Source: a phage
Direction: 5' to 3' (one strand)
Assembly (NCBI GenBank): GCA_022520065.1
Contig: GCA_022520065.1_3942.1
DNA: 64,000 bases
Shown here: positions 1 through 64,000 of the stretch, piece by piece
Position numbering within the stretch: the first letter of the stretch is position 1
Layout of the letters: each line of letters starts with the position of its first letter
Notes under the pieces: model-generated
The model's input: the letters and a program-made list of their open reading frames with translations, nothing else
What the model was told of the DNA's origin: nothing
The model's database searches: none
Program-made: the position numbers and the translations under genes

Positions 1-1
1 T

Positions 2-2171
<2,170 letters not shown>

Positions 2172-2173
2172 TA

Positions 2174-3346
2174 ATGGCAGTAGGTGAAATTCAAATTAGT
2201 GCCTTGCCTCAAGCATCCTTACCAATTGACCTTAGTGATATCTTCCATCTTAAGCAGGGTATTGAGGATAAGAGGTGTACTCTTGAGCAATTACTTGCTC
2301 CACACGCAAGCCTAAGAAATAACCCTCATGGTGTTACTAAAACACAAATTGGTTTAGATAATGTTATTAATGCTCTTCAGTTAGTCGCTGCAAATAACTT
2401 ATCAGATATTGTTAATGTAGCTGAGGCAAGAGCAAATCTACAGATTATGTCTTCAGAAGAGGTTAATAACCTTGTCCAGCAACATATCAAGGACAAGAGT
2501 AACCCACACAATACAACTAAGGCACAGGTTGGTTTAAGTAATGTTCAGAACTGGACAACATCTAATCTGTATAACGAAGATGCAGATAAGTATGCTACAG
2601 CAAGAGCAGTAAATAACTTGTACAAGGCTGTTCAGGCTTCTTATCCAGTAGGTGCTATCCATCTTTCTATGAACTCTGCAAACCCTTCCACATACTTAAT
2701 TTGTGGAGGTACTTGGGAGTTAGTTTCAAAAGGCAGGGCATTGGTTGGCTATGACTCTGATACAAGACCAGCAGGTTCTGTATTTGGCGCTTCAACTGTC
2801 ACTTTGTCAGTTAATAACATGCCTCAGCACTCCCACTCTGTGTCTCTTAGCGGTGGTGGTCACACTCATAATGCAACTGTGTCAATTTCAGCTTTTGATT
2901 ATGGGACTAAGACTACAAACTCTTTTGACTATGGGACAAAAGCTACTAACACAACTGGTAACCATACACACAGTGTGTCAGGTAACACTAGCACCAATGG
3001 TACTCACAACCATGATGTGTATCCTAGAGAAAATGATGGCACTGGTAATGCTGTGGCTGACTCTGATGGTGGTGGTGCAAGAAGGACATCAAGGACTTCT
3101 AGTGATGGTGCGCACTCACACAGCTTTAACGTCACATCTGGTGCATCAGGTGACCACAGCCACACGGTTGGTATTGGTGCTCACAGTCATACAGTTGGTA
3201 TTGGTTCACATACGCATAGTGGCACTGTAACAGTTTCTTCTTCTGAACATACACATAGTGGCAATACAAATAGTGTTGGTGGAGGTCAGGCAGTTAATAT
3301 TGAACAGCCATCCTTCGTACTGTATGTATGGCAGAGAACAGCTTAA
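2174..3346 (+). CDS. tail fibre protein with C-terminal HxH-repeat tip
   Basis: Repeated HSHxVGIG / HTHS motifs and FDYGTK repeats; C-terminal region paralogous to 3393..5747; both end in W-x-RTA. Confidence 0.7.
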   Translation: MAVGEIQISALPQASLPIDLSDIFHLKQGIEDKRCTLEQLLAPHASLRNNPHGVTKTQIGLDNVINALQLVAANNLSDIVNVAEARANLQIMSSEEVNNLVQQHIKDKSNPHNTTKAQVGLSNVQNWTTSNLYNEDADKYATARAVNNLYKAVQASYPVGAIHLSMNSANPSTYLICGGTWELVSKGRALVGYDSDTRPAGSVFGASTVTLSVNNMPQHSHSVSLSGGGHTHNATVSISAFDYGTKTTNSFDYGTKATNTTGNHTHSVSGNTSTNGTHNHDVYPRENDGTGNAVADSDGGGARRTSRTSSDGAHSHSFNVTSGASGDHSHTVGIGAHSHTVGIGSHTHSGTVTVSSSEHTHSGNTNSVGGGQAVNIEQPSFVLYVWQRTA

Positions 3347-3355
3347 TTTCTTTAC

Positions 3356-3376
3356 AGGGGCTTTATAGCCCCTTTT
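3356..3376 (+). terminator. intrinsic terminator-like hairpin between fibre genes
   Basis: AGGGGC-tttata-GCCCCT followed by TTTT. Confidence 0.45.
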
Positions 3377-3392
3377 AAGAGGAAAATTTATA

Positions 3393-5747
3393 ATGGCAGA
3401 TTACAAATTGAGTGAGCTAAACTCAATCGACACAATCCGTTCAGATGACCTTCTTCATGTCAGAGTTAAAAAGAGACCTGAAATGCTGGGTGATGAAGAC
3501 CGTCGAATGACCTATCAAGATTTCTTAGCATCTTTTAAGCTTGAAAGATTTGTTCAGATTGCTGGTAGCACTATGACGGGTGACTTAGGAATTGTTAAGC
3601 TACTTTACGGTGGCAAGGCTGTATTCGACCCCACAGGCTCTTCTGAGATTACTGTTGGTGATGTTTTAAAGACTTTTAAAATCAACGCAAACGGCCTTAA
3701 ACTAACTATTGCAGACGCTTCAAGGTCGGCAACTGTTTATCATACTTTGAATAAGCCAAGCCCTAATGAACTTGGGATGAGAACTAATGAAGAGAATGAC
3801 GCAAGGTATGCAAGACTAGCCGTGAATAATACCTTTAGAGGTACTCAAGCTATCCTCTCTGACAATGAAGCGCTCATTATTAAAAATATCACTCAAGGTG
3901 CTCCACTCTATCTTCGTGGTCAAGATGCAGATGGTACTAACAGATGGTATCTAGGTAATGATAATAGGGGTACAAATAATCTTGTATTGAAGAATGTAAA
4001 GTCTGACGTTTCAATTGCTATTTTAGAGAATTTGGTGACAGTCAACAGAACTCTTCAAATTGCTGGCCAAGTTCAGCCTTCAAGTTTTGCTAACTTAGAT
4101 GCTAGGTATTTTACCCAGACAGCAGCTAATCAGAGATTTGCGCAGTTAGCTGGCAATAATACATTTAGTGGTTCTAATATTTTCACTAATTTTGTTATTA
4201 AGAAGAATGCTAATGCTATTACTATTCAAAATGTAGATACAACTGCGGCTTTGTATATCCAAGCAAGGAAATCAGATGGAGCTAATAAGTGGTACATTGG
4301 TAATGATGGTGATGAAAACATTGTAAACATCTATAACTATTTAGCAAAAACACAAATCTCATTAGGTAACACCATTACCATGAGCAGAACAGTCCAAATT
4401 GGTGGTCAAGTACAACCTTCTGATTGGACTAACATTGATTCTAGATATATTCCGGCAGCCACTTTGAGTAATCTCCCTAAACTTAATGTGTCTAATACTT
4501 TTACAAATGTGCAAACTATTGTATCTAACAACGAGGGTTTGGTATTAAGGAACTTGACACAGGGGCAGCCACTATATATCCGTGGTGTTGATACTGAGAA
4601 TGTTTCTAGATGGTGGTTAGGTGTAGGTGGTCCAAACTCTAATGTGGTAACACTTAACAACAACTATTCTGACACTAAAATCTCACTTGGTGGCTCATCA
4701 GTAATGACTAATAAGAGCTTAGCTATTACTGGTCAAGTACAACCTTCTGACTTCTCTAACTTAGATGCTAGATACTATACCCAAGCTGCCGCAAACGCAA
4801 GATATATGCTTGCAAGCATCACTGGTTCGGCTTCTGAAGCAGATGGTGGTGATGGTGTTGCATGGGATGCAAAAACAGGTCTTTATAAGGTTACTAACAC
4901 CACTGGACAGTCTTCTTCACTTGTATATCACATGTTTTTAGGGACTAGTTCTACACCATCTGCACAATTAAAGTTTTCGTTTAAAAATGGTGGGATGTGG
5001 TATAGAACATCAAGAGATGCCTATGGCTTCGAAGTTAATTGGTCTAAAGTTTACACGGAAGCACAAAAACCAACCCCTTCAGAGATTGGTGCATACACTA
5101 AAGCTGAAACTGACCAGAAAATTGCAACAGCAATTAGTGACTCTACAGACCTTAACAAAATCTATCCAGTTGGTATTGTAACGTGGTTTAACAGTAATGT
5201 TAACCCTAATACAGCACTCCCTGGTCTAACTTGGACGTACCTGAATAATGGTGTTGGTAGAACTATCAGAATCGCAGCAGCAAACGGTTCAGATGTTGCT
5301 ACAACTGGTGGTTCAGATTCTGTGACATTAGCTGTTGGTAACTTACCATCACACACTCACAGTTTCTCTGCTACCACTTCATCTTTTGATTATGGTACGA
5401 AGAACACTAACAGTACTGGTGCACATACCCATTCAGTTAGTGGTACTGCTGCATCTGCTGGGCAACACGCACACAGAATTTCACAGGGTGACAACGCTAA
5501 CGTTTCATCAGGTAGAGTCGCATCTTCAAACTCTGCTCAGACCCATGTTGGTTGGACTGAAAATGATGGTGTTCACACCCACTCAGTTAGTGGTACTGCT
5601 GCATCTGCTGGTGGACATGCTCACTCTGTAGGTATTGGTGCTCATAGCCACACAGTTAGTGGTAACACTGGTGGTACAGGTTCTGGTTCAGCATTTAGTG
5701 TTACTAACCAGTTCTACAAGTTAATGGCTTGGGTAAGAACTGCTTAA
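3393..5747 (+). CDS. large tail fibre protein (three internal repeats plus HxH tip)
   Basis: 784 aa; three repeats of ~110 aa each ending in Q(I/A)xGQVQPSxFxNLDARY; C-terminal FDYGTKNTN and HSHTV repeats shared with 2174..3346. Confidence 0.75.
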   Translation: MADYKLSELNSIDTIRSDDLLHVRVKKRPEMLGDEDRRMTYQDFLASFKLERFVQIAGSTMTGDLGIVKLLYGGKAVFDPTGSSEITVGDVLKTFKINANGLKLTIADASRSATVYHTLNKPSPNELGMRTNEENDARYARLAVNNTFRGTQAILSDNEALIIKNITQGAPLYLRGQDADGTNRWYLGNDNRGTNNLVLKNVKSDVSIAILENLVTVNRTLQIAGQVQPSSFANLDARYFTQTAANQRFAQLAGNNTFSGSNIFTNFVIKKNANAITIQNVDTTAALYIQARKSDGANKWYIGNDGDENIVNIYNYLAKTQISLGNTITMSRTVQIGGQVQPSDWTNIDSRYIPAATLSNLPKLNVSNTFTNVQTIVSNNEGLVLRNLTQGQPLYIRGVDTENVSRWWLGVGGPNSNVVTLNNNYSDTKISLGGSSVMTNKSLAITGQVQPSDFSNLDARYYTQAAANARYMLASITGSASEADGGDGVAWDAKTGLYKVTNTTGQSSSLVYHMFLGTSSTPSAQLKFSFKNGGMWYRTSRDAYGFEVNWSKVYTEAQKPTPSEIGAYTKAETDQKIATAISDSTDLNKIYPVGIVTWFNSNVNPNTALPGLTWTYLNNGVGRTIRIAAANGSDVATTGGSDSVTLAVGNLPSHTHSFSATTSSFDYGTKNTNSTGAHTHSVSGTAASAGQHAHRISQGDNANVSSGRVASSNSAQTHVGWTENDGVHTHSVSGTAASAGGHAHSVGIGAHSHTVSGNTGGTGSGSAFSVTNQFYKLMAWVRTA

Positions 5748-5754
5748 TCCCTTG

Positions 5755-5783
5755 TTGACTGATTGTTAAGATGGTGTTAATAT
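5755..5783 (+). promoter_or_regulatory. sigma70-like promoter TTGACT-N17-TAATAT
   Basis: Hexamers at 5755-5760 and 5778-5783 with 17-nt spacer; inverted repeat AGATGGTG/CACCATCT (5770-5807) spans the -10. Confidence 0.45.
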
Positions 5784-5826
5784 TCTTTATGGGTATTCTC
5801 ACCATCTTGGCTGATGAGGTGATTAA

Positions 5827-6024
5827 ATGCCTACAATCCTAGCAATTCTTCTAAAAAATCTAGGTAGCTTCTTCTGGAAACTCATTTTATCCCTTCTAAG
5901 TGAATACATGATTGAGAAAGTGTTCTTTAAGCTTGCAAGATACCTTGCGAGTAAAACAGACACACCTATTGATGATGAGTTCGTAGATAACTTAGAAAAA
6001 GCTTTTAAGGGGGAGAATAAATGA
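5827..6024 (+). CDS. small hydrophobic protein
   Basis: 65 aa, hydrophobic N-terminus; ATG preceded by GAGG. Confidence 0.4.
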   Translation: MPTILAILLKNLGSFFWKLILSLLSEYMIEKVFFKLARYLASKTDTPIDDEFVDNLEKAFKGENK

Positions 6025-6392
6025 AGTGGCTAGAGGAAGCTTTTAAAAATAATATTGGTGCAATTGTAGTTGGTATTTTTAGTGTTATTGGGATGTATAC
6101 CACCATGCAAGTTTCGGATGGTAAGCAAGAAGTGTCTGTCACAACAAAGTTACAGCAGCTAGATAATTACAGCAAAGCTAATTACTCAGCTATTCGTGAT
6201 TTACAGTCTGACATGAGACTGATTCAGCTAGGGATGGAGAACCAGAAAGTTCAGTTAGAGAATGTTAAGGGCGAGAACGCAAAACTTACTAAAACCCTTG
6301 ATAAATTCTCTGACAGCGTGAACAATCTGGCTCAATCAGTATCAGCCTTGCAAGCTATTACTGAAAAGAACACAAAGAATACTGAAAAATAA
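6021..6392 (+). CDS. membrane-anchored coiled-coil protein
   Basis: N-terminal TM-like segment (IGAIVVGIFSVIGMY) followed by heptad-rich region; ATGA overlap with upstream gene. Confidence 0.45.
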   Translation: MKWLEEAFKNNIGAIVVGIFSVIGMYTTMQVSDGKQEVSVTTKLQQLDNYSKANYSAIRDLQSDMRLIQLGMENQKVQLENVKGENAKLTKTLDKFSDSVNNLAQSVSALQAITEKNTKNTEK

Positions 6393-6399
6393 AATTTAA

Positions 6400-6426
6400 G
6401 GCTCCTTTTTTACGGGAGCCTTTTTT
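6400..6426. terminator. bidirectional intrinsic terminator between convergent genes
   Basis: GGCTCC-loop-GGGAGCC with T-run on + strand and A-run upstream (T-run on - strand). Confidence 0.6.
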
Positions 6427-6430
6427 GTTT

Positions 6431-7330
6431 TTACTTGCCTACTGACAGAGGTGCTTCAATCTTTCCTGCATGTTGGTAGTTGTTAATGCCACCAATAAAA
6501 TCACTTGCAGTAAGATGTTTCAGGTCACTTAAAGTATTAAGTGGTAGACCAATCTCAAAAGTTGGTGCATGGAACTCTTCATTGTTCAGTAGTTCATAAA
6601 CCTGTTTCATGTGGTTCTGATAAATCTGAGTATCTCCAAAGACACCTATCAAGTACCGTGGAGTGTGTCCAGTCATCTTACAAAGAACTTCCAGAATAAA
6701 ACCATAAGATGCAATATTAAACGGGAGTCCTAAAAAGGTGTCTACTGAACGCTGATACCATTGTAAGTCAACTTCACCCTCGTTAGTGATATAAATCTGA
6801 AACAGAACATGACAAGGTGCTAAAGCCATTGAGTTTGCTGCAATATCTGCTGCATTCCAAGCATTAACAAGCATGTAACGGTCTGTGATATCACCCTTCA
6901 TCTTCGTTACTAAGGTCTCTAGTTGGTCTACAACACAACCATTATGACCTTCAAAGTTTCTCCACTGAACCCCATAAATCCTTCCACCTGCATCATCTAA
7001 CCAATCTTGTTCAGAAGAATAATTAGAGCTTAACCAGCGTTTAAAATCATCTGACCAGATAGTCCAGCGTTCTCCGTCATTTTCACCCCAAGTACGGTAA
7101 CGAAGTTCGCCCAACTTATTCTCGCCATTCAGGAACCATAAAGCTTCCCCAATAACTTGCCGTGTAAACACCTGTTTAGATGTTAAGAGCGGGAAACCAG
7201 TTCGCATATCAAAACGAAACTGAGGTGGAGCAAATGCAGATATAACATCTCCAGTTCGTGTAGTACGCAGTTCACCAACGGATAAAACATGGTTCAGGAT
7301 ATTTTTGTAACTTGTATCTGCTTGTGACAT
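6431..7330 (-). CDS. thyA: thymidylate synthase
   Basis: Motifs GFPLLTSKQ, EALWFLNG and catalytic PCH (ALAPCHVLFQIY). Confidence 0.9.
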   Translation of the reverse strand: MSQADTSYKNILNHVLSVGELRTTRTGDVISAFAPPQFRFDMRTGFPLLTSKQVFTRQVIGEALWFLNGENKLGELRYRTWGENDGERWTIWSDDFKRWLSSNYSSEQDWLDDAGGRIYGVQWRNFEGHNGCVVDQLETLVTKMKGDITDRYMLVNAWNAADIAANSMALAPCHVLFQIYITNEGEVDLQWYQRSVDTFLGLPFNIASYGFILEVLCKMTGHTPRYLIGVFGDTQIYQNHMKQVYELLNNEEFHAPTFEIGLPLNTLSDLKHLTASDFIGGINNYQHAGKIEAPLSVGK

Positions 7331-7331
7331 A

Positions 7332-7877
7332 TCAAAAGTGTCCTTTCACTTGTGGAACATAAATTTCAAAAGTTGCTTTACCATCCTCTGATGGTTTTGA
7401 CTGTACCTTTGTAAATACACGGTTATCATACAGCTTCTCAAAGAAGTTTTCAAAAGGTAAATGCACAGTGGCCTCTTCAGTAACTTTATGGAAAACTGTA
7501 TGGAAAACTACACCAGCATATGGTAAAGCATTGACAAGGACACCTGCACCACCAATTACAAAGACATCTTCATCAATAGAGCTATCAAGATAGTTCAAAA
7601 ATGCTCCAAAGGATTCTTTACTGGCCTTAGCATACATTACCTCATCTTTGCCAAAATCTATACCTAAGTATGGTACAGAATTTGTTAAGATGAGGTTTGC
7701 ACGTTCTGGTAAAGGTTTACTACCCAGAGTCTTGAAAGTCTCATTCCCCATCACTACTAAGTTGTTTTTAGTAAGTCTCTTAAACTCTTGCATATCCTGT
7801 TTATGTCGAGGCCACGGCATACCAGTTGGAGTACCAAACTCACCATTTTCACCACTTGCAAAGATTAATTTAATCAT
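7332..7877 (-). CDS. frd: dihydrofolate reductase
   Basis: 181 aa; N-terminal IFASGENGEFG...MPW pattern; immediately upstream of thyA as in T4 frd-td. Confidence 0.8.
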   Translation of the reverse strand: MIKLIFASGENGEFGTPTGMPWPRHKQDMQEFKRLTKNNLVVMGNETFKTLGSKPLPERANLILTNSVPYLGIDFGKDEVMYAKASKESFGAFLNYLDSSIDEDVFVIGGAGVLVNALPYAGVVFHTVFHKVTEEATVHLPFENFFEKLYDNRVFTKVQSKPSEDGKATFEIYVPQVKGHF

Positions 7878-8134
7878 TTTGTAAACCCTTTCTTAATGAA
7901 CCAGTTGATAACATTTTTCACAGCTTTATTGCTATGGTAGATTAAGTGTGGTGCTGGTTGGTATGAACCATAAGCCCAGAAAGCAATAATTTCACTACAC
8001 CCTGTACACCTTGTACTCTCTTCAGCAATATGACCGTTGACTATTTCACTTACCTCACCTTGTAAGTCTGTACACCCACAATGTGGACAACGGATAGGTG
8101 CTCCATCAGACTCATAGCAGTGTTCAATTTTCAT
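7874..8134 (-). CDS. small zinc-ribbon protein
   Basis: CPHCGC ... CTGC cysteine pairs. Confidence 0.45.
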   Translation of the reverse strand: MKIEHCYESDGAPIRCPHCGCTDLQGEVSEIVNGHIAEESTRCTGCSEIIAFWAYGSYQPAPHLIYHSNKAVKNVINWFIKKGFTK

Positions 8135-8650
8135 CTATTTAACCTCAAAAACTGGCTCAAGAACCAATATAAAGTCTACACAGTCATCTTCTTCATCAAG
8201 AATACCATCAAAGTTCTTAGGAACGAAGTCGAAGAGACTCATAGAGTAGCGGTTAGAAGTAATCCTGATAGTTCCTCCGATATTCTCTACAGTTAATATT
8301 GTACGGCTTTCTGTTACCTCACTAAGAAGATTACTCACAAAGTCATCTAAGAAGTGCTTCATCAGTGACTTAAAACCTTTAGGGTAATCTGTACCAGAGT
8401 ATGTTTCAATCTGAGGTACAAGCTTAACATTTATACTAGTCTTTGTTAAGAATGTGTTAGAGAACATACTATCAGGTAACTTGCAAACAGTCTTTCCAGT
8501 ACCTTCATGCTCAATCTCAACAAAACCAGCTTCGTCGCCACATGTGACTATTTTAAAAGATGCTTCATTCTCATACTGTGAAGCCATAAACTTTTTAAGC
8601 ATCTCTTTAAGGAAATCTGCATGAGCATCTTGTAAGTAGATATCAATCAT
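8135..8650 (-). CDS. hypothetical protein
   Basis: 171-aa ORF, tightly packed in leftward operon. Confidence 0.5.
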   Translation of the reverse strand: MIDIYLQDAHADFLKEMLKKFMASQYENEASFKIVTCGDEAGFVEIEHEGTGKTVCKLPDSMFSNTFLTKTSINVKLVPQIETYSGTDYPKGFKSLMKHFLDDFVSNLLSEVTESRTILTVENIGGTIRITSNRYSMSLFDFVPKNFDGILDEEDDCVDFILVLEPVFEVK

Positions 8651-8663
8651 AGTTAATCACCTA

Positions 8664-9023
8664 TTATGGGAACAAACACTTAATGTCGTCGTTTTTGAAA
8701 ACGAAGCTTGTGTAGTTGTGACCGTCAACATCCAGCCAAACAGCCTGAACATCTACACCATCAAGATTGTGGTAAAGTTCTTTGATGAAGTGGTCTTTCA
8801 CAATCTGGCTGCTAGTTGTCTCCAGCTTAATGTTTGAGATTGCTGAACCTACAGCCATATAACCCATGACACGTTTCTTCTCAGTGTGCTTAATCTTACC
8901 ATCTTTGTAAGCCATAATGAGATTGGAAAGAATCTTCACACCATAATACTTTTCAAGGTGAGTAGGTACACCATAAAAGCCTAATGCAAAGTTTTCAGAG
9001 TGGATAATGTTTTCACGTTTCAT
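8664..9023 (-). CDS. hypothetical protein
   Basis: 119-aa ORF in operon. Confidence 0.5.
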   Translation of the reverse strand: MKRENIIHSENFALGFYGVPTHLEKYYGVKILSNLIMAYKDGKIKHTEKKRVMGYMAVGSAISNIKLETTSSQIVKDHFIKELYHNLDGVDVQAVWLDVDGHNYTSFVFKNDDIKCLFP

Positions 9024-9024
9024 A

Positions 9025-9354
9025 TTAATCTGCCAACCTTAAATTAAAATTTACACCAAATTTTTCGCATACTTCCAACATATACTCAAGCGAGACATTA
9101 CCAGTAAGGTGGATTATGTTGGACACACGAGCCTGAGAGATACCACAAATTTTAGCAACTTGCTCTTGAGAAAGACCTCTGGATTTAATCTCTCTCTTAA
9201 AACGATGTGCAACGAAGTCTCTCATTTCGTCTACATCCATTGGACAAATATAACTCTCCATTTCAGCCTCTCTGTCAGCCTCCCAATCATCTTGTGGAGC
9301 ATAAGGGTCAAAAACCTCATTCATCTTTCTTCTTCCGTTTGCGTGAAGTGTCAA
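9025..9354 (-). CDS. HTH (XRE-like) DNA-binding protein
   Basis: C-terminal helix-turn-helix-like LSQEQVAKICGISQARVSNIIH. Confidence 0.55.
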   Translation of the reverse strand: MTLHANGRRKMNEVFDPYAPQDDWEADREAEMESYICPMDVDEMRDFVAHRFKREIKSRGLSQEQVAKICGISQARVSNIIHLTGNVSLEYMLEVCEKFGVNFNLRLAD

Positions 9355-9529
9355 TCAATGAATCTATGTTTGTAGCCCTAACCTTTTCACGTTCATCGTT
9401 AAGATAATCATCAAGAGCCTTTTCAATCTGTGAATCATCTTGACAGATAACTGTAAAGACTGTAAAGCCGTCTGTATCGTCAATTATCTTACCATAACCG
9501 CCTCTGGGATGTAACTTTTTAAGAGCCAT
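9317..9529 (-). CDS. hypothetical protein
   Basis: 70-aa ORF overlapping downstream gene start. Confidence 0.35.
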   Translation of the reverse strand: MALKKLHPRGGYGKIIDDTDGFTVFTVICQDDSQIEKALDDYLNDEREKVRATNIDSLIDTSRKRKKKDE

Positions 9530-9530
9530 A

Positions 9531-9914
9531 TCAAATACCTGTGCAGCTTCTGTTTTCTAAGAAATATTCAACACCGTACATAGCTTTTTGCATCAAATCT
9601 TCTTTAAACTGGATACGGTGGTTGAGCATCGCCTGTACATCAATATCGTCATGGTGTTTCTCTTTAATGTTTGCAGATTGCAGGAAATACTCTGCAAGAA
9701 CACGATACTGGTAGTCAGTCACCTTATCAGTCATCTCTGTCAAAGACTCTTCAGAGATGGGTTTAAGTAACTCACCATTAGCTAGAGCAACACCTTTTAC
9801 AATCTGGCAAGTGTCTACTGGAACACCTGATAAATCCACATTTGGAAGTTCTGTTGCATTAACTGGTAAATTCATTGCCATAACCATTGCAGCAGCTAAT
9901 AAAACCTTTTTCAT
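9531..9914 (-). CDS. secreted protein (signal peptide)
   Basis: N-terminal MKKVLLAAAMVMAMNLPVNA signal-like sequence. Confidence 0.5.
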   Translation of the reverse strand: MKKVLLAAAMVMAMNLPVNATELPNVDLSGVPVDTCQIVKGVALANGELLKPISEESLTEMTDKVTDYQYRVLAEYFLQSANIKEKHHDDIDVQAMLNHRIQFKEDLMQKAMYGVEYFLENRSCTGI

Positions 9915-10030
9915 AATGACCTCAAAGTTATATTAAATTTTGTATTACATTGAGTATAAAAATAAGCTATAACACCTGACTTGTCAACAGATTTTATAGC
10001 TTATTTGGCAGATTTTTTATAAGGCTACTG

Positions 10031-10104
10031 CCATCCTTCCATACCCTACCTTACCACACCCAACCATACCTAACCAAACTACACCATACAATACCTTATT
10101 AAAA
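10031..10104. repeat. G-free, C/A-rich tract of degenerate (N)ACC repeats
   Basis: 74 nt without a single G on + strand; second similar block 10161-10200. Confidence 0.6.
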
Positions 10105-10483
10105 GACCCTCTTAAAGACCTTTTAAAAAGGTAAGTCTCATTTTAATGTAGCTGAGACTAACTACCCATACATTACCGCACCATATTATACCCTACCCCA
10201 CCATACTTCACTGCACCGAGCCACGCATTACATCACTTAAAAACCCTTTTCAAAGACTCTTAAGTGATGCTGGTGAGTACCCGTTGGTTTATGATGCTCA
10301 GTATACTCACCAAATTTTCTATGTCAACAACTTTTATAAAAAAGTTCTGATAGCTATATGCGTCACGAAACAAAAGATTGTAAACAAGACACCCATTGCA
10401 AAAGATGTGTCCAAAAGCTTACTTGCAACGTATGACAATACAAAGACAACCAGTATAAATAGAATGACTGTACTGAACATAGT

Positions 10484-11587
10484 TTACTCATAATCCCTAA
10501 TAACTAGCCCTACAGGAAACTGTAAAGAACCTTTACGAGTCATCTTCTGGAACTGAACAGTTAAAGGTTTCCCGATAAACTCTTCAGGATGTTCAGCAAG
10601 ATACTGTTTCTTCTCGTGTGTAGTTTTCCATGAAACATCTACAAAGACGTTAGGAAGAGTCTCTACAACGAACTTACCATGACCACGCTTATCGGTCTTT
10701 ACACCAGTCACTTTAAACTCTTCAGTGTGCATCTTCTTGTGCTTAATCAAGAAGTATGAACGGTGACAACACTCATAGAAGGAGTCTTCAGAGATTGAAC
10801 GGTACATTGCACCTTCAAACTTAGCTTCAACCCACTTATCATGAGCTTCATCAAACTCTTCCCAAGAATTTACACGACGAGATTTAACAGGAACAACTTT
10901 ACAGCCGTCTCTAAAGTCATTCAATGGTGAAGTCTCAATAATATCTCTACGCTCAGGCCACGTTTTAGTACTGTCACAGATATCATACCAGTAGAACTTA
11001 AGTGAGTGTCTGTCAGGATTGTCTTCATTTTTAATCATAGAGACAATATCTTCTAAGTCCCACCCATGAGCATAAATCTCACCATCAAATTCATCAACAT
11101 CTTTATGGAGCCTCAACATTGCCATAATGTCAGGTATTAGCTCAGTAGGAATTTTATAAATAGTGTTCTCACGAGAATATGCTGTAAATACACTGCCAAT
11201 ACTCAAGTGTCTTGAAATTCTACAACGGACACCATCAAGTTTTGGTTGAGCATCAGCAGGGAACTTCAGATACTTTGCATGGCTAACCTTTGCAGCATCA
11301 TGAGCAAGCTGTACACCTACCTTCTCAGTGTTCTGTGCAGACTCTTTTGTGTAAGCATAACCTTTGCGGTCTACTTGCTTTTTATACTTAGCAGCAACTT
11401 CAAAGAGAGCTTGCTGTTCAGCATTACGCTCATTCTTTTTACCGATGTTCTTAGGCTCTGCTGTGTACTCTTCAAACATCATCTTGCCATTTTCTTTACC
11501 GTAGGTTGTAATAACTTTGTCACCTACAGCAACGCATGACCAGACGTTGAAGGAACCGTCTTTATTTTGTTTGTACAGAATTGTCAT
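10484..11587 (-). CDS. ATP-dependent DNA ligase
   Basis: KLDGVRC (motif I), EFDGEIY, FEGAMYR, LIKHKK; start moved to ATG 11585-11587 with GAGG RBS (track start 11623 overlaps upstream gene). Confidence 0.75.
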   Translation of the reverse strand: MTILYKQNKDGSFNVWSCVAVGDKVITTYGKENGKMMFEEYTAEPKNIGKKNERNAEQQALFEVAAKYKKQVDRKGYAYTKESAQNTEKVGVQLAHDAAKVSHAKYLKFPADAQPKLDGVRCRISRHLSIGSVFTAYSRENTIYKIPTELIPDIMAMLRLHKDVDEFDGEIYAHGWDLEDIVSMIKNEDNPDRHSLKFYWYDICDSTKTWPERRDIIETSPLNDFRDGCKVVPVKSRRVNSWEEFDEAHDKWVEAKFEGAMYRSISEDSFYECCHRSYFLIKHKKMHTEEFKVTGVKTDKRGHGKFVVETLPNVFVDVSWKTTHEKKQYLAEHPEEFIGKPLTVQFQKMTRKGSLQFPVGLVIRDYE

Positions 11588-11792
11588 TTTTAACCTCTGA
11601 GTGATACCAAGTGTCACAAGCATTACATGCGTAAAGCTCTAAGTCGTTTTTATCTGGTTTATGGAAACAGTTTGACCCACAACGACACCGGAATAACTTA
11701 CCATCAACACGAAGAATGAATGTTTCAAGCTCACCCTCTTCTGTAAGGACGGCGTTATTATATTTGTTATCTTTATCCATTTGTACTCTCAC
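11562..11792 (-). CDS. small zinc-ribbon protein
   Basis: CRCG ... CNAC cysteine pairs. Confidence 0.4.
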   Translation of the reverse strand: MRVQMDKDNKYNNAVLTEEGELETFILRVDGKLFRCRCGSNCFHKPDKNDLELYACNACDTWYHSEVKNDNSVQTK

Positions 11793-11936
11793 CTGTGTCA
11801 GATTTCATATAAGACCTGTCGCTAAACCTTTTAATGAAATGTACAACGCATTTCGGTGTATCTTTTGCATCTTTGATGTGCGACCTTTCGAAACTGCGCA
11901 CTGTGAAGGTTGCATCTGTCATTGTTTGCTTAGATT

Positions 11937-12143
11937 TCATTTTCTCTTACCACCAATTTCTACGTCAATAACTTGAACATCACCAGCAACATCAAACTTA
12001 TGAATGATGCTTTCCACAGTGTAAGTCCAACCATCAATGCGAACCAACTCACCTTCTCGTGGGACGATTGGGTTACGTTGAGCTACCGTTGTAGTAGAGT
12101 GAACAACATCATAACAATAGATATAGTTTACTAGGACTTCCAT
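11937..12143 (-). CDS. hypothetical protein
   Basis: Start moved to ATG 12141-12143 with GAGGG RBS, which removes the overlap with the lipoprotein gene. Confidence 0.35.
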   Translation of the reverse strand: MEVLVNYIYCYDVVHSTTTVAQRNPIVPREGELVRIDGWTYTVESIIHKFDVAGDVQVIDVEIGGKRK

Positions 12144-12153
12144 CGTGAAACCC

Positions 12154-12423
12154 TCACTCAATAACCGTAGTGTGTGATTGACCATTTTTGCCATAGCTAT
12201 AAGATGTTGTTGTTTGGGAGTTTGGACATCTGACAACAACAATATCTCTGCTTATAGCATCACCATGTAACTTGTATACTCTGCAATCTTGCATCTCTGG
12301 TGGGAGACTGTAAGAAGCATTTTTATCTTCATAAGAAGGGTTGCAGCCAGATAGAAAAACAACACCAAGCGCAATTACTGCTTTCCACATAATACTTCCC
12401 CAGAGACTGTACATTTTCTTCAT
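12154..12423 (-). CDS. putative lipoprotein
   Basis: Signal peptide with lipobox-like LSGC. Confidence 0.5.
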   Translation of the reverse strand: MKKMYSLWGSIMWKAVIALGVVFLSGCNPSYEDKNASYSLPPEMQDCRVYKLHGDAISRDIVVVRCPNSQTTTSYSYGKNGQSHTTVIE

Positions 12424-12653
12424 AGCAACTCCAGAATATCAATACGTTCACCTTTGAGTACTCCAGTACGGTCTTTTGCAATCTTACCGTCAACGATAAG
12501 GATGTGTGTAGACCTTAAAGCGTCGTTGTTAAAGGTTTTTACGAACTTGCTAGGCATGACTACAATGCACATCTCCTGAATCAGCTCTGGAGTGTAGCAG
12601 TTATCATGAAGTTGCTGAATAACGTCTGCAAGTGTCATTTTTGATGTCTCCAA
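12420..12653 (-). CDS. hypothetical protein
   Basis: 77-aa ORF, ATGA-type overlap. Confidence 0.45.
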   Translation of the reverse strand: METSKMTLADVIQQLHDNCYTPELIQEMCIVVMPSKFVKTFNNDALRSTHILIVDGKIAKDRTGVLKGERIDILELL

Positions 12654-12850
12654 TATTCAATGTCTATAAGTTCTTGTGCAATGCTTTTAAGGTTACTTTT
12701 AAGGAAAACTTTCTCACCACCAGACAGGGAGGTATTATCAATGAGTCTGTTCATTCTCTCAAACAACTTCTGTTTACGATTCTTGATGGTTTCCTTTGAA
12801 GCACCTTTCATCATTGCTGCATGGGTTCTTCCACGGTGGCTCATAATCAC
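12635..12850 (-). CDS. hypothetical protein
   Basis: 71-aa ORF. Confidence 0.4.
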   Translation of the reverse strand: MIMSHRGRTHAAMMKGASKETIKNRKQKLFERMNRLIDNTSLSGGEKVFLKSNLKSIAQELIDIEYWRHQK

Positions 12851-12905
12851 TCCTATATAAGATACAGTATAAGGTACTCTTCCATGAGCACCTTGTCAAT
12901 ACTAA

Positions 12906-15605
12906 TTAGTGAACCTCAAGCCAGCTTTTACCAACCTTACCAGTACCTGTAACAAGTGTTTCTTTCTTAAGACCTAAGTTCTTAGAAGCTTGCCCGTAAT
13001 ACCAATCAGTAACTGCTTTTACTTCTGCCGTCATACTCTCTGGACATTCCCAGCTTGTCTCATCGTGATATGCGCACAATAAGCGAGCACCTATAGCTGG
13101 TTTACGCCCATTTAGTTTCATCAACCCTTCGTCAATCATGCGACGACAAGCAAGGTTAATTGCCTCATTTTGAATCTGGGCCTCTGAACCCATCAAAAGG
13201 TAGTTCAACAGTTTGTGTGGAGATTTACACCACAACCAAGCTCCAGCAACCTTTACAAAACCCCCTTTAGAAATTGCAGCAGTCTTACCAAACACCTCTT
13301 CAAGTACCTTTTTAGTTGCTTTGTAGTCAGCTTCCAAGTCATCTAACAGCTTCTTAATTTTAGGCAAACGTATAAAGTAAGTTTGTTTAGTCAGTGCACC
13401 TTCCTGAGTAGTTGCAGCTTTAATCGTCTTAGCAAACTTCTCATCCCCTGCACCGAACAGCAGTGCATAGATACCATTCTTAGCTTTCTTACGACCCTTA
13501 CTAATCTCATGGAGAAGATTCTCATCCTGAGTAGCTCGACAAGTCAAGATATCCTGCTCATCATTCAAGCTAAAGTAGATACTGTTCAGTGTATGTGCAT
13601 CAGTCCCTGAATAGACAACGTACAGGTCATTCTCAGAGTCATAACGAAGGTACTTATCAATCTCTGGGTTTAGGTACTCATCAAAATGTTTGCAGTAATA
13701 GCGTCCATCTTCTTGACGAATAAACTCAATCTCTTCTTTACCTTGCGTTACCGCTTTGGTGAACTCTTTATCACCCATAAAGTTACAAAGAAGAACTAGC
13801 TGGGCTGAGTTCATATCTACAGAGACAACGTTAGTACCTTCCTCACAAATCCACACTGCCCTCATTGGTTCCCCATAGACAGCAGCACCAGACGGTACGT
13901 TTACAATACCATATTGTGTCATACGTCCAGTTGAAGTACCAAACACCATTGCGCCAGCACTAAGGCGACCATCAGGACGAATCTGGTTCAACCAACCTTT
14001 TTCATCATCCTTTGAGTTCTCAATAGTTCTGCGTCTGTGCATCAAAGTATAGTACTTAGCAATCTTCTGTCCAAGCTCACCTTCAATCGTATCATAAGAT
14101 GATTCCGTAAGTTTTGGTGAAGTACGGATTAAGCAAGGTTCAAGCAAATCTGTGTACTTCTTCACAGACCAGTTATGCTCGATGTACTGGACGCCTTCAT
14201 GCTCGACATAACTCAAACCACACCGTTCAACCATCTCCTGCCACTTAGGATGCTTTGTAATCATCTTTTTGTTGTCTTTGAAACGACAAACTTTGACAGG
14301 GCGACCATCTGAGTCTTTCTTGTAGTTCCAGTCATCTGGAATCCAACCAACTGATTTCAAGTAGTCTTTAACAACTGCTACCTGAGTCATACGAGAAACT
14401 TCAAACTCAATTGGTGTATATGGTGCATCAATCAATCCTGTGTAGCGACTTGAATCCAGTTCAAAGTGGTTAACAACATGGCTGTTATAGTACTTCACAG
14501 TCTTAACTGTCTTCACTGGCTTCCAGTCTTTGCATTTCTTACCAATCTTTGCATTCAACTCGTTGCAAATTGCACGAGCATCCTTCATTGCTACAAAACC
14601 TTCCTTGTACTCTTCACCAGTTACAGAGTTGGTTGGTGTATAGCAATTTCTCTTTTCAATGTTAAAAATCTTTGTAGTTGGCTTACCAAATGGCTTGATT
14701 TCATATGTCTGCATCTCACCGTTACGTACCTGCTGACGGTACTTCGTCTTAGGGTACTTGGTAATTCTCTTCAGTCCATCTGCATGACCGAACGCTTCAA
14801 CATACTCATTCCAAGCTTTTGCAAACTCTTCTCCAGTAACTTTACCTTTAGTCTTAATAGTTGGAGGAAGATGTGGTTCAACTTCTGAAGCAAGCTCATT
14901 AGTCAACTTGTCAAGTTCCTTCACATGGAACTCCATAAGCTCTTTATCAGCTTTCCAACCATTGATAGCTTGTTGACTCATCCAGAAAGATGTTTCTTTA
15001 GCTCGCATATAGGTTTCATAAGTGTCTATACCACACTTCTTTAACTTCAGGTATTCATTATCCAGTGCACATTTAGTTTTGGCGTTAATACGGATATCTT
15101 CTACAACACGAGTGAAGATTTCTGCATTCCATACACCCCAATGTTCAATCTCTGGTTTACGTACACCAACACGAGCACCCCATGCTGCCAAGCCATGAGC
15201 ACCTTTATAGCCTTTTGGAGTTGGTCTATCCATCCACTGAACACGAGATTGGATAAGAGAATCCTGAAAGAAATTACTCCACGGCTTACACTTTGGATTA
15301 TCAAAGTTCCATAAATCAGGTGCAATGTGATTGAAAACCCACCAGTCATAACCCAGACCATTATGGATGCAAAGTCGTTTCGCCTTTAATGCAAACTCAA
15401 TACCTTCACGCAAACCACCCTTAATGTACTTGGTGTACTTGTGACCGAGGATAGGCTCATCTGTAAAAACCCATACAGGTGGCTCTTCATCATCAGATTT
15501 ATAGTCTGCGAAAGCCATTACGTGCACTTTAGTGAACTCAAGGAGTAAACCATCAGTTTCTGTATCACCAACTAAATGTAAGTTTTTAAAATCTACGTTT
15601 TCCAT
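12906..15605 (-). CDS. DNA polymerase, family A, with 3'-5' exonuclease domain
   Basis: N-terminal GDTETDGL exo motif, C-terminal YHDE polymerase motif; start moved to ATG 15603-15605 with GAGGGAG RBS. Confidence 0.85.
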   Translation of the reverse strand: MENVDFKNLHLVGDTETDGLLLEFTKVHVMAFADYKSDDEEPPVWVFTDEPILGHKYTKYIKGGLREGIEFALKAKRLCIHNGLGYDWWVFNHIAPDLWNFDNPKCKPWSNFFQDSLIQSRVQWMDRPTPKGYKGAHGLAAWGARVGVRKPEIEHWGVWNAEIFTRVVEDIRINAKTKCALDNEYLKLKKCGIDTYETYMRAKETSFWMSQQAINGWKADKELMEFHVKELDKLTNELASEVEPHLPPTIKTKGKVTGEEFAKAWNEYVEAFGHADGLKRITKYPKTKYRQQVRNGEMQTYEIKPFGKPTTKIFNIEKRNCYTPTNSVTGEEYKEGFVAMKDARAICNELNAKIGKKCKDWKPVKTVKTVKYYNSHVVNHFELDSSRYTGLIDAPYTPIEFEVSRMTQVAVVKDYLKSVGWIPDDWNYKKDSDGRPVKVCRFKDNKKMITKHPKWQEMVERCGLSYVEHEGVQYIEHNWSVKKYTDLLEPCLIRTSPKLTESSYDTIEGELGQKIAKYYTLMHRRRTIENSKDDEKGWLNQIRPDGRLSAGAMVFGTSTGRMTQYGIVNVPSGAAVYGEPMRAVWICEEGTNVVSVDMNSAQLVLLCNFMGDKEFTKAVTQGKEEIEFIRQEDGRYYCKHFDEYLNPEIDKYLRYDSENDLYVVYSGTDAHTLNSIYFSLNDEQDILTCRATQDENLLHEISKGRKKAKNGIYALLFGAGDEKFAKTIKAATTQEGALTKQTYFIRLPKIKKLLDDLEADYKATKKVLEEVFGKTAAISKGGFVKVAGAWLWCKSPHKLLNYLLMGSEAQIQNEAINLACRRMIDEGLMKLNGRKPAIGARLLCAYHDETSWECPESMTAEVKAVTDWYYGQASKNLGLKKETLVTGTGKVGKSWLEVH

Positions 15606-15665
15606 TTTTACTCCCTCTAAAATCATTAACCTCATACATTACTGCAAAAAATTATAAAAAGCAAG

Positions 15666-15683
15666 TTGACAATGTACTTGACA
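15666..15683 (+). promoter_or_regulatory. conserved tandem TTGACAA element in divergent control region
   Basis: GTTGACAAtGTACTTGACAAGGTG, nearly identical to element at 61883. Confidence 0.35.
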
Positions 15684-15862
15684 AGGTGTTAATCTTTGCG
15701 AAGTGGGTTTTTACTTAAAAGGTTACTTAACAGTTTAACTATACAGATACTTTAAAACTCTTAAAAGATTATTTAATAGCTTTTAAAAAGCTTTAAAGTA
15801 TAACGTATAGAATACGTTAAGATAAAAGATTAAAACTTAATAGTTACTTAAAAGAGGCTTAC

Positions 15863-16285
15863 ATGCAGAAAATGTTTGTTCACCCAGACATAGCTGACTT
15901 TGTTAGAGCTTTGCAGAAGTTGGAAGAACTTGACATTGCTGCTCAACGGGAATATGCTCACCATCACAGGAGAATGGTTGATATACAACATGAAATAGAG
16001 TTGTCTGAAAACTATGAAGATGACTTAAAATGCTCTGTATTTGAGCATATGAAAGATGTTGCTACAGCTAGACGTAAAGCTAAAGACACAGTTGCTTTAC
16101 TAGATTCTCTTAAAAAGAGGTTGCAAAGTGGTACAGACCTGTGTAATCTAGCGTCACTGATTAATGATGTTGAAACTTCTTGGGATAGACATTACTATCC
16201 ACGTTCTGAAAAGACACTTGACTTTTCTTCATCCGAAAACTTAAAATGTTCTAGAAAGAAACTTAACCAACTGAGAGAGAAATAA
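15863..16285 (+). CDS. hypothetical early protein
   Basis: 140-aa ORF, first gene of rightward operon. Confidence 0.5.
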   Translation: MQKMFVHPDIADFVRALQKLEELDIAAQREYAHHHRRMVDIQHEIELSENYEDDLKCSVFEHMKDVATARRKAKDTVALLDSLKKRLQSGTDLCNLASLINDVETSWDRHYYPRSEKTLDFSSSENLKCSRKKLNQLREK

Positions 16286-16286
16286 T

Positions 16287-17099
16287 ATGAATATCAATGT
16301 AGAACAAATGCTTGAAGAAAAAGGTATTGACGAAGCATTCTTAATCAATGCCGTAGAAAGCATGGCTATGATTCTTCGTGGAAACAACTATACAGAACAG
16401 TTTATGCCTGCAAGCTATAACCTGCCTAAAGACAAGTCTGATAACGGTGCTTTTGCAGAACAGGTTAATATGATGCTGTGTGACAAAACACTTGCTTTAG
16501 CATCTATTGTTGTAGGTGTTGATGCTCTTGCAGAGTTCATTTTTTATGAGATGCAGAAAAATGACTATATTGCCATGACCTCTGAAGAAAAAGACTCGCT
16601 ACTGCTCTTAGGTTATGATGAGCTAGTTAACCTATTAATTTCGTCAACGAGTGCTGTTATGGCTGCTCTTGAGAAGCGCATGGAAGAGAAGCTGTCACGA
16701 TATGAAAAACTTGATTGGGGTGTAGAGGAATTAAACCCACGAATCAAAGAGATTATCCAGCAAACCAAAGATTCTTTGGAAGAAGCTGTAAAAAATGATT
16801 CTGTAGCTGACATAGAGCCACTTCAGGTGAAAGTTGCATTGATGATTCCAGCCATCTCCACGATGATGAATATCGTTGCACTAATCCAGCTTTCACAGAT
16901 GATGGGCACAAGCATTGAGTTCATTGAGAGTATGACTGGTGGTGTGAGTATGCAAGCAATCAATGATGTTCTGGTGAGCATTGGTGCTTCAATCATTGAA
17001 GAGAAGCTGCGCATTAACTTTGGTGATGATTTTGTGAAGCAAATCTCAGCTATGGCTGAAAAAGAGTATTCACAGACTAATACTGACCAACTGCACTAA
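16287..17099 (+). CDS. hypothetical protein
   Basis: 270-aa ORF. Confidence 0.5.
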   Translation: MNINVEQMLEEKGIDEAFLINAVESMAMILRGNNYTEQFMPASYNLPKDKSDNGAFAEQVNMMLCDKTLALASIVVGVDALAEFIFYEMQKNDYIAMTSEEKDSLLLLGYDELVNLLISSTSAVMAALEKRMEEKLSRYEKLDWGVEELNPRIKEIIQQTKDSLEEAVKNDSVADIEPLQVKVALMIPAISTMMNIVALIQLSQMMGTSIEFIESMTGGVSMQAINDVLVSIGASIIEEKLRINFGDDFVKQISAMAEKEYSQTNTDQLH

Positions 17100-17117
17100 G
17101 TCTTTATAAACCTTACA

Positions 17118-17141
17118 AGCCTCCTTAGTTGGGGGCTTTTT
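17118..17141 (+). terminator. intrinsic terminator-like hairpin
   Basis: AGCCTCC-ttagtt-GGGGGCT followed by TTTTT. Confidence 0.5.
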
Positions 17142-17160
17142 AGTAATTAAGGGAGATAGA

Positions 17161-17904
17161 ATGAGTAATATTATCGCATTTACTGGAAAGGCACGTTCTG
17201 GAAAAGACACCTCATGTTCTATTGTTAAGAATATCCTAGAAGATGAGTATGGCTACAATGTTGCAGTAATGGCCTATGCAGACAACCTTAAACTCTCTGC
17301 ATCAAGGATATTTGACTTGACTTGGAATGACCTGTACGGTGAAACTAAAGAGACTCCACAGGTTTTTGATTTATCATACTCTGAACTGATGTTCAAGGTC
17401 ACAGAAGCTATGGAGTTTACCTTCAGAGGCGAACGTTATCATACGGACTTCAAACTCATGTCAGAGTTAACCGGACGATTAATTATGGAACTAAAGAAGG
17501 TTGCTAAACCGACTCTATTAACACGTCTGGGATTTAGTAAAAAGTATAAATTTTCATCAAGACAGATTCAACAGATTTGGGGTACTGAAGTTATCCGTAA
17601 AGTTATGGGTGACAAATTCTGGGCTAAAGACCTCGAAAAACGAATGGTAAATTTCTTTGACGTTTGCTCACTTAAGAATCAGGACGGTGTTGTTTTAATC
17701 AGTGACTTAAGGTTTGACTCTGAAGCTGAGTGGCTGAGCAGATTTGCACACCAAACTATTGAAGTAAAAAGAGACAATGTGGATAAGGTTTCGTCACATG
17801 TTTCAGAAAATGGGATTTCTACCAAATATGCGCGTGACATTATTCATAATAATGGTACTCTTGCAGACCTTGAAAGCAAGTTAAGAGCTATCCTGAAAAT
17901 TTAA
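17161..17904 (+). CDS. deoxynucleoside monophosphate kinase (T4 gp1-like)
   Basis: FTGKARSGKDT P-loop and C-terminal NNGTLADLESKLRAILK resembling T4 dNMP kinase. Confidence 0.75.
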   Translation: MSNIIAFTGKARSGKDTSCSIVKNILEDEYGYNVAVMAYADNLKLSASRIFDLTWNDLYGETKETPQVFDLSYSELMFKVTEAMEFTFRGERYHTDFKLMSELTGRLIMELKKVAKPTLLTRLGFSKKYKFSSRQIQQIWGTEVIRKVMGDKFWAKDLEKRMVNFFDVCSLKNQDGVVLISDLRFDSEAEWLSRFAHQTIEVKRDNVDKVSSHVSENGISTKYARDIIHNNGTLADLESKLRAILKI

Positions 17905-17912
17905 AAGAGAGA

Positions 17913-18113
17913 ATGAAGATGAGAGTAAAAGATAATTTTAAAGTTATTGACCATCGTTTAGTGGAACTCTCATCTCTTTCCAATGAGGTAATGATTGAAC
18001 GTCTTAAGAGAGTTGAATCACGAAGGAAAGAGATTGCAGATGAGATTCATGAACTGGACAAGATTGAAAATGGATTGAAGGCAGAACTACAACGAAGAGG
18101 TGCTAATGTCTAA
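17913..18113 (+). CDS. hypothetical coiled-coil protein
   Basis: 66-aa ORF. Confidence 0.4.
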   Translation: MKMRVKDNFKVIDHRLVELSSLSNEVMIERLKRVESRRKEIADEIHELDKIENGLKAELQRRGANV

Positions 18114-20091
18114 AGGTCGTAAATTGAAAGAGGCTGGTCAGTTTGTTGGTCATTGTGCATGTCCACGTTGTGGTTCATCAGATGCTGGTTCAATCTACCA
18201 TCACGACGATGATTCTTATTCAATGACTTGCTTTAGTTGTAATAAAGGTTTCCCAGAGTGGGATTTTGATAAAGGACAAATTGTGAGCACTTATTCTACT
18301 GGTTCAGATAATAAAAACCGTACTTTCCGTGGAATGGATTTAGACGATGTAAAAGAAAACCTTGAAGCAATGGACTTGAAAGACAGGAAGATTCCTGCAA
18401 AAGTTCTTGAACGCTTAGGTATCAAGGTTGACATTGACAGTGATGGTGAAATTGATGCACATTTCTATCCGACTTACAAACGTAATGAAGATGGCAAACT
18501 AGAACATGTTGGCTACCGTGTTCGTCACCGTTACCCAGAGGACCATCCAAAAGAACACCTACGTGGTAAGCTAAAAGACTTTTCAGGTGGTGTTGGAGAC
18601 ATTAAAGGTGAACTGGCAATGTTCGGTTCATGGATTGCTCCAGAAGGTGGCAACCGTCTATTCATCTGGGAAGGTGAGATGGAATGTGCTACGGCAATCT
18701 ACATGACTTCTCTGGCAATTAAAGATAAGTCTCGTCGTAAGAACTACTGTCACGTATCTGTTCCATCTGGTGCAAACATTAAGTCTATCAAAGACAACTA
18801 TCAGTACATCACATCATTTGATGAGATTTACTTGTGCTTTGATAACGATGAAGCAGGTGCTAAAGCTACCAAAGAGGCTGCTGGTATCCTTCCGATTGAG
18901 AAGGTTCGTTTATTCCAGTATCCAGAAGGTGTAAAAGACCTTAATGAATGGTGGACAAAGTTCTATAAAGAGAAAGACACAGTTCTGGAAGGATTTAAGC
19001 AGCGTATCTACAATGCACCTCGTTACTGTCCTGCTGGTATCAAGAACTTTGCAGACGGTTTTGAGGCAATGAAGAATCGTGGTCAGATTCCATTGATTCC
19101 TTTCCCAGAATCTTTCGGGGATTTGAACAGATTGACTTATGGTGGTTACGGTTTAGGTGAGATTACGACTATTGCAGCCCCATCTTCGGTAGGTAAGTCA
19201 GCTTACACTCGTGAGATGATTTATTCAGCTTGGAAAGAAACTGATTATAATATCGGTGTAATTCCTGTAGAAGATACCTATGAAGAGTTGATGGAGATGC
19301 TCTGTGCAATCCACCTAAGCAAGCAGATTTCTGAGATTCCTTATGATGAACGAGATTGGGATGAATTAAAGGGAGCACACGCCGAGCTTTCAAAAGGTCG
19401 TCGCATTCATATCGTTGACCATCAAGGGGCAATTGACCAAGATAACCTGCTGGAGTTTGTTGACTATCTTGTTAATAGTTTAGACTGTAAGATTATCATT
19501 CTTGACCCTATTACGTTGGCTCTGTCACGTTCAGATACGGATGAAGAGGAAGTTTTGTCTGAGCTATTACGTCGTTGCAAACGCTACCAGTATGCACAGG
19601 TAAACGTCTGCCACGTTCGTAAGAGTGCAGGTGGTCAGAAAGCCAACTCTGAAGGTGGAGATATCTCTGAAGAGGATATTAAGGGTTCTGGTGCGTATTT
19701 CCAGATTTCCATGAACAACATTCTGTTAATGCGTAACAAGGTTGACCCAGACCCTGTTAAGAAAAACTTGACAAAAATCAAGTTAACTAAGTGTCGTCGT
19801 CATGGTAAGTCAACAGGTATTGCTGGTCATACTTGGTACAATCCAGACACAGGACGTCTTATCAAAGCTTCTGGATGTGGTGTTGACATTGATGGTGCAG
19901 CAGAAAATATTCGTCAACAGTTTGGTATTGGTGAAGCTGAAGACCATTATGACGACTCTTTACCTCATTATGAAGATGAAGTGTTTGACCGTGAGACTGG
20001 TGAAGTCTATACTGAAGAACAGCGTCAAAGCTCAACGATTCCACCTGTATTAAGTGAGGATGCAGATGACTGCCCGTTTGAAACTGAGTGA
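18106..20091 (+). CDS. bifunctional DNA primase-helicase (T7 gp4-like)
   Basis: N-terminal zinc-binding CxxC...CxxC, TOPRIM-like WEGEME, Walker A APSSVGKS; track start 18100 is GTG, ATG at 18106 has AGAGG RBS. Confidence 0.8.
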   Translation: MSKGRKLKEAGQFVGHCACPRCGSSDAGSIYHHDDDSYSMTCFSCNKGFPEWDFDKGQIVSTYSTGSDNKNRTFRGMDLDDVKENLEAMDLKDRKIPAKVLERLGIKVDIDSDGEIDAHFYPTYKRNEDGKLEHVGYRVRHRYPEDHPKEHLRGKLKDFSGGVGDIKGELAMFGSWIAPEGGNRLFIWEGEMECATAIYMTSLAIKDKSRRKNYCHVSVPSGANIKSIKDNYQYITSFDEIYLCFDNDEAGAKATKEAAGILPIEKVRLFQYPEGVKDLNEWWTKFYKEKDTVLEGFKQRIYNAPRYCPAGIKNFADGFEAMKNRGQIPLIPFPESFGDLNRLTYGGYGLGEITTIAAPSSVGKSAYTREMIYSAWKETDYNIGVIPVEDTYEELMEMLCAIHLSKQISEIPYDERDWDELKGAHAELSKGRRIHIVDHQGAIDQDNLLEFVDYLVNSLDCKIIILDPITLALSRSDTDEEEVLSELLRRCKRYQYAQVNVCHVRKSAGGQKANSEGGDISEEDIKGSGAYFQISMNNILLMRNKVDPDPVKKNLTKIKLTKCRRHGKSTGIAGHTWYNPDTGRLIKASGCGVDIDGAAENIRQQFGIGEAEDHYDDSLPHYEDEVFDRETGEVYTEEQRQSSTIPPVLSEDADDCPFETE

Positions 20092-20347
20092 TAGTTATAA
20101 AAGAGAGGGGTTCATACCCTTCTTTGAAGAAAAAAGTTTAAATGAATTTCAGGAAGAGTGTTTGACAAAGGTTGATAGGTTCTATAGAATGCTCTACATG
20201 AAATGTGATGGAGGCGTTGAGGTAGAAGAAAAGTTCCATCACAGTATGATAACAGTCACTATTACTATACCTCGACATAATATTGGTTGGCTGTTTATAA
20301 TTAAAGAAAATGTGTTTGAATATCAAGTATATCGGAGAATATCATGA
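20054..20347 (+). CDS. hypothetical protein
   Basis: 97-aa ORF overlapping helicase end. Confidence 0.3.
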   Translation: MRMQMTARLKLSDSYKREGFIPFFEEKSLNEFQEECLTKVDRFYRMLYMKCDGGVEVEEKFHHSMITVTITIPRHNIGWLFIIKENVFEYQVYRRIS

Positions 20348-20493
20348 AACACTCTAAAGCATTTGAACAAGTTTTTGGGGATTCCTTAAAAGCCACTGCT
20401 GGTAAACCAGCAAAATACTATGAAGAGAAGCGTGTAAGAACTGGAAAAACTGCACGTAAAACAGCTTCTAAAGATAAGCACAACTTCCAGTAA
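20344..20493 (+). CDS. small basic protein (below track cutoff)
   Basis: 49-codon ORF found manually. Confidence 0.3.
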   Translation: MKHSKAFEQVFGDSLKATAGKPAKYYEEKRVRTGKTARKTASKDKHNFQ

Positions 20494-20500
20494 TTAATGT

Positions 20501-20529
20501 TTGACAATAGAGTATCAACAAATTAGAAT
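20501..20529 (+). promoter_or_regulatory. sigma70-like promoter TTGACA-N17-TAGAAT
   Basis: Hexamers at 20501-20506 and 20524-20529. Confidence 0.5.
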
Positions 20530-20565
20530 TGGTACTCTTCATAAATTGAGATAGAGGTTTAAATA

Positions 20566-21423
20566 ATGTCTAAAGTTGTTAAAATGAAAGCTCCGGTAGA
20601 GAAGTACAATGGTACTGAACGTCAAACTCTGCGTTACCTTCTGAAAGATGTTTGGTTTTATTACCTGAACACTTCACCACGTCCGGGAAAAGGTAAATCT
20701 ATTGATAAGAAATTCCCAGGCAAAGATTGTAACTACAGTGTTTCAATTCTGGCAGAAGATGGTAACAAGCTGTTTAAAGAGTTTACTAAGTCTAAGAAAA
20801 ACCCAGAAGGTTGGGATAAAGTTACTACTGAAGCAGTTGATGCAGATGACTTCGAAGAGAAGTTTGGTTGCAAACCACCATTTGAAGCAGACACTTACTA
20901 CATCTTGAAAGTAAGTCGTGCAGCAGCTTATAAAGATGGTGCTGTGTGGACAGCTAAACAGTCATTCCCTGTAATGCTGATTGAAGAAGTAAATGGTAAG
21001 CGTGTAGCTGTTAAACAGCCGATGAAGAAAATCAAAGCTCAAGCATCCGATAAACATGAAGATGACAAGAACTATGATGTAATTCATCCAGATATTGCAG
21101 TTGGTAACGGTTCTTTTGGTAGTGTGATTCTTTCTACTCACTTCTACACTTTTGAGAACAATGTTCTGACAAAACCTATTCAGGAACAGTTTATCATTGA
21201 CACCCTTGTACCTTACACTGGTGGTAACGGTGCTAACGGTGAACCTGAACTGGATGAAGACGAACTGGCTATGCTTGGTCTTGACGGTGTTGAAGATAAC
21301 GGTGAAATCACTGAAGAAGACGCAAAAGACCACAAACCTTCGAACAATTCTGATGATGGTGACGATGAAGACTTGCCAGACCCAGATGACGAAGAAGATG
21401 AAGACTTCGATACAGAAGACTAA
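20566..21423 (+). CDS. putative ssDNA-binding protein with acidic C-terminal tail
   Basis: C-terminus DDEDLPDPDDEEDEDFDTED; replication-module context. Confidence 0.4.
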   Translation: MSKVVKMKAPVEKYNGTERQTLRYLLKDVWFYYLNTSPRPGKGKSIDKKFPGKDCNYSVSILAEDGNKLFKEFTKSKKNPEGWDKVTTEAVDADDFEEKFGCKPPFEADTYYILKVSRAAAYKDGAVWTAKQSFPVMLIEEVNGKRVAVKQPMKKIKAQASDKHEDDKNYDVIHPDIAVGNGSFGSVILSTHFYTFENNVLTKPIQEQFIIDTLVPYTGGNGANGEPELDEDELAMLGLDGVEDNGEITEEDAKDHKPSNNSDDGDDEDLPDPDDEEDEDFDTED

Positions 21424-21442
21424 TCTCTAAAAGTTACTTTAA

Positions 21443-21469
21443 AGCCCTGTACTTAGTATGGGGCTTTTT
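21443..21469 (+). terminator. intrinsic terminator-like hairpin
   Basis: AGCCC-loop-GGGCT followed by TTTT. Confidence 0.4.
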
Positions 21470-21485
21470 CATATGGAGAGTCACA

Positions 21486-22532
21486 ATGGAGAAGTACACA
21501 TTAAAAAAACTTCCCGATTCAGTTACACATGTCTTTATTGACTCTGACAGTATTGCCTATAAAGGTGCTTGTGTAGTTGAGAAAGCAAAATATAAATATG
21601 TCAATAAACTCACAGCAGAAGAATCTGAATCATTTGATAATGCAAAAGATGCTGCAAGATGGTTAGCAGACCAGAGAATCCTTGTAGAAGAGCTTGGCCT
21701 AGCATTTGATGAAGATGAATGGGAAAGACAGACTTGGAAAGAAGCTAAGAGTGAAAAAGAAGCTATCATGGCTACTCAGCAGGTTCTTCAGGAATGGCTT
21801 AAGGTTGTTGGTAAAGAAAGAACTTGGGTAGGTTATTTAACAGAGAAGGGTGTACATAAACATAAAGACATTAAAGGTCTTGAGCACCAATATCAAGGTA
21901 ACCGTAAAGAGGCTGTCACACCAACACACTTAGTTGCTTGTCGTGAATATCTTTTATCCAGACCAGAGTTCAAGCTTTTAAAGGGTGGCTTCGAAGCTGA
22001 TTCAATTGTAATTGCTAAAGCTGAAAAGATGGGTAAGAAAGCTGCTCTTATGAGTATTGACAAAGACCTTCGACAAGCTGAAGGAACTTATTGTATTGAT
22101 ATGACTTATGAAAAATCACCACTAATTTTTATTGCTGATAATAATGTTGGTGATATCTGGGATTGTCCTATCAAATCAAAACCAAAAGCTGCAAAAACAG
22201 TTGGTGTAGGTTTTAAATTCTTGTGTTATCAGGCTGTTGCTGGAGATAATGCAGACAACTACTTCGGCCTAAAAGGTGCTGGTAAAGTAGCTGTGATGAA
22301 TGCTTTAGAGGGTAAAGAGACCTATAAAGAGTGTCTTGATGCTATCTATGAACTCTATGCTAAAAAAGAGTCTTACACCTATGTGTCATGGGATGGACAG
22401 ACTGTTACAAAGACACCGTTAGAGTTAATGGAACAGCATTTCTTCCTAGCTTATCAAGAGCGAAATAAATCAGATATTTTTTCATTTGAAAAGTATGGTT
22501 GGACTCCAAATGTTGACTCAGCAGATACTTAA
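21486..22532 (+). CDS. 5'-3' exonuclease / flap endonuclease (RNase H-like)
   Basis: GFEADSIVIA and AGDNADNYFGLKGAGKVA motifs typical of FEN-family nucleases. Confidence 0.6.
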   Translation: MEKYTLKKLPDSVTHVFIDSDSIAYKGACVVEKAKYKYVNKLTAEESESFDNAKDAARWLADQRILVEELGLAFDEDEWERQTWKEAKSEKEAIMATQQVLQEWLKVVGKERTWVGYLTEKGVHKHKDIKGLEHQYQGNRKEAVTPTHLVACREYLLSRPEFKLLKGGFEADSIVIAKAEKMGKKAALMSIDKDLRQAEGTYCIDMTYEKSPLIFIADNNVGDIWDCPIKSKPKAAKTVGVGFKFLCYQAVAGDNADNYFGLKGAGKVAVMNALEGKETYKECLDAIYELYAKKESYTYVSWDGQTVTKTPLELMEQHFFLAYQERNKSDIFSFEKYGWTPNVDSADT

Positions 22533-23010
22533 AGAATATCTACACTATGACCCCGAAACAGGGGTCTTTACGTGGATAAAGAAATCAGCTAACAGAACAG
22601 TTATAGGTTCCATTGCAGGTACACCACATAAGCGAGGTTATATTAGGATAAAAATTAAAAGAAAACCCTATATGGCTCATGATTTAGCAATCCTGTACAC
22701 AGATGGTTTCCTACCTAACAGAGTAGACCATCGCAACGGCATTACTAATGATAATCGGAGATTAAATCTAAGGGTTTGCACACAAGCTGAAAACTCTTGG
22801 AATAGAAGAACACACTCCAACAACACATCTGGAGTTAAGGGTGTATCTTTCTATAAGGCTAACCAAAAATGGAAGGCCAGAGTTATGACACACGGAGTAT
22901 CTCACTTTCTGGGGTATTTTGACAGTATTGAAGATGCCAAAGATGCAGTCACAAAGAAAAGAGAAGAACTACATAAAGAGTTTTCAAATCACGGAGAAGC
23001 TTATGAATGA
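22495..23010 (+). CDS. HNH homing endonuclease with AP2-like DNA-binding region
   Basis: NUMOD4-like YDPETGVFTW, HNH-like RVDHRNG...N...R, AP2-like GVSHFLGYFDSIEDA; track start 22486 is TTG, ATG at 22495 or 22510. Confidence 0.55.
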   Translation: MVGLQMLTQQILKEYLHYDPETGVFTWIKKSANRTVIGSIAGTPHKRGYIRIKIKRKPYMAHDLAILYTDGFLPNRVDHRNGITNDNRRLNLRVCTQAENSWNRRTHSNNTSGVKGVSFYKANQKWKARVMTHGVSHFLGYFDSIEDAKDAVTKKREELHKEFSNHGEAYE

Positions 23011-23504
23011 AGATTAAAGGATTTGGCAATTGCCCCACCTATGGTCATTGGGTATCTTTATGTGGGGAAGTTGACCCCACTAAACATTTTGGCTTTGTCT
23101 ATTTAGTACACTGTAAGAAGACTGGACAATATTATATAGGAAAGAAACAGCTTAACAGTGTGACCAAAAGAAAAGTTGCTGGGAAGACTCGGAAGAAGGT
23201 AGTCACTAAGGAAAGTGATTGGATGACTTACGAAACCTCTTCTGAGTATATTAAAAAAGATATTGAGAGCTTTGGAAAAGAATTTTTTGACTTTTACATT
23301 ATCCAAACCTACTACACAAAAGGTGGCCTAGTCTATGGTGAAGCAAACCTTCAACATAAATTCGATGTAATGACAAAAAGGATTGACTCGAAGCTCAGAC
23401 TCTTCTACAATGCCAATATTGCAGCAATTAAGTTTATTACTAAAGAAACTTATGAAGATGCTGAAAAAAGAATCCATAAGGTAATGAAAGCAAATTGTGC
23501 TTGA
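23007..23504 (+). CDS. GIY-YIG domain endonuclease-like protein
   Basis: FVYLV ... YYIGKK motif. Confidence 0.5.
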   Translation: MKIKGFGNCPTYGHWVSLCGEVDPTKHFGFVYLVHCKKTGQYYIGKKQLNSVTKRKVAGKTRKKVVTKESDWMTYETSSEYIKKDIESFGKEFFDFYIIQTYYTKGGLVYGEANLQHKFDVMTKRIDSKLRLFYNANIAAIKFITKETYEDAEKRIHKVMKANCA

Positions 23505-23525
23505 TAACTATTGAGAGAGAATAAA

Positions 23526-23756
23526 ATGTTTAACAAAAGCAAAGCTGTGAGTCATGTAGCAAAAGTTGACAGTAAGATTGAAGAACTTGAGCGCATTCTT
23601 GCAAATGCTAGAGAGTCAATAATTAAAGAAGTTGAAGCTGTTGAATCACAAATGCAGCATCTAATACTTAAACGCCAAGAGCTACGTGAGCATCTGGAAT
23701 ATATTGAAACACGAGAGCTAAAGGTTAACAGATTTTTAAGGAGTCCAAATGTTTAA
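23526..23756 (+). CDS. hypothetical coiled-coil protein
   Basis: Track start 23511 is TTG; ATG 23526 has GAGAG RBS. Confidence 0.4.
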   Translation: MFNKSKAVSHVAKVDSKIEELERILANARESIIKEVEAVESQMQHLILKRQELREHLEYIETRELKVNRFLRSPNV

Positions 23757-24504
23757 CTCAAGAGAAGCAGTAAAAAACTGGAATCTTCGTTGTGGAAACA
23801 CTCAAAAGCAACCTTACAGTGATGAGTATTGGGAATCTTTAAAATCCCAGTCTCTGTGTATGCTGGAAGAAGCAAAAGAGCTTGTAAAAGCAATTGAAGA
23901 GAAAGACCCCATTGAGACACTGGATGCTCAGGCAGATTTGCAATATGTTCTTGACGGTTTGATTTACCTGTCACAACATGACCATAACGGTGCTATGAAA
24001 GCTGTTTGCCGTAATAATGACCTGAAGTACACAGATGACTATGAAGAAGCTTTAAAACGTCTTGCAGATATTGAGAAGCGTACTGGTCAAGAGTGTATTA
24101 TCAGAATGTCAGTAGTTGATGGTAAAGAGTGGTATGCCATTGTTCGTGCAGCAGATGGGAAGATTATGAAGCAATCGAATCTCCCTAAAGTACAGCTTGG
24201 TGAATACATTGTAGAACTTGAAAGCCAAGAACTTTTTGTGGTAGTATCTGAGACATGCGTTATCTGCAAAGGTATTGTAGATAGTTTAAAGGATTTGGGT
24301 GTAGATGGTTTTGTAGAAGTTAATCCAATTACCTCTAAAGCAGATAAAGACTTCTGTAAAGAGAATGGACTATGGATTGCAGACATTATCTACTATGATG
24401 GTGAGCAGTTCCATGTAACCTCATACCCGAAACTGAATTATGATGCTAATAACCTGAAGTGCTGGTTAAAAGGGGTTGGTTATAATGGATTCACAGAACA
24501 TTAA
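23749..24504 (+). CDS. protein with MazG-like nucleotide pyrophosphohydrolase-type N-terminal region
   Basis: EExxELVKAIEEKD ... DLQYVLDGLIYLSQ resembles MazG EExxE/D pattern; weak. Confidence 0.35.
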   Translation: MFNSREAVKNWNLRCGNTQKQPYSDEYWESLKSQSLCMLEEAKELVKAIEEKDPIETLDAQADLQYVLDGLIYLSQHDHNGAMKAVCRNNDLKYTDDYEEALKRLADIEKRTGQECIIRMSVVDGKEWYAIVRAADGKIMKQSNLPKVQLGEYIVELESQELFVVVSETCVICKGIVDSLKDLGVDGFVEVNPITSKADKDFCKENGLWIADIIYYDGEQFHVTSYPKLNYDANNLKCWLKGVGYNGFTEH

Positions 24505-24808
24505 TAAAGAGGGTGTGGCTCAGAAGAGCCACTTCTCAAACTACAATATTTCTATGACGGTGTTTATGAATGACCCGTTACTAGAAAAATATGGTGAGAC
24601 TCCAGATACACTTCTGGACAATGAACAAGTTTTAAAAGCAGTCCTGTACAAATACGGGATTGATATTGAGAAAGAATATTCCTTTGAAATCTGCCAACAC
24701 AGGAATACTTTCGGTAAAGTTGTGATGGCTCCACTCTTTATGGGTGTAGAAAGGACTGACTATGGTTGGTTGTATCTAAAAAGAAACTTGGAGAAATACC
24801 GTGTCTAA
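24485..24808 (+). CDS. hypothetical protein
   Basis: Track start 24476 is TTG; ATG at 24485. Confidence 0.4.
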   Translation: MDSQNINKEGVAQKSHFSNYNISMTVFMNDPLLEKYGETPDTLLDNEQVLKAVLYKYGIDIEKEYSFEICQHRNTFGKVVMAPLFMGVERTDYGWLYLKRNLEKYRV

Positions 24809-25139
24809 AGCAAAAAAGCTATCTTATGATGATATTGTCTCAGGTGCTAAGTTAGGCGTTGACAGCCTCGGACAAGATGTTAAGCACGGGGACACAGTTA
24901 TGTACTGTGATGACCGAAGAGGTAGAAGTGCAATCTTGTTTGGAAGAATTGTTTGCAAGATGCGAGGCAATTACGTTGTTGCAGACATGGATGTGAACGT
25001 TACACAAAAACTTGAAACACTTATGGATGATAATACATCATCATGGTTCTCCCTGAATTGTATGCACACTTCTTCAGTCACAAAAGTAAGTGATAAGTTT
25101 TACGATATGTGGCAGAATGAGCAAATTTTCAAGATTTAA
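24801..25139 (+). CDS. hypothetical protein
   Basis: GTG start with GGAGA RBS, no nearby ATG. Confidence 0.4.
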   Translation: MSKAKKLSYDDIVSGAKLGVDSLGQDVKHGDTVMYCDDRRGRSAILFGRIVCKMRGNYVVADMDVNVTQKLETLMDDNTSSWFSLNCMHTSSVTKVSDKFYDMWQNEQIFKI

Positions 25140-25145
25140 ACTAGG

Positions 25146-25167
25146 GAGCCTCTTCGGAGGCTCTTTT
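25146..25167 (+). terminator. intrinsic terminator
   Basis: GAGCCTC-ttcg-GAGGCTC followed by TTTT. Confidence 0.6.
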
Positions 25168-25185
25168 CATCTGTAGGATTCAAAA

Positions 25186-27420
25186 ATGATTAAGACAATT
25201 AAAAAATCAAACGGTACAGTAGTAAGCTTTGACCCAGAAAGACTGAATAAGTGGGCATCATGGGCAGATAAACGTGGAATTATCTGGTCAGAAGTCACTA
25301 TGGAAGCTATGAAACGTGTCTATGAGGGTTGCACTACAAAAGAGATGCACCAAGCCATGATTGATGTTTGTGTTGATAAACAAACTCAAGAGTACTCAGA
25401 TATGGCTGGACGACTGCTTTTGGGTATTATCTACAAAGAAGCCTTTGGAGGCTTTACTAAGGTTCCTACGCTGGTTACCTTCGTTAAAAATATGGAGAGA
25501 GCAGGACTTTGGGAGAAGATGGACTACTCACAGGAAGAGCTTGAATACCTGCAAGGTTACATTGTGCACTCAAAAGATATCTCTTACGGTTATGCAGTCT
25601 TGAAACAGTTCAGAGACAAGTATGGTATCCGTGATATTAAAACGGGAAGACTTTTTGAGTCACCACAATTTATGTTTATGGGTATGGCTATGAAAGCCTT
25701 TGAGAAGCAACCAAAGCACCGTAGATTACAAGATGTTATCAAGCTGTACACTTACCTATCTGACCTGAAGATTAACGCTCCTACACCTTATTTAAACGGT
25801 TTAAGAGCCACCAAGTCAGGTTATGCGTCATGTTGTTTGATTAAGGCGAACGATACTGCTGAGTCTCTAGGTATTGCTGCAAAGGTTGCTTATGACATGA
25901 CTACAAAGCAAGCTGGCATTGGTATGCTGATGGAGACTCGCACTATTGGTGATGGTATCCGTCAAAACACGATTGAGCACATGGGTAAGCTGCCTTATTA
26001 TAAGCTTGTACGTTCATCTGTAGAGGCAAACAAACAGAAGAGTCGTGGTGGTTCAGCTAATAACTTCTACACTGCTCTAGACCCGCAGATTGAAGATTTA
26101 CTGCGTTTGAAGCACCCTACAACGGTTCCTTCTAAACGTATTAACGAGATGGACTACTCATTCGGTACAAATGATTATTTCTGGCAGTGTGTTCAGTATG
26201 ATACAGATTGGTTGCTATTCTCTTACAAAGATGCACCAAAACTCTATGACATGTTCTACACAGCATCTGCTGACGAGTTTGCTATGGCAGTTGGCCATGC
26301 AGTACATTCAGGTGTTAAGCACAGACGGGTAAAGGCTCGTGAAATTGCTAAGCTGTTTATTCAACAGCGTTATGCTACAGGTCGTGTGTATCCATTCTTC
26401 ACTAACAATGCAAACACACATACACCATTTAAAGAACCATTGAAGATGTCAAATCTTTGTATGGAAATTGTATTGCCAGTGTATGGTTTTGAGAAAGAGA
26501 CAGACCTTTACAGAGACGATGCTGTGAAAGAGGATGGTGAGGTGGCTCTTTGCTTCCTAGCTAGTTTGGTTGCAGGGAGAATTTCAGAAGATGAATACGC
26601 TGACGTTGCTTATTATGCTCTTGCAATGGTTGACTCCGTTATTGACCTTATGGATTATCCGTATCCGTCGATGCGTAACCATGTTCAGAAGCGTCGTTCT
26701 GTTGGGATTGGCCTTACAAATGTGGCTCATTACCTTGCGAAGAACTACGTGAACTACTCTTCACGAGCAGGTAAAACGAAGCTTCATGAGCTTGCTGAAA
26801 TGCACTCTTACTATCTGCATGAAGCCTCTCTGAGACTTGCTAAAGAGCGTGGTGTTCCAGAATACATGAAGTTCACTAAGTATCCTGAAGGCTGGGTTCC
26901 TCCAAAGACAGCTAACAAGAAGATTGATGAAAAGCATGATGCAAAACTACGATATGATTGGGATGACTTAGCACAACGTATCAAAGAAAATGGTGGAATC
27001 CGAAACTCTGTATTAGAAGCTTACATGCCTAATGAGAGTTCTTCACTAGCAACTAATACGACAAATGGCTTGTACCCAATTCGTGACTTTATTTTAACTA
27101 AAAAGTCTGCAACTGGTAACGTACTGTTTATTGTTCCAGATTATGAAGAGTTGAAGTATGTATATGAAATTGCTTGGGGTATTGACACCTTTGACCTGAT
27201 TGATTGTTATGCAATTGTTCAAAAGTTCACTGGTCAGGCTATCTCTTCAGACTTCTATGTTGACTATGCAAAGTCTAAGAAGGTATCATTGGCTCAAGCT
27301 CTGAAGTACATGATTTATGCCAACTCGGTAGGTATGAAAACCATGTACTACCTTAACAGTCGCATTGGTGTAGGTAAATCTGCACTGCAAGATGCTTATT
27401 GCGAGGGTTGTGGTGTTTAG
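25186..27420 (+). CDS. nrdA: ribonucleotide reductase class Ia large subunit
   Basis: 744 aa, N-terminal ATP-cone-like region, C-terminal CEGCGV tail. Confidence 0.9.
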   Translation: MIKTIKKSNGTVVSFDPERLNKWASWADKRGIIWSEVTMEAMKRVYEGCTTKEMHQAMIDVCVDKQTQEYSDMAGRLLLGIIYKEAFGGFTKVPTLVTFVKNMERAGLWEKMDYSQEELEYLQGYIVHSKDISYGYAVLKQFRDKYGIRDIKTGRLFESPQFMFMGMAMKAFEKQPKHRRLQDVIKLYTYLSDLKINAPTPYLNGLRATKSGYASCCLIKANDTAESLGIAAKVAYDMTTKQAGIGMLMETRTIGDGIRQNTIEHMGKLPYYKLVRSSVEANKQKSRGGSANNFYTALDPQIEDLLRLKHPTTVPSKRINEMDYSFGTNDYFWQCVQYDTDWLLFSYKDAPKLYDMFYTASADEFAMAVGHAVHSGVKHRRVKAREIAKLFIQQRYATGRVYPFFTNNANTHTPFKEPLKMSNLCMEIVLPVYGFEKETDLYRDDAVKEDGEVALCFLASLVAGRISEDEYADVAYYALAMVDSVIDLMDYPYPSMRNHVQKRRSVGIGLTNVAHYLAKNYVNYSSRAGKTKLHELAEMHSYYLHEASLRLAKERGVPEYMKFTKYPEGWVPPKTANKKIDEKHDAKLRYDWDDLAQRIKENGGIRNSVLEAYMPNESSSLATNTTNGLYPIRDFILTKKSATGNVLFIVPDYEELKYVYEIAWGIDTFDLIDCYAIVQKFTGQAISSDFYVDYAKSKKVSLAQALKYMIYANSVGMKTMYYLNSRIGVGKSALQDAYCEGCGV

Positions 27421-27475
27421 TTTTAACAACTATGAGGGTCGTAAAAGACCCTCTAAAATTAACTTTGGAGAGACT

Positions 27476-27733
27476 ATGAAAGACTTAATAGCAAATCACG
27501 AGTGGCCTATATACTTGCTCCACAAACCTCGAAAAACGCTGTACTATGTGAGTAGCACAGATATGATGATAAAACAAAAGGATGACTCATGGGTTGCTGG
27601 TATCTCTTACATCTCTACAGCAGATGGTAAAATCTACGCAAGACCTTATGAGATGTTCAACAAAGAAAATTGGGAAGTTTTAGACAGAAAACAAGCCTTA
27701 GAAATGATAAAGAAAGGAGAAATCACGCTATGA
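27476..27733 (+). CDS. hypothetical protein
   Basis: Start moved to ATG 27476 with GGAG RBS after the hairpin that follows nrdA. Confidence 0.35.
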   Translation: MKDLIANHEWPIYLLHKPRKTLYYVSSTDMMIKQKDDSWVAGISYISTADGKIYARPYEMFNKENWEVLDRKQALEMIKKGEITL

Positions 27734-28803
27734 TTAACCAGCACCCAATCTTTTTAGGTGGTGAGAGAAAAACTTTTGACTCACTTAATAAACACTACCC
27801 AAAAATCTTTGAACTTTATAAACAACAAAAAGCACAAGACTGGTCAGAAGATGAGTTTCCTTTTGAACAATCACGTCTTGATTTTGAGAGTGTTCCAGCA
27901 TCAATGTCAGGTGTAATGCTTGAGATTCTTAAGTGGCAATGGGAAGCAGACACTCAAGTTGCTAAGAGCTTGGCATTTGCCTTTGCACCTTTTATCTCTG
28001 ATGACATTTATGCAACTGCAATTATGAAGCAGTCTGAGATTGAAAACCTACATGCCCTTACTTACTCAGAGATTGTAAGGCAATGTATTAAAAACCCTGA
28101 AACAATCTTAGATGAGATTAACCAGAATGTTGCTGTGCAAGACCGATTAAAAACTGTGAATCGTGTTCTTGAAGAATTACTGGATGAAGGTATAAACTAT
28201 CGTCTGAGTTATGTGCGTGATTCACTTCTGGACAAAGACCCTTTACACTTCCATAAAGTGATTCTGAAAGGGCTGTTTGCAGTGACTGCACTTGAAGGTA
28301 TATCTTTTATGGCATCCTTTGCATGTACTTTTGCACTTGATGCTCAAGATAAATTTCAGGGTATTGCTCAAGCTGTGCAGAAGATTATGCTTGATGAAAT
28401 CCTTCACACTAAAATTGATATTGAAGTTTTAAAAGAAACTTTAAGAGATGATGAGTGGCAGAAAGCTTTTCAACAAATTCTTCCAGAGATTAAAGTAATC
28501 TTAGATGAAGTAGTTGAAAGTGAAGAGAAATGGTCGTATTATATCTTCTCCGAAGGACGTGCTGTAGTTGGCCTAAATACAAAGCTTCTTCATGAGTGGG
28601 TTTACTATAATGCTGCCCCACTGTATGATATGTTTGGCATTCCCAGAGATTTTGTAGCTCCTAAAGAACCACCTTTGAAGTATATGATTAAGAAGATGGA
28701 AATTGATAAAGAGCAGAATGCTAATCAGGAGCAACAGAACGGTGCGTACTTATTGAATACTGTTGTAGATGATTTGAATAGTGGATTTTTAGAGGTTCCT
28801 TAA
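27730..28803 (+). CDS. nrdB: ribonucleotide reductase class Ia small subunit
   Basis: Directly follows nrdA; start taken at ATG 27730 (MINQHPIF) with AAAGGAG RBS. Confidence 0.85.
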   Translation: MINQHPIFLGGERKTFDSLNKHYPKIFELYKQQKAQDWSEDEFPFEQSRLDFESVPASMSGVMLEILKWQWEADTQVAKSLAFAFAPFISDDIYATAIMKQSEIENLHALTYSEIVRQCIKNPETILDEINQNVAVQDRLKTVNRVLEELLDEGINYRLSYVRDSLLDKDPLHFHKVILKGLFAVTALEGISFMASFACTFALDAQDKFQGIAQAVQKIMLDEILHTKIDIEVLKETLRDDEWQKAFQQILPEIKVILDEVVESEEKWSYYIFSEGRAVVGLNTKLLHEWVYYNAAPLYDMFGIPRDFVAPKEPPLKYMIKKMEIDKEQNANQEQQNGAYLLNTVVDDLNSGFLEVP

Positions 28804-29045
28804 TGACTTATGTAATTTACTCCAAAACTGGATGCCCTCAGTGTGAGACTGCAAAGAATTTTGCAAAAGCTCGTGGTATTGACCATGTTGTGAGAATGTT
28901 AGGGCAGGATTATGAACTGTCAGACCTGATGGATATTGCACAGATGCCAGTTCGTCAGATGCCATTCATCATGAAGACTGATGGTCAAAATCTAAAACCT
29001 GTTGGGACGCTACAGAATTTTATGGCAGAGGTGAATAATGCTTAA
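28803..29045 (+). CDS. glutaredoxin/NrdH-like redoxin
   Basis: CPQC active-site motif near N-terminus; nrd context. Confidence 0.6.
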   Translation: MTYVIYSKTGCPQCETAKNFAKARGIDHVVRMLGQDYELSDLMDIAQMPVRQMPFIMKTDGQNLKPVGTLQNFMAEVNNA

Positions 29046-29244
29046 ACGCCTTTGGGAAGGTTTGGTTGTTGATGCACCAGCCATTGTGATTGGTATGCTT
29101 GTTGTTAACCTATTTACTGATTTTGAACAAGGTTCATTGTTTGGAGCCATGCTATTATGGGTTATCTTTGAAATATTAGAGATACAGCTAGGCATCACTG
29201 AAAAACTAAGAAAACTCGTTTCAAAGTTTTCTAAAAAGATTTAA
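29038..29244 (+). CDS. small membrane protein
   Basis: 68 aa, hydrophobic. Confidence 0.4.
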   Translation: MLKRLWEGLVVDAPAIVIGMLVVNLFTDFEQGSLFGAMLLWVIFEILEIQLGITEKLRKLVSKFSKKI

Positions 29245-29251
29245 AATGAAA

Positions 29252-29273
29252 GGGTCTCTTCGGAGACCTTTTT
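29252..29273 (+). terminator. intrinsic terminator
   Basis: GGGTCTC-ttcg-GAGACCT followed by TTTT. Confidence 0.6.
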
Positions 29274-29292
29274 AGCATGTAAAGGGGCAATA

Positions 29293-31437
29293 ATGAACAA
29301 AGTACAGATTATTAAAAAGAATGGCTCACTTGAAGAACCTGATATCAAAAAAGTTTTAGCAGCAGTAACTAAGTCAGCTAACAGAGTTGGTTATAAAGAG
29401 CTTCCACCAGATGTTACTCAAGCTCTTGAGTCAGCATTTATGAGGATTCTGGTAAAGTCCACTAAACAGAATAATTTGCTAATTTCTGTAAATGATATTC
29501 ACAGTATTGTTGAGGGTGCTTTGGCAGAAGTCAATCACGAGATTTATGAGTCTTACTCAACATATAGAAATTACCGTAAAGAAGTTGCTCAAAATTGGGA
29601 TGAGCTTTACCAGAAGACCAAAGATACACTCTTCTTAGGTGACCGAGAAAACGCTAATTTTGACAGCAGTTTAATTTCTACAAAAGGTTCAATTATTCGT
29701 GGTTATCTGACTAAAGAAATCTTTAAACAGTACCACTTAACACCAGAGGAACTTGAAGCCATTGAAAAAGGGTTTATCTATATCCATGATTTAAGAGACC
29801 TAATTTTTGGTGGTATCAACTGTTGCCTGTTTGACATTGGTAAAGTCCTGAAAGGTGGCTTTGAAATGTCTGGCATCGAATATTGTGAACCGAAGTCTGT
29901 ACTGTCAGCCTTACAGGTTATTGGTGATGTAGTTCTTTCAGCAACTGCACAGCAATTTGGTGGCTTTACTTTAGCAGAGATTGATAAGGTACTCATACCG
30001 TATGCTAAGAAGTCTCTACGCTATCATGCTGAGAAAGCAGCATCTTATGGTATTCCTAAAGAACATTACCACAATTATGTCATGGAGCAGCTACAGATTG
30101 AACTGACTCAAGGTTTCCAGTCACTTGAAATGAAACTAAACACTGTACCTTGTAGTCGTGGGGATTTTGCATTTACAACTTTAACATTTGGGTTGCTCGA
30201 CTCAGATATGTCTAATGAAGACAACCGACTACAATACATGATTGCAAGTACTCTCCTAGATGTTCGTATGAATGGACAAGGTAAGAGCAAGAAGCCTGTT
30301 GTATTCCCTAAACTGGTTTATATTTATGACCAGAAGAGACACGATGAGAATATCTGTCAAGGACACCTGTACAGTAAAGCTATAGAGTGTTGCTCTAAAG
30401 CGATGTATCCAGATTTCTTAAGTGTATCTGGTCATGGTGCTGTAGCAGAAGCTTTTGAGCGTTCTGGCAAGGTTATTTCGCCGATGGGTTGCCGAGCGTT
30501 CTTATCTCCGTATCTTAACGAGAATGGGGAAGAGTTCTACGTTGGTCGTGCTAACATTGGTGCTGTATCTTTGAACTTACCAATGATTTACCAGTATTCT
30601 AAAGAGAACGGTTTAGATTTCTGGAAAGAGCTTGATAAGTACCTAGAAATGATTCGCAGCTTCCACAAGAAACGTTACGAAATGATTGCTAATATGCCAG
30701 CAAGTTCTAACCCTCTTGCATTTACACAAGGTGGTCTGTATAAAGGAACTAAGAAGCCTACTGACAGGGTTGGCTGGGATATTGTGAAGTCCTTCACAGC
30801 TTCTTTTGGGGTTACTGCGCTTGATGAGTTATCTGTTCTTGCTGAAGGTAAACGACTTCATGAAGTTGGAAGCTATAGTTTTGCATACGATGTTCTGGCG
30901 TACATCAACATGAAAACTGAAGAGTTTAAAAATGAAGATGGTTTCTTATATGCAGTCTATGGCACTCCAGCAGAATCACTATGTGGGACTCAGCTAAAAC
31001 AGTTCAGAGATATGTTTGGGGTTATCAAAGGTGTTTCCGATAAGGAATACTTTACAAACAGTTTCCATATGAATGTTGTAGCAGACATCTCACCATTTGA
31101 GAAGCAGGACTTAGAAGAGCCATTCTTCCATATCTGTAGAGGCGGTAGAATCCAGTATGTAAGAGTAGCTAACCCAGAAAACTTATCAGCACTTAAAAGT
31201 TGTATTACTAGAGGGATGTTGAAGGGTTTTTATCAGGGACTTAACTTTGACTTAGCAATCTGTGAGCATTGTGGTAACAGACCAAAGGCTGATGTTGAAG
31301 AATGTGAGGTTTGCCATTCACATGACATCTCTGTGATTAACAGGGTGTGTGGTTATCTTGGATGGACTAAGATTAAAGGTGAATCACGAATGAATGATGC
31401 AAAAATCGCTGAGATTCGTGACAGAGTTTCTATGTAA
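29293..31437 (+). CDS. nrdD: anaerobic ribonucleotide reductase (class III)
   Basis: C-terminal Cys cluster CEHCG...CEVCH and glycine-radical motif RVCGYLG. Confidence 0.9.
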   Translation: MNKVQIIKKNGSLEEPDIKKVLAAVTKSANRVGYKELPPDVTQALESAFMRILVKSTKQNNLLISVNDIHSIVEGALAEVNHEIYESYSTYRNYRKEVAQNWDELYQKTKDTLFLGDRENANFDSSLISTKGSIIRGYLTKEIFKQYHLTPEELEAIEKGFIYIHDLRDLIFGGINCCLFDIGKVLKGGFEMSGIEYCEPKSVLSALQVIGDVVLSATAQQFGGFTLAEIDKVLIPYAKKSLRYHAEKAASYGIPKEHYHNYVMEQLQIELTQGFQSLEMKLNTVPCSRGDFAFTTLTFGLLDSDMSNEDNRLQYMIASTLLDVRMNGQGKSKKPVVFPKLVYIYDQKRHDENICQGHLYSKAIECCSKAMYPDFLSVSGHGAVAEAFERSGKVISPMGCRAFLSPYLNENGEEFYVGRANIGAVSLNLPMIYQYSKENGLDFWKELDKYLEMIRSFHKKRYEMIANMPASSNPLAFTQGGLYKGTKKPTDRVGWDIVKSFTASFGVTALDELSVLAEGKRLHEVGSYSFAYDVLAYINMKTEEFKNEDGFLYAVYGTPAESLCGTQLKQFRDMFGVIKGVSDKEYFTNSFHMNVVADISPFEKQDLEEPFFHICRGGRIQYVRVANPENLSALKSCITRGMLKGFYQGLNFDLAICEHCGNRPKADVEECEVCHSHDISVINRVCGYLGWTKIKGESRMNDAKIAEIRDRVSM

Positions 31438-31590
31438 AACTTGACATGGTGGTGTGAGTCTTGATAGGCTTACATCACCTTTTTATTGGATGTTAGATAT
31501 GGCAGAGAATATTATTGGGTTGTTCATAGGTTCTGTCTTACTAGGGTTCTTTTTAGGACTCTCTTATTGTGAATTAAGGGGCAAGTTAAA

Positions 31591-31791
31591 ATGTTTAAAA
31601 TATCAAAAGCGTTGATATACATACTCCATATTCTAGTCTTCTTCTTTGGGGTTAGTGTTATGGTATGGGGTTTTTCAGACCCACAATGGGGTTTCTCATA
31701 TCATGGTCAGATGGATTTATGGTCATGCTTCAAACCATTTTTAGGGTTAGTCATAGCATTCAGTGCATTACCAACTAAGGTGAAATTATGA
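31591..31791 (+). CDS. small membrane protein
   Basis: 66 aa, hydrophobic. Confidence 0.35.
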   Translation: MFKISKALIYILHILVFFFGVSVMVWGFSDPQWGFSYHGQMDLWSCFKPFLGLVIAFSALPTKVKL

Positions 31792-32183
31792 TTAAGTTGA
31801 GCCAAAAACAGTTAGAGTGGATTAAAGATTATGCCTTAGAGTGTGGCTCTTGTGAAAAGAATCACGTAAGATACTCAACATTCCACACGGTCTTCACATT
31901 GTATATCGGCGACAATGTTCTAAGTGATTCTGTAGAAGATGGTGTAGCATTGCCTAATGAATTGCTTGACAAATTAGCTGTAGTCACTGGAACTTGGTCT
32001 GAAGAAGATGGTCACGAACTATCTGATGATGTTGTCTTCTACAGTCTTGAAAACATCATGAATCCAGAGTACATTATGCTAATGACTTGCGCACAAGATT
32101 GTGTACCATTACAAAACTTCATTAAAGAGCACTGTGAAGAATTTATTACTAAACAGGTTCCTTGTCAGGTGGTGTTTGAATGA
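31788..32183 (+). CDS. hypothetical protein
   Basis: 131-aa ORF, ATGA overlap. Confidence 0.45.
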   Translation: MIKLSQKQLEWIKDYALECGSCEKNHVRYSTFHTVFTLYIGDNVLSDSVEDGVALPNELLDKLAVVTGTWSEEDGHELSDDVVFYSLENIMNPEYIMLMTCAQDCVPLQNFIKEHCEEFITKQVPCQVVFE

Positions 32184-32479
32184 GTAAAACAATTCGAAGA
32201 AAAGGTTTAAAGAACGTTCATGGACTTTATGAGTGGAGAAATGAGGTACGTAACAGAGAAAATGCTTCAGATGTCTACTTCCATTCTGATATGATGTCCA
32301 GAAAAGGTGGCTCTTATGACTTTACAAGTCAGCCTTGTAGAGAGATTAAGAAGGCTACTAAACGTCTTACAAGAACACAAATAAGGCAGCTTTCTAAGAC
32401 ATCCTTCTTAGATGAAGACTTTGACATTGACAGTAAGTCTCCGAAGAAAGCTGCTAAGAACACTTATATGTATTGGTGA
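32180..32479 (+). CDS. hypothetical protein
   Basis: 99-aa ORF. Confidence 0.45.
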   Translation: MSKTIRRKGLKNVHGLYEWRNEVRNRENASDVYFHSDMMSRKGGSYDFTSQPCREIKKATKRLTRTQIRQLSKTSFLDEDFDIDSKSPKKAAKNTYMYW

Positions 32480-32488
32480 GGTAACTAG

Positions 32489-32974
32489 ATGAATTACATG
32501 GAGATTCGACCATTTGACACAGCTAATGGTGAAGGGGTTCGTGTAAGCCTCTTCGTAGCTGGTTGTAAGCATCACTGTGAAGGCTGCTTTAATAAGGAAT
32601 CTTGGAAGTTTAATGCTGGTAAAGAGTTCACTTATGCAAACCTTTATGGCATCATTAAGTTAATGGATGATAATGCCATCAGTGGGCTGTCAATACTTGG
32701 TGGAGAACCTCTAGATGATAGAAATATTCAAGAGGTTACCAACATATGCAAACGTATTAAAACCGTTTACCCAGAAAAATCTATCTGGCTCTGGACAGGT
32801 TTTCAGTTACATGAAAAAATTCACCTTGATGTGATGAAATATGTTGACGTGGTGATTGATGGTAAGTATGATTCATCTAAACCAACAGTTAAACCGTATC
32901 GTGGTTCAGATAACCAAAACCTCTGGAGAAAAGAGTACGGATGGCAAGGTGATTGTCAGTGGAGAGCAGAGTGA
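32489..32974 (+). CDS. nrdG: anaerobic RNR activating enzyme (radical SAM)
   Basis: CKHHCEGC (CxxxCxxC) and GGEP motifs. Confidence 0.8.
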   Translation: MNYMEIRPFDTANGEGVRVSLFVAGCKHHCEGCFNKESWKFNAGKEFTYANLYGIIKLMDDNAISGLSILGGEPLDDRNIQEVTNICKRIKTVYPEKSIWLWTGFQLHEKIHLDVMKYVDVVIDGKYDSSKPTVKPYRGSDNQNLWRKEYGWQGDCQWRAE

Positions 32975-33070
32975 TTATTCTGGCAAATGGACTAAGGTAT
33001 AACTCCAATTGGTATCACTGAAGAAGAACTTCATAAGTCCTGTATTAAACTTTAATGAGAGAGACTAAAA

Positions 33071-33337
33071 ATGGGAATTTTAGGTAATATGAAAGTTGGA
33101 TTCTTGAAGGCACTGGAAAAAGCAGCAGCAATTGTTTCTATGACTGGAAAGCAGGTCGGTGTAGATGCTTCAGCGGTTGCACAGGTTCTTGCAAGCCAAA
33201 TTGAACAGCAGCCTTACATCTACGTAGGACGTGGTAAAGGTGGTAAGAAACAAGCCCACCGCCAATCTGGTGCAGCAGCTATTAAACGAGCAGCTAAGAA
33301 AGCTCGTAACCGTAAACGTAACAAGAAGGTTAAATAA
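33071..33337 (+). CDS. small basic protein
   Basis: Lys/Arg-rich C-terminus. Confidence 0.4.
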   Translation: MGILGNMKVGFLKALEKAAAIVSMTGKQVGVDASAVAQVLASQIEQQPYIYVGRGKGGKKQAHRQSGAAAIKRAAKKARNRKRNKKVK

Positions 33338-33339
33338 CC

Positions 33340-33660
33340 ATGAGCAAAGTTTATAACACTCGTAAATTACAGATTTTCGTACTGTGCCAGTTTATGGCTA
33401 AAGAATACAACTTCTACTATTGTGGTACAGGTTTTATTAGCGATGATGATGGCTCATACCTCCCATTCAAAGAGGCTGTAAAACTCTTCAATGAAGAGAA
33501 AAGTTCTAAGAAAGATATTGAAAAGGTTAAGCTAACCTACAGCAAGAAAGATAAGAAGATTATCTGCCTAGATAACTTTGTGAAAGTTACTGGAGAAGCA
33601 AAAGAGTTTATGGATGAGAGTGAGATTTCATTCACAAGCATCTTGAAAGTAGCTCAGTAA
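33340..33660 (+). CDS. hypothetical protein
   Basis: 106-aa ORF. Confidence 0.4.
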   Translation: MSKVYNTRKLQIFVLCQFMAKEYNFYYCGTGFISDDDGSYLPFKEAVKLFNEEKSSKKDIEKVKLTYSKKDKKIICLDNFVKVTGEAKEFMDESEISFTSILKVAQ

Positions 33661-33711
33661 ACAGATACTATAAGGGGACTGTAAAGGTTCCCTTTTTATT
33701 TTGGAGGTAAA

Positions 33712-34227
33712 ATGTATCTGTCAAACCTGAAACGTTCGGTTGCAATGTCAGTTCTAAGACTCAGCTTTGATGAGCGTCAAGAGTTTATAGACTCCCACAA
33801 ATATGACCCTTCAAATTCTAATCACATGGTTCTTTGGAATCGTGATAACTTCCGTGAAAGAGCACTTGTCCGTTATTACCCACACTACACAATAGATAAC
33901 CTGTATGAATGGTGTGTTGTGAAGAACACCATTGCAACACTGAACAATCTTTGCAGGTATACGGGTAAGCAAACATTTACATTAGGTCATCACAAACCTG
34001 TTACAAAAGGTGGTGAACATCACTGTGCAAACTGGTTTATCCAAACTAAAGCTGATAACCAGAAGCAAGGAGATAGCCTCCTAAGTATCCCTAAGATGAC
34101 CTATGAAGAGCAAGAGAAATATATCAAAAATAATATGCCAGATGTGCTTGACAACAACTATACAGATTTGGCAATATCTCTCCTGTTGAAGTTCGAGACA
34201 GTTTATAGGGCAACTTATAATGGCTAA
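33712..34227 (+). CDS. putative HNH endonuclease
   Basis: HHKPVTKGGEHHCANW ... N..KQGD resembles HNH motif; weak. Confidence 0.4.
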   Translation: MYLSNLKRSVAMSVLRLSFDERQEFIDSHKYDPSNSNHMVLWNRDNFRERALVRYYPHYTIDNLYEWCVVKNTIATLNNLCRYTGKQTFTLGHHKPVTKGGEHHCANWFIQTKADNQKQGDSLLSIPKMTYEEQEKYIKNNMPDVLDNNYTDLAISLLLKFETVYRATYNG

Positions 34228-34498
34228 AGAAAAGTGGGAGATTTTACCATTAGTCAGTGAAGGAGGTAATGGTTGTGAAATGTACATGATACGTGGTCAT
34301 GTTCCAGAGCCAATTGCACTTGAGATGGTAAACAACTTTACAGATGGTTCTTACAAAGACTTAGGCGAACCAACTGTCAAGCAACAATGGGTTAAACCTG
34401 TACCAGACAGCACAGGTAACTGTAGTGTACTTTATCACGTTGTAGACCCTGCAAAATGCAAATCTGCAATGGCAGTAACAAACGTAACTTTTGATTGA
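34220..34498 (+). CDS. hypothetical protein
   Basis: 92-aa ORF. Confidence 0.4.
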   Translation: MAKEKWEILPLVSEGGNGCEMYMIRGHVPEPIALEMVNNFTDGSYKDLGEPTVKQQWVKPVPDSTGNCSVLYHVVDPAKCKSAMAVTNVTFD

Positions 34499-35391
34499 GA
34501 GAGAAAACTATGAAAACATCTATCCGTGTTACAGTTCATTCACCAACTAAAGGAACTCATGAAGAAGAGTTTAACATCATCCAATTTCCTTCTGGTGAGA
34601 TTGGTGGACACTTTTCGCCAGAGTTTGTTGATTTCACTGCTTATGCAGCATCATCCATCAACAATGTGATTATGATTGTAAAAGGTTATGATAAGGACAC
34701 TTTGTTTGCTGTGGCACTTGCTAAAGAAGCAATTGATGATTTAATTCCTCATGATTATGCTTTAAAGACTGTCATCTTTTACTACTTACCAAATGCACGT
34801 TATGACCGTCACATGTTTAAAGGCGACGCAGCAGCTTTAAAGGTTTTTGCTAAACAGATTAATGCAATGGGATTTGGCGCAGTCTGTGCAGTTGACCCTC
34901 ACAGCTATGTACCAGATAACCTGTTTAACTGCTTCCAGAGTATTCCTCAAAAGGAAATTGCAGTCCACTATGCAAATGACCCACTGATTGATTACTTAGT
35001 AGCCCCAGATGCAGGTGCTGCTAAGAAGATTGCAGAGACTGCTAAAGAGGTGGATAAACCATACATCACAATGTCTAAAGTGCGTAACCTTAAGACTGGT
35101 GAAATTACTGGTATGCGAATCCTTGATGATGTTGATTTGACAGATAAAACCGTCATGATTCTGGATGACATCTGTGATGGTGGTCGAACCTTCATAGAAG
35201 CAGCTAAGCATCTTCGTGAAGCAGGTGCAAAACGTGTGGAACTCTATGTAACACATGGTATCTTCTCTAAAGATGTTGAAAACCTTCTTGACAATGGCAT
35301 TGACCACATCTACACTACAAACTCTTTAGGGGAAGCTAAAGACCGTGGCTTAACACATTATAGCCAAGTTACTGTAGCAAACCTTGATTAA
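34495..35391 (+). CDS. PRPP synthetase-like pyrophosphokinase (Prs/Adps-like)
   Basis: PRPP-binding-type motif VMILDDICDGGRTF; paired with NAMPT-like gene. Confidence 0.7.
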   Translation: MREKTMKTSIRVTVHSPTKGTHEEEFNIIQFPSGEIGGHFSPEFVDFTAYAASSINNVIMIVKGYDKDTLFAVALAKEAIDDLIPHDYALKTVIFYYLPNARYDRHMFKGDAAALKVFAKQINAMGFGAVCAVDPHSYVPDNLFNCFQSIPQKEIAVHYANDPLIDYLVAPDAGAAKKIAETAKEVDKPYITMSKVRNLKTGEITGMRILDDVDLTDKTVMILDDICDGGRTFIEAAKHLREAGAKRVELYVTHGIFSKDVENLLDNGIDHIYTTNSLGEAKDRGLTHYSQVTVANLD

Positions 35392-35400
35392 AACTTTATA

Positions 35401-35421
35401 GGGGCTTAAAAGCCCCATTTT
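35401..35421 (+). terminator. hairpin with weak T-run
   Basis: GGGGCT-taaa-AGCCCC followed by ATTTT. Confidence 0.35.
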
Positions 35422-35436
35422 GAGAGAGATTAAAAG

Positions 35437-37218
35437 ATGACTAAATCACTTTATGCAGTACCAGCAGGTTTAAATGCAGATGCTTACAAATCTGGTCATG
35501 TTTACCAGTATCCTAGTGCAACAGAATATTTGATGTTCAACCTGACACCACGTAGCGACAAATGGTTTAACAGTCCATTAGCAATTGATGGTGTAGTCGC
35601 TTTTGGTATTCAACGTTTTGTTAAAGATTACTTGATAGACCACTGGAATGCTACGTTCTTTGAACGTGACAAAAAAGAAGCAATTGACGAAATCTTAGAA
35701 GTCATGAATGGTGTTCTGGGCAAAGATGCTATCGGTCGAGAGCATTGGGAAGCACTTCACGACTTAGGTTATCTACCAGTTGAAGTATACGCTGTAGAAG
35801 AAGGCACAGTTGTCCCTATGCGTGTTCCGATGATTGTTTTCCAGAACACTGTTTCAGGTTTCCATTGGGTAGCAGGTTATCTGGAAGATGCTTTCTCTGC
35901 TGAGATTTGGAAGGCTTGTACCATTGCAACTATTGCATTGCACTACAAACGTATCTGTAAGAAGTGGGCTGACCTTACTTGTGACAACGACTTGCATTTG
36001 CCTTATCAGTGCCATGACTTTGCTATGCGTGGTATGTCCGGCTTTACTGATGACGCATTTAACGCTGTAGGCCACTTAACCAGCTTTAAAGGAACTGATA
36101 GCTTCCCTGCTGTGTATACGGCTAAACGAATCTATGGACAGTCCTACCCAATCTCTGATATTGGTAGCTCTGTACCAGCCACTGAGCACTCTGTAATGTG
36201 TGCAAACATTGCTTGGGAAGGTGGTAATGAGTTGATTGAAGAAGAAAGACGCTTTAAAGGTGAGTTACAAACCTTCCGTCGTTTCTTAACAGAAACTTAC
36301 CCAACTGGTATTGCAAGTATTGTTTCAGATACTTATAACTTCTGGAGAACTGTGTCAGAAATCTTACCAGCACTCCGTAAAGAAATTATGGAACGTGACG
36401 GTAAACTGGTAATTCGTCCTGACTCTGGAGACCCTGTACATATTGTCACAGGGTACAAAGCAATCCATTTAGAGTGTGCTAAAAAGTCTTATTACGAACA
36501 CTTAAGCAAGCTTGAAGCCAGCGACACAATGTTGAATGCTGTTCTGAACATGAAGCTTGAAAACATCAATTATGGTATTGCTGGATGGCTACTGTCAGAA
36601 GGCTACGAAATGGTTGTTGACAGAGAAGACTTTGAAGTTGCTGATACAGTGCTGTTGAAAAACGCATATATGGTTGGTTCTGCAAACGTTGTAACACGTC
36701 CTGTAGCAGAGATTGATGGAGCTATTAAGACCTTGTATAACATCTTTGGAGGAACTATCAACTCTAAAGGTTTTAAGGTACTGGATGAACATATCGGCCT
36801 TATCTATGGTGACTCTATCACGTTGGAACGTGCAAACGAAATCCTGAAGCGTCTGTATGAAATGGGGTTTGCAAGCTCTAACGTGGTGTTTGGTGTAGGC
36901 TCTTACACTTACCAGTACATGACTCGTGACACCTTTGCATTTGCTGTCAAAGCAACTCTTGCAAGCATTGGTGGCAAAGAGATTATGCTTGCAAAAGACC
37001 CTAAAACAGATAGTGGTGTTAAGAAATCTGCCTTTGGTGGTGTAGCGCCTATGTGGGATGGTGATAAGTTGAAAGCTGTAGATGGCTACGGATTCCAGAG
37101 TTTTGCAGATGTACTTGACCACCCAGCTTGTGCTTTACGTTTAGTCTTTAGTGACTCTGAGCAGTTTGGTTACACAACTCTTGGTGATATTCGAAATAAT
37201 ATTGACAAGCAGCTTTAA
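35437..37218 (+). CDS. nicotinamide phosphoribosyltransferase-like enzyme (NAMPT/Namat-like)
   Basis: 593 aa; NAMPT-like GTDS motif (HLTSFKGTDSFPAV), family-level match by memory. Confidence 0.7.
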   Translation: MTKSLYAVPAGLNADAYKSGHVYQYPSATEYLMFNLTPRSDKWFNSPLAIDGVVAFGIQRFVKDYLIDHWNATFFERDKKEAIDEILEVMNGVLGKDAIGREHWEALHDLGYLPVEVYAVEEGTVVPMRVPMIVFQNTVSGFHWVAGYLEDAFSAEIWKACTIATIALHYKRICKKWADLTCDNDLHLPYQCHDFAMRGMSGFTDDAFNAVGHLTSFKGTDSFPAVYTAKRIYGQSYPISDIGSSVPATEHSVMCANIAWEGGNELIEEERRFKGELQTFRRFLTETYPTGIASIVSDTYNFWRTVSEILPALRKEIMERDGKLVIRPDSGDPVHIVTGYKAIHLECAKKSYYEHLSKLEASDTMLNAVLNMKLENINYGIAGWLLSEGYEMVVDREDFEVADTVLLKNAYMVGSANVVTRPVAEIDGAIKTLYNIFGGTINSKGFKVLDEHIGLIYGDSITLERANEILKRLYEMGFASSNVVFGVGSYTYQYMTRDTFAFAVKATLASIGGKEIMLAKDPKTDSGVKKSAFGGVAPMWDGDKLKAVDGYGFQSFADVLDHPACALRLVFSDSEQFGYTTLGDIRNNIDKQL

Positions 37219-37232
37219 AAGTATATGATAAG

Positions 37233-37254
37233 AGGCTCCTACGGGAGCCTTTTT
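37233..37254 (+). terminator. intrinsic terminator
   Basis: AGGCTCC-tacg-GGAGCCT followed by TTTT. Confidence 0.6.
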
Positions 37255-37271
37255 AATTTCTGGAGAAAACT

Positions 37272-37607
37272 ATGAAAATCAAAGAGATGAACATCAACAT
37301 TGTCTTAGAAGAACGTTGGGAGAACATCAATAAGCCTGAAGATGGCCATAAGTTTCTTAACAAAATTTTAGTAGCAGCTAAAGAAGAACTGACTGGCAAG
37401 GTCGCAGCAGCAATTACAATAAAGGTCTGCGTAAAAGGTCTTCCAGACAATCACCAATTTGCGCTTGACGAGTTTAAAAAAAGCTTCTACAATCCAAACA
37501 AACAGATACTTGAAAGTAACTTTGCAGTATCTACAAGTATCGTCCATGACAGAAGCTTTATCCTTTACAAGAATATGAGAGGTGAGTCATGCAAGCATAT
37601 TGGATAG
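37272..37607 (+). CDS. hypothetical protein
   Basis: 111-aa ORF. Confidence 0.45.
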   Translation: MKIKEMNINIVLEERWENINKPEDGHKFLNKILVAAKEELTGKVAAAITIKVCVKGLPDNHQFALDEFKKSFYNPNKQILESNFAVSTSIVHDRSFILYKNMRGESCKHIG

Positions 37608-37765
37608 AAATTTTACTGTCACTTGGTAGTGTAGCAGTATTTGTTTACCTCCTTTGTAAGTACTTTGCAGAGCACAAAAAATGTGACTACTGTAATGGAG
37701 AGGGGTACATAAGGGCAGGATGTTGCCCTATGTGTGGTGGTTCTGGTAAAATGTTTAACAAGTAA
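37589..37765 (+). CDS. small membrane protein with DnaJ-type CxxCxGxG zinc finger (not in track)
   Basis: 58 codons; hydrophobic N-terminus then CDYCNGEG...CPMCGGSG; GAGAGG RBS. Confidence 0.35.
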   Translation: MQAYWIEILLSLGSVAVFVYLLCKYFAEHKKCDYCNGEGYIRAGCCPMCGGSGKMFNK

Positions 37766-37793
37766 TTTAACAGTAAACTAAGAGGAAAGTATT

Positions 37794-40160
37794 ATGCGCA
37801 TGGTAAACGACCACGCAGAAGTGATTAAGAGTTCAACTTCTTTAGAGACGTCTCAAGCACAGATTACAATGACACCTGAAATGTTCAGCCTTTTGAGTTC
37901 TGGTGTATATACCTTTAAAGAAAGGGCAGTGATTCGTGAACTGTCATGTAACGCAGTAGATGCTCAGAAAGAGGCTGGAAAAGAGAACATCCCGTTCCAT
38001 GTGCATTTACCTACTCGTTTTGAGCCTTACTTTGAAGTTCGTGATTTTGGAACTGGATTGACTCATGATAAAGTTATGAGTTTGTACCTAAACTATGGGG
38101 CTTCTACGAAGAATGACTCTAATGACTACATTGGTGCAATGGGTATCGGCTCAAAATCACCATTTGCAATTGCTCAGTCATTCACAGTGTCTAGCTATGT
38201 TGACGGTGTTGTTAATAAGTACTCTGTTTATCTTGAGAATGGTATCCCTCAAGTAACTAAGCTGACCACTAACCCAACAAAAGAACCTAATGGTTTAGCT
38301 GTACGTGTGGCAGTTGCTGACCACCGTATTTCAAAGTTCTTTGAAGAGGCTGGTAATGTATACTCATACTTTGCTGTAAAACCAGAGAGTAATGTGGAGT
38401 ATAATGATATATTAGCAGATATGGATGTGATTGCTCGTGAAGAAGGTGTCTATGATGCCATGACTCATAAGCATAGCTGGCGTTCAAGCAGCAATAGAAC
38501 AGAGTTTAACGTGGTTATGGGTAATATTGCCTACCCAGTTAATATGGAGGCATTACTTGGTGATGATTTCTTCAAAGTATTACCAGAATTTTTCCGCAGG
38601 AGCATAGACCTTGTAAACATCTACATGCCTATTGGTTCAGTTGCTATTGCAGCTTCTCGTGAAGCATTGCAGATGAATGACACGACAAAAAATGTTATCA
38701 TCGAGGCTACTAAAAAGATAACTGAAGCAATTACAAAGGATGTTATCAAGAAAGTTAATAGTCAACCTACACTCATGGATGCTGCACAGGCTTATGCTGA
38801 GTTACGCTTGAACTCACGAGAGATGTTTAATGTTGTGTGTCCAAAGCTAGAGTGGGGAGGTGTTAAGCTTGATTCTCTGGAAGAAGAATTACTAAACATT
38901 CGTCGTGGAATTATCTACGCAGAAGACGGCTCAGTCATTTACGAACGTGACGGTAAAGGTAATATTAAGGTTGATAGGAACGGGAACAATATCCCTAAAG
39001 TAGATTATCTTTATGACCCAGTTGCTTATGTCAAGTTCAACTCTTTAGAGAGTAAGATTCGTGCAACATCGCTTTCCTACACTCAAGAGGCAAGTATGTT
39101 CAATATCTTTGGCGCAATGCGTAAAAGCCAAATTGAACAGTTTTTGTTTGTTATAAATGACCGTCGCAATAAAAACGGTACTGAGAAGACTGTAGGACGC
39201 AATCAAATCTTGCGTGGTGCATGTCGAGACTATGCCAGTGAGTCGAACCTGTTTCACAGATACAATGGTATTGTCTTTGTATTCTCGACTGAAAAAGAGC
39301 TAGATGACTTAATCAATCTACACAAACTTGATAAAAGCTTGTTAAAGATTGTGAAGATGTCTGATAAGGAACACCATTATCAGCGTAAAGAAGCTGTAAG
39401 AGGTGTTGTAAAACTCTGGAAAGCTGTTCCAGCAGAAGGTGTAGCTTCCTATAAAGAGGTTTCAGAGGACTTTGATACAATTGAAGAGCCTCAACTTTAT
39501 ATCAAGGCAGTAGGCGACACTGTTGATGGCGAATGTTTTTGCTCATCTCCAGAAGATGTAGCTAAGTCAGTTGCCAATGTCATTGGGAAGACAGTCTATG
39601 TTTTCCGAAAAGCAAATTGGAAAAAGATACCAGAAGACTGGATTGAAGTAGATGAGAAACTCTTGAACGACAGTTTAACTGATGTTCATTGGATTAATCA
39701 TAACAGGTATATGACACGTATCTATATGAATGGTGTCCTTGACCTTACAAGCAGTTGGATTATTGCCAGAAACTTTACGTTCAATAACAGGAAGATTTCT
39801 CGTGGCTATTGTTATTCACGGGATACAAACAAAACTATCTTCTTAGAAGGTAATGAAGATGCTGTAGAGGCAATGTTTGGTAAAATCCAATACGTTGCTG
39901 CACCGTTTGCATATACTTACACTATTAGTAGGTTGCAAACTTTGAAAGACTGCCTTGACAATGATACAAAGCTGTACAAGAAAATTAAGAAAGCTGGTGA
40001 CCGCATGGTCATTAAGGTGACAAACTACCTTTCAAAAAGAAAACAAGAAAACTTCTTGCTTTCTCATTTAGATTGGAATAAAGTGTCACCCATCGAAGTG
40101 AGTAAGTTCTTAGGCTTTGATGTGAAGTGTGTTCCAGAAGGGACTACAATTTACGATTAA
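37794..40160 (+). CDS. rIIA: rIIA protein
   Basis: N-terminal segment FSLLSSGVYTFKERAVIRELSCNAVDA and NDYIGAMGIGSKSPF closely resemble T4 rIIA. Confidence 0.9.
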   Translation: MRMVNDHAEVIKSSTSLETSQAQITMTPEMFSLLSSGVYTFKERAVIRELSCNAVDAQKEAGKENIPFHVHLPTRFEPYFEVRDFGTGLTHDKVMSLYLNYGASTKNDSNDYIGAMGIGSKSPFAIAQSFTVSSYVDGVVNKYSVYLENGIPQVTKLTTNPTKEPNGLAVRVAVADHRISKFFEEAGNVYSYFAVKPESNVEYNDILADMDVIAREEGVYDAMTHKHSWRSSSNRTEFNVVMGNIAYPVNMEALLGDDFFKVLPEFFRRSIDLVNIYMPIGSVAIAASREALQMNDTTKNVIIEATKKITEAITKDVIKKVNSQPTLMDAAQAYAELRLNSREMFNVVCPKLEWGGVKLDSLEEELLNIRRGIIYAEDGSVIYERDGKGNIKVDRNGNNIPKVDYLYDPVAYVKFNSLESKIRATSLSYTQEASMFNIFGAMRKSQIEQFLFVINDRRNKNGTEKTVGRNQILRGACRDYASESNLFHRYNGIVFVFSTEKELDDLINLHKLDKSLLKIVKMSDKEHHYQRKEAVRGVVKLWKAVPAEGVASYKEVSEDFDTIEEPQLYIKAVGDTVDGECFCSSPEDVAKSVANVIGKTVYVFRKANWKKIPEDWIEVDEKLLNDSLTDVHWINHNRYMTRIYMNGVLDLTSSWIIARNFTFNNRKISRGYCYSRDTNKTIFLEGNEDAVEAMFGKIQYVAAPFAYTYTISRLQTLKDCLDNDTKLYKKIKKAGDRMVIKVTNYLSKRKQENFLLSHLDWNKVSPIEVSKFLGFDVKCVPEGTTIYD

Positions 40161-40166
40161 AGTGTT

Positions 40167-40196
40167 TGACAAGGGGCTTTGAAGCCCCTTAGAATA
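40167..40196 (+). promoter_or_regulatory. promoter-like TTGACA-N18-TAGAAT with palindrome in spacer
   Basis: Spacer is near-palindrome AGGGGCTT-tg-AAGCCCCT. Confidence 0.4.
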
Positions 40197-40239
40197 GCCT
40201 TACAAAATGATTTATTAACTAACAAGAGAGAGTAATAAG

Positions 40240-41349
40240 ATGACTACTAAAACTAAAGCACAGATTGACGCAGAAATTTACGAACTGGTTAAAGAAGGTA
40301 AGCTGACTAAAACAGCTATTGCACAGAAGTTCAATACCTCAACCCGTTCAGTTGGTCGTGCTGTAGAGCGTCATGAAGCAACCTTAAAAGGGAATAAGAA
40401 GGCAACTGCTGCACCAGCTACGAAGACTTTGAAACAAGTTGCTAAGACTTTTAAAAAGAAAGCTGGCAAACCAGTTGAAAAGGTTGTTAAAGATGCTGTA
40501 CAGAAAGCTCCAGTAAATAAACTGCATGAAGCTATGCAGAAAGATGACAAGATTGAGTACATGATTACTGGCGACTCTGTAATTATGACTTACGGTTCAG
40601 AGTCTGAAATTGTTGAATCTACTCATCCGAACTATCAAGAGATTGTAGTTCATGTTGTGAAAGGTGAGTTTAAGAAAGCCTTTGAACTGATGAACATTCG
40701 TAAGTCTATCGAAAACTTCACTCAGGGTGCTATCACAATCAAAGGTGACAAACTATTCTACGGTGCTGTTGAGATGCGTTCTACTCTGGTTGACCGTATT
40801 CTTCACATGATGAAGACTGGAGATAAAGGTTTTGAACGCCTTGTAATGTTCTTTGAAAAACTGATGGAAAACCCATCTAAAGATTCTGTAGAACAACTTT
40901 GGGGCTTCGTATCTCACCTTGATGTTGAAATTGATGAAGAAGGTTACATCATCGGTTGGAAGAAAGTCTCTACTCGTGAAGGCAAGCTGGTTGACTCTCA
41001 CACCTACAAAGTACCTAATGATTTGGGTAACATTGTAGAAATGCCACGTTGGATGGTTGATAATAACCGTAACGTAACTTGCTCTCAAGGTCTTCATGTT
41101 GGTGCTTGGGATTACGTTCGTTGCTTCTCAGGTGATACAATCCTGAAGGTTCGTGTCCATCCACGAGATGTTGTATCTGTTCCAACTGATTACAACGATA
41201 TGAAGATGCGCTCATCCCGTTATGAAGTTGCAGCAATCGTTGATAATCATCGTAAAGTGCTGAAAGCGTGGGATGGTAAGACTGAAGCTTTGCATGTCAT
41301 CGTTGGTACTGCTGGTGAACTTATCTCTCAACGTAAACGTGAAATCTAA
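40240..41349 (+). CDS. rIIB: rIIB protein
   Basis: C-terminal VRVHPRDVVSVPTDYNDMKMRSSRYEV and CSQGLHV resemble T4 rIIB. Confidence 0.85.
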   Translation: MTTKTKAQIDAEIYELVKEGKLTKTAIAQKFNTSTRSVGRAVERHEATLKGNKKATAAPATKTLKQVAKTFKKKAGKPVEKVVKDAVQKAPVNKLHEAMQKDDKIEYMITGDSVIMTYGSESEIVESTHPNYQEIVVHVVKGEFKKAFELMNIRKSIENFTQGAITIKGDKLFYGAVEMRSTLVDRILHMMKTGDKGFERLVMFFEKLMENPSKDSVEQLWGFVSHLDVEIDEEGYIIGWKKVSTREGKLVDSHTYKVPNDLGNIVEMPRWMVDNNRNVTCSQGLHVGAWDYVRCFSGDTILKVRVHPRDVVSVPTDYNDMKMRSSRYEVAAIVDNHRKVLKAWDGKTEALHVIVGTAGELISQRKREI

Positions 41350-41366
41350 TAAGTAATTTCTTAAAA

Positions 41367-41388
41367 GGCTGCTCCGGCGGCCTTTTTT
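41367..41388 (+). terminator. intrinsic terminator
   Basis: GGCTGC-tccg-GCGGCC followed by TTTTTT. Confidence 0.6.
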
Positions 41389-41449
41389 ATTTGTATTTTG
41401 TGCAGAGTGCTGTATAATTGTTGTCACGATAAACTAAACAGGAGAACCA

Positions 41450-41998
41450 ATGAAGAAATTGATTCTAGGTTTGTGCTTAATGTTTACAGCACAATTATCT
41501 TATGCAGTTGACTGCCCAGAGCTATCAATTAGCCAAAAAGTAAACATGTTAAAAGCTTACCAGTATGGTGAGAACAACATGGGTAAAGGTTGGGGTATTA
41601 CTCTAGCTGCTATAGCCTTACAAGAGTCAGAGTTAGGTCTGAAGGTAGAGAATAAAAAGACCCATGACTATGGTATTTTCCAGAATCACTTGAAGACTGT
41701 TGTAAAGCGTAACAAAATCAGTCCTAATGTGGCTAAAAAGAAACTCTTAAAAGATTTTGATTATGCCGCTAAAGAAACACATAAAGAGCTTGAGTTTTGG
41801 ACAAAGGTGCATGGTCAGCCAAAGTCAAAGAAGACTTTACAAAAAGTTTTAGCATCATATAATGCTGGGTATTCGTACAAAATCCCTAAAGCTAAGAAAT
41901 ACTCTCAAGATGTCTATAACAATATGAAAGTCATCGCTCAATGTGAATTTGCAACAAACATTTCTAAGGTAAACCATGAAAAAATTAAGAAAGTCTGA
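41450..41998 (+). CDS. secreted lytic transglycosylase-like protein (SLT domain)
   Basis: Signal peptide; QESELG, GIFQ and AYNAG-like SYNAGYS motifs. Confidence 0.55.
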   Translation: MKKLILGLCLMFTAQLSYAVDCPELSISQKVNMLKAYQYGENNMGKGWGITLAAIALQESELGLKVENKKTHDYGIFQNHLKTVVKRNKISPNVAKKKLLKDFDYAAKETHKELEFWTKVHGQPKSKKTLQKVLASYNAGYSYKIPKAKKYSQDVYNNMKVIAQCEFATNISKVNHEKIKKV

Positions 41999-42671
41999 TG
42001 AAGTATTGTGTCATGCTTATGACTTGCATCCTCATGAGTTAGGTCTTGATTCCTGTGTATGGACTCCAGAACAGTGCAGGGATTTTGAAGACACTGCAAG
42101 AGAAGTTGTATGTTCACTTGAAGAGTTCCACACTTCAGAACCAGTTGTGAACGTTGTGGACAAAGAAACTGGACAATCTATAGGTGTAAGCCGTGACAGT
42201 TTAGTCATAGTCAATAAAGACCTTGTAGAAAAAGGTAACCTCATCTTAGCAGATATTGATGGTGTTCTTACAAATTTTAATCACGAAGATTGCTCAACGG
42301 AACTGATTGATGGGTCATTTTCACAGTACACTAATTTGCTTGACTCTGTAAGTGCAAAACCAACGTATGTTTTTAGTATTATTGATGCAATCGCTAATCA
42401 TGCTGCCATTGGACTCTTGACAGCAAGAGGTGAATCTCAGAGAATACCTACTGAGATGTTCTTAAGGCATAACATAGAGCATGACTACATGCTTTTTATG
42501 CGTGGTTTTGGAACTAACTCTATAAGTGCAGAAAGTTTGAAAGTGAGGATGATTCAGTCTTGCATTCTGCCTTACTTTAATATAGTATGTTTTATAGAAG
42601 ATACAGAGAAGAATGTTCAGAAGGTAAACAGAATCCTTCCACACATTAAAACCATGTTAGTTAAACATTGA
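41976..42671 (+). CDS. hypothetical protein
   Basis: 231-aa ORF. Confidence 0.45.
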   Translation: MKKLRKSDEVLCHAYDLHPHELGLDSCVWTPEQCRDFEDTAREVVCSLEEFHTSEPVVNVVDKETGQSIGVSRDSLVIVNKDLVEKGNLILADIDGVLTNFNHEDCSTELIDGSFSQYTNLLDSVSAKPTYVFSIIDAIANHAAIGLLTARGESQRIPTEMFLRHNIEHDYMLFMRGFGTNSISAESLKVRMIQSCILPYFNIVCFIEDTEKNVQKVNRILPHIKTMLVKH

Positions 42672-43147
42672 GAGAAAAACTTATGAACAATATCATTACG
42701 GTAGCACTGGACGATACGGCAAACAAATCTGAAGTAGTTCGTAAAATGATTCAAGGTAACTTTGAAGGTAAAATTTTCCGTGCTGTTAATGTAAAAGCTG
42801 ATGGCAGCATTCGTGAATACCGTGCATTGTTGAATGTTAAAAAGCACGTAAAAGGTGCTGGTTCAACGACTGCACACAAAGAAAACCTGATGACTATCTA
42901 TGATATGGGTAAGGCTTCAGAGTTAGGTGCTGAAGGTATCGTTAAAGAAGGTGCTCCGTATCGCTCTTTCAATCTGGAAACTACTCTTATGCTTTCCTTT
43001 ACAAGTGGTTCTAAAACAATCACTTACCTCTTTACTGATGCTGCAACGGTATCTGCTATTAAGGATAGCACTATCAAAGCTGGCGTAGTTGCTGCTGCAA
43101 AAGCCTCTTCGATGGCTGCAAATATCCTTGCTAAAGTTCTCGGTTAA
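42668..43147 (+). CDS. hypothetical protein
   Basis: 159-aa ORF. Confidence 0.45.
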   Translation: MREKLMNNIITVALDDTANKSEVVRKMIQGNFEGKIFRAVNVKADGSIREYRALLNVKKHVKGAGSTTAHKENLMTIYDMGKASELGAEGIVKEGAPYRSFNLETTLMLSFTSGSKTITYLFTDAATVSAIKDSTIKAGVVAAAKASSMAANILAKVLG

Positions 43148-43159
43148 GGTTAAGATATA

Positions 43160-43180
43160 GGCTCCTTCGGGAGCCTTTTT
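43160..43180 (+). terminator. intrinsic terminator
   Basis: GGCTCC-ttcg-GGAGCC followed by TTTTT. Confidence 0.6.
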
Positions 43181-43199
43181 CATTTCAGGAGATTGTTAA

Positions 43200-43547
43200 A
43201 TGACATTTAAAGAGTTCTGTCAAGCTACTTTCATAATTGTTTTCTTAGTTGGGGCAGGTGTCTGGGGAGGATACTCTTACAGAGACTACCAAGTTGCTGA
43301 AACTGAGCTAAATAATGAGAAACTAATAAGTGTTGCTAAAGATGCTTATCAGGAAGGTTTAGCAACACTCAGCACCAATTACAAAAATGATTTGAAAGAC
43401 GTGCTTGCTAAGAATAAGCACACAAAAGAGGTACTAACATATGAAAAAACTAAGCCAGAGTTTTATAATGTTTGTGTTACTGATAATTATGTCAGGGTGT
43501 TCAACGAACAAAGTGAACAGTACATTCAAAAACTCCCAAGTAAGTGA
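43200..43547 (+). CDS. i-spanin-like protein (N-terminal TM plus coiled coil)
   Basis: TM segment ATFIIVFLVGAGVWGG then helical region; 3' end overlapped out of frame by lipoprotein gene. Confidence 0.45.
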   Translation: MTFKEFCQATFIIVFLVGAGVWGGYSYRDYQVAETELNNEKLISVAKDAYQEGLATLSTNYKNDLKDVLAKNKHTKEVLTYEKTKPEFYNVCVTDNYVRVFNEQSEQYIQKLPSK

Positions 43548-43710
43548 GAGTGACAAGTACACTCAAGAAGAGTCAAGATTCACTGTCAAAGGTAATACCG
43601 GTAGTGATGTGGCAGCAGCCCTTGAGTTTTATCGTGATGGTTTTTATCAGTGCACAATAAAAGCTAATAACCTTATTGACATGATTTTATTAGGAAACAA
43701 ACAGCAATGA
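43441..43710 (+). CDS. o-spanin-like lipoprotein
   Basis: Signal peptide with lipobox IMSGC; start embedded in 3' end of preceding gene. Confidence 0.45.
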   Translation: MKKLSQSFIMFVLLIIMSGCSTNKVNSTFKNSQVSESDKYTQEESRFTVKGNTGSDVAAALEFYRDGFYQCTIKANNLIDMILLGNKQQ

Positions 43711-43976
43711 CAGAGAACGAAGACACTTTCTATGTAGAAGGGTACTTACTGCTACCACGACCAAAAGAAACTTATATGCGAATTGACTTCTTACCAACCA
43801 TTATGGATAATGTGATGTGTCATATCTTTATGCAAGGTGTCACAGCACAGCTTAAGCATGTTGGTAAAGATTGCAAAATAAAGGTTGACACTCATCCAGA
43901 AATCAAAGAGAATCACTACACATGGTTCTTACCAGACTCTAAAGAAATCTTAGCAGTTCTTAAAACGAGGAAGTAA
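43707..43976 (+). CDS. hypothetical protein
   Basis: 89-aa ORF. Confidence 0.4.
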   Translation: MTENEDTFYVEGYLLLPRPKETYMRIDFLPTIMDNVMCHIFMQGVTAQLKHVGKDCKIKVDTHPEIKENHYTWFLPDSKEILAVLKTRK

Positions 43977-43978
43977 CT

Positions 43979-44302
43979 ATGCAGATTAATGGAAGAGACT
44001 TTGTAGCCGTTTACTACGAGAAAGGTAAAGAAGTTGGCGTAGCACAAGTATCTTATGGCAATGGTAAGTGGCTATATGGAACAATCGCAGTAGTAGGCAC
44101 AAGAAGTGATACAAAAACTTTTAAAGATTGTGTTGAACTTCTTGAAGAATCCATTCAGAATCATTGGTGTCTGATATGGATGACTGACAACGAAGTGATA
44201 GAACGTTTCAAAAAGATTGATATCAACATTGACAGTATTGAGCATGTTGATTTATATGAACTAACCGAAAAGGTAAGCTATGAAAGCTCTAGAGGTAATT
44301 AA
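43979..44302 (+). CDS. hypothetical protein
   Basis: 107-aa ORF. Confidence 0.4.
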   Translation: MQINGRDFVAVYYEKGKEVGVAQVSYGNGKWLYGTIAVVGTRSDTKTFKDCVELLEESIQNHWCLIWMTDNEVIERFKKIDINIDSIEHVDLYELTEKVSYESSRGN

Positions 44303-44507
44303 CAAAGACACTGGAGAAGTTACATCAGCATGTGTTTTCGTGAGTCACGACACAGTGATACCATTTTACAATCTCGATAGTTTTAGTTTTACAGGGATAA
44401 CTCCAGAAGAATACTTTGAAGACCTTACCTTTGCCAGAATTTCTATAGATACATTCTATAAATGCTTCTATGATGAAGGCAAAGAGTTACGAGAAACTGA
44501 ACTATAA
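44280..44507 (+). CDS. hypothetical protein
   Basis: 75-aa ORF. Confidence 0.35.
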   Translation: MKALEVINKDTGEVTSACVFVSHDTVIPFYNLDSFSFTGITPEEYFEDLTFARISIDTFYKCFYDEGKELRETEL

Positions 44508-44519
44508 GGTGTATATTAT

Positions 44520-44720
44520 ATGGCTGACTTCTGCAAAGACTGTTCTATCGAAATGTTCGGACGTGATACAGGTGACTTAAAAGGTCTTATCACTGAAGAT
44601 GACTTTAAAGCTGGTTATGCAATGCCAGTAATCTGTGAAGGTTGCGGGTGTATCTGGGTAGACCACGAAGGACAACGTGTAAAACCTTCAGAAGATAAAG
44701 AATCTTGGGAGAGATGTTAA
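44520..44720 (+). CDS. small cysteine-rich protein
   Basis: CKDC ... CEGCGC. Confidence 0.4.
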   Translation: MADFCKDCSIEMFGRDTGDLKGLITEDDFKAGYAMPVICEGCGCIWVDHEGQRVKPSEDKESWERC

Positions 44721-45500
44721 ATGGGTATTGTAAAAGTTGTAAAAGGTAACTTACTGGCTGCCTTCAAAAACACAGATATTGAGTTAATTGCTCATGGTTG
44801 CAACTGTCGTAACCTCATGGGTGCTGGAATCGCTCAAAAAATTGCTAAGATTTTCCCAAAAGCTGAAGAAGCTGACCGGAAATTCCATAAAAAGTTTGGC
44901 TACAGTGCTCATGATATCGGATACCAGATGGTTGGTGAGGTGTCACATGCTCGAACGGAGTATGGTTACATTTTTAACCTATATACACAGTTGGATGTTG
45001 GGAAGTGTGCATCATACCGATACTTAGTGGAGTCACTAGAAAAACTCCGTAAATTTTGCTGGCTGCACAACATTCGTAAGATTGGTTTACCCATGATTGG
45101 GGCAGGTATAGGCGGTTTAGATGCACAAGCTGTGAAAAGCCTCATTAATAGTGTTATGTATAACGTTGATGTGTACCTCTACGTCTATGATGAAGCAATG
45201 GCAAGTGTAGTTACCCCTAAGTATGCTACCTCAGCACCACAATTCTATGATGGTGTCGTGCTAAGTGACGGGAAGACTAATCAAGTTACCCTCTATCAGC
45301 TTGTTGATGGCAAGGTTGAGGTTAGTTACCCTCTGGTTAGTGAGATGGGTATGTGTAACAGTGAAATGTTCCCAGTTGACCCGTTTGGAAGATATGAAGG
45401 GGTGTTCTTTGATAACTACCCAGCAGCATACATCTACACAACAAATCAGGATGAAGTTCACTACTTGCTGTATTCTAAAAAGTTCAAATTCATAAGCTGA
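44721..45500 (+). CDS. macro-domain (ADP-ribose-binding/processing) protein with C-terminal extension
   Basis: N-terminal DIELIAHGCNCRNLMGAGIAQKI and later IGLPMIGAGIGGLD match macro-domain glycine-rich motifs. Confidence 0.55.
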   Translation: MGIVKVVKGNLLAAFKNTDIELIAHGCNCRNLMGAGIAQKIAKIFPKAEEADRKFHKKFGYSAHDIGYQMVGEVSHARTEYGYIFNLYTQLDVGKCASYRYLVESLEKLRKFCWLHNIRKIGLPMIGAGIGGLDAQAVKSLINSVMYNVDVYLYVYDEAMASVVTPKYATSAPQFYDGVVLSDGKTNQVTLYQLVDGKVEVSYPLVSEMGMCNSEMFPVDPFGRYEGVFFDNYPAAYIYTTNQDEVHYLLYSKKFKFIS

Positions 45501-45575
45501 TTAGCACTTCATAGTATCTACAAATCATCTAAGAAGGCTGCCTAACCCATTGAAAAATTTAAGGTAAGGCGGCCT

Positions 45576-45832
45576 TTTTCATTTTCAATTTGTGCAGGTA
45601 TCTGTAGGGGTCTGTACAGATATCCCAAAAAATCTCATCGCCGGATAGAAAAATCATTTTCAAAACGTGCAGACCCCGCTCAGGTCGGGCAAGAAAAATC
45701 ATTTTAGAATTGTGCAGGTAGGTTTTTATAGAGAGCCAGACCAACCCCTCTCCCCCTCTTACTCCCCCTCTCCCTAAAAGTCAAGAGAAAAATTTGTAGC
45801 GGATTGAAAAATAATTCTTGATTTGTGTTCTG
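45576..45832. repeat. four copies of A/T-rich box followed by TGTGCAGG, plus 30-nt polypyrimidine tract
   Basis: Copies near 45576, 45648, 45693, 45805; C/T tract 45745-45774 (G4-type motif on - strand). Confidence 0.5.
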
Positions 45833-45896
45833 TTTTGTGGTAGTCGTGTGCGCCCGTTTCATTACAGTTTTGCCAAAAATATTTTTAAAATTTTTC

Positions 45897-45925
45897 TTGA
45901 CTCTTTGAGTGTGGTTATCTAATAT
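45897..45925 (+). promoter_or_regulatory. type-A cassette promoter TTGACT-N17-TAATAT
   Basis: Followed by GC hairpin 45936-45956 and conserved leader ending GGAGATTCAAAAATG. Confidence 0.5.
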
Positions 45926-45988
45926 TTGCATCAACGGGGAGGGAATGACCTTCCCCACTAAATAAAGTCCTAAACTGGAGATTCAAAA

Positions 45989-46369
45989 ATGGCATATCGT
46001 GCACCTAAATTCATCAACAAAGACAACTTTCGCAACGCACTGGAGAAGTCACTTGATGAAAATTTTAAAGGTAACATTATCGTTGTTCACGCATTCAATT
46101 TTAAGTATGATATCAACGGGAATAAAATCAACCATTACACGGCAACCATGATAGATGGTACACTTTCAAGTGAAAAAGCCGTACTAAATGCACTTGCAGG
46201 ACGTGGAAAAAACCTGATAAGATGTGATAAGAGACGTTATCAGGGCGGCGCATATGGTTATGATGATGCTATTTATCATCTTGAAAATATGGGCTATCAA
46301 GTAGAAAAAGCTGGAGCATCACAAATCATCGGTAGTGATGGTTATGTAACTATCTTCAAAATTAACTAA
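45989..46369 (+). CDS. hypothetical small protein (array gene 1)
   Basis: ORF behind type-A cassette. Confidence 0.5.
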   Translation: MAYRAPKFINKDNFRNALEKSLDENFKGNIIVVHAFNFKYDINGNKINHYTATMIDGTLSSEKAVLNALAGRGKNLIRCDKRRYQGGAYGYDDAIYHLENMGYQVEKAGASQIIGSDGYVTIFKIN

Positions 46370-46458
46370 TAAAGTACTTTACAAGGGGCTTATAGTTCGA
46401 TAAAGTAAGCCCCAGATAAAGAGCTTTACTACTCAATCCTAAATTGGAGAACTAAAAA

Positions 46459-46716
46459 ATGGCTATTATCAAAAACGTTGTAATTGCTGCAAAAACTCGT
46501 GATGACGCTCGCGTTATGGCTAAAAAGTTATGCGGGAAAGTGGTTGACAACGGAAAAACATCTGCTGTAAGATGGGGCGTAAAGGCTGATAAACATTTAA
46601 TCTTAAAACATAGTTCAAATAACCTTTTTAAAGGTGTAAAATCACTCGGTAAAGTGAATGTTTTCACTAAACAAGGTTACAAAATGCACTTATCATTAAC
46701 TGGCAATTTAATCTGA
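46459..46716 (+). CDS. hypothetical small protein (array gene 2)
   Basis: ORF behind type-B cassette (hairpin 46385-46413). Confidence 0.5.
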   Translation: MAIIKNVVIAAKTRDDARVMAKKLCGKVVDNGKTSAVRWGVKADKHLILKHSSNNLFKGVKSLGKVNVFTKQGYKMHLSLTGNLI

Positions 46717-46804
46717 TAAAGTACTTTACAGGGGGCTTAAAAGCTGATACCTTAAGCCCCAGATAAAGAGCTTTACCAATCAATCCTAAACTGGAGATTC
46801 AAAA

Positions 46805-47317
46805 ATGAAAACTGTAGACGCTACCTTTGAAGTTGTAAAAGAAAAATTCACTATTATTTATGAAGCTGTCAATTGCTTTGAAGCAAGCCATAATCTTGAT
46901 AATTGGGAATTTACAGATGACCATCAAGGTGGTGTGACGATTAAAAATCCTAGCTGTCAGCGTAATGAATTTAAATATGCAATCCCTTTACATTACAGCC
47001 TTAAACAGCTTTCAAGTGACTATGCAAAACAAGGCCGGGCAAATCCATCAAAAGAGGCTTACATCAGCTTACAGAAAGAACTAGAAAGAGATTTAGAGGC
47101 TTCAGAATATAACATTGCCGCGAAAGTTGTAGATGCAAATGGCAGCACTGTTTTAGAAAGTTTTTATATTGGTTATGCTTTCGATTGGTGCTACAGTGAC
47201 GGCGATGATTTAGATGACAGGCTAAAAGAGGAAGTGAACAACGCAGACGCAGAATCTGAAGTATTAGAGCGCTTGGAAGCATTAAAAGATTCAGTGATGA
47301 ATATCTTTAAGAACTAA
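46805..47317 (+). CDS. hypothetical protein (array gene 3)
   Basis: ORF behind type-B cassette (hairpin 46731-46760). Confidence 0.5.
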   Translation: MKTVDATFEVVKEKFTIIYEAVNCFEASHNLDNWEFTDDHQGGVTIKNPSCQRNEFKYAIPLHYSLKQLSSDYAKQGRANPSKEAYISLQKELERDLEASEYNIAAKVVDANGSTVLESFYIGYAFDWCYSDGDDLDDRLKEEVNNADAESEVLERLEALKDSVMNIFKN

Positions 47318-47408
47318 ATAGATTTCTTTACACGGGGCTAACAAGCGGATATGATAGCCCCAGATAAAGAGATTTATCAAATTAACCCTTAAACTAGGAG
47401 ATTCAAAA

Positions 47409-47705
47409 ATGAAATTATCAAATAAAGTTAGGGAAAACCTTAGTAAATTACTCAATAAAATTGATTTTATTGAGACATCAAGAAATAGTCATGATGTTAT
47501 GGAATGGTTACATGGCAAAATAAAAGGCCGTCGTGTAGTAATTTGCTTATGGAATAGTTGCAGGGAGTATAAAAAACCTGTATTGCAAGTTAATATATAC
47601 GATGATACTTTTAAAAGTCCTGTAAAGTCTAAAAGCGATTTATTAGAATCTTATGAGATATCTGTAAGTGGCAAGGTATCACGTAAAGAGGAAACACCAT
47701 GTTAA
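47409..47705 (+). CDS. hypothetical small protein (array gene 4)
   Basis: ORF behind type-B cassette (hairpin 47334-47361). Confidence 0.5.
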   Translation: MKLSNKVRENLSKLLNKIDFIETSRNSHDVMEWLHGKIKGRRVVICLWNSCREYKKPVLQVNIYDDTFKSPVKSKSDLLESYEISVSGKVSRKEETPC

Positions 47706-48031
47706 TAACTGGCATTACTGCAATCATAGCCATTATAGCACTTTATAAGGCATATAAAGCCTATAATCTGGCAAGTAAGGCAATCACGCAGCAGGCTAGC
47801 AATAACCTTGTAGGGAGCTTTCTGGAGCGTTTAAGCGATGAGCAAATAAAGCGGCTAGAGATGAGCTTCAGATATAAAGCGAAAACCTATCAGATAAGTG
47901 ACATCTTCAAAGATGATTTTCAGTTAGTCGATGATTATAATTCTCTGATAAATGCTTTAAATGTCAGTGACTTAAAAAACTACTACGCTGTAATTGTTCA
48001 AGAATTGAGCAAACGAAAACAAAACTGTTGA
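47699..48031 (+). CDS. hypothetical small membrane-anchored protein (array gene 5)
   Basis: Hydrophobic N-terminus; AGAGGA RBS; overlaps gene 4 stop. Confidence 0.45.
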   Translation: MLITGITAIIAIIALYKAYKAYNLASKAITQQASNNLVGSFLERLSDEQIKRLEMSFRYKAKTYQISDIFKDDFQLVDDYNSLINALNVSDLKNYYAVIVQELSKRKQNC

Positions 48032-48056
48032 TACTGGTTTTTAGATAGATTAAATT
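48028..48056 (+). promoter_or_regulatory. type-A cassette promoter TTGATA-N17-TAAATT
   Basis: Followed by hairpin 48067-48086. Confidence 0.45.
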
Positions 48057-48119
48057 ACACATCAACGGGGAGGAAATGACCTCCCCCACTAAATAAAGTC
48101 CTAAACTGGAGATTCTAGA

Positions 48120-48392
48120 ATGTATACTACTAACAACGGTCGCACTTTAAATGTCACACTACGTCACTATGTAGATGGTGTCATGCACTTTGAAGATTTA
48201 CAAGCTGAACAACATATCTTAGATTGGCAAGTAGCAGGACTCCAAAAAACTGCTACGGGATACGGTAAAAAGATTCCAACCAGTTGGAAAGTTCACTATG
48301 AAGGACGTTTGCGCAGAATTTATCAAGATGTGCAAAGCAATAGCGCATCGAGTTACATTATAGTAAAAGGCAAAAAACTGCATTTAACGTAA
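48120..48392 (+). CDS. hypothetical small protein (array gene 6)
   Basis: ORF behind type-A cassette. Confidence 0.5.
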   Translation: MYTTNNGRTLNVTLRHYVDGVMHFEDLQAEQHILDWQVAGLQKTATGYGKKIPTSWKVHYEGRLRRIYQDVQSNSASSYIIVKGKKLHLT

Positions 48393-48478
48393 AGTACTTT
48401 ACAAGGGGCTTATAGTTCGATAAAGTAAGCCCCAGATAAAGAGCTTTACCACTCAATCCTAAATTGGAGAACTTAAAA

Positions 48479-48883
48479 ATGGCTATTAATAACCGTGAAT
48501 TATCAATCTTAAAAGCACGTTTGACCGTTAATCGAATCAACATTATGACATCATCAGCGCCTGATGAGACATTGCACAACATTATCGGAAAGATTCAAAG
48601 CGTTATTTTAGACGTTGAAAACGTAAAAAGCTCATTGGCTGACGTTGCAGCAGGTATCACACTAGATGGCGCACAATATGAAATGTCCGACATGTTAGGC
48701 AAATCAAAGGTAATGAATAAAGAGCTTGATTTAAAGATGTTCCGATTTGCTGTTAAAGTATGGCTATCCGTCGAGTATGACGCTAATTTTGCAATCGCTG
48801 ATTTCTTTGCCACTTGGTTACAACGTAATTTGACAAATCACGATTTTCGTGATGTCTGCGATGCAATTTATGCAGAACTCTAA
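48479..48883 (+). CDS. hypothetical protein (array gene 7)
   Basis: Track start 48464 is TTG; cassette-conserved ATG at 48479; type-B hairpin 48405-48433. Confidence 0.5.
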   Translation: MAINNRELSILKARLTVNRINIMTSSAPDETLHNIIGKIQSVILDVENVKSSLADVAAGITLDGAQYEMSDMLGKSKVMNKELDLKMFRFAVKVWLSVEYDANFAIADFFATWLQRNLTNHDFRDVCDAIYAEL

Positions 48884-48892
48884 AAAATTTTG

Positions 48893-48921
48893 TTGACACT
48901 GGTTTTTAGATAGATTAAATT
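48893..48921 (+). promoter_or_regulatory. type-A cassette promoter TTGACA-N17-TAAATT
   Basis: Followed by hairpin 48932-48951. Confidence 0.5.
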
Positions 48922-48984
48922 ACACATCAACGGGGAGGAAATGACCTCCCCCACTAAATAAAGTCCTAAACTGGAGATTCAAAA

Positions 48985-49188
48985 ATGGCTATTATTAATG
49001 GTTTAACCATTGAAACTACACACATCAAAGATATCAAAGTTGGCGATATAGTCCTTTCCCACGGCGTAGAAAAAACTGTCACTGCAAAGGATATCAAAGA
49101 GGATTTTTTCATGGGTAGGACTCTCTTCGGTGATTCTTATTGCTTAGGCTATCTTGCAGTTTTAAAAGTTGTCAAAAATAACAAATAA
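48985..49188 (+). CDS. hypothetical small protein (array gene 8)
   Basis: ORF behind type-A cassette. Confidence 0.5.
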   Translation: MAIINGLTIETTHIKDIKVGDIVLSHGVEKTVTAKDIKEDFFMGRTLFGDSYCLGYLAVLKVVKNNK

Positions 49189-49273
49189 AGTACTTTACAA
49201 GGGGCTTAAAAGTTGATAACTTAAGCCTCAGATAAAGAGCTTTACCACTAAATCCTAAACTGGAGATTCAAAA

Positions 49274-49816
49274 ATGAAATGTTATCACGGAACTACTCAA
49301 GAAAATTTCCTCAACCTGATTAATAACGGTGATAAACCATCAGGCGCATGGAATTGTTCGGATATGGACGGCAATTTTTACGTGTATCCAGAAAATAAAA
49401 TCTATGGCGACGATGATGAAGAGATAACATCGGAGGGCATTCAGCAAGCTCTAGGGAACGCCACTATTACGGCGGCCTTCCAGATGAAAACCCAAAATAT
49501 TGTTATCTTAGAACTCGATATTCCAGATGATGAGCTAAATGATGATTATTCTTGTGATAATATGTCGAGTGTAGCAAGTTTTACAGAGTACTTTGATGTA
49601 AACTGGATTAAAAAGGTCTATACAACAGAGTTTAACGCTATGTATTCGCCTTTTTGTCTTCCTTCACTGGATAACCCAAATATGAACTATCTTGATGAGA
49701 CATTAGAACTACTTGCTAAAAGTGTTCAACAGTCGGACAGTATTCAGGTTTTTTGTGACATCATGGATACACTGACAGGAAACATCGCAGAAGAGGATTT
49801 AAAGAGCTTTTTCTAA
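49274..49816 (+). CDS. hypothetical acidic protein (array gene 9)
   Basis: ORF behind type-B cassette (hairpin 49201-49229). Confidence 0.5.
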   Translation: MKCYHGTTQENFLNLINNGDKPSGAWNCSDMDGNFYVYPENKIYGDDDEEITSEGIQQALGNATITAAFQMKTQNIVILELDIPDDELNDDYSCDNMSSVASFTEYFDVNWIKKVYTTEFNAMYSPFCLPSLDNPNMNYLDETLELLAKSVQQSDSIQVFCDIMDTLTGNIAEEDLKSFF

Positions 49817-49848
49817 AAACCTATGCAATCACCTTATAAACACTATTT

Positions 49849-49868
49849 AGCCCCTTACAGGGGCTTTT
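49849..49868 (+). terminator. intrinsic terminator-like hairpin
   Basis: AGCCCC-ttaca-GGGGCT followed by TTTT. Confidence 0.45.
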
Positions 49869-49882
49869 GGGAGGCTTAAATC

Positions 49883-50116
49883 ATGCTTACAACCGTTTAC
49901 CTCATCCTTTCTATTTGTAACGGTCATTCATGCGATTTTAAAGGGCTTGAAGAGTTTACAGGAAGTAAAGAAAATGCTATTCAAGTTTGCCAGATAGCAA
50001 GACAAGACTATCCCGCTAGTGATGATATACAATGTTACTTTAAGACAGAAGATGAAGACGGTATCTATTTTGACAGCGTAGATGGTCAGTATGAAATTAT
50101 CATTGAAAAAGACTAG
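49883..50116 (+). CDS. hypothetical small protein (array gene 10)
   Basis: GGGAGG RBS 8 nt upstream of ATG. Confidence 0.45.
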   Translation: MLTTVYLILSICNGHSCDFKGLEEFTGSKENAIQVCQIARQDYPASDDIQCYFKTEDEDGIYFDSVDGQYEIIIEKD

Positions 50117-50142
50117 ACAAGCCTGATAAAAATCTGTAAATT
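50114..50142 (+). promoter_or_regulatory. type-A cassette promoter TAGACA-N17-TAAATT
   Basis: Followed by hairpin 50153-50173. Confidence 0.4.
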
Positions 50143-50207
50143 GTCAATCAACGGGGAGGGAATGACCTTCCCCACTAAGTACAATCCTTAAACTAGGAGA
50201 TTCAAAA

Positions 50208-50549
50208 ATGGCTTATGTAACCGTAATTACCGATAAAGAAAATTCATCTTGGTCAACTCAAGTAAGTGATAAGATGTCACCTATGCAGTGCCTAAAATAC
50301 TTTGAACAGTGGAACAAAGGCGAGGACACAAGCCCCTTTCAAGTGATGCAGATTATCCATGTAGATAACGAAGGGAATAAAACGGTTTTAAATAGTGAGT
50401 ACTACGCAAGCCATTTTGAAACGAGAAGTAAAACAATGAAGCTTTTACGTGAATCCGGTTATGCCCATATCGCCGCGTTAATCTGGGATGACCTGCTAAA
50501 AAACCAACGTATCAGCTATGTAAAACCTGAAAAAATATTCATCAGTTAA
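50208..50549 (+). CDS. hypothetical protein (array gene 11)
   Basis: ORF behind type-A cassette. Confidence 0.5.
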   Translation: MAYVTVITDKENSSWSTQVSDKMSPMQCLKYFEQWNKGEDTSPFQVMQIIHVDNEGNKTVLNSEYYASHFETRSKTMKLLRESGYAHIAALIWDDLLKNQRISYVKPEKIFIS

Positions 50550-50581
50550 TCAATAACTTACAAAAAACTTTTAAAAAAATG

Positions 50582-50600
50582 TTGACAATACCCCTTGACA
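50582..50600 (+). promoter_or_regulatory. tandem TTGACA element (weaker copy of 15666/61883 motif)
   Basis: GTTGACAAtaccccTTGACA. Confidence 0.3.
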
Positions 50601-50678
50601 TTGGTAACTTTGTTCGAGGGGGTTTATCTAAAAGGGATTCACTTAAAAGATTCTTTATAGATAAGCTCAAAAAATTAC

Positions 50679-50708
50679 TTGCAATCAACTATCAAAACAA
50701 GTAAATTA
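50679..50708 (+). promoter_or_regulatory. type-A cassette promoter TTGCAA-N17-TAAATT
   Basis: Followed by degenerate hairpin 50718-50737. Confidence 0.4.
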
Positions 50709-50769
50709 CTAATCAACGGGAAGGCAATAACCTCCCCACTAAATAAAGTCCTAAACTGGAGATTCTAAA

Positions 50770-51300
50770 ATGAACAAATTTCAAGCTATCAACTTCATTC
50801 GTTCAAATGCTGTAATGTCTAAGCCTGTAAAAGATACATACGAATTCCGTTGTAATGGGGTACATTTCGCAACAATCACCAAATCAGAAAACGGGGCTTA
50901 TTACGTTCATCGTCGTAATGTTTCAACCGTTGTAGTCTCTCACTTTATGCAAGCTGTAGCGGAATTATTACCGTTATTCTTAGAGATTTACTTAGATGAG
51001 TGTAAAAACGTTCACAACCACGTTAAAAGCCTTTTAAACGGTTATAAAATGGCTTATGAACGCTCTATCAAGTCCTTAAACAAGTTTTACAATGCACCTG
51101 CAAATACTGTTTCAATGGCTTATGATGTAAACGGTGAGTTAGTTAGTCTCTTTGAAGTGGAAGAAATTAAGCTGTATAATTTACGTCCTAGTGGTTACTC
51201 TAAGACTCTTGGTGAAGGTTTATCCTTTAATATCAAGAACTTAGAAAAAACTTTAAAAGACATTGAAAAAGATATTGACGAGACAATCAAAAGTCTGTAA
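50770..51300 (+). CDS. hypothetical protein (array gene 12)
   Basis: ORF behind type-A cassette. Confidence 0.5.
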   Translation: MNKFQAINFIRSNAVMSKPVKDTYEFRCNGVHFATITKSENGAYYVHRRNVSTVVVSHFMQAVAELLPLFLEIYLDECKNVHNHVKSLLNGYKMAYERSIKSLNKFYNAPANTVSMAYDVNGELVSLFEVEEIKLYNLRPSGYSKTLGEGLSFNIKNLEKTLKDIEKDIDETIKSL

Positions 51301-51303
51301 ATT
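51275..51303 (+). promoter_or_regulatory. type-A cassette promoter TTGACG-N17-TAAATT
   Basis: Lies within 3' end of gene 12; followed by hairpin 51314-51334. Confidence 0.45.
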
Positions 51304-51366
51304 GTCAATCAACGGGGAGGGAATGACCTTCCCCACTAAATAAAGTCCTAAACTGGAGTTATCAAG

Positions 51367-51630
51367 ATGGAAAACGTAGAATTAACCACACTTTTACAAA
51401 TTGCAACCGACAAAGAGAACGTAGCTTTATTTCACCGCATCGAAAGTGATTTGTTCAATGGTGAAATCATCAAAGAGTCTTACGAGGTTGTTGGATTCAA
51501 AGATGGTAAAACATTTGGATTCTTTGACCTCGAAAAAGGCAACGCTGTTACAAAATATGATGTTTTATCTTGTGAGATTCTTACAAGATACAACGAAAAA
51601 AGGCTTGCAACATACGCCAATATGCAGTAA
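51367..51630 (+). CDS. hypothetical small protein (array gene 13)
   Basis: ORF behind type-A cassette. Confidence 0.5.
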   Translation: MENVELTTLLQIATDKENVALFHRIESDLFNGEIIKESYEVVGFKDGKTFGFFDLEKGNAVTKYDVLSCEILTRYNEKRLATYANMQ

Positions 51631-51633
51631 ATT
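51605..51633 (+). promoter_or_regulatory. type-A cassette promoter TTGCAA-N17-TAAATT
   Basis: Followed by hairpin 51644-51661. Confidence 0.4.
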
Positions 51634-51696
51634 ACTAATCAACGGGAGGCGATAACCTCCCCACTAAATAAAACCCTTAAACTAGGAGATTCAAAA

Positions 51697-51945
51697 ATGG
51701 CAACTATCCGCGCTACTGTTAACGAGTTCGGTTTTTCCTCTCTGGATGTTAAATTTGACATTGCAGGCACTGATAACGCCTTTGAAATGGTGAAAGGTCT
51801 TATCAGTCAGACCATCAAAGATTATAATCCTTCGGATGAGTTCTGGGAGGAAACAAAACAAGAAGTTCTCAAGGATGGTTATACTTATCACTATTGGGGA
51901 GAAAAAATCGTCTCCCTGTACTACAACAAACAAGATTATAACTAA
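51697..51945 (+). CDS. hypothetical small protein (array gene 14)
   Basis: ORF behind type-A cassette. Confidence 0.5.
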   Translation: MATIRATVNEFGFSSLDVKFDIAGTDNAFEMVKGLISQTIKDYNPSDEFWEETKQEVLKDGYTYHYWGEKIVSLYYNKQDYN

Positions 51946-51983
51946 TCGACGCAGCGGGGCTAAATAGCCCCAGATACCCTAAC

Positions 51984-52008
51984 AGCCCCTTTAAATAGGG
52001 GCTTTTTT
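51984..52008 (+). terminator. strong intrinsic terminator closing the array
   Basis: AGCCCCT-ttaaat-AGGGGCT followed by TTTTTT; preceded by type-B-like hairpin 51956-51971. Confidence 0.65.
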
Positions 52009-52010
52009 AC

Positions 52011-53590
52011 GTCTATCCAATCCTTATACAATCCCTTTCCCTCACCTTTCCAGAATCTATCCACTGATTCGATAGAACCTATCTCATACCTTAAAAAGCA
52101 ATAACTCTATAGTCTACTCTGTAACCTCTTATCAAATCAACTTAAATAAAAGCCAATAACCCCAGAAAGGGGATGGCCCATTTAAACGCTCTATAAAGCT
52201 CTATAACAGCCTTATCAAACTGACTTAAGGGATTGCATTAACTCACCCTAAAAAGCCCTTTATAAAGCTTCCTAGAGCCTTAAAAGAATCTTATAAGGGT
52301 GTAAGCTTTATCATCTCGTTAGTATTCTTGTGAACTATTAAAAAGGGCTTGGTAGTGTCTTAAAAGTATGTTATAGGGGCTATAAAGTTACTTCAAAGTT
52401 ACGTAAAAGAGGCTATAAAGTTACGTAAATGCTAGCCCCCTTAACATTTTCTTAACAATTTCTTAACAATCCCTACATAGTTATGCTTTTAAGGCACTTG
52501 TTAGCAACTTGTTAGCCCCTTGTTAAATCTCTGTTAAGACCACGTAAAAGCCTTGTAAGAGTCTTTGACATAGCCTTAAAAGCTTCTGTAAAGCTCTATA
52601 AAGAGGTGTCTGTACAGTTGGGGGATAGATACTAGGAAGAGACTTAAAAGAGCTTATAAAGAGCTATAGAGAGCTTTTAAAAGGTATGTTTAAGGAATCA
52701 CTAAGAGGGGAAAGGGAACGATAAGAAAGAGATAGTGACCATGTTAATAGCTTGTTAAAAAGATTAAACACTTGTTAGAAACTTGTTAATTATCTTAACA
52801 AAATAACTCTTAAAAATCAACTTGTTAGCTCTTGTTAGTCATCTGTTAAGGCTCTGTAAAGCCTATGTATCAACTGTTAAGAAACTGTTACACCATTGTT
52901 AGTTCTGTTAAGAAACTGTTAAGACCTTTGAAGAGTTGTTAAGAGCTTGAGAGAGTTGTTAAGAAATTGTTAAGGATATTTTAAAATTTTGCAAAGTACT
53001 TGTAAGGGAGCTGTTAAGGGCTACCAAGCAGATATACATCTTCTACAGATATTTTTGAGTTCCTTCAAAGACCCTAAAAAATGACTTGACAGTCCTATTT
53101 TATAAAAATTTTAAGATTCTGAATAATTACCTATACAGTCTTTTAAAAATACAGGTAGAAACAGGCTTATAAGATACCTTGTTAGTACCGTGTTAGACCT
53201 TGTGAGATAAGGTCTGTAAAGATATTCCTGTTAAGTTTGTTAAAACAGTCTATATAGAGGCTTAGTAGTACCTAGTGAACACCTATAGAGAGTGTCATAG
53301 CTAACCTAGAGATTAAGAGGTGTATAGGAGCTTCTAAGAGGGTATAGAGAGATGGTTAAGATGATTGTATAGGTTGTTTAGAAGGCTTGTTAGAAGAGTG
53401 TTTAGATGGCTATTTAGAAGGGCTATACAGAGGGCTATTAAGACCACTAGATAGTTACTAAGATACTATATAGTACTATATAACTATATATAGAGAGTAA
53501 GATTAAGAAGGTTGTTAAGAAGGGTAGATATTTTGTTCACATATAATGGTGACCCAGAGGTTGGGACAACCGATAAAATTTTATAAAAAT
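52011..53590. repeat. ORF-free island saturated with short degenerate direct repeats (YTGTTARR and related words)
   Basis: No ORF of 60 aa or more on either strand; dense block 52740-52990; tandem 11-mer 52449-52470; TATATA block 53461-53500. Confidence 0.7.
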
Positions 53591-53591
53591 T

Positions 53592-53615
53592 AAAAAGCCC
53601 CCAATTAAGGAGGCT
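53592..53615 (-). terminator. intrinsic terminator for leftward operon
   Basis: On - strand AGCCTCC-ttaatt-GGGGGCT followed by TTTTT; same hairpin design as 17118. Confidence 0.55.
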
Positions 53616-53627
53616 CTTAAGATATTT

Positions 53628-54176
53628 TTAAATCAGTGTTTCCAGAACTGTTTTTAGTGATGACTTGGTTGTCTGATAAAAATGAGTAAAGCCGTTGTTG
53701 TTATCAAATACCTGCATCATGATATCATCTCCCTTGATTGGGTACACTCGGATATCATAGTGAAAACCATTAAAGACACAAGAGCCATTACAGAATGCAC
53801 TAAAGTCATCCACTGAGATATACTCTTCATGTCCTGTGATTTTTATACAGATACCTTTACTCGGTCTCTTAGGATTAATATCTTCCATCACAGACATATT
53901 CTGTCCACCAAGAGATACCATAGTGACCACTTTACGGTTCTTCTGTCTAAAGTACATCTTAACTTTCTGTAAAGTGTCTTCATAGAACGGATAAGACTTC
54001 TCTACAAAGATTCCTTCAAGTGGCTCTTTACCATTTTCAACTTCTCTGTTATGCCGTACTGCAAAGATAATTTGTTCGAACCAGTCAAGATTTTCTTCGG
54101 AGAGTGCTTCCCGAACATCACTCCAATCAAGGACTAGGTAGTTACCTTCAACTTCTTTTAAGTTATCTTTTTCCAT
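53628..54176 (-). CDS. hypothetical protein
   Basis: Track start 54221 is TTG; first ATG at 54176. Confidence 0.45.
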   Translation of the reverse strand: MEKDNLKEVEGNYLVLDWSDVREALSEENLDWFEQIIFAVRHNREVENGKEPLEGIFVEKSYPFYEDTLQKVKMYFRQKNRKVVTMVSLGGQNMSVMEDINPKRPSKGICIKITGHEEYISVDDFSAFCNGSCVFNGFHYDIRVYPIKGDDIMMQVFDNNNGFTHFYQTTKSSLKTVLETLI

Positions 54177-54189
54177 ATCTATCACACCG

Positions 54190-54654
54190 TTATCGTAAAA
54201 CTTGGTAAGCTGGTACTGCAAACTTGTTGCTATTGTTCCTAATAAGGTCTTCTTCTGTTACTAAGAATGTAATCCCACATAAGTGCGTATAGTGGCTGTC
54301 ATACTCGAATATTTTAAGTAAGTATTTACCATCATGATAAACAGATTCTACTACACCTTTTGCAACAATCTTTCCAGTCTTGAAGTCTTTAAGATGGTAT
54401 GTATTACCAACTTTAGGGACTGTTTTCACTTCAGGTTCTTTTAGCTTCTCACTAGCTTCTACATCACCTAGTAAGTTAGAACTTTCAAAAGCTACATGTT
54501 TCATATATGCTTCTGAACATTCCCAGATAAAACAATGTACAAGAACCTTAGCAGCATGTCTTGAGCAATTCAACTCATCACAGATTTCTTTGTACATTTC
54601 ATCTTTAGTTGAATTGGTAAGCATTGCTTTTCGAACTGTTTCTTTAATTTTCAT
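54190..54654 (-). CDS. hypothetical protein
   Basis: 154-aa ORF, ATG start. Confidence 0.5.
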   Translation of the reverse strand: MKIKETVRKAMLTNSTKDEMYKEICDELNCSRHAAKVLVHCFIWECSEAYMKHVAFESSNLLGDVEASEKLKEPEVKTVPKVGNTYHLKDFKTGKIVAKGVVESVYHDGKYLLKIFEYDSHYTHLCGITFLVTEEDLIRNNSNKFAVPAYQVLR

Positions 54655-55072
54655 AAGCTCTCCGAATAACCCTATTAAGCATCTCTAAAGTCAGCTTTCC
54701 AGACTCTAAATGTGGCATAACAAGCTTTAAAGCTTTTTCAACATCATGCACAACATCTATTATACCCTCTTCATAGGCTTCTACAAGGATATCTTTTACG
54801 TTTTGTTGGTTATCTTTTTGTGGTATTGCTAGACGCATATCAAACTCATTTGCTTGAGGGTGGTCACTACCACGCCAGTAACCATCTTTGTTAAAGCTGA
54901 TGTAGTCACCGTGGTAAAAGTGTACACCATTAGCTTTAAACTTCTCCAGCACAAGGCATTGAATTGGGTATTCAGTATTCCACTCCCTGACTCCTATAAC
55001 CTTCACTGTTGCGATGTACTCCTGTGTTTTTACATCTATGATGTCAAGTTCTTGACCAGCTATGATTTGCAT
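54644..55072 (-). CDS. hypothetical protein
   Basis: 142-aa ORF, ATG start. Confidence 0.5.
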   Translation of the reverse strand: MQIIAGQELDIIDVKTQEYIATVKVIGVREWNTEYPIQCLVLEKFKANGVHFYHGDYISFNKDGYWRGSDHPQANEFDMRLAIPQKDNQQNVKDILVEAYEEGIIDVVHDVEKALKLVMPHLESGKLTLEMLNRVIRRAYEN

Positions 55073-55126
55073 ATTCGCTACCTTCTAAGTTTCTACAAAG
55101 GGGCTATCAAGTAACCCCTCAAGTTA

Positions 55127-55351
55127 CTACTCAGGCTTTTCAGTCTTCTTATCGGATTTCTTACTAGTCTTCTTCTCAGCTTTCTGTTCAGGTTCCTTCT
55201 CAGAAGTTGTCTTAATAGCAATATCAAGAAGTTCTGCTAAGTCACTCTTCAGTAGTGTTACAGGCTGCTCATTGTAGAAGTTTTTGTCAAGGTAAACTTT
55301 GAACTCTTCTAAAGAAGGAAATCCAAAAATTGGTACAGGTGTCTTAATCAT
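55127..55351 (-). CDS. hypothetical protein with Lys/Glu-rich tail
   Basis: 74-aa ORF. Confidence 0.4.
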   Translation of the reverse strand: MIKTPVPIFGFPSLEEFKVYLDKNFYNEQPVTLLKSDLAELLDIAIKTTSEKEPEQKAEKKTSKKSDKKTEKPE

Positions 55352-55427
55352 TGCTTAGTCTCTCCATAGGCATCTTTTAAGATTGCCTTGTTAATCATTT
55401 CAGCGATTGCAAAACGAACACATACAG

Positions 55428-55931
55428 CTATAATTGTAGGTTGCATTCTTTACTTACCTCTTCAAGTTTAACCTCAGAATCCTTAAGTCGTTTCTTATGA
55501 ACTCTGAACCTTATTAGTGAGATGATGATACCAGCTAAAGGAACAGCATACAAGTACCAAACATCATATACCTTTGCAGTAATCTGTGTAATTGTCAAAT
55601 CTTGAGCTATGCAGCTAATTGCTGATACTGCCAGTAACATTGCTAAGAAGAACGCCAGCACCATGACAACACTTAGGCAGCCTCTGGCATGGTATTCATG
55701 CTTAATGCACTTATTCTTTTCGTCAACAACCCTGTTGTAGTCGTTTGTAAAGTCTCTGTAGAAAGCTTTCAAGTATTCTTGAGTGTAGCCCTCAAAGCAA
55801 CCTGTACCATACCAATAATCACCACCAAAATGTGCTATGATACCGGTATCTCCATTTGGTTTGGTTACTCTTAGAGAGACGTGATGACCAGTCTTCTGGT
55901 AATCTATCTTATATCTTTCTTCGTAAATCAT
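55428..55931 (-). CDS. membrane protein (two C-terminal TM segments)
   Basis: Start moved to ATG 55929-55931 (ATGA overlap with upstream stop). Confidence 0.45.
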   Translation of the reverse strand: MIYEERYKIDYQKTGHHVSLRVTKPNGDTGIIAHFGGDYWYGTGCFEGYTQEYLKAFYRDFTNDYNRVVDEKNKCIKHEYHARGCLSVVMVLAFFLAMLLAVSAISCIAQDLTITQITAKVYDVWYLYAVPLAGIIISLIRFRVHKKRLKDSEVKLEEVSKECNLQL

Positions 55932-56146
55932 TTTCCAACCCCTCTCAATCTCTTGTTCCATTCAAGGTCAACAAATCTTTGCAGAACTTTTCCTCTAGGA
56001 GTTACACCTTTTAAATCTGCATCGTAACAATGGTAAAAGTCACCTTCAGCGTGTTTACCATAGCATTTTCTGATATTCTGGCTTCTGCGATACTGTTCTA
56101 ACAAGGACAGTTTGTAGTAATCTTCAACTGTAGTTAGTTTTTTCAT
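55928..56146 (-). CDS. hypothetical protein
   Basis: 72-aa ORF. Confidence 0.4.
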   Translation of the reverse strand: MKKLTTVEDYYKLSLLEQYRRSQNIRKCYGKHAEGDFYHCYDADLKGVTPRGKVLQRFVDLEWNKRLRGVGK

Positions 56147-56688
56147 TCTTTCACCATAGCATTTCTGAACTGGCGTTGTGTTTCTCTTGTAATTTCGTTT
56201 GGGGTAAACCCTGCTTTTAGCATATCTCTGAAAAGAACTTCTAAGTGGTCCCTCTCAATGATGTAAATGGCATTCTGAATAGCTGTTTTACGCTCCTTCA
56301 GGTCGCTGCTAATCTCTTCGCACTTGCTTGTAAGTTCTGTGTTAACTTTCTTATAGACTGGCATAACATGTGCATAACAACCTTTATTGGTCTCCATGAA
56401 GAATTTAAAAGATTCCTCAGAGTCCTTTAAAGCAATCCCTATAAAGTTTTTGTAAGCACCTGTGAAAGATAAGGACTCAATCTCAGCAGTCGAGTATACA
56501 GTTCCAGCAAACAGTCTTGCAGAAGTACTAAATGTGTGGTTTGGTGTTGTGTCAAAGTCTAAGTTCTTCAGTGGTCGAAAATAAACTGTTCCATTGTGTG
56601 AGATGTGTGTTACAACAGCCTCAACACTCTTTGAAGGATTCTGTTTAACATACAAAATAATTTTATCGTGTTCTTTCACTTTAGCCAT
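56143..56688 (-). CDS. hypothetical protein
   Basis: 181-aa ORF. Confidence 0.5.
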   Translation of the reverse strand: MAKVKEHDKIILYVKQNPSKSVEAVVTHISHNGTVYFRPLKNLDFDTTPNHTFSTSARLFAGTVYSTAEIESLSFTGAYKNFIGIALKDSEESFKFFMETNKGCYAHVMPVYKKVNTELTSKCEEISSDLKERKTAIQNAIYIIERDHLEVLFRDMLKAGFTPNEITRETQRQFRNAMVKE

Positions 56689-56760
56689 ATCTATTCTCCA
56701 GAAACTAAAAAGGGAACTACCTCTCGATAGCTCCCATCATAATCAATATTGTATACTCGG

Positions 56761-57342
56761 TCAAGAGTATTTTTTAGGCAGCAATGCACTGCGCTTGTTA
56801 CTCTCTTCACTCAATAGTGCAATGAAATCATCACTTTTACCTTTCCACGGGCTGAATGAAGGGATATGTTCGCGGATAGCCTCAATCACTGTTTTAAGTG
56901 CTGTGTTCTTCATCCACCAATCAGAATCTGCTGATGCTACCACGTAGTATCCACCGTCATCAGTTAAAATTGGCTCTGAAATACATGGTGAAATCAAAGT
57001 GGTGATGATTGAACCGTTGTTCATGTAGTATGTGCGCTTCATAACCTTTTCAAGAAGCTTGTGAAGGTCACCAAACAGTGTTACAAGTTCTTTGTGGTCA
57101 ATGTCTTTTTCGAGGTTTGCTCGATACTTCAATAGTGCAGCATCAACCTCTCTATCATTGAACTTGAAGTATTGAACTTCTTCAACAAGGCAAACACTGA
57201 TGTTGTTAACATTCATAGTCAACTTACAAACTTTTACAGGAGAGTTGATGTTTGGTTGAAAAAGTGCAATACACCCTTCAATATTTCCAAAATGTTGTAC
57301 CAATGTTACTTGTGGAGTGATATTCTGTTGCTCTTCGGACAT
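56761..57342 (-). CDS. hypothetical protein
   Basis: 193-aa ORF. Confidence 0.5.
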   Translation of the reverse strand: MSEEQQNITPQVTLVQHFGNIEGCIALFQPNINSPVKVCKLTMNVNNISVCLVEEVQYFKFNDREVDAALLKYRANLEKDIDHKELVTLFGDLHKLLEKVMKRTYYMNNGSIITTLISPCISEPILTDDGGYYVVASADSDWWMKNTALKTVIEAIREHIPSFSPWKGKSDDFIALLSEESNKRSALLPKKYS

Positions 57343-57686
57343 TACAGTTTCCTCATTAAATACTTTTTAAGTTGTGTGTTAGGTTTCTCAAAAACTTCTA
57401 TAGAAGATATCTTGACAGATTCACCTCGCATACCAGTATGTTTGAATATGTAATACTCTAACATCCCTATGTACTTTGCTGGTAAGTCATGCTTGACATA
57501 TACCGTTACAGAATCTTCAAATTCGACAACCTTCGTACCATCTTTGTAGTTAAACTCTTTAGGATGGTTGTAGTTATCTATGTCGTACATTAAAAAGAGT
57601 CTTTTACGTTGTAAGTCAAGCTTATTTGTTAAAGACTCTTTGATATCTGAGAAGTTTTTGTACACTGTGACATGGAGCTTACTCAT
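57342..57686 (-). CDS. hypothetical protein
   Basis: 114-aa ORF. Confidence 0.5.
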   Translation of the reverse strand: MSKLHVTVYKNFSDIKESLTNKLDLQRKRLFLMYDIDNYNHPKEFNYKDGTKVVEFEDSVTVYVKHDLPAKYIGMLEYYIFKHTGMRGESVKISSIEVFEKPNTQLKKYLMRKL

Positions 57687-57972
57687 CGTTAAACTCTCTG
57701 ACGAAGAAATAGTTGACTTTGTTATTACCTACCATAAGGTCAAAGCAGGTATTTTCAAAAGGCTTGTTGTAGGCATCATATGAAACATATGGGTCAGCTA
57801 CTTGCTTAGTGCTTAACTTCTTACTTGATGGGTTTAAGAGGCCACCATACAGCTTCTTGATAGCCTCTTCTACAACAGACCAGATAATTTCGTCAGTAAT
57901 TTCTTCGTACAGGTCAAGTTCACGCTCTAGTGAGAAGTCACAAATAGGGAAAACAACCTGTACTTTACTCAT
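57679..57972 (-). CDS. hypothetical protein
   Basis: 97-aa ORF. Confidence 0.45.
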   Translation of the reverse strand: MSKVQVVFPICDFSLERELDLYEEITDEIIWSVVEEAIKKLYGGLLNPSSKKLSTKQVADPYVSYDAYNKPFENTCFDLMVGNNKVNYFFVREFNDE

Positions 57973-58367
57973 TAACGAATAACCTGTGAGACTTGAATTG
58001 CTTCAGTTACTGACAAATCACCCACTTTTTCTTCTTTGATAAAAGTGAATGTGAGTTCAACAGGCTCTTGCTCTTCTTGCTCAACTGGAATGCCATTAAG
58101 CTCATCAAAGATTGACTGAGTTGTCCAGTCTTCTCCACCATCTGGGTAGTGGATTGCGTAGAGAGGGAACTCTAAATTATACCAAGCAAAAACAGGACAA
58201 CCATCGGCATCATCTCGGCATCTGTGGAGATATGTGTTTGTACCTTCAAAATGCAAATGAAGATTGCCATTCTTCTCAAAGAGAAGAGCATCTTGCAGGT
58301 CTAGTTCCTCATTTTCGCTGTAACGACTGACATCAACTTTAACGTGGATATGACTGTTATTATTCAT
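57972..58367 (-). CDS. hypothetical acidic protein
   Basis: 131-aa ORF. Confidence 0.5.
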   Translation of the reverse strand: MNNNSHIHVKVDVSRYSENEELDLQDALLFEKNGNLHLHFEGTNTYLHRCRDDADGCPVFAWYNLEFPLYAIHYPDGGEDWTTQSIFDELNGIPVEQEEQEPVELTFTFIKEEKVGDLSVTEAIQVSQVIR

Positions 58368-58758
58368 AAAAACCTCTCTCTGCTTGTTCGATTTTTGCTC
58401 TTAAAGCTTCGCAATGTTGTAAATGATAGTTAGCCTCTTGTTCATGTGTTGCTAACTGCCTTTCCAGAACAGTTTTATAATAACTTGCGAGTTGCTCTTT
58501 TGTCAATGGGTGCTCTGAAATAATATCAAGTCCACTTTCGCCAAGAGGGTTGAATTGTCCATGTTCGTTGACATTGTAAGTCTCAAACTTGAACAGACCA
58601 TTGTTCACAGACTCAATAGGTGACAGTTCAACAAGCTCTACAGTAAACCGTGTATATACCTTGTCACCTCTTGAAACCACATTGTTCCCGACAATGCGTA
58701 CAAGCGAGCCATTACGAGTGTACTTAAAAGTTCCAAAGTCACTAGCCCAAAGTTTCAT
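58360..58758 (-). CDS. hypothetical protein
   Basis: 132-aa ORF. Confidence 0.5.
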   Translation of the reverse strand: MKLWASDFGTFKYTRNGSLVRIVGNNVVSRGDKVYTRFTVELVELSPIESVNNGLFKFETYNVNEHGQFNPLGESGLDIISEHPLTKEQLASYYKTVLERQLATHEQEANYHLQHCEALRAKIEQAERGFYE

Positions 58759-58775
58759 AGTTTTCTCCTTAGAAA

Positions 58776-58799
58776 ATAAAAAAGGCTCCCGAAGGAGCC
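58776..58799 (-). terminator. intrinsic terminator after endolysin gene
   Basis: On - strand GGCTCC-ttcg-GGAGCC followed by TTTTTT. Confidence 0.6.
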
Positions 58800-58809
58800 T
58801 ATGAAGATA

Positions 58810-59274
58810 TTACTTTGGGTATACACTGTCAAGATAAATGTCAGCTTCCATTCTACGTCTGTTTTTCAGTCCGTTTGAAGTGACCTTCTTACCTTTGACT
58901 GTAACCTTGTTCCACCACTGCATAGCTTCTGCACAACCTACCTTATTACCAGCATTGTGGCGCTTGATAAATGTGGAATCCTGCATAGCCGTGATACCAA
59001 TGTTGTATGTTTCACTTACAAGTGCGTCAAACTCATTCTGAGAAGTTGGAACCTTGATGGCTTTGTTCACTGCTGCAACGAACCTTTCAACATCTGCGAG
59101 AAGATACTGTTCAGCTTGTTCAGCGGTAATCTTCATACCCATCTTAACAGGTTTACCAGCAATACTGATAGTCCCATACCCAATTGTGGGGATTCCAGCA
59201 GAATCTTCGTAAGCCTCCAGCTTCAGACCTTCAAAGAACTTAATAGCCTCTAAACCTTTTCTTGAGAGTTGCAT
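58810..59274 (-). CDS. endolysin, GH24 phage lysozyme
   Basis: N-terminal FEGLKLEAYEDSAGIPTIGYG lysozyme signature. Confidence 0.8.
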   Translation of the reverse strand: MQLSRKGLEAIKFFEGLKLEAYEDSAGIPTIGYGTISIAGKPVKMGMKITAEQAEQYLLADVERFVAAVNKAIKVPTSQNEFDALVSETYNIGITAMQDSTFIKRHNAGNKVGCAEAMQWWNKVTVKGKKVTSNGLKNRRRMEADIYLDSVYPK

Positions 59275-60407
59275 TATGCCTCCCCTGCTGGGTTAACTGT
59301 AACTGTTGCCGCATTAGATGTTACAGAGCCACCTGCGCCAGTAACTACACAGGTGTAGCTTCCTGAATCAGCAGTGGTTGCACCTTCTTTGGTGTAAGTT
59401 GCAGTAGTTGCGTCTGGGATGTTTTCCTCACCCTTCTTCCACTGATATCCTGTTGCACCTGTTGCCACAACATTCAGCGTTAAGGTCTCACCTTCAGTGA
59501 TTTCTTGATTGGTTGGCTGTTGAGTGATTACAGGAAGTGCATTCACAGTTACTACAGCAGCATTAGATTCCACTGCACCACCAGCACCTGTTACAACGCA
59601 AGTGTATGAACCTGCATCTGCTGGCAGAGCACCAGACTTGCTATAGGTGGCATCTGTAGCCGAAGGAATGTCAGAGCCATCTTTCTTCCACTGATAACCT
59701 GTTGCACCTGTTGCAGTCACTTCCAAGTTGATATTTCCACCCTCATTGATGGTCTGGCTAGAAGGTTGTTGTGTAATCACAGGCAGTGCGTTAACAGTAA
59801 CTGTTGCCGCATCTGAGGTAACGCTTGTTCCAGCCTCTCCAGATACAACACAAGTGTATGAACCAGCATCAGAAGGTACTACAGACTGTTTTGTGTAGGT
59901 TGCAGATGTGGCGCTAGTGATATCCTCACCATCTTTTTTCCATTGATATCCAGTGGCATTAGTTGCAATAACGCTTAGGTTAAGTGTACCACCTTCATTT
60001 ACTGTTTGATTGGTTGGTTGCTGAGTGATTGATGGTGGCTTGATAGCGTCCTTCAACTTAGCATTCAACATTGAGAATGGTTTAACTCTTGCCAGCCATT
60101 CACAATAAACTGTATCAACGTCTTTACCATTGATAATTGCATATTGTAAGTCCATGAAGAAGTCAGAAGTTCTCATTTGAGCACCAACGCTGTAAAGCAA
60201 CTCATCACTAAATGGAACTTTGTAGTCTGGTTTGTAGTCAAACTTCTCAACTTCTGCAATATCAGCTTCAGGCCAATACGAACTATAGGTGAGTGGTAAA
60301 ATAGCCTCTTGATATGTTCTAAAGTCATATCTCTTACCAGCCTTTACATTTGCAATGAAGCCCTTCACAAACTCTTTGAAGTCTGGGTAAGTCTTTGCTT
60401 TAATCAT
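59274..60407 (-). CDS. protein with three tandem Ig-like domains
   Basis: Three ~90-aa repeats (QQPxxQxxNEGxxxxLxVxATGATGYQWKK...GSYTCVV); N-terminal domain paralogous to 60404..60775. Confidence 0.5.
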   Translation of the reverse strand: MIKAKTYPDFKEFVKGFIANVKAGKRYDFRTYQEAILPLTYSSYWPEADIAEVEKFDYKPDYKVPFSDELLYSVGAQMRTSDFFMDLQYAIINGKDVDTVYCEWLARVKPFSMLNAKLKDAIKPPSITQQPTNQTVNEGGTLNLSVIATNATGYQWKKDGEDITSATSATYTKQSVVPSDAGSYTCVVSGEAGTSVTSDAATVTVNALPVITQQPSSQTINEGGNINLEVTATGATGYQWKKDGSDIPSATDATYSKSGALPADAGSYTCVVTGAGGAVESNAAVVTVNALPVITQQPTNQEITEGETLTLNVVATGATGYQWKKGEENIPDATTATYTKEGATTADSGSYTCVVTGAGGSVTSNAATVTVNPAGEA

Positions 60408-60775
60408 TTCTTTTTATCCTCTAAATGTGCGTTTAGTCTAAAATAACCTTTGTGATGCGGAGATACATCACCAACAACGATACCTTTAACCTTATAACCT
60501 TTACCAATTACATACTGGATATCCATAAGGAATCTTCCAAGACCAACAATATGGAACATTGGATATAATAGATTCTCAGAGTCTGGAATATTGATTTCGG
60601 GTTTGTAGGTGCGTTGTTCGATTGTTGGTGTAATATCTTCTTCAGGCCATTTACTAAGTCTCCATGTCAAAGGTGTTGGGATAACATCATTAAGGTTGTA
60701 CCTTTCACCATTTTGCACGGAATTGATATAGGATTGTAGGAAGCAATAAAAGTCTTTTGCACTCTTAGCTTTCAT
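60404..60775 (-). CDS. hypothetical protein (paralog of N-terminal domain of Ig-like protein)
   Basis: Shared N-terminal pattern and FLMDIQYVI block. Confidence 0.45.
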   Translation of the reverse strand: MKAKSAKDFYCFLQSYINSVQNGERYNLNDVIPTPLTWRLSKWPEEDITPTIEQRTYKPEINIPDSENLLYPMFHIVGLGRFLMDIQYVIGKGYKVKGIVVGDVSPHHKGYFRLNAHLEDKKK

Positions 60776-60822
60776 TAAATATCCTTATAAATAGTTAAAG
60801 GGGCATCAGCCCCTATTCACAC

Positions 60823-61413
60823 TTAAGCTTTGGTCTTAAGTAGGTTCTTAAGTTTTTTAAGATTCATACTCTCATCAAACTTAAAACCAAATCCATTGAC
60901 ATAATCAATGAACTCGGATTTCTTACTGAGTGACAATGCGTAACTCATATCAAAGTTCTTACTTGTTTCTGCGTCTGGACTAGAGTTCACATCAAATGAA
61001 ATTTCTGTAGGCTCTTGCTTACTTTTTCTCATATTATCAACCAACAAACATGTATAGTTTGCTGGATAGAAATTTACACTACCATCAACGTAGCTGTACT
61101 TATTATTATGGATAAGGTTGGAAAATACCTTAAGAAATGTTTCTGAGTCGTGGCAAACAAGTTTGAATTGGCTGCTCTCTCCAAGCGCAACTAATGAGTA
61201 CGGACTTTCACTATCAAAGTCATAATTTGGATTCGATGGTGTCACTGTTACACGCATCAAGTTATTAGCAATGGTCTTCTGTTTAAAAGAATTTTGAACA
61301 TAGTGAAGACCTCTATCACACTGGTTGACTAGCTCTTTAAGTAGGTCATTTGCATATGGCGAATTAATTGATACAGAGCCATCACTATTGTAATTAAAAC
61401 TTACTGTTAACAT
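60823..61413 (-). CDS. hypothetical protein
   Basis: 196-aa ORF. Confidence 0.5.
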   Translation of the reverse strand: MLTVSFNYNSDGSVSINSPYANDLLKELVNQCDRGLHYVQNSFKQKTIANNLMRVTVTPSNPNYDFDSESPYSLVALGESSQFKLVCHDSETFLKVFSNLIHNNKYSYVDGSVNFYPANYTCLLVDNMRKSKQEPTEISFDVNSSPDAETSKNFDMSYALSLSKKSEFIDYVNGFGFKFDESMNLKKLKNLLKTKA

Positions 61414-61640
61414 TTTTCAGTTCTCCTGCGATTTATAATTTTGCTGCAATAGAGAAACGAAGTAAACTCACTGGAAGAAACCATTAAGTGTTGTTCACTA
61501 GATTGAGCCATTGCCCTGAAATACATTCCAGTCAAAGCATCATAGTGACTATTCTTTCCAATTGAGGTTATATAGCCATGACTCTTTGCAGTTTGATATA
61601 AATCTATAATATCTGCGATTTCTAATTGGGAACTACACAT
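61407..61640 (-). CDS. hypothetical protein
   Basis: 77-aa ORF. Confidence 0.4.
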   Translation of the reverse strand: MCSSQLEIADIIDLYQTAKSHGYITSIGKNSHYDALTGMYFRAMAQSSEQHLMVSSSEFTSFLYCSKIINRRRTEKC

Positions 61641-61783
61641 AGATAATCCTCTTGTCTTCTGTAATTTTGAAAGAACAGGTACAGACCAATTTCAGAGGAT
61701 GAATAGTAGATTAACTCTACCCTTTTTGATTCCTTACAGTGATTGGTATTCTTACCTTTCTTCGGTTTATTTGATTTTCTCAT
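61622..61783 (-). CDS. small basic protein
   Basis: Track start 61804 is TTG; ATG 61781-61783 has strong AAGGAGA RBS. Confidence 0.35.
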   Translation of the reverse strand: MRKSNKPKKGKNTNHCKESKRVELIYYSSSEIGLYLFFQNYRRQEDYLCVVPN

Positions 61784-61882
61784 TAAGTCTCCTTTGTAGA
61801 ACAAGGCAGACCTACAGCTTTAAGTAAGATGGTACAGTAATCCATACAACAAGTCAAGAACTATTGCAAGTTAAAAAAGTTG

Positions 61883-61900
61883 TTGACAAAGTACTTGACA
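61883..61900 (+). promoter_or_regulatory. conserved tandem TTGACAA element in divergent control region
   Basis: GTTGACAAaGTACTTGACAAGGTG, nearly identical to 15666 element. Confidence 0.35.
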
Positions 61901-62032
61901 AGGTGTAGGCTTATAAATACTTAGAAGATAACTTAAAAGGTTCCTCTAAAAAGGCTATTTAAACAGATATCTTTCTGGATATCTATCTTTTATCTTAAAA
62001 GCCTTTTAAGAGGTCTTATAAGAGGCATACCA

Positions 62033-62404
62033 ATGAAAAACAGAACAAACAAAGGCCAGTTTAAAAAAGGCCAGTCTGGAAACCCATCTGGAAGACCAAA
62101 AGGCTCTCGTAACAAAAGTTCACTCGTAAAAGCTCAACTGACCATTGATAATTCTGCTGAGTTCGCTGCAAAGCTGTTTGAGGCGATTGTTACAAGGGAC
62201 GCGGCTAAGCTTGCAGAGTTCGGGTTAAACACAGATGACGTAACCATCAAGAGTATGATTGAGGTCGGTAAAACTATCTTTACTCACTCAGCAGGTGAGA
62301 TGAAAGCACTTGCAGCAGACACTAAGAAGACTCCTGAGAATGGTGGTCAACAACAGACAGATAACAAACCAACGTTCTCTGCTGTAGCGACTCTTAAAAA
62401 ATAA
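62033..62404 (+). CDS. hypothetical protein with GNPSGRPKG motif
   Basis: 123-aa ORF; basic Gly/Pro N-terminus. Confidence 0.45.
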   Translation: MKNRTNKGQFKKGQSGNPSGRPKGSRNKSSLVKAQLTIDNSAEFAAKLFEAIVTRDAAKLAEFGLNTDDVTIKSMIEVGKTIFTHSAGEMKALAADTKKTPENGGQQQTDNKPTFSAVATLKK

Positions 62405-62485
62405 TTTTAAAAGGTGTTGACAGACTCTACAAAGTTGCTCTAAAGTCTGTCACATCAAACAACAAATGAGAGAAGAGAGTAAAAT

Positions 62486-63901
62486 ATGAGCGAATTATTT
62501 AAACATGCGCACCTTCATGCAGGTCGAACTGAAAATGGTGCTGTAAACCATACTTCATCAATGTCTGCTCTTGTGGACTTTTACAAAGCTGCTGGTTCTA
62601 GCCGTAGCAATGTAGAAATCTTACCAGACTTGTTCTACAAAGCTTTGCATGAGGATGTTGATGTTGCAGTTCGTATTTTACTGCATATGCGAGATGTACG
62701 AGAAGGTATGGGTGAGCGTAAAGCTTTCCGAACTGTTTTACTTCAAGCGATTGAAGATAAAGTTCTAGAGTCTACACAGGTTCTTCGCATTATGGATAAG
62801 ATTGCAGAGCTTGGTCGCTTTGATGATTTCAAAATCTTCGTGGGTACTTGTTTCGAGACAGATGCCTTCAAGCATTTAGAAGCAGCATTACTAGACCCTG
62901 CAACAGCAGGTTTGGCAGCTAAGTGGTTACCACGAGTCAAACCACGTCATAAGCAGTTTGTAAAACGTTTCTGCAAGTTTGCCAACTTGAGTGAGAAAGA
63001 GTACCGCACACTGTTGTCTGCACTATCTGATACAGTTGAGCAAAAAATCTCTGCTAATGAGTTTGGTAAGATTGACTACAGTAAGATTCCTTCACTTGCT
63101 GCTGCACGTTACCAAAAACTGTTTAACCGTAAAGATGGAGAGCGTTACAAAGCTTACATCGAGTCCTTATCAAAAGGTGAGACTAAGATTAACGCTGGTG
63201 CTGTTTACCCATACGATGTGATTAAATCTGTCAAGTATGGTAATGCAGATGTTGCTAATGAGCAGTGGAAAGCACTACCAAACTGGATGGCAGAAGGTGA
63301 AAACATCTTGTGTATGTCTGATGTATCAAGTTCAATGTCTTGGGTGAATTTTGGCTCCATTACTGCTCTGGATATTGGTGTATCACTTGCCTTGTATGTA
63401 GCAGAACGCAATACAGGTTGCTTTAAGAATGAGTTAATGGTTTATTCAACAAACCCTCACTTCATCGAACTGAGTGGTGATTTACGAAACCGTCATCGTC
63501 AGGTGATGCGACACGTTGAATATGGCTCAACTAACTTACAAGCAGCTTTTGACCGTATTCTTGAGACAGGTAAAAGAAACAACTTGACTCAGAAAGATAT
63601 GCCAAGTAAGCTTATCATCTTCTCCGATATGGAGTTCAATCAGGTTGATGGAGCTAACGGTCGTACAAACTTTGAAGCAATTCAGAGTAAGTACAAAAAA
63701 GCTGGATATGAGATGCCACAACTGGTATTCTGGTACTTAGCAAACCGTAATGGCACTTGCGAAGTATCTGTTAAGGATAACGGTGTAGCAATGGTATCTG
63801 GTTTCTCTCCAGCCACTTTAAAAGCTTTGCTTGGTGGTGAGAAGTTTGACCCAATCAGCGTAATGCTCAAAGCAGTAATGATTGACCGTTATATCTGGTA
63901 A
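62486..63901 (+). CDS. vWA-domain protein, possibly TROVE/Ro60-like
   Basis: MIDAS-like DVSSSMS in C-terminal half; helical N-terminal half; family assignment tentative. Confidence 0.4.
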   Translation: MSELFKHAHLHAGRTENGAVNHTSSMSALVDFYKAAGSSRSNVEILPDLFYKALHEDVDVAVRILLHMRDVREGMGERKAFRTVLLQAIEDKVLESTQVLRIMDKIAELGRFDDFKIFVGTCFETDAFKHLEAALLDPATAGLAAKWLPRVKPRHKQFVKRFCKFANLSEKEYRTLLSALSDTVEQKISANEFGKIDYSKIPSLAAARYQKLFNRKDGERYKAYIESLSKGETKINAGAVYPYDVIKSVKYGNADVANEQWKALPNWMAEGENILCMSDVSSSMSWVNFGSITALDIGVSLALYVAERNTGCFKNELMVYSTNPHFIELSGDLRNRHRQVMRHVEYGSTNLQAAFDRILETGKRNNLTQKDMPSKLIIFSDMEFNQVDGANGRTNFEAIQSKYKKAGYEMPQLVFWYLANRNGTCEVSVKDNGVAMVSGFSPATLKALLGGEKFDPISVMLKAVMIDRYIW

Positions 63902-63919
63902 AAAGTTTTAAAAAGGGTA

Positions 63920-63948
63920 TTGACAATGTGTTTGATACCCTTTAATAT
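63920..63948 (+). promoter_or_regulatory. sigma70-like promoter TTGACA-N17-TAATAT inside a hairpin
   Basis: Hexamers 63920-63925 and 63943-63948; inverted repeat AAAGGGTAT/ATACCCTTT spans the -35 and spacer. Confidence 0.45.
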
Positions 63949-64000
63949 GTTCTACATAGAAACGAAATGAGAGCTTTTCTAAGATACTGAAAAATATTTT

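Follow-up and report, generated by a model that had tools for sequence, protein, structure and literature searches.

A short and a long tail fiber of a Felix O1-like coliphage with homologous gp37-type tips and different heads

RESULTS

The window analyzed here, a stretch of 64,000 nucleotides of phage DNA (contig GCA_022520065.1_3942.1), contains the well-described short and long tail fiber genes (STF and LTF) of a Felix O1-like coliphage. Judged by alignment, both C termini are true homologs of the T4 gp37 tip, because the solved tip 2XGF was matched by residues 145 to 362 of STF (E 1.2e-29) and residues 648 to 763 of LTF (E 3.7e-14). A probability of about 0.9 was assigned to the explanation as a whole, that of two fiber sets with gp37-type tips that carry swappable specificity heads. 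The homology, the architecture, the motif statistics, and the mosaic pattern were established directly. The finding is real and ordinary; the essentials of the fiber pair were published for VpaE1 in 2015 and with the cryo-EM structures of Sf14 and Bas63 in 2025, and the same architecture has been described for homologs (Bas63 cryo-EM, PMC12609058; Sf14, PMC11821841; VpaE1, PMC4690856; T4 tip anatomy, PMC6957217).

Identity of the phage and layout of the locus

The window belongs to a Felixounavirus genome with 99.9% nucleotide identity to the Escherichia phages ULIM8 and ULIM3 over the fiber stretch, and both reading frames are annotated as tail fibers in these relatives. The original prediction had named two tail fiber genes with products ending in W-x-RTA, and its coordinates were exact (Table 1). 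STF is homologous to VpaE1 gp74, and LTF to VpaE1 gp75. Gene order and architecture make STF the counterpart of Bas63 gp26 and LTF that of Bas63 gp27. By analogy, the 100-aa protein encoded directly upstream is probably the long-fiber platform of the baseplate and the counterpart of the T4 gp9-like Bas63 gp25, because gene order and sizes fit those of Bas63, which are wedge 2 (489 aa), wedge 1 (285 aa), platform, STF, and LTF (PMC12609058). The annotation of AYO145A agrees with this order.

Table 1. Features of the fiber locus, with nucleotide positions in the window
Feature	Residues	Position	Strand	Basis or remark
Gene of a 100-aa protein directly upstream of the fibers		1869..2171	+	Matches PHROG 4141, function unassigned
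STF gene	390 aa	2174..3346	+	Ends in ...YVWQRTA; PHROG 2097 tail fiber, E 7e-138
STF, putative baseplate-binding N-terminal domain and short shaft	1-154	2174..2635	+	Most conserved part of STF
STF collar, T4 gp37 D10/gp10 C-terminal domain type	155-218	2636..2827	+	Pfam Gp10_C
STF ascending needle arm	219-280	2828..3013	+	Alignment to T4 gp37 residues 883-931
STF head at the chain reversal	about 281-313	3014..3112	+	Aligns to T4 gp37 tip subdomain 932-959
STF descending needle arm and C-terminal strand back to the collar (..VWQRTA)		3113..3343	+	Alignment to T4 gp37 960-1026
Intergenic hairpin		3347..3383	+	MFE -16.8 kcal/mol, z = -1.99
LTF gene	784 aa	3393..5747	+	Ends in ...MAWVRTA; PHROG 4277 tail fiber, full-length, E = 0
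LTF, putative baseplate-binding N-terminal region	1-144	3393..3824	+	Conservation; role from Bas63
LTF, three tandem shaft repeats		3825..4826	+	BLASTP, HMM, Pfam gp37_trimer, DNA family D2
Shaft repeat R1	145-254	3825-4154	+	
Shaft repeat R2	255-366	4155-4490	+	
Shaft repeat R3	367-478	4491-4826	+	
LTF internal globular domain, Pfam gp37_C	480-585	4830..5147	+	PF12604, E 8e-20
LTF collar	588-653	5154..5351	+	Aligns to STF collar
LTF ascending needle arm	654-694	5352..5474	+	Alignment to 2XGF and three-way alignment
Exchangeable LTF head cassette		5422..5612	+	Limits set by comparing AYO145A and T4 gene 37
LTF head	about 695-727	5475..5573	+	Type differs from STF head
LTF descending needle arm and C-terminal return strand (..MAWVRTA)		5574..5744	+	Alignments to 2XGF and three-way

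Parts of the two fibers

Among 14 Ounavirinae, the N termini, collars, and HxH arms were conserved and the heads hypervariable. The N-terminal part of STF (88 to 99% pairwise identity) contains two NPHxxTKxQ(I/V)GLxNV motifs at residues 50 to 64 and 110 to 124, a pair also detected as DNA repeat family D9. The Bas63 cryo-EM structure suggests a baseplate-binding role for this domain as well as for the N-terminal region of LTF (84 to 97% mean pairwise identity). If these conserved N termini plug into the baseplate, STF would be mounted on a wedge protein and LTF probably on the 100-aa platform protein.

Three shaft repeats of 110 aa and one globular domain like that of Mu protein S lengthen LTF. 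Three tandem repeats of this size had been predicted for the 784-aa protein, and this number was confirmed by BLASTP (36 to 50% pairwise identity, E 5e-19 to 8e-38), by three Pfam gp37_trimer matches (E 2.5e-62), and by an HMM trained on the repeats of 14 phages, with exactly three hits (E 1e-41 to 1e-45). At the DNA level, the repeats form family D2 with spacings of 339 and 327 nt. Each repeat ends in the conserved linker GQVQPSxFxNLDARY, and among relatives the repeat cores were variable (32 to 53% identity), whereas the linkers were conserved (71 to 82%). The internal domain is homologous to part of the Mu tail fiber protein S, as indicated by the alignment of residues 480 to 581 with residues 330 to 430 of PDB 8JU3 (E 3.7e-21). 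In ULIM9, skuden, and SP2 SHa-2019, another sequence has taken the place of the entire domain, with 5 to 35% identity in the domain versus 85 to 100% in its flanks.

The collar of STF aligned with 2XGF as well as with T4 gp10 chains, and residues 154 to 263 reached 63 bits with Pfam Gp10_C against a cutoff of 27, while the LTF collar, 88 to 92% identical among relatives, remained slightly below this cutoff at 26.0 bits. With the stem limits of the needle arm drawn from PMC6957217, the HxH motifs of STF are at residues 219, 230, 264, and 278 in the ascending arm and at 314, 328, 337, 346, and 359 in the descending arm; those of LTF are at 654, 678, and 692 and at 728, 742, and 751, respectively, the descending arm of LTF being 85 to 96% identical among relatives. 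FDYGTK is duplicated in STF (241 to 246 and 251 to 256) and occurs once in LTF (665 to 670). The segment HSHTVGIGAHSH at STF positions 328 to 339 has its LTF equivalent, HAHSVGIGAHSH, at 742 to 753. W386 and R388 of STF were invariant in 44 homologs.

The STF head, presumed to be the receptor-contacting tip, was the most variable block of this protein, with 35 to 42% mean pairwise identity among relatives and 10 to 25% to some of them; the LTF head reached 23 to 44%. Only 9 phage records contain the LTF head type of the window with at least 90% identity. This type also occurs with 71 to 75% identity in myoviruses of about 53 kb, for instance ST32, and with 55 to 62% in a few T4-like phages. 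The STF and LTF heads of the window are of unrelated types, and the two fibers therefore probably recognize different structures.

Division of labor and relative expression of the fibers

A division of labor as in T4 would refine the two-fiber explanation. LTF would make the reversible first contact that sets the specificity, so that the host range would be determined by LTF only, and STF would be gp12-like. This refinement is tentative and rather doubtful. The same degree of doubt applies to its second part, that a change in baseplate shape is followed by irreversible binding of STF to the conserved LPS core. Bas63 possesses two fiber sets of unlike length at separate baseplate sites, a 430-Å STF and a 630-Å LTF (PMC12609058), and the VpaE1 authors described gp75 (LTF) as the outlier among the structural proteins (PMC4690856). 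LTF is also the more mosaic protein, with 69% mean column identity versus 81% for STF and five independently varying blocks. However, the STF head is hypervariable among relatives as well (10 to 40% identity), which would not be expected if it bound an invariant core sugar, and the STF needle is gp37-like and not gp12-like. The BASEL paper called the role of short fibers in Felix O1 relatives unexplored.

A terminator-like hairpin had been predicted between the genes. The hairpin is present, with the core AGGGGCU-UUAU-AGCCCCU at 3356 to 3373, in which 3356 to 3362 pair with 3367 to 3373 (7 bp) around the loop UUAU, and UUU comes next. Termination at this hairpin is unproven, because the U tract is short and is missing in the Mooglevirus relatives Sf19 and Moogle. 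An outer stem may form between UUUCUUU (3347 to 3353) and AAGAGGA (3377 to 3383), the Shine-Dalgarno sequence of LTF. As a side hypothesis, a leaky intrinsic terminator or a structure occluding the Shine-Dalgarno sequence may lower the expression of LTF compared to STF, which was considered unlikely. Fourteen relatives have kept the stem, with variation in the loop and a compensatory G-C to A-U double change in EcoM2; in AYO145A, the corresponding site carries the annotation of a rho-independent terminator, and a terminator is also annotated in Moogle. Moreover, LTF occupancy was substoichiometric in Bas63 particles (PMC12609058), but this may simply be the result of fiber loss. Likewise, a U-rich tract pairs easily by chance with a purine-rich Shine-Dalgarno sequence, the z-score of the fold was modest (-1.99), and the hairpin was not called by a consensus terminator scan because the run of U after the stem is just 4 long.

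A common scaffold with different heads

The original prediction had taken the shared tips to suggest domain exchange between receptor-binding proteins. A recent exchange or copying of the receptor-binding domain between the two genes inside this genome is highly improbable. The tips can indeed be aligned over about 190 to 240 aa, and the heads of STF and LTF are near-copies in the Salmonella-infecting relatives VSe11 (81% amino acid identity; 195 nt at 83%) and SP2 SHa-2019 (67% amino acid identity). In the window, however, the identity between the tips of 38 to 43% is the same as that of each tip to T4 gp37 (39 to 42%, locally up to 49%). The head is the part least alike: with its flanking arms (STF 262 to 330, LTF 676 to 744), it is 33% identical, almost wholly due to His and Gly of the HxH framework. 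The longest DNA repeats of the families common to both genes measure 27 to 60 nt, with copies 60 to 85% identical to the reference, and the two genes have no long tract of >90% nucleotide identity in common. In the comparison of 14 genomes, identity within a fiber type (STF-STF, 52 to 100%; LTF-LTF, 52 to 98%) was generally higher than that between STF and LTF (32 to 58%). Since each tip is as close to T4 gp37 as to the other, no recent exchange has taken place in the genome of the window; the tips are old paralogs of a widespread tip family. The common part of the two tips is a scaffold of collar, HxH arms, and C-terminal return strand and not the receptor-contacting part, a point on which the original prediction was wrong or imprecise.

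The similarity of the C termini in FDYGTK and HxH motifs was borne out by a composition-adjusted BLASTP alignment with 38% identity over 190 aa (E 7e-28), which takes in the nonrepetitive collar segment YPVGAIHLSMNSANPSTYL.. of STF versus YPVGIVTWFNSNVNPNTAL.. of LTF. In composition-preserving shuffles, the 9 HxH motifs of the STF tip, to which all of its 18 histidines belong, were reached in 0 of 20,000 cases (mean 1.6), and the 6 HxH motifs of the LTF tip in 1 of 20,000 (mean 1.1). A low-complexity artifact, meaning a composition rich in His, Gly, Thr, and Ser without homology, is practically negligible as an explanation. Compositional bias is present in the needle arms, where HxHxV(G/A)IG units recur every 9 aa, but the E value above is adjusted for composition and includes the collar, both proteins match the solved gp37 tip and Gp10_C (LTF just under the cutoff), the HxH positions are kept column by column in 44 homologs, and shuffling yields 1 to 2 of these motifs versus 6 to 9 observed.

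When aligned to the T4 gp37 needle, the HxH motifs of both tips were in register with its seven Fe-binding ones, in agreement with the predicted metal-binding kind of fiber tip, and ten His positions were invariant or nearly so among the 44 homologs. Trimerization, metal binding, attachment sites, and receptor may be deduced from T4, Bas63, and Sf14. Each fiber is expected to be a homotrimer. The chain of the tip would run from the collar through the ascending arm to a small distal head and back through the descending arm into the collar with the W-x-R-T-A strand, giving a needle of six strands in the trimer. One HxH motif from each of the three chains would place six histidines around one metal ion (Fe2+ in T4), which predicts 9 metal sites in STF and 6 in LTF. 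Compared to STF, LTF is about 21 aa shorter in the ascending and about 20 aa shorter in the descending arm, and these matched length differences support the hairpin topology. The AlphaFold2 monomer of STF (mean pLDDT 66.7) was poor in the needle (about 50 to 60) and better in the collar region, with 86 to 90 in the blocks of residues 141 to 180 and 69 to 80 in those of residues 181 to 210. With this monomer, Foldseek did not retrieve 2XGF, and the best matches were T4 gp10-type baseplate chains (9f4b_FA, E 2.7e-3; 5iv5_AC, E 6.6e-3). Receptor specificity should reside in the head and not in the His-rich arms, with LPS sugars as the presumed target, as in other Felixounaviruses.

Exchange of head cassettes among relatives

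Exchange was found in the relatives instead. At the nucleotide level, the LTF gene of AYO145A is 92 to 98% identical to the window in the flanks of positions 5422 to 5612, but 86 to 93% identical to T4 gene 37 across this segment. Here, AYO145A goes with T4 at 96 of the 101 informative sites; on either side, it goes with the window at nearly all informative sites. The junctions are located within the DNA encoding FDYGTK and HSVGIGAHSH. Together with the heads of VSe11, this sequence pattern indicates that exchange occurs and is limited to the head, as a cassette of about 190 nt. The predicted modularity of the fibers is thus real in this phage group, as the variable blocks among the 14 relatives and the AYO145A cassette demonstrate. 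FDYGTK and HSVGIGAHSH are structural motifs whose conserved coding DNA also flanks the head and probably serves as crossover sites, at which homologous recombination would swap head cassettes between phages.

Comparison with known systems

Bas63 (JohannRWettstein) shares genus, gene order, and the architecture of gp26 and gp27 with the window, and its tips and LTF repeats were reported to be highly variable across the genus (PMC12609058). Compared by the published description of Bas63, STF has 9 HxH motifs in the window and 7 in Bas63, as also found in skuden and warpig; LTF positions 692 to 694 are HAH in contrast to HHxH; and the head cassette types differ. The LTF shaft contains five beta-helix domains in the Bas63 structure (PMC12609058) versus three sequence-detectable repeats here; the extra two, if present in the LTF of the window, are undetectable by sequence.

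VpaE1 gp74 and gp75 (Simoliunas et al. 2015, PMC4690856) are orthologous to STF and LTF and belong to the same lineage, and nucleotide identity to the window is 99.6% for VpaE1_ev108 and 96.4% for ev035, both derivatives of VpaE1. Both proteins were found in the virion, both C termini were noted to resemble T4 gp37, and the N termini were described as conserved and the C termini as variable (PMC4690856). The STF head of the original VpaE1 is 91% identical to that of the window; its LTF head probably belongs to a different type because VpaE1 is not among the records with the LTF head type of the window.

Mu protein S (8JU3; Pfam PF12604 gp37_C) differs in that the corresponding domain is internal in LTF, with a complete gp37-type tip after it, and no Mu-type fiber chaperone is encoded beside LTF. 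The authors of the Sf14 paper came to the same view of their fibers (PMC11821841).

Domains D10 and D11 of T4 gp37 (2XGF; Bartual 2010; Islam 2019, PMC6957217) share with both tips the homologous collar, the FDYGTK and HSVGIGAH(S/T)H motifs, the needle of six strands, both arms of which carry HxH Fe sites, the head at the reversal, and the C-terminal strand in the collar. The identity is only about 40%, and there are 9 (STF) and 6 (LTF) HxH motifs versus 7 in T4. The tips of the window are carried by much shorter single-protein fibers compared to the four-protein T4 fiber, and, unlike in T4, LPS is presumably the only receptor. The heads of the window are not T4-like, whereas those of AYO145A, L27, and REP8 are. 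T4 gp37 requires the chaperones gp38 and gp57A. An adjacent gp38-type chaperone gene is absent, and no gp38 homolog was found in the 64-kb window, which is an incomplete genome; folding may therefore differ from that of T4 gp37.

Tetart et al. reportedly described, in J Mol Biol in 1998, recombination at conserved "His boxes" of gene 37 in T-even adhesin genes. The His boxes flank variable specificity segments as crossover points, which matches the clean junctions at FDYGTK and HSVGIGAHSH. Unlike the T-even case, the AYO145A exchange crosses virus families, from a Straboviridae gene 37 to an Ounavirinae LTF, and the VSe11 exchange crosses two paralogous fibers of one genome.

Fiber locus and gene order

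By nucleotide identity to the genus, the window represents the genome of a Felix O1-like myovirus of the genus Felixounavirus, subfamily Ounavirinae. The open reading frames for its short (STF) and long (LTF) tail fibers were found where the original prediction had placed them and are listed in the table below with their domains. The region from 2174 to 5747 was 99.9% identical on the nucleotide level to that of the Escherichia phages vB_EcoM_ULIM8 and ULIM3 and 99.6% to that of VpaE1_ev108, and it matched 241 phage records, nearly all of them Felixounaviruses of Escherichia, Salmonella, Citrobacter, and Shigella. The genes 5′ of STF encode a Baseplate_J-like wedge protein, a 285-aa wedge protein, and a 100-aa protein; those 3′ of LTF encode two small membrane or holin-like proteins and are followed by thymidylate synthase (thyA) and DHFR on the opposite strand. 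This is the order described for the virion genes of Bas63, which are wedge 2, wedge 1, long-fiber platform, STF (gp26), and LTF (gp27) (PMC12609058). Synteny and high nucleotide identity to the genus both identify the two genes as the Felixounavirus STF/LTF pair.

Positions of the fiber genes, their domains, and neighboring or related sites. Residue numbers are those of the respective fiber protein.
Feature	Record	Position (nt)	Strand	Residues (aa)
STF ORF	window	2174-3346	+	390 aa
STF collar	window			155-218
STF ascending arm	window			219-280
STF head (head cassette)	window	3014-3112		~281-313
STF descending arm and return strand	window			314-390
Intergenic hairpin	window	3356-3373		
LTF ORF	window	3393-5747	+	784 aa
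LTF shaft repeat R1	window			145-254
LTF shaft repeat R2	window			255-366
LTF shaft repeat R3	window			367-478
LTF Mu S-like domain	window			480-585
LTF collar	window			588-653
LTF ascending arm	window			654-694
LTF head (head cassette)	window	5475-5573		~695-727
LTF descending arm and return strand	window			728-784
Sigma-70-like site with overlapping inverted repeat	window	5755-5808		
Inverted repeat, 15 nt	window	5768-5782 / 5794-5808		
Terminator-like hairpin	window	6398-6422		
T4-type LTF head cassette of AYO145A	KR014248.1	~6255-6448		
VSe11 shared head tract	MG251391.1	1051-1245 and 3507-3701		

Homology of both fiber tips to T4 gp37

The FDYGTK, HSHTVGIGAHSH, and W-x-RTA motifs occur as described before, and the claimed similarity of the two C-termini was significant, with 38% identity over 190 aa in a composition-adjusted BLASTP comparison (E = 7e-28). 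A similarity due to low-complexity composition only was ruled out because this composition-adjusted alignment was significant and took in a non-repetitive collar segment. Residues 145-362 of STF matched the tip of T4 gp37 (PDB 2XGF) with an E value of 1.2e-29, and residues 648-763 of LTF did so with 3.7e-14. Judged from these alignments, both C-termini are homologs of the crystallized receptor-binding tip of T4 gp37. In both fibers, a collar of the gp10/gp11/gp12/gp37 type precedes the needle. The Pfam Gp10_C model scored 63.2 bits in STF (cutoff, 27) and 26.0 bits, marginally below the cutoff, in LTF, the collar of which aligned to that of STF.

The HxH motifs number 9 in STF and 6 in LTF, far above the means of 1.6 and 1.1, respectively, in composition-preserving shuffles of the tips, which reached the observed counts in 0 of 20,000 and 1 of 20,000 cases. 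Every histidine of the STF tip is part of an HxH. These motifs align with positions 883, 915, 929, 966, 980, 989, and 998 of T4 gp37 and are conserved in 44 homologs. Compared to the seven Fe-binding HxH of T4 gp37, the in-register needle of STF has two additional rungs and that of LTF has one fewer. LTF is about 21 aa shorter than STF in the ascending and about 20 aa shorter in the descending arm, matched lengths as required for a hairpin-shaped needle. The C-terminal W-x-R-x-A strand aligns to residues 1010-1026 of T4 gp37, the strand that re-enters the T4 collar, and W386 and R388 of STF are invariant in the 44 homologs. The matched arm lengths and the alignment of the C-terminal strand give indirect support to a putative chain reversal at the head, by which the C-terminus would return to the collar. 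By analogy to 2XGF and Bas63, the tips would be homotrimers, with their metal ions in octahedral coordination on the 3-fold axis. Trimerization and metal binding of both fibers, like their receptor and their sites of attachment, are inferred from T4, Bas63, and Sf14.

A search of the 64-kb window, outside of which part of the genome lies, yielded no homolog of the T4 gp38 chaperone (best tblastn E value, 0.66). A gp38/gp57A chaperone dependence of the tips, for which only gp38 was sought, was thus not found, and the genes 3′ of LTF are the small membrane or holin-like ones. Chaperone dependence concerns the assembly and not the fold, so that the tips remain in the gp37 structural family despite the absent gp38.

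Scaffold and head of the tips

The domain limits of both tips were obtained from a three-way alignment mapped onto the limits of T4 gp37, which are 811-881 plus 1010-1026 for the D10 collar, 882-931 plus 960-1009 for the D11 stem, and 932-959 for the tip (PMC6957217). Since the HxH arms map to the T4 stem and the head maps to the T4 tip, the conspicuous, conserved His-rich sequence is the scaffold and not the receptor-binding surface, as it may easily be misread, and the presumed receptor-contacting head sits halfway along the tip sequence. This assignment rests on sequence homology and not on a predicted structure. An AlphaFold2 monomer model of STF from a 44-sequence alignment (mean pLDDT, 66.7; pTM, 0.33) had a good collar, with pLDDT values of 86-90 in the blocks covering residues 141-180, and a needle at 50-60. 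A Foldseek search of this model against PDB did not retrieve 2XGF and gave only weak matches to T4 gp10-type baseplate chains, 9f4b_FA (E = 2.7e-3) and 5iv5_AC (E = 6.6e-3). Neither was informative on the needle topology, as the interdigitated chains of a trimer are out of reach of a monomer model.

Divergence of the two tips within the genome

The shared tips had been interpreted as the result of domain exchange. Within the window genome, this interpretation fails: the tips of STF and LTF were 38-43% identical, no more than each was to T4 gp37. A recent exchange between them was also rejected on the basis of the head and flanking arms (STF 262-330 versus LTF 676-744), which were 33% identical, essentially in framework residues only, and of the DNA repeat families common to both genes, which spanned only 27-60 nt and the copies of which matched the reference with 60-85% identity. 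A search across the window for a third gp37-type tip found none. STF and LTF are old paralogs with different heads.

Shaft and internal domain of the long fiber

Three tandem repeats of the LTF shaft had been proposed and were found, with pairwise identities of 36-50% and BLASTP E values of 5e-19 to 8e-38. They follow the conserved N-terminus, each ends in GQVQPSxFxNLDARY, and the Pfam model gp37_trimer (PF20744) covered LTF in 3 stretches with 207.4 bits (cutoff, 21.7). Self-BLASTP of each fiber returned the identity match only; the repeats became visible by segment alignment and with an HMM trained on 42 copies of the repeat, which detected exactly three in LTF. A fourth or fifth repeat was sought in LTF with this HMM, which gave nothing past three, and the segment upstream of the first repeat was 12-21% identical to the repeats. 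Five beta-helix domains were reported for the LTF of Bas63 (PMC12609058).

The domain between the repeats and the collar matched Pfam gp37_C (PF12604) with 71.2 bits (cutoff, 22.5) and aligned to residues 330-430 of the fiber protein S of phage Mu (PDB 8JU3; E = 3.7e-21). The same hybrid build of Mu-like and T4-like parts was described for Sf14 (PMC11821841) and Bas63 (PMC12609058).

The long-fiber gene of Salmonella phage Si3 (KY626162.1) is annotated as two CDS, 1518-2879 and 2926-3861, in agreement with the apparently truncated LTF noted for Si3 in the Bas63 paper (PMC12609058). The split is probably due to a frameshift or sequencing error.

Block-wise variation and exchange of head cassettes

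The fibers of 14 Ounavirinae were aligned, and their identity was profiled in blocks of 20 aa. N-termini, collars, and HxH arms were conserved at 85-99%, whereas the heads fell to 23-44%. In LTF, the repeat cores and the Mu S-like domain varied block by block between conserved linkers, and the three cores varied independently of one another. The LTF of ULIM9 was 95-100% identical to that of the window almost everywhere but 10-30% in residues 461-560. This part, with the Mu S-like domain (window 4773-5072), was replaced as a block in ULIM9, skuden, and SP2 SHa-2019, with 5-35% identity compared to 85-100% in the flanks of these otherwise near-identical relatives.

A T4-type head cassette was present in the LTF of AYO145A and also in those of L27 and REP8. 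Both flanks in AYO145A were 92-98% identical to the window on the nucleotide level, and the sequence across window positions 5422-5612 was 86-93% identical to T4 gene 37, with 96 of the 101 informative sites grouping AYO145A with T4. The junctions are located in FDYGTK-coding and HSVGIGAHSH-coding DNA, where the window, AYO145A, and T4 are 79-89% identical. The cassette of these three phages is a clean transfer of an adhesin module from T4 to Felixounavirus, a tidy example of cross-family exchange in relatives of the window phage.

Exchange between the two fibers of one genome, rejected for the window phage, does happen in a relative: in the Salmonella phage VSe11 (MG251391.1), the STF and LTF head regions were 81% identical on the amino acid level and shared a 195-nt tract with 83% identity. 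SP2 SHa-2019, also infecting Salmonella, has nearly the same head on its short and long fibers. In VSe11 and SP2 SHa-2019, both fiber sets probably bind the same receptor, unlike those of the window phage. The LTF head type of the window is uncommon. It was found with at least 90% identity in 9 records; ST32-like myoviruses, with genomes of about 53 kb, have it with 71-75% identity and a few T4-like phages with 55-62%.

These data can be combined into a model with a probability of slightly more than one-half (about 0.55), in which FDYGTK-coding and H(S/A)H(T/S)VGIGAHSH-coding DNA serves as fixed junctions for homologous recombination of a head cassette of about 190 nt. Both motifs, noticed already in the original prediction, would at the same time be structural motifs. 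The cassette would move among the long fibers of Felixounaviruses, between STF and LTF within one genome as in VSe11, and across families, from T4-like gene 37 into AYO145A, L27, and REP8, and the LTF head type of the window would have moved to the ST32-like myoviruses and some Tequatroviruses. The window phage, with a different cassette in each fiber, would accordingly have two receptor specificities, and the shaft-repeat cores plus the Mu S-like knob would be additional modules of specificity or adhesion instead of inert spacers. The exact limits of the heads and their motif junctions could be of use when the host range of Felix O1-like phages is engineered for therapy.

Relation to described fibers

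The prediction was thus confirmed as an observation and partly supported in its interpretation, and the feature is already known because the tips and their variability are described in three papers. VpaE1 gp74 and gp75 both resemble T4 gp37, with conserved N-termini and variable C-termini (2015, PMC4690856); Sf14 has two retracted fiber sets with a gp37-like distal tip (2025, PMC11821841); and the cryo-EM study of Bas63 reported that STF and LTF have a collar, an HxH needle, and a head in common, counted the di-histidine motifs against T4, and covered how tips and shaft repeats vary among members of the genus (2025, PMC12609058). The likeness of the Bas63 fibers to those of the window was judged from this published description. 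For the window itself, the result matters little, with genes, gp37-like HxH tips, and variability already described for the genus. Small additions are the exact domain and cassette coordinates and the STF needle variant with 9 rungs. Further additions are the mosaic nature of the variability, in blocks that join at conserved motifs, the T4-derived cassette in some Felixounavirus LTFs, and the sharing of a head between STF and LTF within the VSe11 genome.

Intergenic hairpin and neighboring sites

A hairpin, AGGGGCU-UUAU-AGCCCCU, is present between both genes as predicted. It departs from a canonical rho-independent terminator: the 7-bp stem with 5 G-C pairs is followed by only 4 U instead of a tract of at least 5, the U tract is missing in Sf19 and Moogle, and the hairpin was not called in a consensus terminator scan. 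The fold z-score was -1.99. The stem is kept in 14 of 14 relatives with a varying loop, including a G-C to A-U double change in EcoM2, and a terminator is annotated at the equivalent site in relatives. In a predicted outer stem, UUUCUUU pairs with the Shine-Dalgarno sequence of LTF, which is suggestive, yet chance readily produces such pairing. A function of the hairpin is probable, and it may be an attenuator, a transcript stabilizer, or an element occluding the Shine-Dalgarno sequence.

Scans of the whole window (1-64000) for tRNAs and Rfam families gave zero matches. A record named Staphylococcus phage SA1 (GU169904.1, 83432-84166) contains a Felixounavirus-type short fiber with 65% identity over the whole tip, and two "Campylobacter" records also match the fiber locus; these records are likely mislabeled or mixed and do not represent real host jumps. 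Directly after the LTF stop codon, a sigma-70-like site (TTGACT, 17 nt, TAATAT, with an extended −10 TG) overlaps an inverted repeat just upstream of the gene for a 65-aa membrane protein and may regulate the lysis genes. Between the converging genes for the 123-aa holin-like protein and thymidylate synthase lies a strong terminator-like hairpin flanked on either side by a T run, and the equivalent site in AYO145A is annotated as a bidirectional terminator.

Follow-up and report, generated by a model that had tools for sequence, protein, structure and literature searches.

The stretch of phage DNA analysed in this study (64 kb; hereafter the window) belongs to a Felixounavirus (Felix O1-like phage) and covers about 64 of the roughly 85 kb of the phage genome. 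The repeat tract under study lies within a leftward transcription unit, with the DNA ligase gene on one side and the gene for a signal-peptide protein on the other (for the coordinates of all features see the table below). Upon search with 1.6 kb around the tract, a total of 258 phage records were found to match the locus at least in part, some of them through the ligase gene alone, and mostly with 90-96% identity. The hydrophobic 48-aa ORF next to the ligase gene is conserved in wV8 and finno, where the changes are synonymous or conservative; FO1a and SUSP1 lack it. The open reading frame 10284-10493 of the ORF list, which had been taken as doubtful in a previous reading from the letters of this DNA (hereafter the sequence-only reading), turned out to be the antisense shadow of this conserved minus-strand ORF. 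Because the 48-aa ORF occupies the remainder, the true non-coding gap is 419 bp (9915-10333) and not 570 bp as had been described.

The lack of G from positions 10031-10104 of the plus strand, as claimed before, was confirmed: this 74-nt run is the longest G-free run of the window, and it exceeds, though narrowly, the runs in all 200 mononucleotide shuffles (mean 49, maximum 72). The base content of the 240-bp region is A82, C80, G18 and T60. On the same strand ACC is repeated 7 times at exact 5-nt spacing (10043-10075), while the shuffles reach at most 4, and, with all trinucleotides and all periods of 4-11 considered, this 7-fold chain is the longest of the window. The key property of the tract is thus the strict 5-nt period, (NNACC)n on the plus strand and (GGYNN)n in the sense of the leftward genes, and the depletion of G is secondary to it. 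Some tracts of related phages carry G at the N positions, and therefore the G depletion is incidental. The second block, placed at 10161-10200 in the sequence-only reading, is real but extends in fact over 10166-10230 and includes some G; likewise the inverted repeat at 9963-10000 is present and encloses a minus-strand TTGACA as described, but its arms are of 19 nt (89% complementary) instead of 9 bp.

Table. Features between the DNA ligase gene and the signal-peptide protein gene, in the order of leftward transcription (promoters, guides and tails are predicted; the names vrR and vrL anticipate the interpretation given in the text)
Feature	Position	Strand	Remarks
DNA ligase gene	10484-11623	minus	
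Membrane-peptide ORF	10334-10480	minus	48 aa, hydrophobic; directly after ligase gene
P1, sigma70-like promoter	10300..10327	minus	TTGACA 10327-10322, 16-nt spacer, TATACT 10305-10300
5′ leader hairpin	10231..10269	minus	CATCACTTAAG...CTTAAGTGATG; before first guide; perfect 10-nt inverted repeat
vrR guide tract	10166..10230	minus	13 YNNGG-phase units, 8 canonical: TAATG CGTGG CTCGG TGCAG TGAAG TATGG TGGGG TAGGG TATAA TATGG TGCGG TAATG TATGG
vrR 3′ tail, type T1	10130..10165	minus	Hairpin UAGUCUCA / UGAGAC(U)UA; possible GUAG:CUAC pseudoknot pairing
Inter-guide spacer	10096..10129	minus	UUUUUAAAAGGUCUUUAAGAGGGUCUUUUAAUAA; before second guide; palindrome together with flanking bases
vrL guide tract	10031..10095	minus	11 units, 9 canonical, plus invariant GGAAGGAUGG end: GGUAU UGUAU GGUGU AGUUU GGUUA GGUAU GGUUG GGUGU GGUAA GGUAG GGUAU GGAAG GAUGG
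vrL 3′ tail, type T2	9991..10030	minus	CAGUAGCCUUAUAAAAAAUCUGCC...; stem GGCAG/CUGCC
19-nt-arm hairpin, then U-rich run	9959..10006	minus	Arms 9960-9978 and 9988-10006
Promoter P2 for downstream gene 9914-9531	TTGACA 9987-9982, TATTTT 9964-9959	minus	-35 in hairpin loop
Signal-peptide protein gene	9531-9914	minus	

In 17 Felixounavirus contigs of IMG/VR and in several GenBank genomes, conserved flanks were found around pentamer tracts of about 10-15 units. The homologous region in relatives was checked for loss of the repeats, and the repeats are kept: across at least 20 relatives the RCC positions (GGY on the other strand) are retained, while the NN dinucleotides are hypervariable and cannot be aligned between phages that are otherwise more than 90% identical. 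After scanning of IMG/VR for (ACCNN)5ACC, more than 120 loci were identified, many of them on contigs of unrelated phages. These unrelated contigs carry up to 12 tandem tracts, each with 10-20 hypervariable pentamers behind a fixed header, and in most of about 30 such loci the repeat reads as GGYNN in the sense of the neighbouring genes. In about 25 unrelated contigs the arrays are on the sense strand and mostly start at most about 50 nt from the stop codon of the gene for a protein of about 190 aa (180-210 aa). The array-adjacent proteins are mutually homologous, end with G-[IVL]-G-D-[WY]-R-P...G-x-F, and include gp95 of wV8; the family of wV8 gp95 is phrog_4652 (function unknown), for which Pfam and PADLOC hold no model. 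In PDB, wV8 gp95 matched the entry 36pp 'SUSP1 Vipr protein' with E = 6e-128 and about 98% identity. Four of the unrelated IMG/VR contigs, in which a Vipr homologue is followed by a multi-guide array, carry 12 (L056, 2217-3406), 7 (L044, 4600-5047), 9 (L042, 3331-5318) and 6 guides (L065, 2098-2614), each with a fixed header of its own. The period of the L044 array is 68 bp, and this array is flanked by the terminase and portal modules.

VIPR (Viral Interference Programmable Repeat), described in 2026 in two preprints, represents a new logic of RNA-guided DNA recognition and has been proposed as an ancestor of CRISPR effectors. Vipr is a minimal, ancestral RAMP protein (about 20 kDa, about 195 aa, with the G-loop GVGDWRP), which polymerises on vrRNAs consisting of 9-16 YNNGG repeats and, after these, a structured 3′ tail that does not vary; pairing to double-stranded DNA is by the NN dinucleotides, every third target base being skipped, and the bound target is transcriptionally silenced (10.64898/2026.04.26.720920; 10.64898/2026.04.26.720927, for all of the above). 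For the SUSP1 clade, most natural targets were found in a satellite parasitising the phage (10.64898/2026.04.26.720920; 10.64898/2026.04.26.720927), and in the SUSP1 system each GGY is clamped by one Vipr protomer (10.64898/2026.04.26.720927). A further mark of the type II systems of this clade is that the guides are RNAs of about 100 nt co-purifying with Vipr.

As judged from sequence, the tracts of the window are homologous, element by element, to vrRNA genes that have been characterised by experiment. We consider it very probable that the tract represents two vrRNA genes, herein designated vrR and vrL, on the minus strand of a type II VIPR locus of the SUSP1 clade, most likely as the remnant of a recent deletion. 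The SUSP1 locus is arranged in the order of ligase, vrRNA1, vipr, vap1, three vrRNAs and gp037 homologue, and the window locus is in the same position as this type II VIPR locus, from the DNA ligase gene to the gp037/gp93 homologue, as are those of wV8 and tootiki. SUSP1 and the window share the promoter (TTGACA/16 nt/TATACT), the leader hairpin, the GGY/NN guide arrays, the tail GGGUAGUUAGUCUCAGCUACAUUAAAAUGAGAC, the spacer AAAAGGUCUUU...GGGUCUUUUAAUAA, the terminal tail GGAUGGCAGUAGCCUUAUAAAAAAUCUGCC, and the hairpin that carries the next promoter (P2). The difference is in the content: the window holds two guides but neither vipr, the effector gene, nor its accessory gene vap, whereas SUSP1 carries four guides (one upstream and three downstream) and wV8 also four (two plus two). 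In wV8, tootiki and many others, a guide unit stands on both sides of a two-gene cassette (genes 95 and 94 in wV8). With respect to the sequence-only reading, its choice of the leftward transcript as the relevant strand and of the GG doublets as protein-binding elements agrees well with the homologous SUSP1 system of one Vipr protomer per GGY; the 5-nt period, the hypervariable NN and the identity as guide RNAs were, however, missed, and that reading as a whole is therefore only partly supported.

The individual elements were compared with those of relatives. P1 agrees with the consensus at 11 of 12 positions and differs very little from the sequence that precedes SUSP1 vrRNA1, an RNA expressed during infection (10.64898/2026.04.26.720920); from its position, the vrRNA transcript is predicted to start near 10293. 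The leader hairpin is also found before SUSP1 vrRNA1 and vrRNA4, and is kept across the 17 IMG/VR relatives. The vrR sequence, common to 8 loci, is identical to the first guide of wV8, located upstream of vipr. Its T1 tail matches the SUSP1 vrRNA2 and vrRNA3 tails over GUAGUUAGUCUCAGCUACAUUAAAAUGAGACU (about 32/36 nt), with the last few bases being different. The T1 hairpin of 6 pairs is 100% paired in 9 distinct tails, with 3 of the 6 pairs changed on both sides (covariation); the helix of the putative pseudoknot is invariant among the tails and gives neither support nor contradiction. The inter-guide spacer is kept in all relatives, and also in SUSP1 before vrRNA2 and vrRNA3. The vrL tract corresponds to the G-free run of the plus strand; its alleles in two relatives (L007 and L019) differ at NN positions, and that of L007 carries one extra unit. 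The T2 tail is identical to the SUSP1 vrRNA4 tail, and the T2 variant adjoining vipr has the stem GGUAG/CUACC, a compensatory change. The 19-nt-arm hairpin, which is kept in SUSP1, is formed when the 346-nt transcript is folded at minimum free energy (z = -5.7) and is a possible end of the vrRNA transcript, with a putative role as terminator. Relevant Rfam matches were absent at E up to 1 in the region 9000-11500, nothing reached the Rfam gathering score in 14 array-bearing loci, and the tRNA scan found none.

Based on this organization, transcription from P1 would produce, in this order, the leader hairpin, vrR with its T1 tail and vrL with its T2 tail, and would end at the hairpin 9960-10006. 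The two guides are probably still transcribed. In a complete system, Vipr protomers would assemble on the GGYs, and the filament would present the NN dinucleotides to double-stranded DNA. The two guides of the window would be inert unless Vipr is supplied in trans, for instance by a co-infecting vipr+ relative.

For identification of the targets, we scanned for NNxNNx patterns under the published one-base-skip rule. With the first nine vrR units, six hits were obtained, and five of them belong to one gene family, a tape-measure gene that is chromosomal in 164 of 5,426 complete E. coli genomes. Along this satellite tape-measure gene, vrR matches at 21/24 positions (87.5%), with the first nine units perfect, in frame, and with the skipped base at the wobble position; over ten units the match is 19/20 (0.95), while shuffled guides reach at most 0.85. 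A satellite match of the same one-base-skip type, with the skipped base at the wobble position, is shared by SUSP1. The island concerned (about 11.5 kb) is located at L212 12300-24100, between yciI and tonB of E. coli CT02, and is also present in L213, L214 and L216. It carries two serine recombinase genes, one small and one large, as well as genes for a Dam-like methyltransferase and an HTH protein and for the tape-measure and baseplate proteins (29% and 66-70% identical, respectively, to Felixounavirus/SUSP1 proteins), and occupies several chromosomal sites; its left part was found in 572 of 5,426 complete E. coli genomes. The identities of the tape-measure and baseplate proteins fit the satellite described in the VIPR preprint. 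The island was first found by an exact-pattern scan with one to three chance hits expected, and its credibility as a target rests on the independent hits of other guides: 9/50 distinct guides of the clade match it at 80% or more, against 0/50 in either of two equally large control regions flanking it, and all six coding-sense guide hits to the island are in wobble phase. The island occurs in variants, and not every satellite carries the vrR site. On these sequence grounds vrR retains a bona fide target match, and a reporter with GTATCCGCTGAAATGGGAAGGATGATTGATAAAGC would be expected to be silenced by Vipr together with vrR. The analysis has also reproduced, independently, the one-base-skip rule as published and the wobble-position phasing.

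For vrL, no convincing target was found: the best match (18/22) is not in wobble phase, falls in AT-rich sequence, and is equalled by shuffles. The exact pattern of 9 vrL units gave 48 hits, all being AT-rich chance matches with one unrelated repeat family dominant. The exact pattern of 11 vrR units gave 0 hits in IMG/VR, and 10 vrR units gave 4 hits in the JGI metagenomes, none of which extends; two of the four, with an offset of one codon, are in the gene for a coiled-coil protein that is apparently bacterial. No self-target was detected in the window or in the fetched loci (maximum 18/24). The whole vrRNA unit had no match in the 5,426 E. coli genomes, and therefore the satellites carry no SUSP1-type guides; in the satellite loci examined, neither a vipr homologue nor a guide array was found.

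By tblastn with wV8 Vipr and at least 20 diverse homologues, no match for vipr was obtained in the window, nor with the same queries in OZ035761.1, the closest relative (complete genome, 84,499 bp), in which the pentamer tract is present only at this locus. The search for vap with wV8 gp94 also gave no match in the window or in OZ035761.1. As the window covers about 64 of roughly 85 kb, the presence of vipr elsewhere in this phage is excluded only by analogy with the closest relative. Vipr is encoded in about 118 Felixounavirus-type records (at least 90% identity), compared with the 258 records that match the locus at least partly, and roughly half of the Felix O1-like phages are without Vipr.

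The route of loss could be seen by comparison of OZ035800.1 with OZ035761.1, both deposited as 'Felixounavirus LF82P5'. OZ035761.1 has a deletion of 1,397 bp, bounded by two copies of an 82-bp repeat, which is composed of the T1 tail and the inter-guide spacer; over the 5-6 kb compared, the only other differences are two substitutions and one 1-bp indel, and almost all of the difference in genome length (1,399 bp) is accounted for by this deletion. The deletion takes the second guide, vipr, vap and the third guide, and the first and last guides remain, which is the layout of the window. A deletion mechanism that yields the architecture of the window does exist. Homologous recombination between the two conserved-tail repeat copies would remove the cassette and leave the first and last guide. 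A further step of loss and decay looks to be represented by the Felix O1-type phages FO1a (L196 820-935) and finno (L197 820-935), in which a single fused guide, with the first guide's leader hairpin and the last guide's tail, retains only about 6/13 canonical GGY.

The integrity of GGY in the effector-less phages is about 0.76-0.86, no lower than in vipr+ relatives, and this level fits recent loss and continued selection equally well. In a rival explanation, effector-less guides would be maintained for action in trans, being loaded onto the Vipr of co-infecting vipr+ relatives, which make up about half of the Felixounaviruses. Besides the high GGY integrity and the intact promoter, this idea is favoured by the satellite matches of guides from two effector-less phages (vrR of the window, and the last guide of L018 with 19/22), by the number of Vipr-encoding records (about 118, against 258 matching the locus, some via the ligase gene alone), and by the tails, which are identical to those of vipr+ phages so that the RNAs should suit their Vipr. 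However, frequent recent deletion fits the same data, the vrR allele of the window is identical to that of wV8, leaving no time for decay, and the single fused guide of the Felix O1-type looks decayed. We regard maintenance for trans use as unlikely on the whole. If it were true, the guides could provide cost-free silencing of the shared satellite, or titrate or redirect the Vipr of a rival, as a guide-only cheater or RNA anti-VIPR. Within the interpretation as vrRNA genes, the guides are likely to be nothing more than recent remnants.

The composition of the tract, with 74 nt free of G, rich in C, and with GG every 5 nt on the other strand, is by itself what one might expect of a Rho-utilisation site for antisense transcripts, or of two-quartet G4 or R-loops in the G-rich leftward RNA or DNA, for example in replication priming. 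The Rho site and the two-quartet G4 had been suggested in the sequence-only reading, and gained no support. In relatives G is allowed at NN of the plus strand, and what is conserved is the 5-nt phase and the RCC triplet, not the G depletion; neither a Rho site nor a G4 needs a strict period with hypervariable dinucleotides and conserved structured tails, and the promoter scan showed no site directed rightward within about 400 bp. All the features are accounted for by the association with vipr in unrelated phages, and the identity as vrRNA makes these proposals, which we consider highly improbable, unnecessary. Short periodic repeats are known in viral origins and pac sites. That the tract is such a DNA-level site (packaging or terminal sequence, nick site or origin iterons) is hardly credible despite its location among replication genes, and the earlier suggestion of nicks or of replication or packaging ends gained no support. 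The locus is not a genome terminus. Against a DNA-level site are the internal position of the locus in UAB_Phi87 (57-59 kb of 87.6 kb), of which the 608-bp terminal repeats were mapped elsewhere (PMC4837284), its partial dispensability (relatives with one, two, or four or more tracts), and its orientation, which follows the gene sense in most of about 30 unrelated loci and argues for RNA.

Protein coding by the tract was rejected: no reading frame is compatible with a 5-nt period, in-phase stop codons abound on the minus strand, and the window and wV8 are not in the same frame with respect to the conserved flanks. A site for a TRAP-like ring protein, together with Rho, G4/R-loop origin and pac/terminus, was dropped once the conserved upstream protein proved to be Vipr. 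No information on the locus was found in the Bas63 essentiality preprint or in the ISME J paper.

The vrRNA genes of the window can be compared with other known systems. Like orphan CRISPR arrays, the guide repeats have outlasted the effector genes and are usable in principle by an effector in trans; unlike them in chemistry and code, the guides consist of pentamer repeats that pair with gaps and lack separate spacers. They are carried by a virulent phage, and the route of loss, by recombination between guide tails, was seen directly. TRAP sites in Bacillus trp leaders are (G/U)AG triplets with 2-3-nt spacers, bound by a closed ring that regulates attenuation. They share with vrRNA a conserved triplet with a two-base spacer, 11-13 repeats and one protein subunit per repeat, but TRAP, unlike Vipr, forms a closed ring, its spacers are not used to read DNA, and there is no homology. 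In T4-type phages, PeSL promoter/stem-loop cassettes are reportedly shuffled via recombination between repeated regulatory elements (Arbiol et al. 2010). There, as here, a small gene cassette lies between repeated structured elements close to promoters, and is gained or lost through homologous recombination at these elements, except that the repeats of the window are functional guide-RNA tails and not just regulatory.

The kind of element itself is known from the two VIPR preprints, with the close relative SUSP1 as its model system, but neither text mentions the effector-less state, how frequent it is, the mechanism of deletion or the decay series. The preprints located VIPR loci through the Vipr protein, and surveys by the protein will miss guide loci without effector. 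The window shows a VIPR locus after loss of the protein, with recombination between guide tails as a simple route to switch it off; the states seen are four guides with the proteins, two orphan guides, and one decayed guide. The near-isogenic pair OZ035800 and OZ035761 offers a ready test of the worth of VIPR on satellite-bearing hosts.

Elsewhere in the window, a gene-free stretch of about 2.3 kb (51300-53628) lies between convergently arranged gene blocks and is full of 10-12-bp tandem repeats, for instance at 52384-52429, 52637-52681, 52872-52974 and 53377-53443, with C-free runs at 53335-53385 and 53485-53537; it could be an origin or a regulatory region, or lie near the terminal repeats. 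The longest C-free runs of the plus strand in the window, two of 57 nt each (17894-17950 and 24268-24324), are situated inside or adjoining plus-strand genes.

What the first reader, a model, noticed from the sequence alone, without database searches (positions are those of the whole stretch)
22495..23504. Back-to-back HNH and GIY-YIG endonuclease genes between the nuclease and nrdA, plus a third HNH-like gene at 33712
An HNH endonuclease with NUMOD4-like and AP2-like regions and a GIY-YIG protein overlap by ATGA; a further HNH-like gene lies between the nrdG-distal ORFs and the Prs-like gene. The surrounding essential genes (thyA, nrdA, nrdB, nrdD) are read as continuous ORFs, so these appear to be free-standing homing endonucleases rather than intron-encoded ones.
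Basis: partly seen in the sequence, partly recalled or inferred. Interest (0 to 1): 0.35.

Follow-up and report, generated by a model that had tools for sequence, protein, structure and literature searches.

The report
One mobile HNH gene, two conserved nucleases
In this Felix O1-type phage genome only the HNH gene behaves like a mobile "homing" endonuclease; the adjacent GIY-YIG gene and the second HNH-like gene are conserved, fixed-position nuclease genes of the whole phage subfamily, and all three are already in public annotations.

Summary
The window is a Felixounavirus (Felix O1-like) genome, 95-98% identical to many GenBank phages. The three ORFs exist as described. The HNH ORF ends at 23010 and most likely starts at 22510. 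It matches Pfam HNH_3 and keeps its catalytic residues. The GIY-YIG ORF (23007-23504) matches Pfam SegE_GIY-YIG and overlaps the HNH stop by ATGA. ORF 33712-34227 has an HNH fold.

Only the HNH gene looks mobile. It is a ~0.5-kb insertion (22503-23001) placed exactly at the ancestral stop/start overlap between the 5'-3' exonuclease gene and the GIY-YIG gene. It is present in 92 records and absent in 169. It occurs as alleles only 53-58% identical while the flanking genes are 94-95% identical. It always travels with a 55-nt variant of the exonuclease 3' end.

The GIY-YIG gene is in every relative across four genera, at the same position. It consists of the catalytic domain only and has dN/dS of about 0.04. 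ORF 33712 is likewise conserved and syntenic. Neither has the distribution of a homing endonuclease gene.

Felix O1's free-standing HNH genes were published in 2010, and these genes are already annotated in GenBank. The finding is ordinary and of low interest.

The parts
21486..22532 (+). 5'-3' exonuclease gene (flank). Its last ~90 nt belong to, or co-segregate with, the HNH cassette.
   Evidence: PHROG 107 'exonuclease' at 5e-62. Annotated exodeoxyribonuclease in relatives.
22444..22502 (+). Variant of the exonuclease 3' end that is linked to the HNH gene. It is the candidate immune version of the endonuclease target.
   Evidence: There are 17-19 differences in 55 nt against HNH-less relatives, compared with 4-8 in the preceding 144 nt. 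The 75-nt bin 22428-22502 is 0.75-0.77 identical to HNH-less phages but 1.00 identical to HNH+ ekra; all other bins are 0.89-1.00. Diagnostic changes (FWIAYQ->FFLAYQ, NP->NK, WEP->WTP) are shared by three HNH alleles.
22503..23001 (+). Inserted HNH cassette of about 499 bp. It replaces 8 bp (GAGCCGTG) of the ancestral exonuclease/GIY-YIG junction.
   Evidence: Homology to four HNH-less genomes stops at 22502 and resumes at 23001/23002. The intact HNH-less junction is in 169 records and the HNH+ junction in 92.
22510..23010 (+). HNH endonuclease ORF (166 aa from the ATG at 22510; alternative starts at 22495 and 22486 lie outside the cassette).
   Evidence: Pfam HNH_3, PHROG 99 and PADLOC HEase. 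Weak alignment to I-HmuI 1U3E across the DH...N...N motif. D73, H74, N86, N95 and N98 are invariant across alleles of 53-58% identity.
22540..22575 (+). 36-nt block conserved at nucleotide level, with the hairpin GACCCC-GAAACA-GGGGTC. It is shared by HNH paralogs at two loci.
   Evidence: 132 places in 121 records, all at least 94% identical. The paralogs downstream of the DNA polymerase gene are only 44-45% identical as proteins. The fold z-score is -2.3.
23007..23504 (+). Conserved GIY-YIG nuclease gene (165 aa) of SegE type, consisting of the catalytic domain only.
   Evidence: Pfam SegE_GIY-YIG at 9e-28. hhalign gives 98.3% probability to the N-terminal 153 aa of a 361-aa T4-like homing endonuclease. 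Found in 298 records. dN/dS is about 0.04. G29, F30, Y32, Y43, G45, E112 and N135 are invariant.
33712..34227 (+). Conserved HNH-fold protein (171 aa, PHROG 3500).
34220..34498 (+). 92-aa ORF (PHROG 4726) overlapping ORF 33712 by 8 nt. The two are kept, replaced or deleted together.

Best explanation
The finding covers three different things.

(1) Window 22503-23001, together with the linked exonuclease-tail variant at 22444-22502, is a mobile free-standing HNH endonuclease cassette of the HNH_3 / I-HmuI-like type. It sits exactly in the ancestral stop/start overlap (ATGAAGATTAA) between the 5'-3' exonuclease gene and the GIY-YIG gene. It supplies its own version of the last codons of the exonuclease gene, and its 3' end supplies a Shine-Dalgarno sequence for the GIY-YIG gene. 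The inferred mechanism is as follows. During mixed infection the enzyme nicks or cuts the HNH-less allele in or near the exonuclease 3' end. Recombinational repair then copies in the cassette together with the immune flank variant. This is intronless homing with co-conversion, as described for T4 Seg and Mob genes.

(2) The GIY-YIG gene is not currently mobile. It is an ancestral, subfamily-wide nuclease made of the catalytic domain only, and in HNH-less genomes it overlaps the exonuclease stop codon (possible translational coupling). It most likely serves the phage, for example in DNA processing or degradation alongside the exonuclease. That role is inferred, not shown.

(3) ORF 33712 is a conserved HNH-fold nuclease that forms a two-gene module with the overlapping 92-aa ORF upstream of prs and nadV. 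The module is dispensable in a few isolates, and the gene is not a homing endonuclease by distribution.
For: Identity of the window: Felixounavirus, 95-98% identical to many records.

HNH gene.
- The insertion boundaries are the same against four HNH-less genomes from three genera.
- 169 records have the intact HNH-less junction and 92 have the HNH+ junction. Together (261) these roughly match the 259 records that matched the 4.5-kb region.
- The gene is polymorphic in both Felixounavirus and Mooglevirus.
- Window and Mushroom HNH proteins are 53% identical (dN 0.42), while the flanking exonuclease and GIY-YIG proteins are 94-95% identical (dN 0.02-0.04) in the same pair of genomes.
- A sharply bounded flank variant co-segregates with the gene.
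- Catalytic residues are conserved, and dN/dS is 0.06 within one allele type.

GIY-YIG gene.
- It is in 298 records, against 278 for the exonuclease gene searched the same way.
- The exonuclease|GIY-YIG overlap is found in Felixounavirus, Suspvirus, Mooglevirus and Kolesnikvirus.
- Its dN/dS of 0.04 equals that of the exonuclease gene.
- It aligns to only the N-terminal 153 aa of a 361-aa T4-like homing endonuclease.
- Single-domain homologues are widespread in cyanomyophages.

ORF 33712.
- It is in 278 records, 241 of them at 80% coverage or more, and is syntenic in an Erwinia phage.
- The family is very small: 18 representatives among 1.8 billion proteins.
- The H-N-N motif is invariant. The HNH fold is indicated only weakly: Foldseek PDB hits have E>=0.2, and the BFVD hit to the Aeh1 HNH endonuclease has E=3e-3.
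Against: No cleavage or homing experiment exists for any of these genes, so the target site is inferred only from the flank variant.

The Moogle copy of the HNH cassette is about as diverged from the window as the backbone is. There is therefore no sign of recent transfer between genera. Old insertion followed by recombination-mediated loss could give the same pattern.

The AP2-type DNA-binding region is below Pfam's threshold.

For the GIY-YIG protein the conserved Arg of the canonical motif was not identified. The model is poor (pLDDT below 50) across residues 109-147, which include the putative catalytic Glu and Asn. The Foldseek match to I-TevI is not significant (E=0.4).

Record counts include duplicate GenBank/RefSeq entries and resequenced isolates.
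Confidence: 0.72

Rival explanations
1. All three genes are active free-standing homing endonucleases.
For: All three keep nuclease catalytic motifs. The GIY-YIG domain is the same Pfam family as T4 SegE and a T4-like 361-aa homing endonuclease. GenBank annotators call the gene 'GIY-YIG homing endonuclease' and ORF 33712 'putative HNH homing endonuclease' in some records.
Against: The GIY-YIG gene and ORF 33712 are at the same locus in essentially all relatives across genera, so there is no empty site left to home into. Neither has a recognisable DNA-binding module. The GIY-YIG gene's dN/dS matches that of a core enzyme.
Confidence: 0.08
2. The GIY-YIG gene is an anciently fixed homing endonuclease that survives because it still acts selfishly or competitively, for example by cutting the genomes of unrelated co-infecting phages (marker exclusion), rather than being domesticated for a housekeeping role.
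For: It belongs to the SegE family. It lies in a nucleotide-metabolism gene cluster, where homing endonuclease genes typically accumulate (PMC10448857). It is under strong purifying selection.
Against: It has no DNA-binding domain to give site specificity. Its position directly after the exonuclease gene, with overlapping stop and start codons, is conserved. Single-domain homologues are conserved in cyanophages.
Confidence: 0.15
3. The HNH gene is a non-mobile accessory gene that was ancestral at this site and has been lost repeatedly by deletion.
For: The Moogle and window copies differ about as much as their backbones do. No experimental homing data exist.
Against: Loss would have to recreate precisely the same functional exonuclease-stop/GIY-YIG-start overlap in 169 records of three genera, and the more distant Kolesnikvirus has the same HNH-less arrangement. 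Alleles are far more diverged than their flanks. The linked flank variant is typical of co-conversion or target immunity. Paralogs occupy a second polymorphic site next to the DNA polymerase gene, which this window lacks.
Confidence: 0.07

Closest known systems
Free-standing HNH homing endonucleases of phages (T4 MobA-E; the six HNH genes reported in Felix O1, PMC3185647; the I-HmuI / HNH_3 family, PDB 1U3E)
   Same: The HNH_3 catalytic motif. A small ORF placed between conserved DNA-metabolism genes. Presence/absence polymorphism at one exact site. A diverged flank next to the insertion. Free-standing, not in an intron or intein.
   Different: No biochemical or genetic proof of cleavage or homing for this gene. 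I-HmuI itself is intron-encoded and the sequence match to it is weak (E=0.067). The cassette overlaps and re-codes the 3' end of the upstream gene.
T4 Seg-type GIY-YIG homing endonucleases (Pfam SegE_GIY-YIG) and I-TevI/I-TevII
   Same: The same catalytic-domain family. GIY, YIG, Glu and Asn positions are conserved. The location is in a nucleotide-metabolism cluster.
   Different: The protein is 165 aa with no C-terminal DNA-binding region, whereas the related T4-like protein is 361 aa. It is universally present and syntenic rather than sporadic. Its dN/dS is like that of a core gene.
Small single-domain GIY-YIG nucleases such as T4 endonuclease II (DenA); compared from general knowledge only
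   Same: Size and single-domain architecture. A phage gene sitting among nucleotide-metabolism genes. A plausible general DNA-processing role.
   Different: No detectable sequence similarity to any solved GIY-YIG structure. The function is untested.
Domesticated homing-endonuclease-derived nucleases (ICP1 Odn; HK97-type terminase-associated HNH), as discussed in PMC10448857
   Same: A nuclease domain of homing-endonuclease type that is retained as a conserved phage gene.
   Different: Here there is no fused targeting domain and no link to the terminase. Domestication is inferred only from distribution and selection.

Membership tests
Free-standing HNH homing endonuclease (gene 22510-23010) | HNH beta-beta-alpha-metal catalytic motif with the conserved His and Asn residues | tested here: met
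   Pfam HNH_3 at 31.1 bits, above the 24.8 cut-off. D73, H74, N86, N95 and N98 are invariant across alleles. The motif aligns with that of I-HmuI.
Free-standing HNH homing endonuclease (gene 22510-23010) | Sporadic presence/absence at one precise site in otherwise colinear relatives | tested here: met
   92 HNH+ and 169 HNH-less junctions, with identical boundaries.
Free-standing HNH homing endonuclease (gene 22510-23010) | Flanking co-conversion tract or target-site variant linked to the gene | tested here: met
   The tract 22444-22498 is about 33% diverged from HNH-less genomes, against 3-6% divergence just upstream (22300-22443) and <=11% in any other 75-nt bin, and is shared by the HNH+ alleles.
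Free-standing HNH homing endonuclease (gene 22510-23010) | Separate DNA-binding module (AP2, NUMOD or IENR type) | tested here: inconclusive
   AP2 scores 17.6 bits, below the 33.3 cut-off. NUMOD4 was not detected. The C-terminal half matches HNH-endonuclease PHROGs.
Free-standing HNH homing endonuclease (gene 22510-23010) | Site-specific cleavage of the empty allele and super-Mendelian inheritance in crosses | not testable with these tools
   Needs biochemistry and mixed infections.
GIY-YIG homing endonuclease (gene 23007-23504) | GIY-YIG catalytic domain | tested here: met
   Pfam SegE_GIY-YIG at 9e-28. hhalign gives 98.3% probability to a T4-like homing endonuclease. GIY, YIG, E112 and N135 are invariant. 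The conserved Arg was not identified.
GIY-YIG homing endonuclease (gene 23007-23504) | C-terminal DNA-binding domain joined by a linker | tested here: not met
   The whole 165-aa protein aligns to residues 3-153 of a 361-aa relative. Only a single predicted helix follows the domain.
GIY-YIG homing endonuclease (gene 23007-23504) | Sporadic distribution among close relatives | tested here: not met
   Present in 298 records, against 278 with the exonuclease gene. Same position in four genera.
GIY-YIG homing endonuclease (gene 23007-23504) | Site-specific cleavage and homing | not testable with these tools
   No experimental data found.
HNH homing endonuclease (ORF 33712-34227) | HNH catalytic motif and fold | tested here: met
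   H93, G100, G101 and N107 are invariant and N116 nearly so. The model has pLDDT 92.8 with a beta-beta-alpha core. The best structural matches outside its own family are HNH nucleases, though weak: E=0.2-1 in PDB and 3e-3 to the Aeh1 HNH endonuclease in BFVD.
HNH homing endonuclease (ORF 33712-34227) | Sporadic distribution at a site that is empty in relatives | tested here: not met
   241 of 278 records hold the full-length gene. It is syntenic with prs and nadV even in Kolesnikvirus. Only rare deletion or replacement was seen.
HNH homing endonuclease (ORF 33712-34227) | DNA-binding module or site-specific cleavage | not tested
   No Pfam domain was found. Biochemistry is needed.

The most novel reading that the evidence does not exclude
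Two readings are not excluded.

First, the Ounavirinae GIY-YIG protein and the ORF 33712/34220 pair may be homing-endonuclease-derived nucleases recruited to phage functions. Examples would be host-DNA breakdown feeding the adjacent nucleotide-salvage genes, or a role related to host defence or DNA modification; the second is hinted at by the swap for an adenine methyltransferase in one phage.

Second, the 36-nt hairpin-containing block conserved at nucleotide level inside HNH paralogs at two loci may be a functional nucleic-acid element. It could be a regulatory hairpin, or a recombination handle that lets HNH cassettes exchange alleles.
Probability: 0.2. Interest if true: 0.45.

Novelty: already known. 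Interest (0 to 1): 0.18.

Why it matters
It matters little beyond annotation hygiene. Free-standing HNH genes in Felix O1-like phages were described in 2010, and these genes are already labelled in GenBank.

The useful corrections are these:
- Only one of the three genes shows the population signature of a mobile element.
- The 'GIY-YIG homing endonuclease' / 'NAD synthetase' gene is really a conserved single-domain nuclease of unknown role.
- The HNH-less exonuclease 3' end is a concrete candidate target for anyone who wants to test homing in this phage group, which is used in therapy and diagnostics.

Tried and rejected
- **PDB sequence searches.** Single sequences and profiles gave nothing useful for the GIY-YIG protein or ORF 33712. 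The protein A hits come from a short repeated helix motif and were treated as chance.
- **Foldseek on the GIY-YIG model.** I-TevI came out on top, but not significantly. The model is weak over the catalytic Glu and Asn region.
- **Other protein libraries.** NCBIfam and PADLOC added nothing except a weak homing-endonuclease hit for the HNH protein.
- **Regulatory signals and repeats.** No dedicated promoter, terminator or border repeats were found around the cassette.
- **Paralogs.** None of the three genes has a paralog elsewhere in the 64-kb window.
- **Recent transfer between genera.** I looked for it by comparing Moogle with the window. The cassette is not clearly more similar than the backbone, so the idea was dropped.
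- **Intron or intein.** Rejected, because the neighbouring genes are intact and each is a single continuous ORF.
- **thyA.** A simple motif scan did not locate it in the neighbourhood, and I did not pursue it.
Full report
**What the window is.** Megablast of 21000-25500 and of 32400-35500 against 50,697 phage records matched about 259 records. The best are 95-98% identical: Felixounavirus LF82P1, Escherichia phages ekra, garuso and wV8, and Salmonella phages. The window is therefore a Felix O1-like myophage genome (Ounavirinae). In several of these records the genes in question are already annotated 'HNH homing endonuclease', 'GIY-YIG homing endonuclease' (or, wrongly, 'NAD synthetase') and 'putative HNH homing endonuclease' or 'hypothetical protein'. 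The Felix O1 genome paper reported six free-standing HNH endonuclease genes and no introns or inteins (PMC3185647).

**Check of the observation.** The ORFs exist at the stated coordinates, and the HNH stop overlaps the GIY-YIG start as ATGA.
- The first ORF passes Pfam HNH_3 (31.1 bits against a 24.8 cut-off) and matches PHROG 99 at 2e-71. AP2 is sub-threshold and NUMOD4 was not returned. It aligns weakly with I-HmuI across the catalytic DH...N...N segment.
- The second ORF matches Pfam SegE_GIY-YIG at 9e-28.
- ORF 33712 has no Pfam hit. It matches PHROG 3500 (unknown function) over its full length and HNH PHROGs weakly. A profile search of 1.8 billion representative proteins found only 18 relatives. 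Across them H93, G100, G101 and N107 are invariant, and P96 and N116 nearly so. The AlphaFold model (pLDDT 92.8) has a beta-beta-alpha core at residues 89-119. Outside its own family its best structural matches are HNH nucleases. These are Cas9 HNH domains, the Gme HNH nickase and ScoMcrA in the PDB (E=0.2-1) and the Aeh1 'HNH endonuclease' in BFVD (E=3e-3).
- nrdA, nrdB, nrdD and nrdG are intact and cover their Pfam profiles. thyA was not checked.

**The HNH gene is an insertion.** Against HNH-less relatives from three genera (VpaE1_ev78, UAB_Phi87, phiSUSP1, Mordin), homology ends at window 22502 and resumes at 23001/23002. In those genomes, and in the more distant Kolesnikvirus phages phiEa104 and ST-3, the exonuclease gene runs straight into the GIY-YIG gene with an 8-11-nt stop/start overlap. 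That arrangement is therefore ancestral. The cassette of about 499 bp replaces 8 bp of it.

The ATG at 22510 lies inside the cassette, whereas 22495 and 22486 lie in exonuclease-homologous sequence. Position 22510 is the start annotated in phage Mushroom and is the likelier one.

**Distribution of the HNH gene.** A 140-nt probe across the empty junction is matched at 80% coverage or more in 169 records. A 151-nt probe across the HNH+ left junction is matched in 92 records. The sum, 261, is close to the 259 records that matched the 4.5-kb region around the locus. Both states occur in Felixounavirus and in Mooglevirus: Moogle and Sf14 have the gene, Mordin and Michonne do not.

**Several HNH alleles occupy the same site.**
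- The window-type allele is full length in only 28 records.
- The Felix O1/Mushroom and EC6 types are 53-58% identical to it as proteins, with catalytic D73, H74, N86, N95 and N98 invariant.
- In the same pair of genomes (window and Mushroom) the flanking exonuclease and GIY-YIG proteins are 94-95% identical (dN 0.02-0.04, against 0.42 for the HNH gene). The alleles therefore did not diverge in place.

**A linked flank variant.** Identity between the window and HNH-less phages is 0.89-1.00 in every 75-nt bin of the left flank except the last. The last bin (22428-22502) falls to 0.75-0.77, yet is 1.00 against HNH+ ekra. The right flank is 0.93-1.00 throughout. The differences are concentrated in 22444-22498, and their diagnostic codons are shared by three HNH alleles.

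This is the pattern expected for a free-standing homing endonuclease whose target lies in the neighbouring conserved gene and whose host allele is immune. The cutting itself is inferred, not shown. I found no border repeats and no dedicated promoter. The Moogle cassette is no closer to the window than the backbone is.

**The GIY-YIG gene is not sporadic.** blastn finds it in 298 records (270 at 80% coverage or more), including the Erwinia and Hafnia phages. The exonuclease gene searched the same way gives 278. Its position directly after the exonuclease gene is conserved in all four genera examined.
- dN/dS is about 0.04, the same as for the exonuclease gene.
- GIY (G29, F30, Y32), YIG (Y43, G45), E112 and N135 are invariant down to 47% identity. 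The canonical Arg was not identified.
- Profile comparison aligns the whole 165-aa protein with residues 3-153 of a 361-aa T4-like 'TevII-like homing endonuclease' that lies next to nrdD (98.3% probability). The Ounavirinae protein therefore lacks the C-terminal DNA-binding half that gives GIY-YIG homing enzymes their specificity.
- Single-domain homologues of 146 aa are common in cyanomyophages; the one examined (ACG-2014f) lies a few genes downstream of its nrdB.
- The structure model is only moderate (pLDDT 70.6, and poor at residues 109-147). I-TevI is the top Foldseek hit but is not significant.

I conclude it is a conserved nuclease, either domesticated or ancestral. A role in DNA processing or degradation with the exonuclease is a guess.

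**ORF 33712 is likewise conserved.** It is in 278 records, 241 of them full length. It is syntenic with the overlapping 92-aa ORF, prs and nadV even in Erwinia phage Panisse. Exceptions are rare. In Salmonella phage SP2 SHa-2019, window 33826-34393 is replaced by 858 nt encoding a (frameshifted) N6-adenine methyltransferase. In NBEco004, window 33753-34463 is deleted. The two-gene module is therefore dispensable in culture, but it is not distributed like a homing endonuclease gene.

**Verdict.** The thing is already known and annotated, so interest is low.

A recent survey warns that conserved nuclease genes of homing-endonuclease type often cannot be called mobile from sequence alone (PMC10448857). 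This locus is a clear example.

The one unexplained item is a 36-nt block (22540-22575) with a perfect 6-bp hairpin. It is at least 94% identical in 132 places, inside HNH paralogs at two different loci whose proteins are only 44-45% identical. Protein constraint alone does not explain that.

Noticed in passing
window 22540-22575: The 36-nt block CTACACTATGACCCCGAAACAGGGGTCTTTACGTGG encodes LHYDPETGVFTW and contains the hairpin GACCCC/GGGGTC. It is at least 94% identical in 132 places in 121 Ounavirinae records, including HNH paralogs downstream of the DNA polymerase gene whose proteins are only 44-45% identical. Synonymous sites are conserved, which suggests nucleotide-level constraint or gene conversion.
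   Followed up: partly
window 33826-34393; L010 2115-2972: In Salmonella phage SP2 SHa-2019, most of ORF 33712 and the first part of the 92-aa ORF are replaced by an N6-adenine DNA methyltransferase that is split into two CDS. In phage NBEco004 (L011), window 33753-34463 is simply deleted.
   Followed up: partly
window 23007-23504: The label 'NAD synthetase', carried by PHROG 447 and many GenBank and RefSeq records for this gene, is a misnomer. The protein is a SegE-type GIY-YIG nuclease domain. The same mislabel is attached to the cyanophage homologues.
   Followed up: yes
L005 1292-1793 (phage EC6): The GIY-YIG gene is annotated as two CDS in EC6. This is either a frameshift or a sequencing error in an otherwise universally intact gene.
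   Followed up: no
L016 665-1198 and L017 671-1198 (REP6, phiSUSP1): A second polymorphic HNH insertion site lies just downstream of the DNA polymerase gene in relatives. This window has no such paralog (tblastn).
   Followed up: partly
window 33757-33816 (ORF 33712 residues 16-35): The N-terminal helix motif LSFDERQEFIDSHKYDPSNS resembles the repeated [20 protein letters not shown] of staphylococcal protein A domains. The phmmer and hmmsearch E-values are inflated by the repeats, and the match is probably chance.
   Followed up: no
window 20162-20530: Three strong sigma-70-like promoter matches (11 of 12 positions each) cluster upstream of the 20566 gene. They may drive the operon running from the 20566 gene through the exonuclease, HNH, GIY-YIG and MazG-like genes.
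   Followed up: no
window 32972-33217 and relatives (e.g. PQ064465 vB_CECAV_041, MW423797 Seyj1-1): The stretch just after nrdG is variable. Some relatives carry insertions of 0.15-1.9 kb between nrdG and prs (matches in several pieces). L010 and L011 do not align with window 32973-33216.
   Followed up: no

Follow-up and report, generated by a model that had tools for sequence, protein, structure and literature searches.

The question raised by this locus is what a phage does with two neighbouring genes, one for a Prs-like pyrophosphokinase and the other for a NAMPT-like transferase: do they run classical salvage through PRPP and NMN, or do they rebuild NAD+ from ADP-ribose (ADPR) and nicotinamide as a NARP1 pair? 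An earlier note, made from the sequence alone, had put forward a NARP1-type Adps/Namat pair as a candidate and had considered the choice between the two routes undecidable from sequence. The candidate was borne out, as the pair is a syntenic orthologue of Bas63 genes 79–80 and carries the published sequence discriminators, while the reservation proved too cautious. NARP1 is favoured over classical salvage because of this orthology together with the published Adps and Namat motifs, which decide the matter at the level of predicted activity. We consider it about 95% probable that adps-namat is the two-gene NARP1 operon of a Felixounavirus. NARP1 is here an already known system, orthologous to its founding example, and represents no new biology.

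The window, i.e., the whole stretch of 64,000 nt that was analysed, belongs to a Felixounavirus (an E. coli phage of the Felix-O1 type) and is collinear with Escherichia phage JohannRWettstein (Bas63, MZ501086); a tRNA scan across its full length found none. The adps/namat region is 96–97% identical at the DNA level to many Felixounavirus genomes. Both genes lie adjacent on the + strand with a gap of 45 nt, and the Prs-like (298 aa) and NAMPT-like (593 aa) genes noted previously were found again as ORFs with Pfam support. We place adps, coding for the Prs-like pyrophosphokinase Adps (ADP-ribose pyrophosphate synthetase), at 34510..35391 (+, 293 aa from ATG) and namat, coding for the NAMPT-like Namat (nicotinamide ADP-ribose transferase), at 35437..37218 (+, 593 aa from ATG). 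The length of 298 aa for the first product comes from a mechanical ORF call with a TTG start (34495..35391, +), which was rejected, as the TTG shares nucleotides with the stop codon that ends the preceding gene. Judging from the sequence context, the ATG at 34510 is probably the start, since the purine-rich ribosome-binding site GAGAGAG (34497..34503, +) precedes it by 6 nt and since it matches the annotated start of the Bas63 orthologue; GAGAGAG also precedes namat.

The pair is probably part of a four-gene transcription unit running from a promoter/terminator module at ~33643–33694 to the intrinsic terminator that closes it directly 3' of namat (37230..37253, +). This terminator, already noticed in the first reading of the DNA, was recovered by the scanner as a 10-bp stem followed by a T-run, and folds at −16.6 kcal/mol (z = −4.2), with 0 of 200 shuffles folding equally well. 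Inside the proposed unit a weak hairpin splits the two genes, a GC hairpin with a short U-run in the intergenic space (35401..35421, +) that was seen in the sequence and by RNA folding and is conserved in Bas63. Its stem-loop, GGGGCU-UAAA-AGCCCC at 35401–35416 and followed by AUUUU (−11.5 kcal/mol, z = −2.6), has just 4 T, too few for the terminator scanner to call it; it may serve as a weak or partial terminator, or as an element that affects RNA stability.

Bas63 genes 79–80 (bas63_0079-0080) are the founding example of NARP1 (Osterman et al., 2024; bioRxiv 10.1101/2024.02.11.579819). The phage studied here is of the same genus, and its pair likewise lies between the nrdG block and rIIA, with the same gene order and spacing and the same intergenic hairpin; in Bas63, a small additional gene (bas63_0081), absent here, follows namat directly. 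When Bas63 79–80 was deleted, plaque numbers on SIR2-HerA hosts fell ~20-fold; rescue was still seen in a ΔpncC ΔnadR host, and ADPR-PP (m/z 720.010) was seen only when wild-type Bas63 met the defence system (bioRxiv 10.1101/2024.02.11.579819). The biochemistry was done on SpβL1, ICP1, DyoEdafos and Gary proteins and on no Felixounavirus protein, the Bas63 Adps having purified poorly (bioRxiv 10.1101/2024.02.11.579819). [quoted passage not shown] By its sequence relationships, this allele would be expected to share these activities and the anti-defence phenotype of Bas63 79–80.

The first enzyme has the two-domain pyrophosphokinase fold of the Prs/PRPS family (PF00156 Pribosyltran, E 1.3e-11; PF14572 Pribosyl_synth, E 4.5e-10; PDB Prs matches from E 2.8e-18). 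It scores 327 bits against phrog_619 (E 1.8e-97); Adps proteins validated by experiment reach 243–287 bits there, and E. coli Prs 193. Its identity is 78% to Bas63 Adps, a query used to define the Adps clade, versus 23% to E. coli Prs (b1207), and the characterised Adps of ICP1, Gary and DyoEdafos are 29–34% identical to it.

The labels suggest a bona fide PRPP synthetase that produces PRPP from ribose-5-phosphate (R5P), paired with a NAMPT/NadV enzyme making NMN that host NadR or PncC would convert to NAD+: database names as well as Pfam and PHROG labels read ribose-phosphate pyrophosphokinase and nicotinamide phosphoribosyltransferase. Adps also passes the broad subfamily model TIGR01251 (124.8 vs. 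113 bits), the only NCBIfam model that it passes. However, the Prs equivalog models all fail by a wide margin, at 41–105 bits against cut-offs of 296–536; the best is NF002095 (104.6 vs. 296), the others reaching 41–64 against 438–536. The orthologous Bas63 operon, moreover, rescues without pncC or nadR and accumulates ADPR-PP in vivo, and the SpβL1 homologue, which makes ADPR-PP in vitro, gave no measurable Prs-type product.

The residues of Adps point the same way. The Adps-type PP loop, DDI[C/S]DG..[S/T]F in place of the DDMIDTGGT of Prs, appears here as DDICDGGRTF, next to DDICDGAASF in ICP1, DDISDGGASF in Gary and DDICDGGGTF in DyoEdafos, versus DDMIDTGGTL in E. coli Prs. With it, the DTGGT loop by which Prs binds the R5P 5-phosphate has become DGGRT. 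In the ICP1 Adps structures the catalytic beta-hairpin Lys is K185 (K162 in SpβL1) and the acceptor residues are R87, H121, D161, D212, D213, and D216 (PMC13586617). All of these align with identical residues here (K185→K190, R87→R97, H121→H131, D161→D167, D212/D213→D219/D220, D216→D223), as does F18 (→F26). Two positions depart from this pattern: the adenine contact F92 of ICP1 is replaced by Met both here and in Bas63, and PP-loop position 226 is Arg instead of Ala/Gly. Loss of the C-terminal alpha11–alpha12 filament/regulatory module of PRPS is an Adps trait (PMC13586617), and in our alignment this Adps lacks the module and ends level with other Adps proteins, E. coli Prs having internal and C-terminal segments beyond them.

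The second enzyme belongs to the NAMPT family (PF04095 NAPRTase, E 6.5e-35; a weak match to PF18127 NAMPT_N; phrog_448, E 6e-202) and is nearly the same protein as Bas63_0080, with 587 of 593 residues identical (99%). The characterised Namat of SpβL1, ICP1, DyoEdafos and Gary are 37–46% identical to it (SpβL1 37–38%). Its best PDB sequence matches are the Namat structures 9w5w/9w5x, and the AF2 model (pLDDT 93.7) has Namat 9w5x as its best fold match (TM 0.95), ahead of NadV and NAMPT. The 20 NAD+-contact positions of the SpβL1 crystal structure all align, 16 of them with identical residues and four with replacements (S190→A196, A362→S460, F392→Y490, and R40→K42). The catalytic core is conserved as D15, Y17, F195, R198, D221, R327, D329 and H251, whose SpβL1 equivalents are D13, Y15, F189, R192, D215, R306, D308 and the catalytic His (PMC12774641).

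Two further motifs concern the adenine side of the substrate. The SCH adenine clamp, defined as GSXΦ1XΦ2XΦ3TRD with aromatic X (PMC12774641), is specific to Namat and is present as GSYTYQYMTRD (aa 488–498), which speaks against a NAMPT/NadV-type partner for Adps. The SCL is TPRSDKWF; its stacking residue is described as Arg at position 3, or as Lys/Tyr followed by the stacking residue, with the Bas63 W modelled in that role (PMC12774641). SpβL1 stacks through Arg40 and this Namat through K42-W43, exactly as in Bas63. The earlier note had suggested an active-site comparison, and the Adps PP loop and catalytic Lys and the Namat SCH/SCL are of the NARP1 type. Classical salvage draws some further support from Namat homologues, which make NMN from PRPP in vitro as a side activity (PMC12774641; bioRxiv 10.1101/2024.02.11.579819), and by analogy this Namat may synthesize some NMN alongside NAD+. 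Nevertheless, we reject Prs plus NAMPT salvage and regard it as very improbable, given the failed equivalog cut-offs, the divergent PP loop and C-terminus, and what is published on Bas63 genetics.

As a NARP1 operon, the pair would act on the products of NAD+-depleting defences (SIR2-HerA/Nezha, type I Thoeris, DSR1/2, SEFIR, and similar), which cut NAD+ to ADPR and nicotinamide. With ADPR-PP supplied by Adps, Namat would exchange the pyrophosphate for nicotinamide and yield NAD+ directly, without NMN or the host NadR/PncC. These steps are those of the published mechanism, carried to this pair by orthology.

Comparison with other known systems is consistent with this assignment. With SpβL1 (PDB 9w5w/9w5x), ICP1 and DyoEdafos the pair has in common the catalytic Lys, the acceptor Asp/His/Arg and the Adps-type PP loop, the Namat catalytic core and SCH clamp, and adjacent co-oriented genes. 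NARP2, the Nampt and bifunctional Nmnat/Nudix of Vibrio phage KVP40, likewise restores NAD+ during NAD+-depleting defence with a homologous NAMPT-family enzyme, but its Nampt falls in a separate clade, in phages without Adps, and it works via PRPP and NMN with no use of ADPR. Here an Adps gene lies directly 5' of namat, Namat has its SCH motif, and the collinear Bas63 stretch has no gene annotated as Nmnat. NARP3 (the PnuC-like and NadR-like proteins of Bas30) serves the same NAD+-restoring purpose by importing nicotinamide riboside, again with no use of ADPR. The cellular Prs and NadV/NAMPT have the same folds and the same class of chemistry, pyrophosphoryl and then phosphoribosyl-type transfer; they differ, however, in the PP loop and the alpha11–12 module of Prs and in the adenine clamp, which belongs to Namat.

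The N-terminal half of this Adps is a mosaic allele. Compared to Bas63_0079, 229 of 293 residues are identical, with 95% identity over aa 181–293 and 68% over aa 1–180; the RF loop and the Phe that binds adenine come from the latter half, which differs to that extent from the tested Bas63 allele. At the DNA level, identity to Bas63 falls from 92–97% to 65–78% over 34520–35019 and then recovers. Felixounavirus records contain two Adps allele classes, ~155 at no less than 90% identity to this allele and 91 at 60–80%. The sharp boundary in both DNA and protein and the existence of two classes might suggest that the NARP1 chemistry takes a different input here, the divergent N-terminus shifting acceptor preference or regulation relative to Bas63, e.g., to another ADPR derivative, but this is the least credible of the readings, given that all mapped acceptor and catalytic residues are common to both alleles (F26, R97, M102, H131, D167, and K190), that the allele of this phage is the commoner one and always adjoins the conserved Namat, and that recombination among related phages is a simple explanation of the mosaic.

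Namat contains an undescribed but confidently folded insertion of ~75–90 aa relative to the characterised Namat (~aa 340–427; 36454..36717, +), besides a smaller one of ~15 aa (aa 258–278). The larger, delimited from alignment gaps, is a lineage-variable domain without counterpart in the SpβL1, ICP1 and DyoEdafos Namat, and among homologues the segment can be as short as 18 aa or as long as 101 aa. AF2 models it as a small alpha/beta unit (pLDDT >92). Searches with aa 338–430 gave no match among PDB sequences and only a sub-threshold DUF4528 in Pfam (E 0.048), and a fold search with the whole Namat matched only Namat and NAMPT. The insertion might add regulation or partner binding.

A hypervariable, fast-diverging Macro-domain protein is encoded 7.5 kb downstream of the pair (44721–45500) and is the only Macro protein found. 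Its fold is like that of Poa1p, TARG1 and DarG, and a further, beta-rich domain at its C-terminus gave no match of its own; the protein is homologous to Adpp, the validated NARP1-AP phosphatase, and falls in the same PHROG as the Adpp of Gary. In NARP1-AP, Adpp is a Macro-domain ADPR-1''-phosphate phosphatase, and the published survey screened ±2 genes of the operon (Osterman et al., 2026, preprint). Vibrio phage Gary, with its Adps-Adpp-Namat operon (Osterman et al., 2026, preprint), has the same two core enzymes, but its Macro gene is within the operon, whereas here it is outside and has the additional C-terminal domain. In the two genes upstream and the three downstream of the pair, Pfam recognised no domain, neither Macro (Adpp) nor RyR/RyDEP nor any other, so that the Macro Adpp within two genes of the operon that defines NARP1-AP is absent. 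Felixounavirus, Bas63 and wV8 do not occur in the supplements of the aRES/NARP1-AP paper. We tentatively raise, as an unlikely extension, a split pathway in which the Macro protein would act in trans to free ADPR for Adps from ADPR-1''-phosphate, the product of RES-type NADases such as aRES, or from other modified ADPR. Such an arrangement would be missed by the published survey because only two genes on either side of the operon were screened.

Database records still carry the names ribose-phosphate pyrophosphokinase and nicotinamide/nicotinate phosphoribosyltransferase for these proteins; Adps and Namat can confidently take their place. Felixounavirus is a well-studied, therapy-relevant phage genus, and the predicted consequence for this member is resistance to defences that cut NAD+ to ADPR and nicotinamide. 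The mosaic Adps, the Namat insertion and the Adpp-like Macro protein may bear on the extent of the NAD+ arms race, and a split pathway, if true, would give Felixounaviruses a breadth like that of NARP1-AP.

Some 50 kb of the window are collinear with Escherichia phage JohannRWettstein (Bas63, MZ501086), and the 2.7-kb region comprising the window's Prs-like and NAMPT-like genes (hereafter adps and namat) shows 96–97% identity to many Felixounavirus genomes (e.g., LF82P2, wV8, or HY02). The Bas63 counterparts are bas63_0079 ("ribose-phosphate pyrophosphokinase") and bas63_0080 ("nicotinamide phosphoribosyltransferase"), and it was with these genes 79–80 that NARP1, a phage pathway of NAD+ reconstitution, was discovered (Osterman et al., bioRxiv 10.1101/2024.02.11.579819). 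Orthology to this genetically characterized operon, together with the published discriminating motifs described below, supports the proposal of the earlier note that the pair is of the NARP1 type, and we put the probability that it encodes Adps (ADPR to ADPR-PP) and Namat (ADPR-PP and nicotinamide to NAD+) at about 95%. The same two lines of evidence make the alternative, a classical PRPP/NMN salvage pair working through the host nadR/pncC, very unlikely. The NARP1 of the window is an already known one, from the same genus as the discovery of the pathway.

In the published experiments, Bas63 without genes 79–80 plated ~20-fold lower on SIR2-HerA cells and its NAD+ recovery was abolished, ADPR-PP (m/z 720.010) was detected only when wild-type Bas63 and the defense system were combined, and the rescue by Bas63 was still seen in a ΔpncC ΔnadR host (bioRxiv 10.1101/2024.02.11.579819). 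In vitro, the Adps of SpβL1 converted ADPR and ATP to ADPR-PP with no measurable Prs-type product, and its Namat formed NAD+ from ADPR-PP and nicotinamide, preferring ADPR-PP to PRPP (bioRxiv 10.1101/2024.02.11.579819). The enzymatic activities of the window's own allele, as we infer them, would be those of Adps and Namat.

Both genes appear in the ORF list on the plus strand as originally described, adps at 34495..35391 (TTG start, 298 aa) and namat at 35437..37218 (ATG start, 593 aa), but the length of the first product did not stand. Its translation most likely begins at ATG 34510, giving 293 aa, since this codon is preceded by GAGAGAG and is also the annotated start of the orthologue; TTG 34495, which shares bases with the stop of the preceding gene, was rejected. 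The adps product contains PF00156 (phosphoribosyltransferase) and PF14572 (Prs-associated) and belongs to phrog_619 ("ribose-phosphate pyrophosphokinase," E 1.8e-97), while the namat product contains PF04095 (NAPRTase family) with a weak NAMPT_N match and belongs to phrog_448 ("nicotinamide phosphoribosyl transferase," E 6e-202). The terminator reported directly after the pair is real, being called by the terminator scanner at 37230–37253 and folding at -16.6 kcal/mol (z = -4.2, none of 200 shuffles as good). A weaker hairpin followed by AUUUU lies between the two genes (35401–35416, -11.5 kcal/mol, z = -2.6) and is kept in Bas63.

A promoter-like site abuts a terminator-like hairpin at 33643–33694 and again at 37202–37253. 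Both sites are sigma-70-like, and they adjoin the hairpins in such a way that transcripts from there would be without the full hairpin. The two modules would bound a putative unit with adps-namat last, and the layout suggests four genes, adps and namat being preceded by those for an HNH-like protein (171 aa) and a protein of unknown function (92 aa). In both the window and Bas63 the pair is located between the nrdG block and rIIA; however, the small gene bas63_0081 that follows namat in Bas63 is missing from the window, a difference due to a 342-bp indel at 37266–37274, directly past the NARP1 terminator. Upstream, the anaerobic ribonucleotide reductase gene nrdD (29293–31437, 714 aa) is uninterrupted, whereas in Bas63 it is split by a ~745-bp insertion with the homing endonuclease bas63_0068 (window site 30490–30494). 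Further downstream (~45900–51700) there is an array of small ORFs with repeated intergenic elements of ~60–110 bp, which match each other and the equivalent Bas63 region at 78–98% identity and presumably represent promoter/terminator modules that recur in the early region.

Sequence rules have been published together with structures for the Adps of phage ICP1 (PMC13586617) and for Namat (PMC12774641). In an alignment that includes E. coli Prs and the characterized Adps of ICP1, Gary, and DyoEdafos, the window Adps retains the catalytic lysine (K190) as well as F26, R97, H131, D167, and D219/D220/D223. Its PP loop, DDICDGGRTF, is of the Adps type and differs from the DDMIDTGGTL of Prs, and the C-terminal Prs module is missing. 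All NCBIfam equivalog models for Prs missed their cut-off by a wide margin, the broad subfamily TIGR01251 being the only Prs model passed, and the phrog_619 score was 327 bits, compared to 243–287 for validated Adps and 193 for E. coli Prs. Another family, phrog_12872 (547 positions, labeled nicotinamide phosphoribosyl transferase), matches Adps with its N-terminal part and Namat with its C-terminal part, a layout which suggests that some phages encode a fused Adps-Namat protein.

The window Namat is identical to Bas63_0080 at 587 of 593 positions. Its top PDB sequence matches, 9w5w/9w5x (E about 1e-128), were confirmed as SpβL1 Namat because their chain agrees, at 20/20 ligand-contact positions of the search alignment, with the residue given in the structure paper. 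All 20 NAD+-contact residues align between SpβL1 and the window and 16 are identical, with S190→A196, A362→S460, F392→Y490, and R40→K42 as replacements. The window sequence GSYTYQYMTRD conforms to the Namat-specific SCH motif (GSXΦXΦXΦTRD), and the SCL loop, TPRSDKWF, is the same in Bas63, for which the adenine-stacking residue was modeled as the one following Lys (PMC12774641). The AlphaFold2 model (mean pLDDT 93.7, 49 homologues) had the Namat crystal structures as best fold match (TM 0.95), above HdNadV and mammalian NAMPT. Felixounavirus Namat exceeds the SpβL1, ICP1, and DyoEdafos proteins by about 100 aa, with a main insertion of ~75–90 aa (aa ~340–427, window 36454–36717) and a smaller one of about 15 aa (aa 258–278), both missing from crystallized SpβL1 Namat. 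The main insertion is modeled as a confident small alpha/beta unit, at a site whose length ranges between 18 and 101 residues across Namat homologues; it had no match in Pfam or PDB sequences and is not mentioned in the structure paper (PMC12774641). Chromosomal "nicotinate phosphoribosyltransferases" of 495–496 aa from Klebsiella, Cronobacter, Kosakonia, Phytobacter, and Erwinia (P0069–P0085, P0114) show 40–48% identity to the window Namat and contain the SCH motif as GSxTYQYNTRD, in line with published reports of NARP1 homologues in bacteria.

Two in-operon extensions of NARP1 have been published, Adpp, a Macro-domain ADPR-1''-phosphate phosphatase acting against aRES (the NARP1-AP of Vibrio phage Gary), and RyDEP, a RyR-domain glycosidase. 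Neither a Macro nor a RyR gene was found by Pfam adjoining the window pair. A 259-aa Macro-domain protein (PF01661, 28.9 bits vs. cut-off 22) is encoded 7.5 kb downstream of namat (44721–45500, plus strand); it shares phrog_335 with the validated Gary Adpp and aligns to it by BLASTP (E 2e-13). In its AlphaFold2 model (pLDDT 90.6) the N-terminal domain matched the DarG, TARG1, and Poa1p macrodomains about equally, and all listed PDB matches cover ~155–180 aligned columns, roughly the length of a macrodomain; these are reported without aligned ranges, and none was seen that is attributable to the beta-rich C-terminal part (aa ~170–259). It is 41% identical to its Bas63 counterpart while the flanks are ~90% identical, and its allele was found at ≥95% in only 13 phage records, the remaining matching records all being <60%. 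The published NARP1-AP survey covered two genes on each side of NARP1 and Felixounavirus was not found in its tables, so a functional link to a distal gene would go unnoticed. Such a link is nevertheless speculative and in our view improbable, as phages lacking NARP1, e.g., T4-like phages, commonly carry this family as well.

Compared with its Bas63 counterpart, adps is a mosaic, the DNA identity being 65–78% over 34520–35019 and 92–97% in the flanks. At the protein level (229/293 identical), identity is 68% over aa 1–180 and 95% over aa 181–293, and the mapped functional residues are all common to both alleles. Among Felixounavirus phage records, ~155 have an allele at least 90% identical to that of the window and 91 fall at 60–80%. 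Felixounavirus thus has two classes of Adps N-terminal allele in circulation, the window having the commoner one, and the genetically tested Bas63 allele is therefore the minority form.
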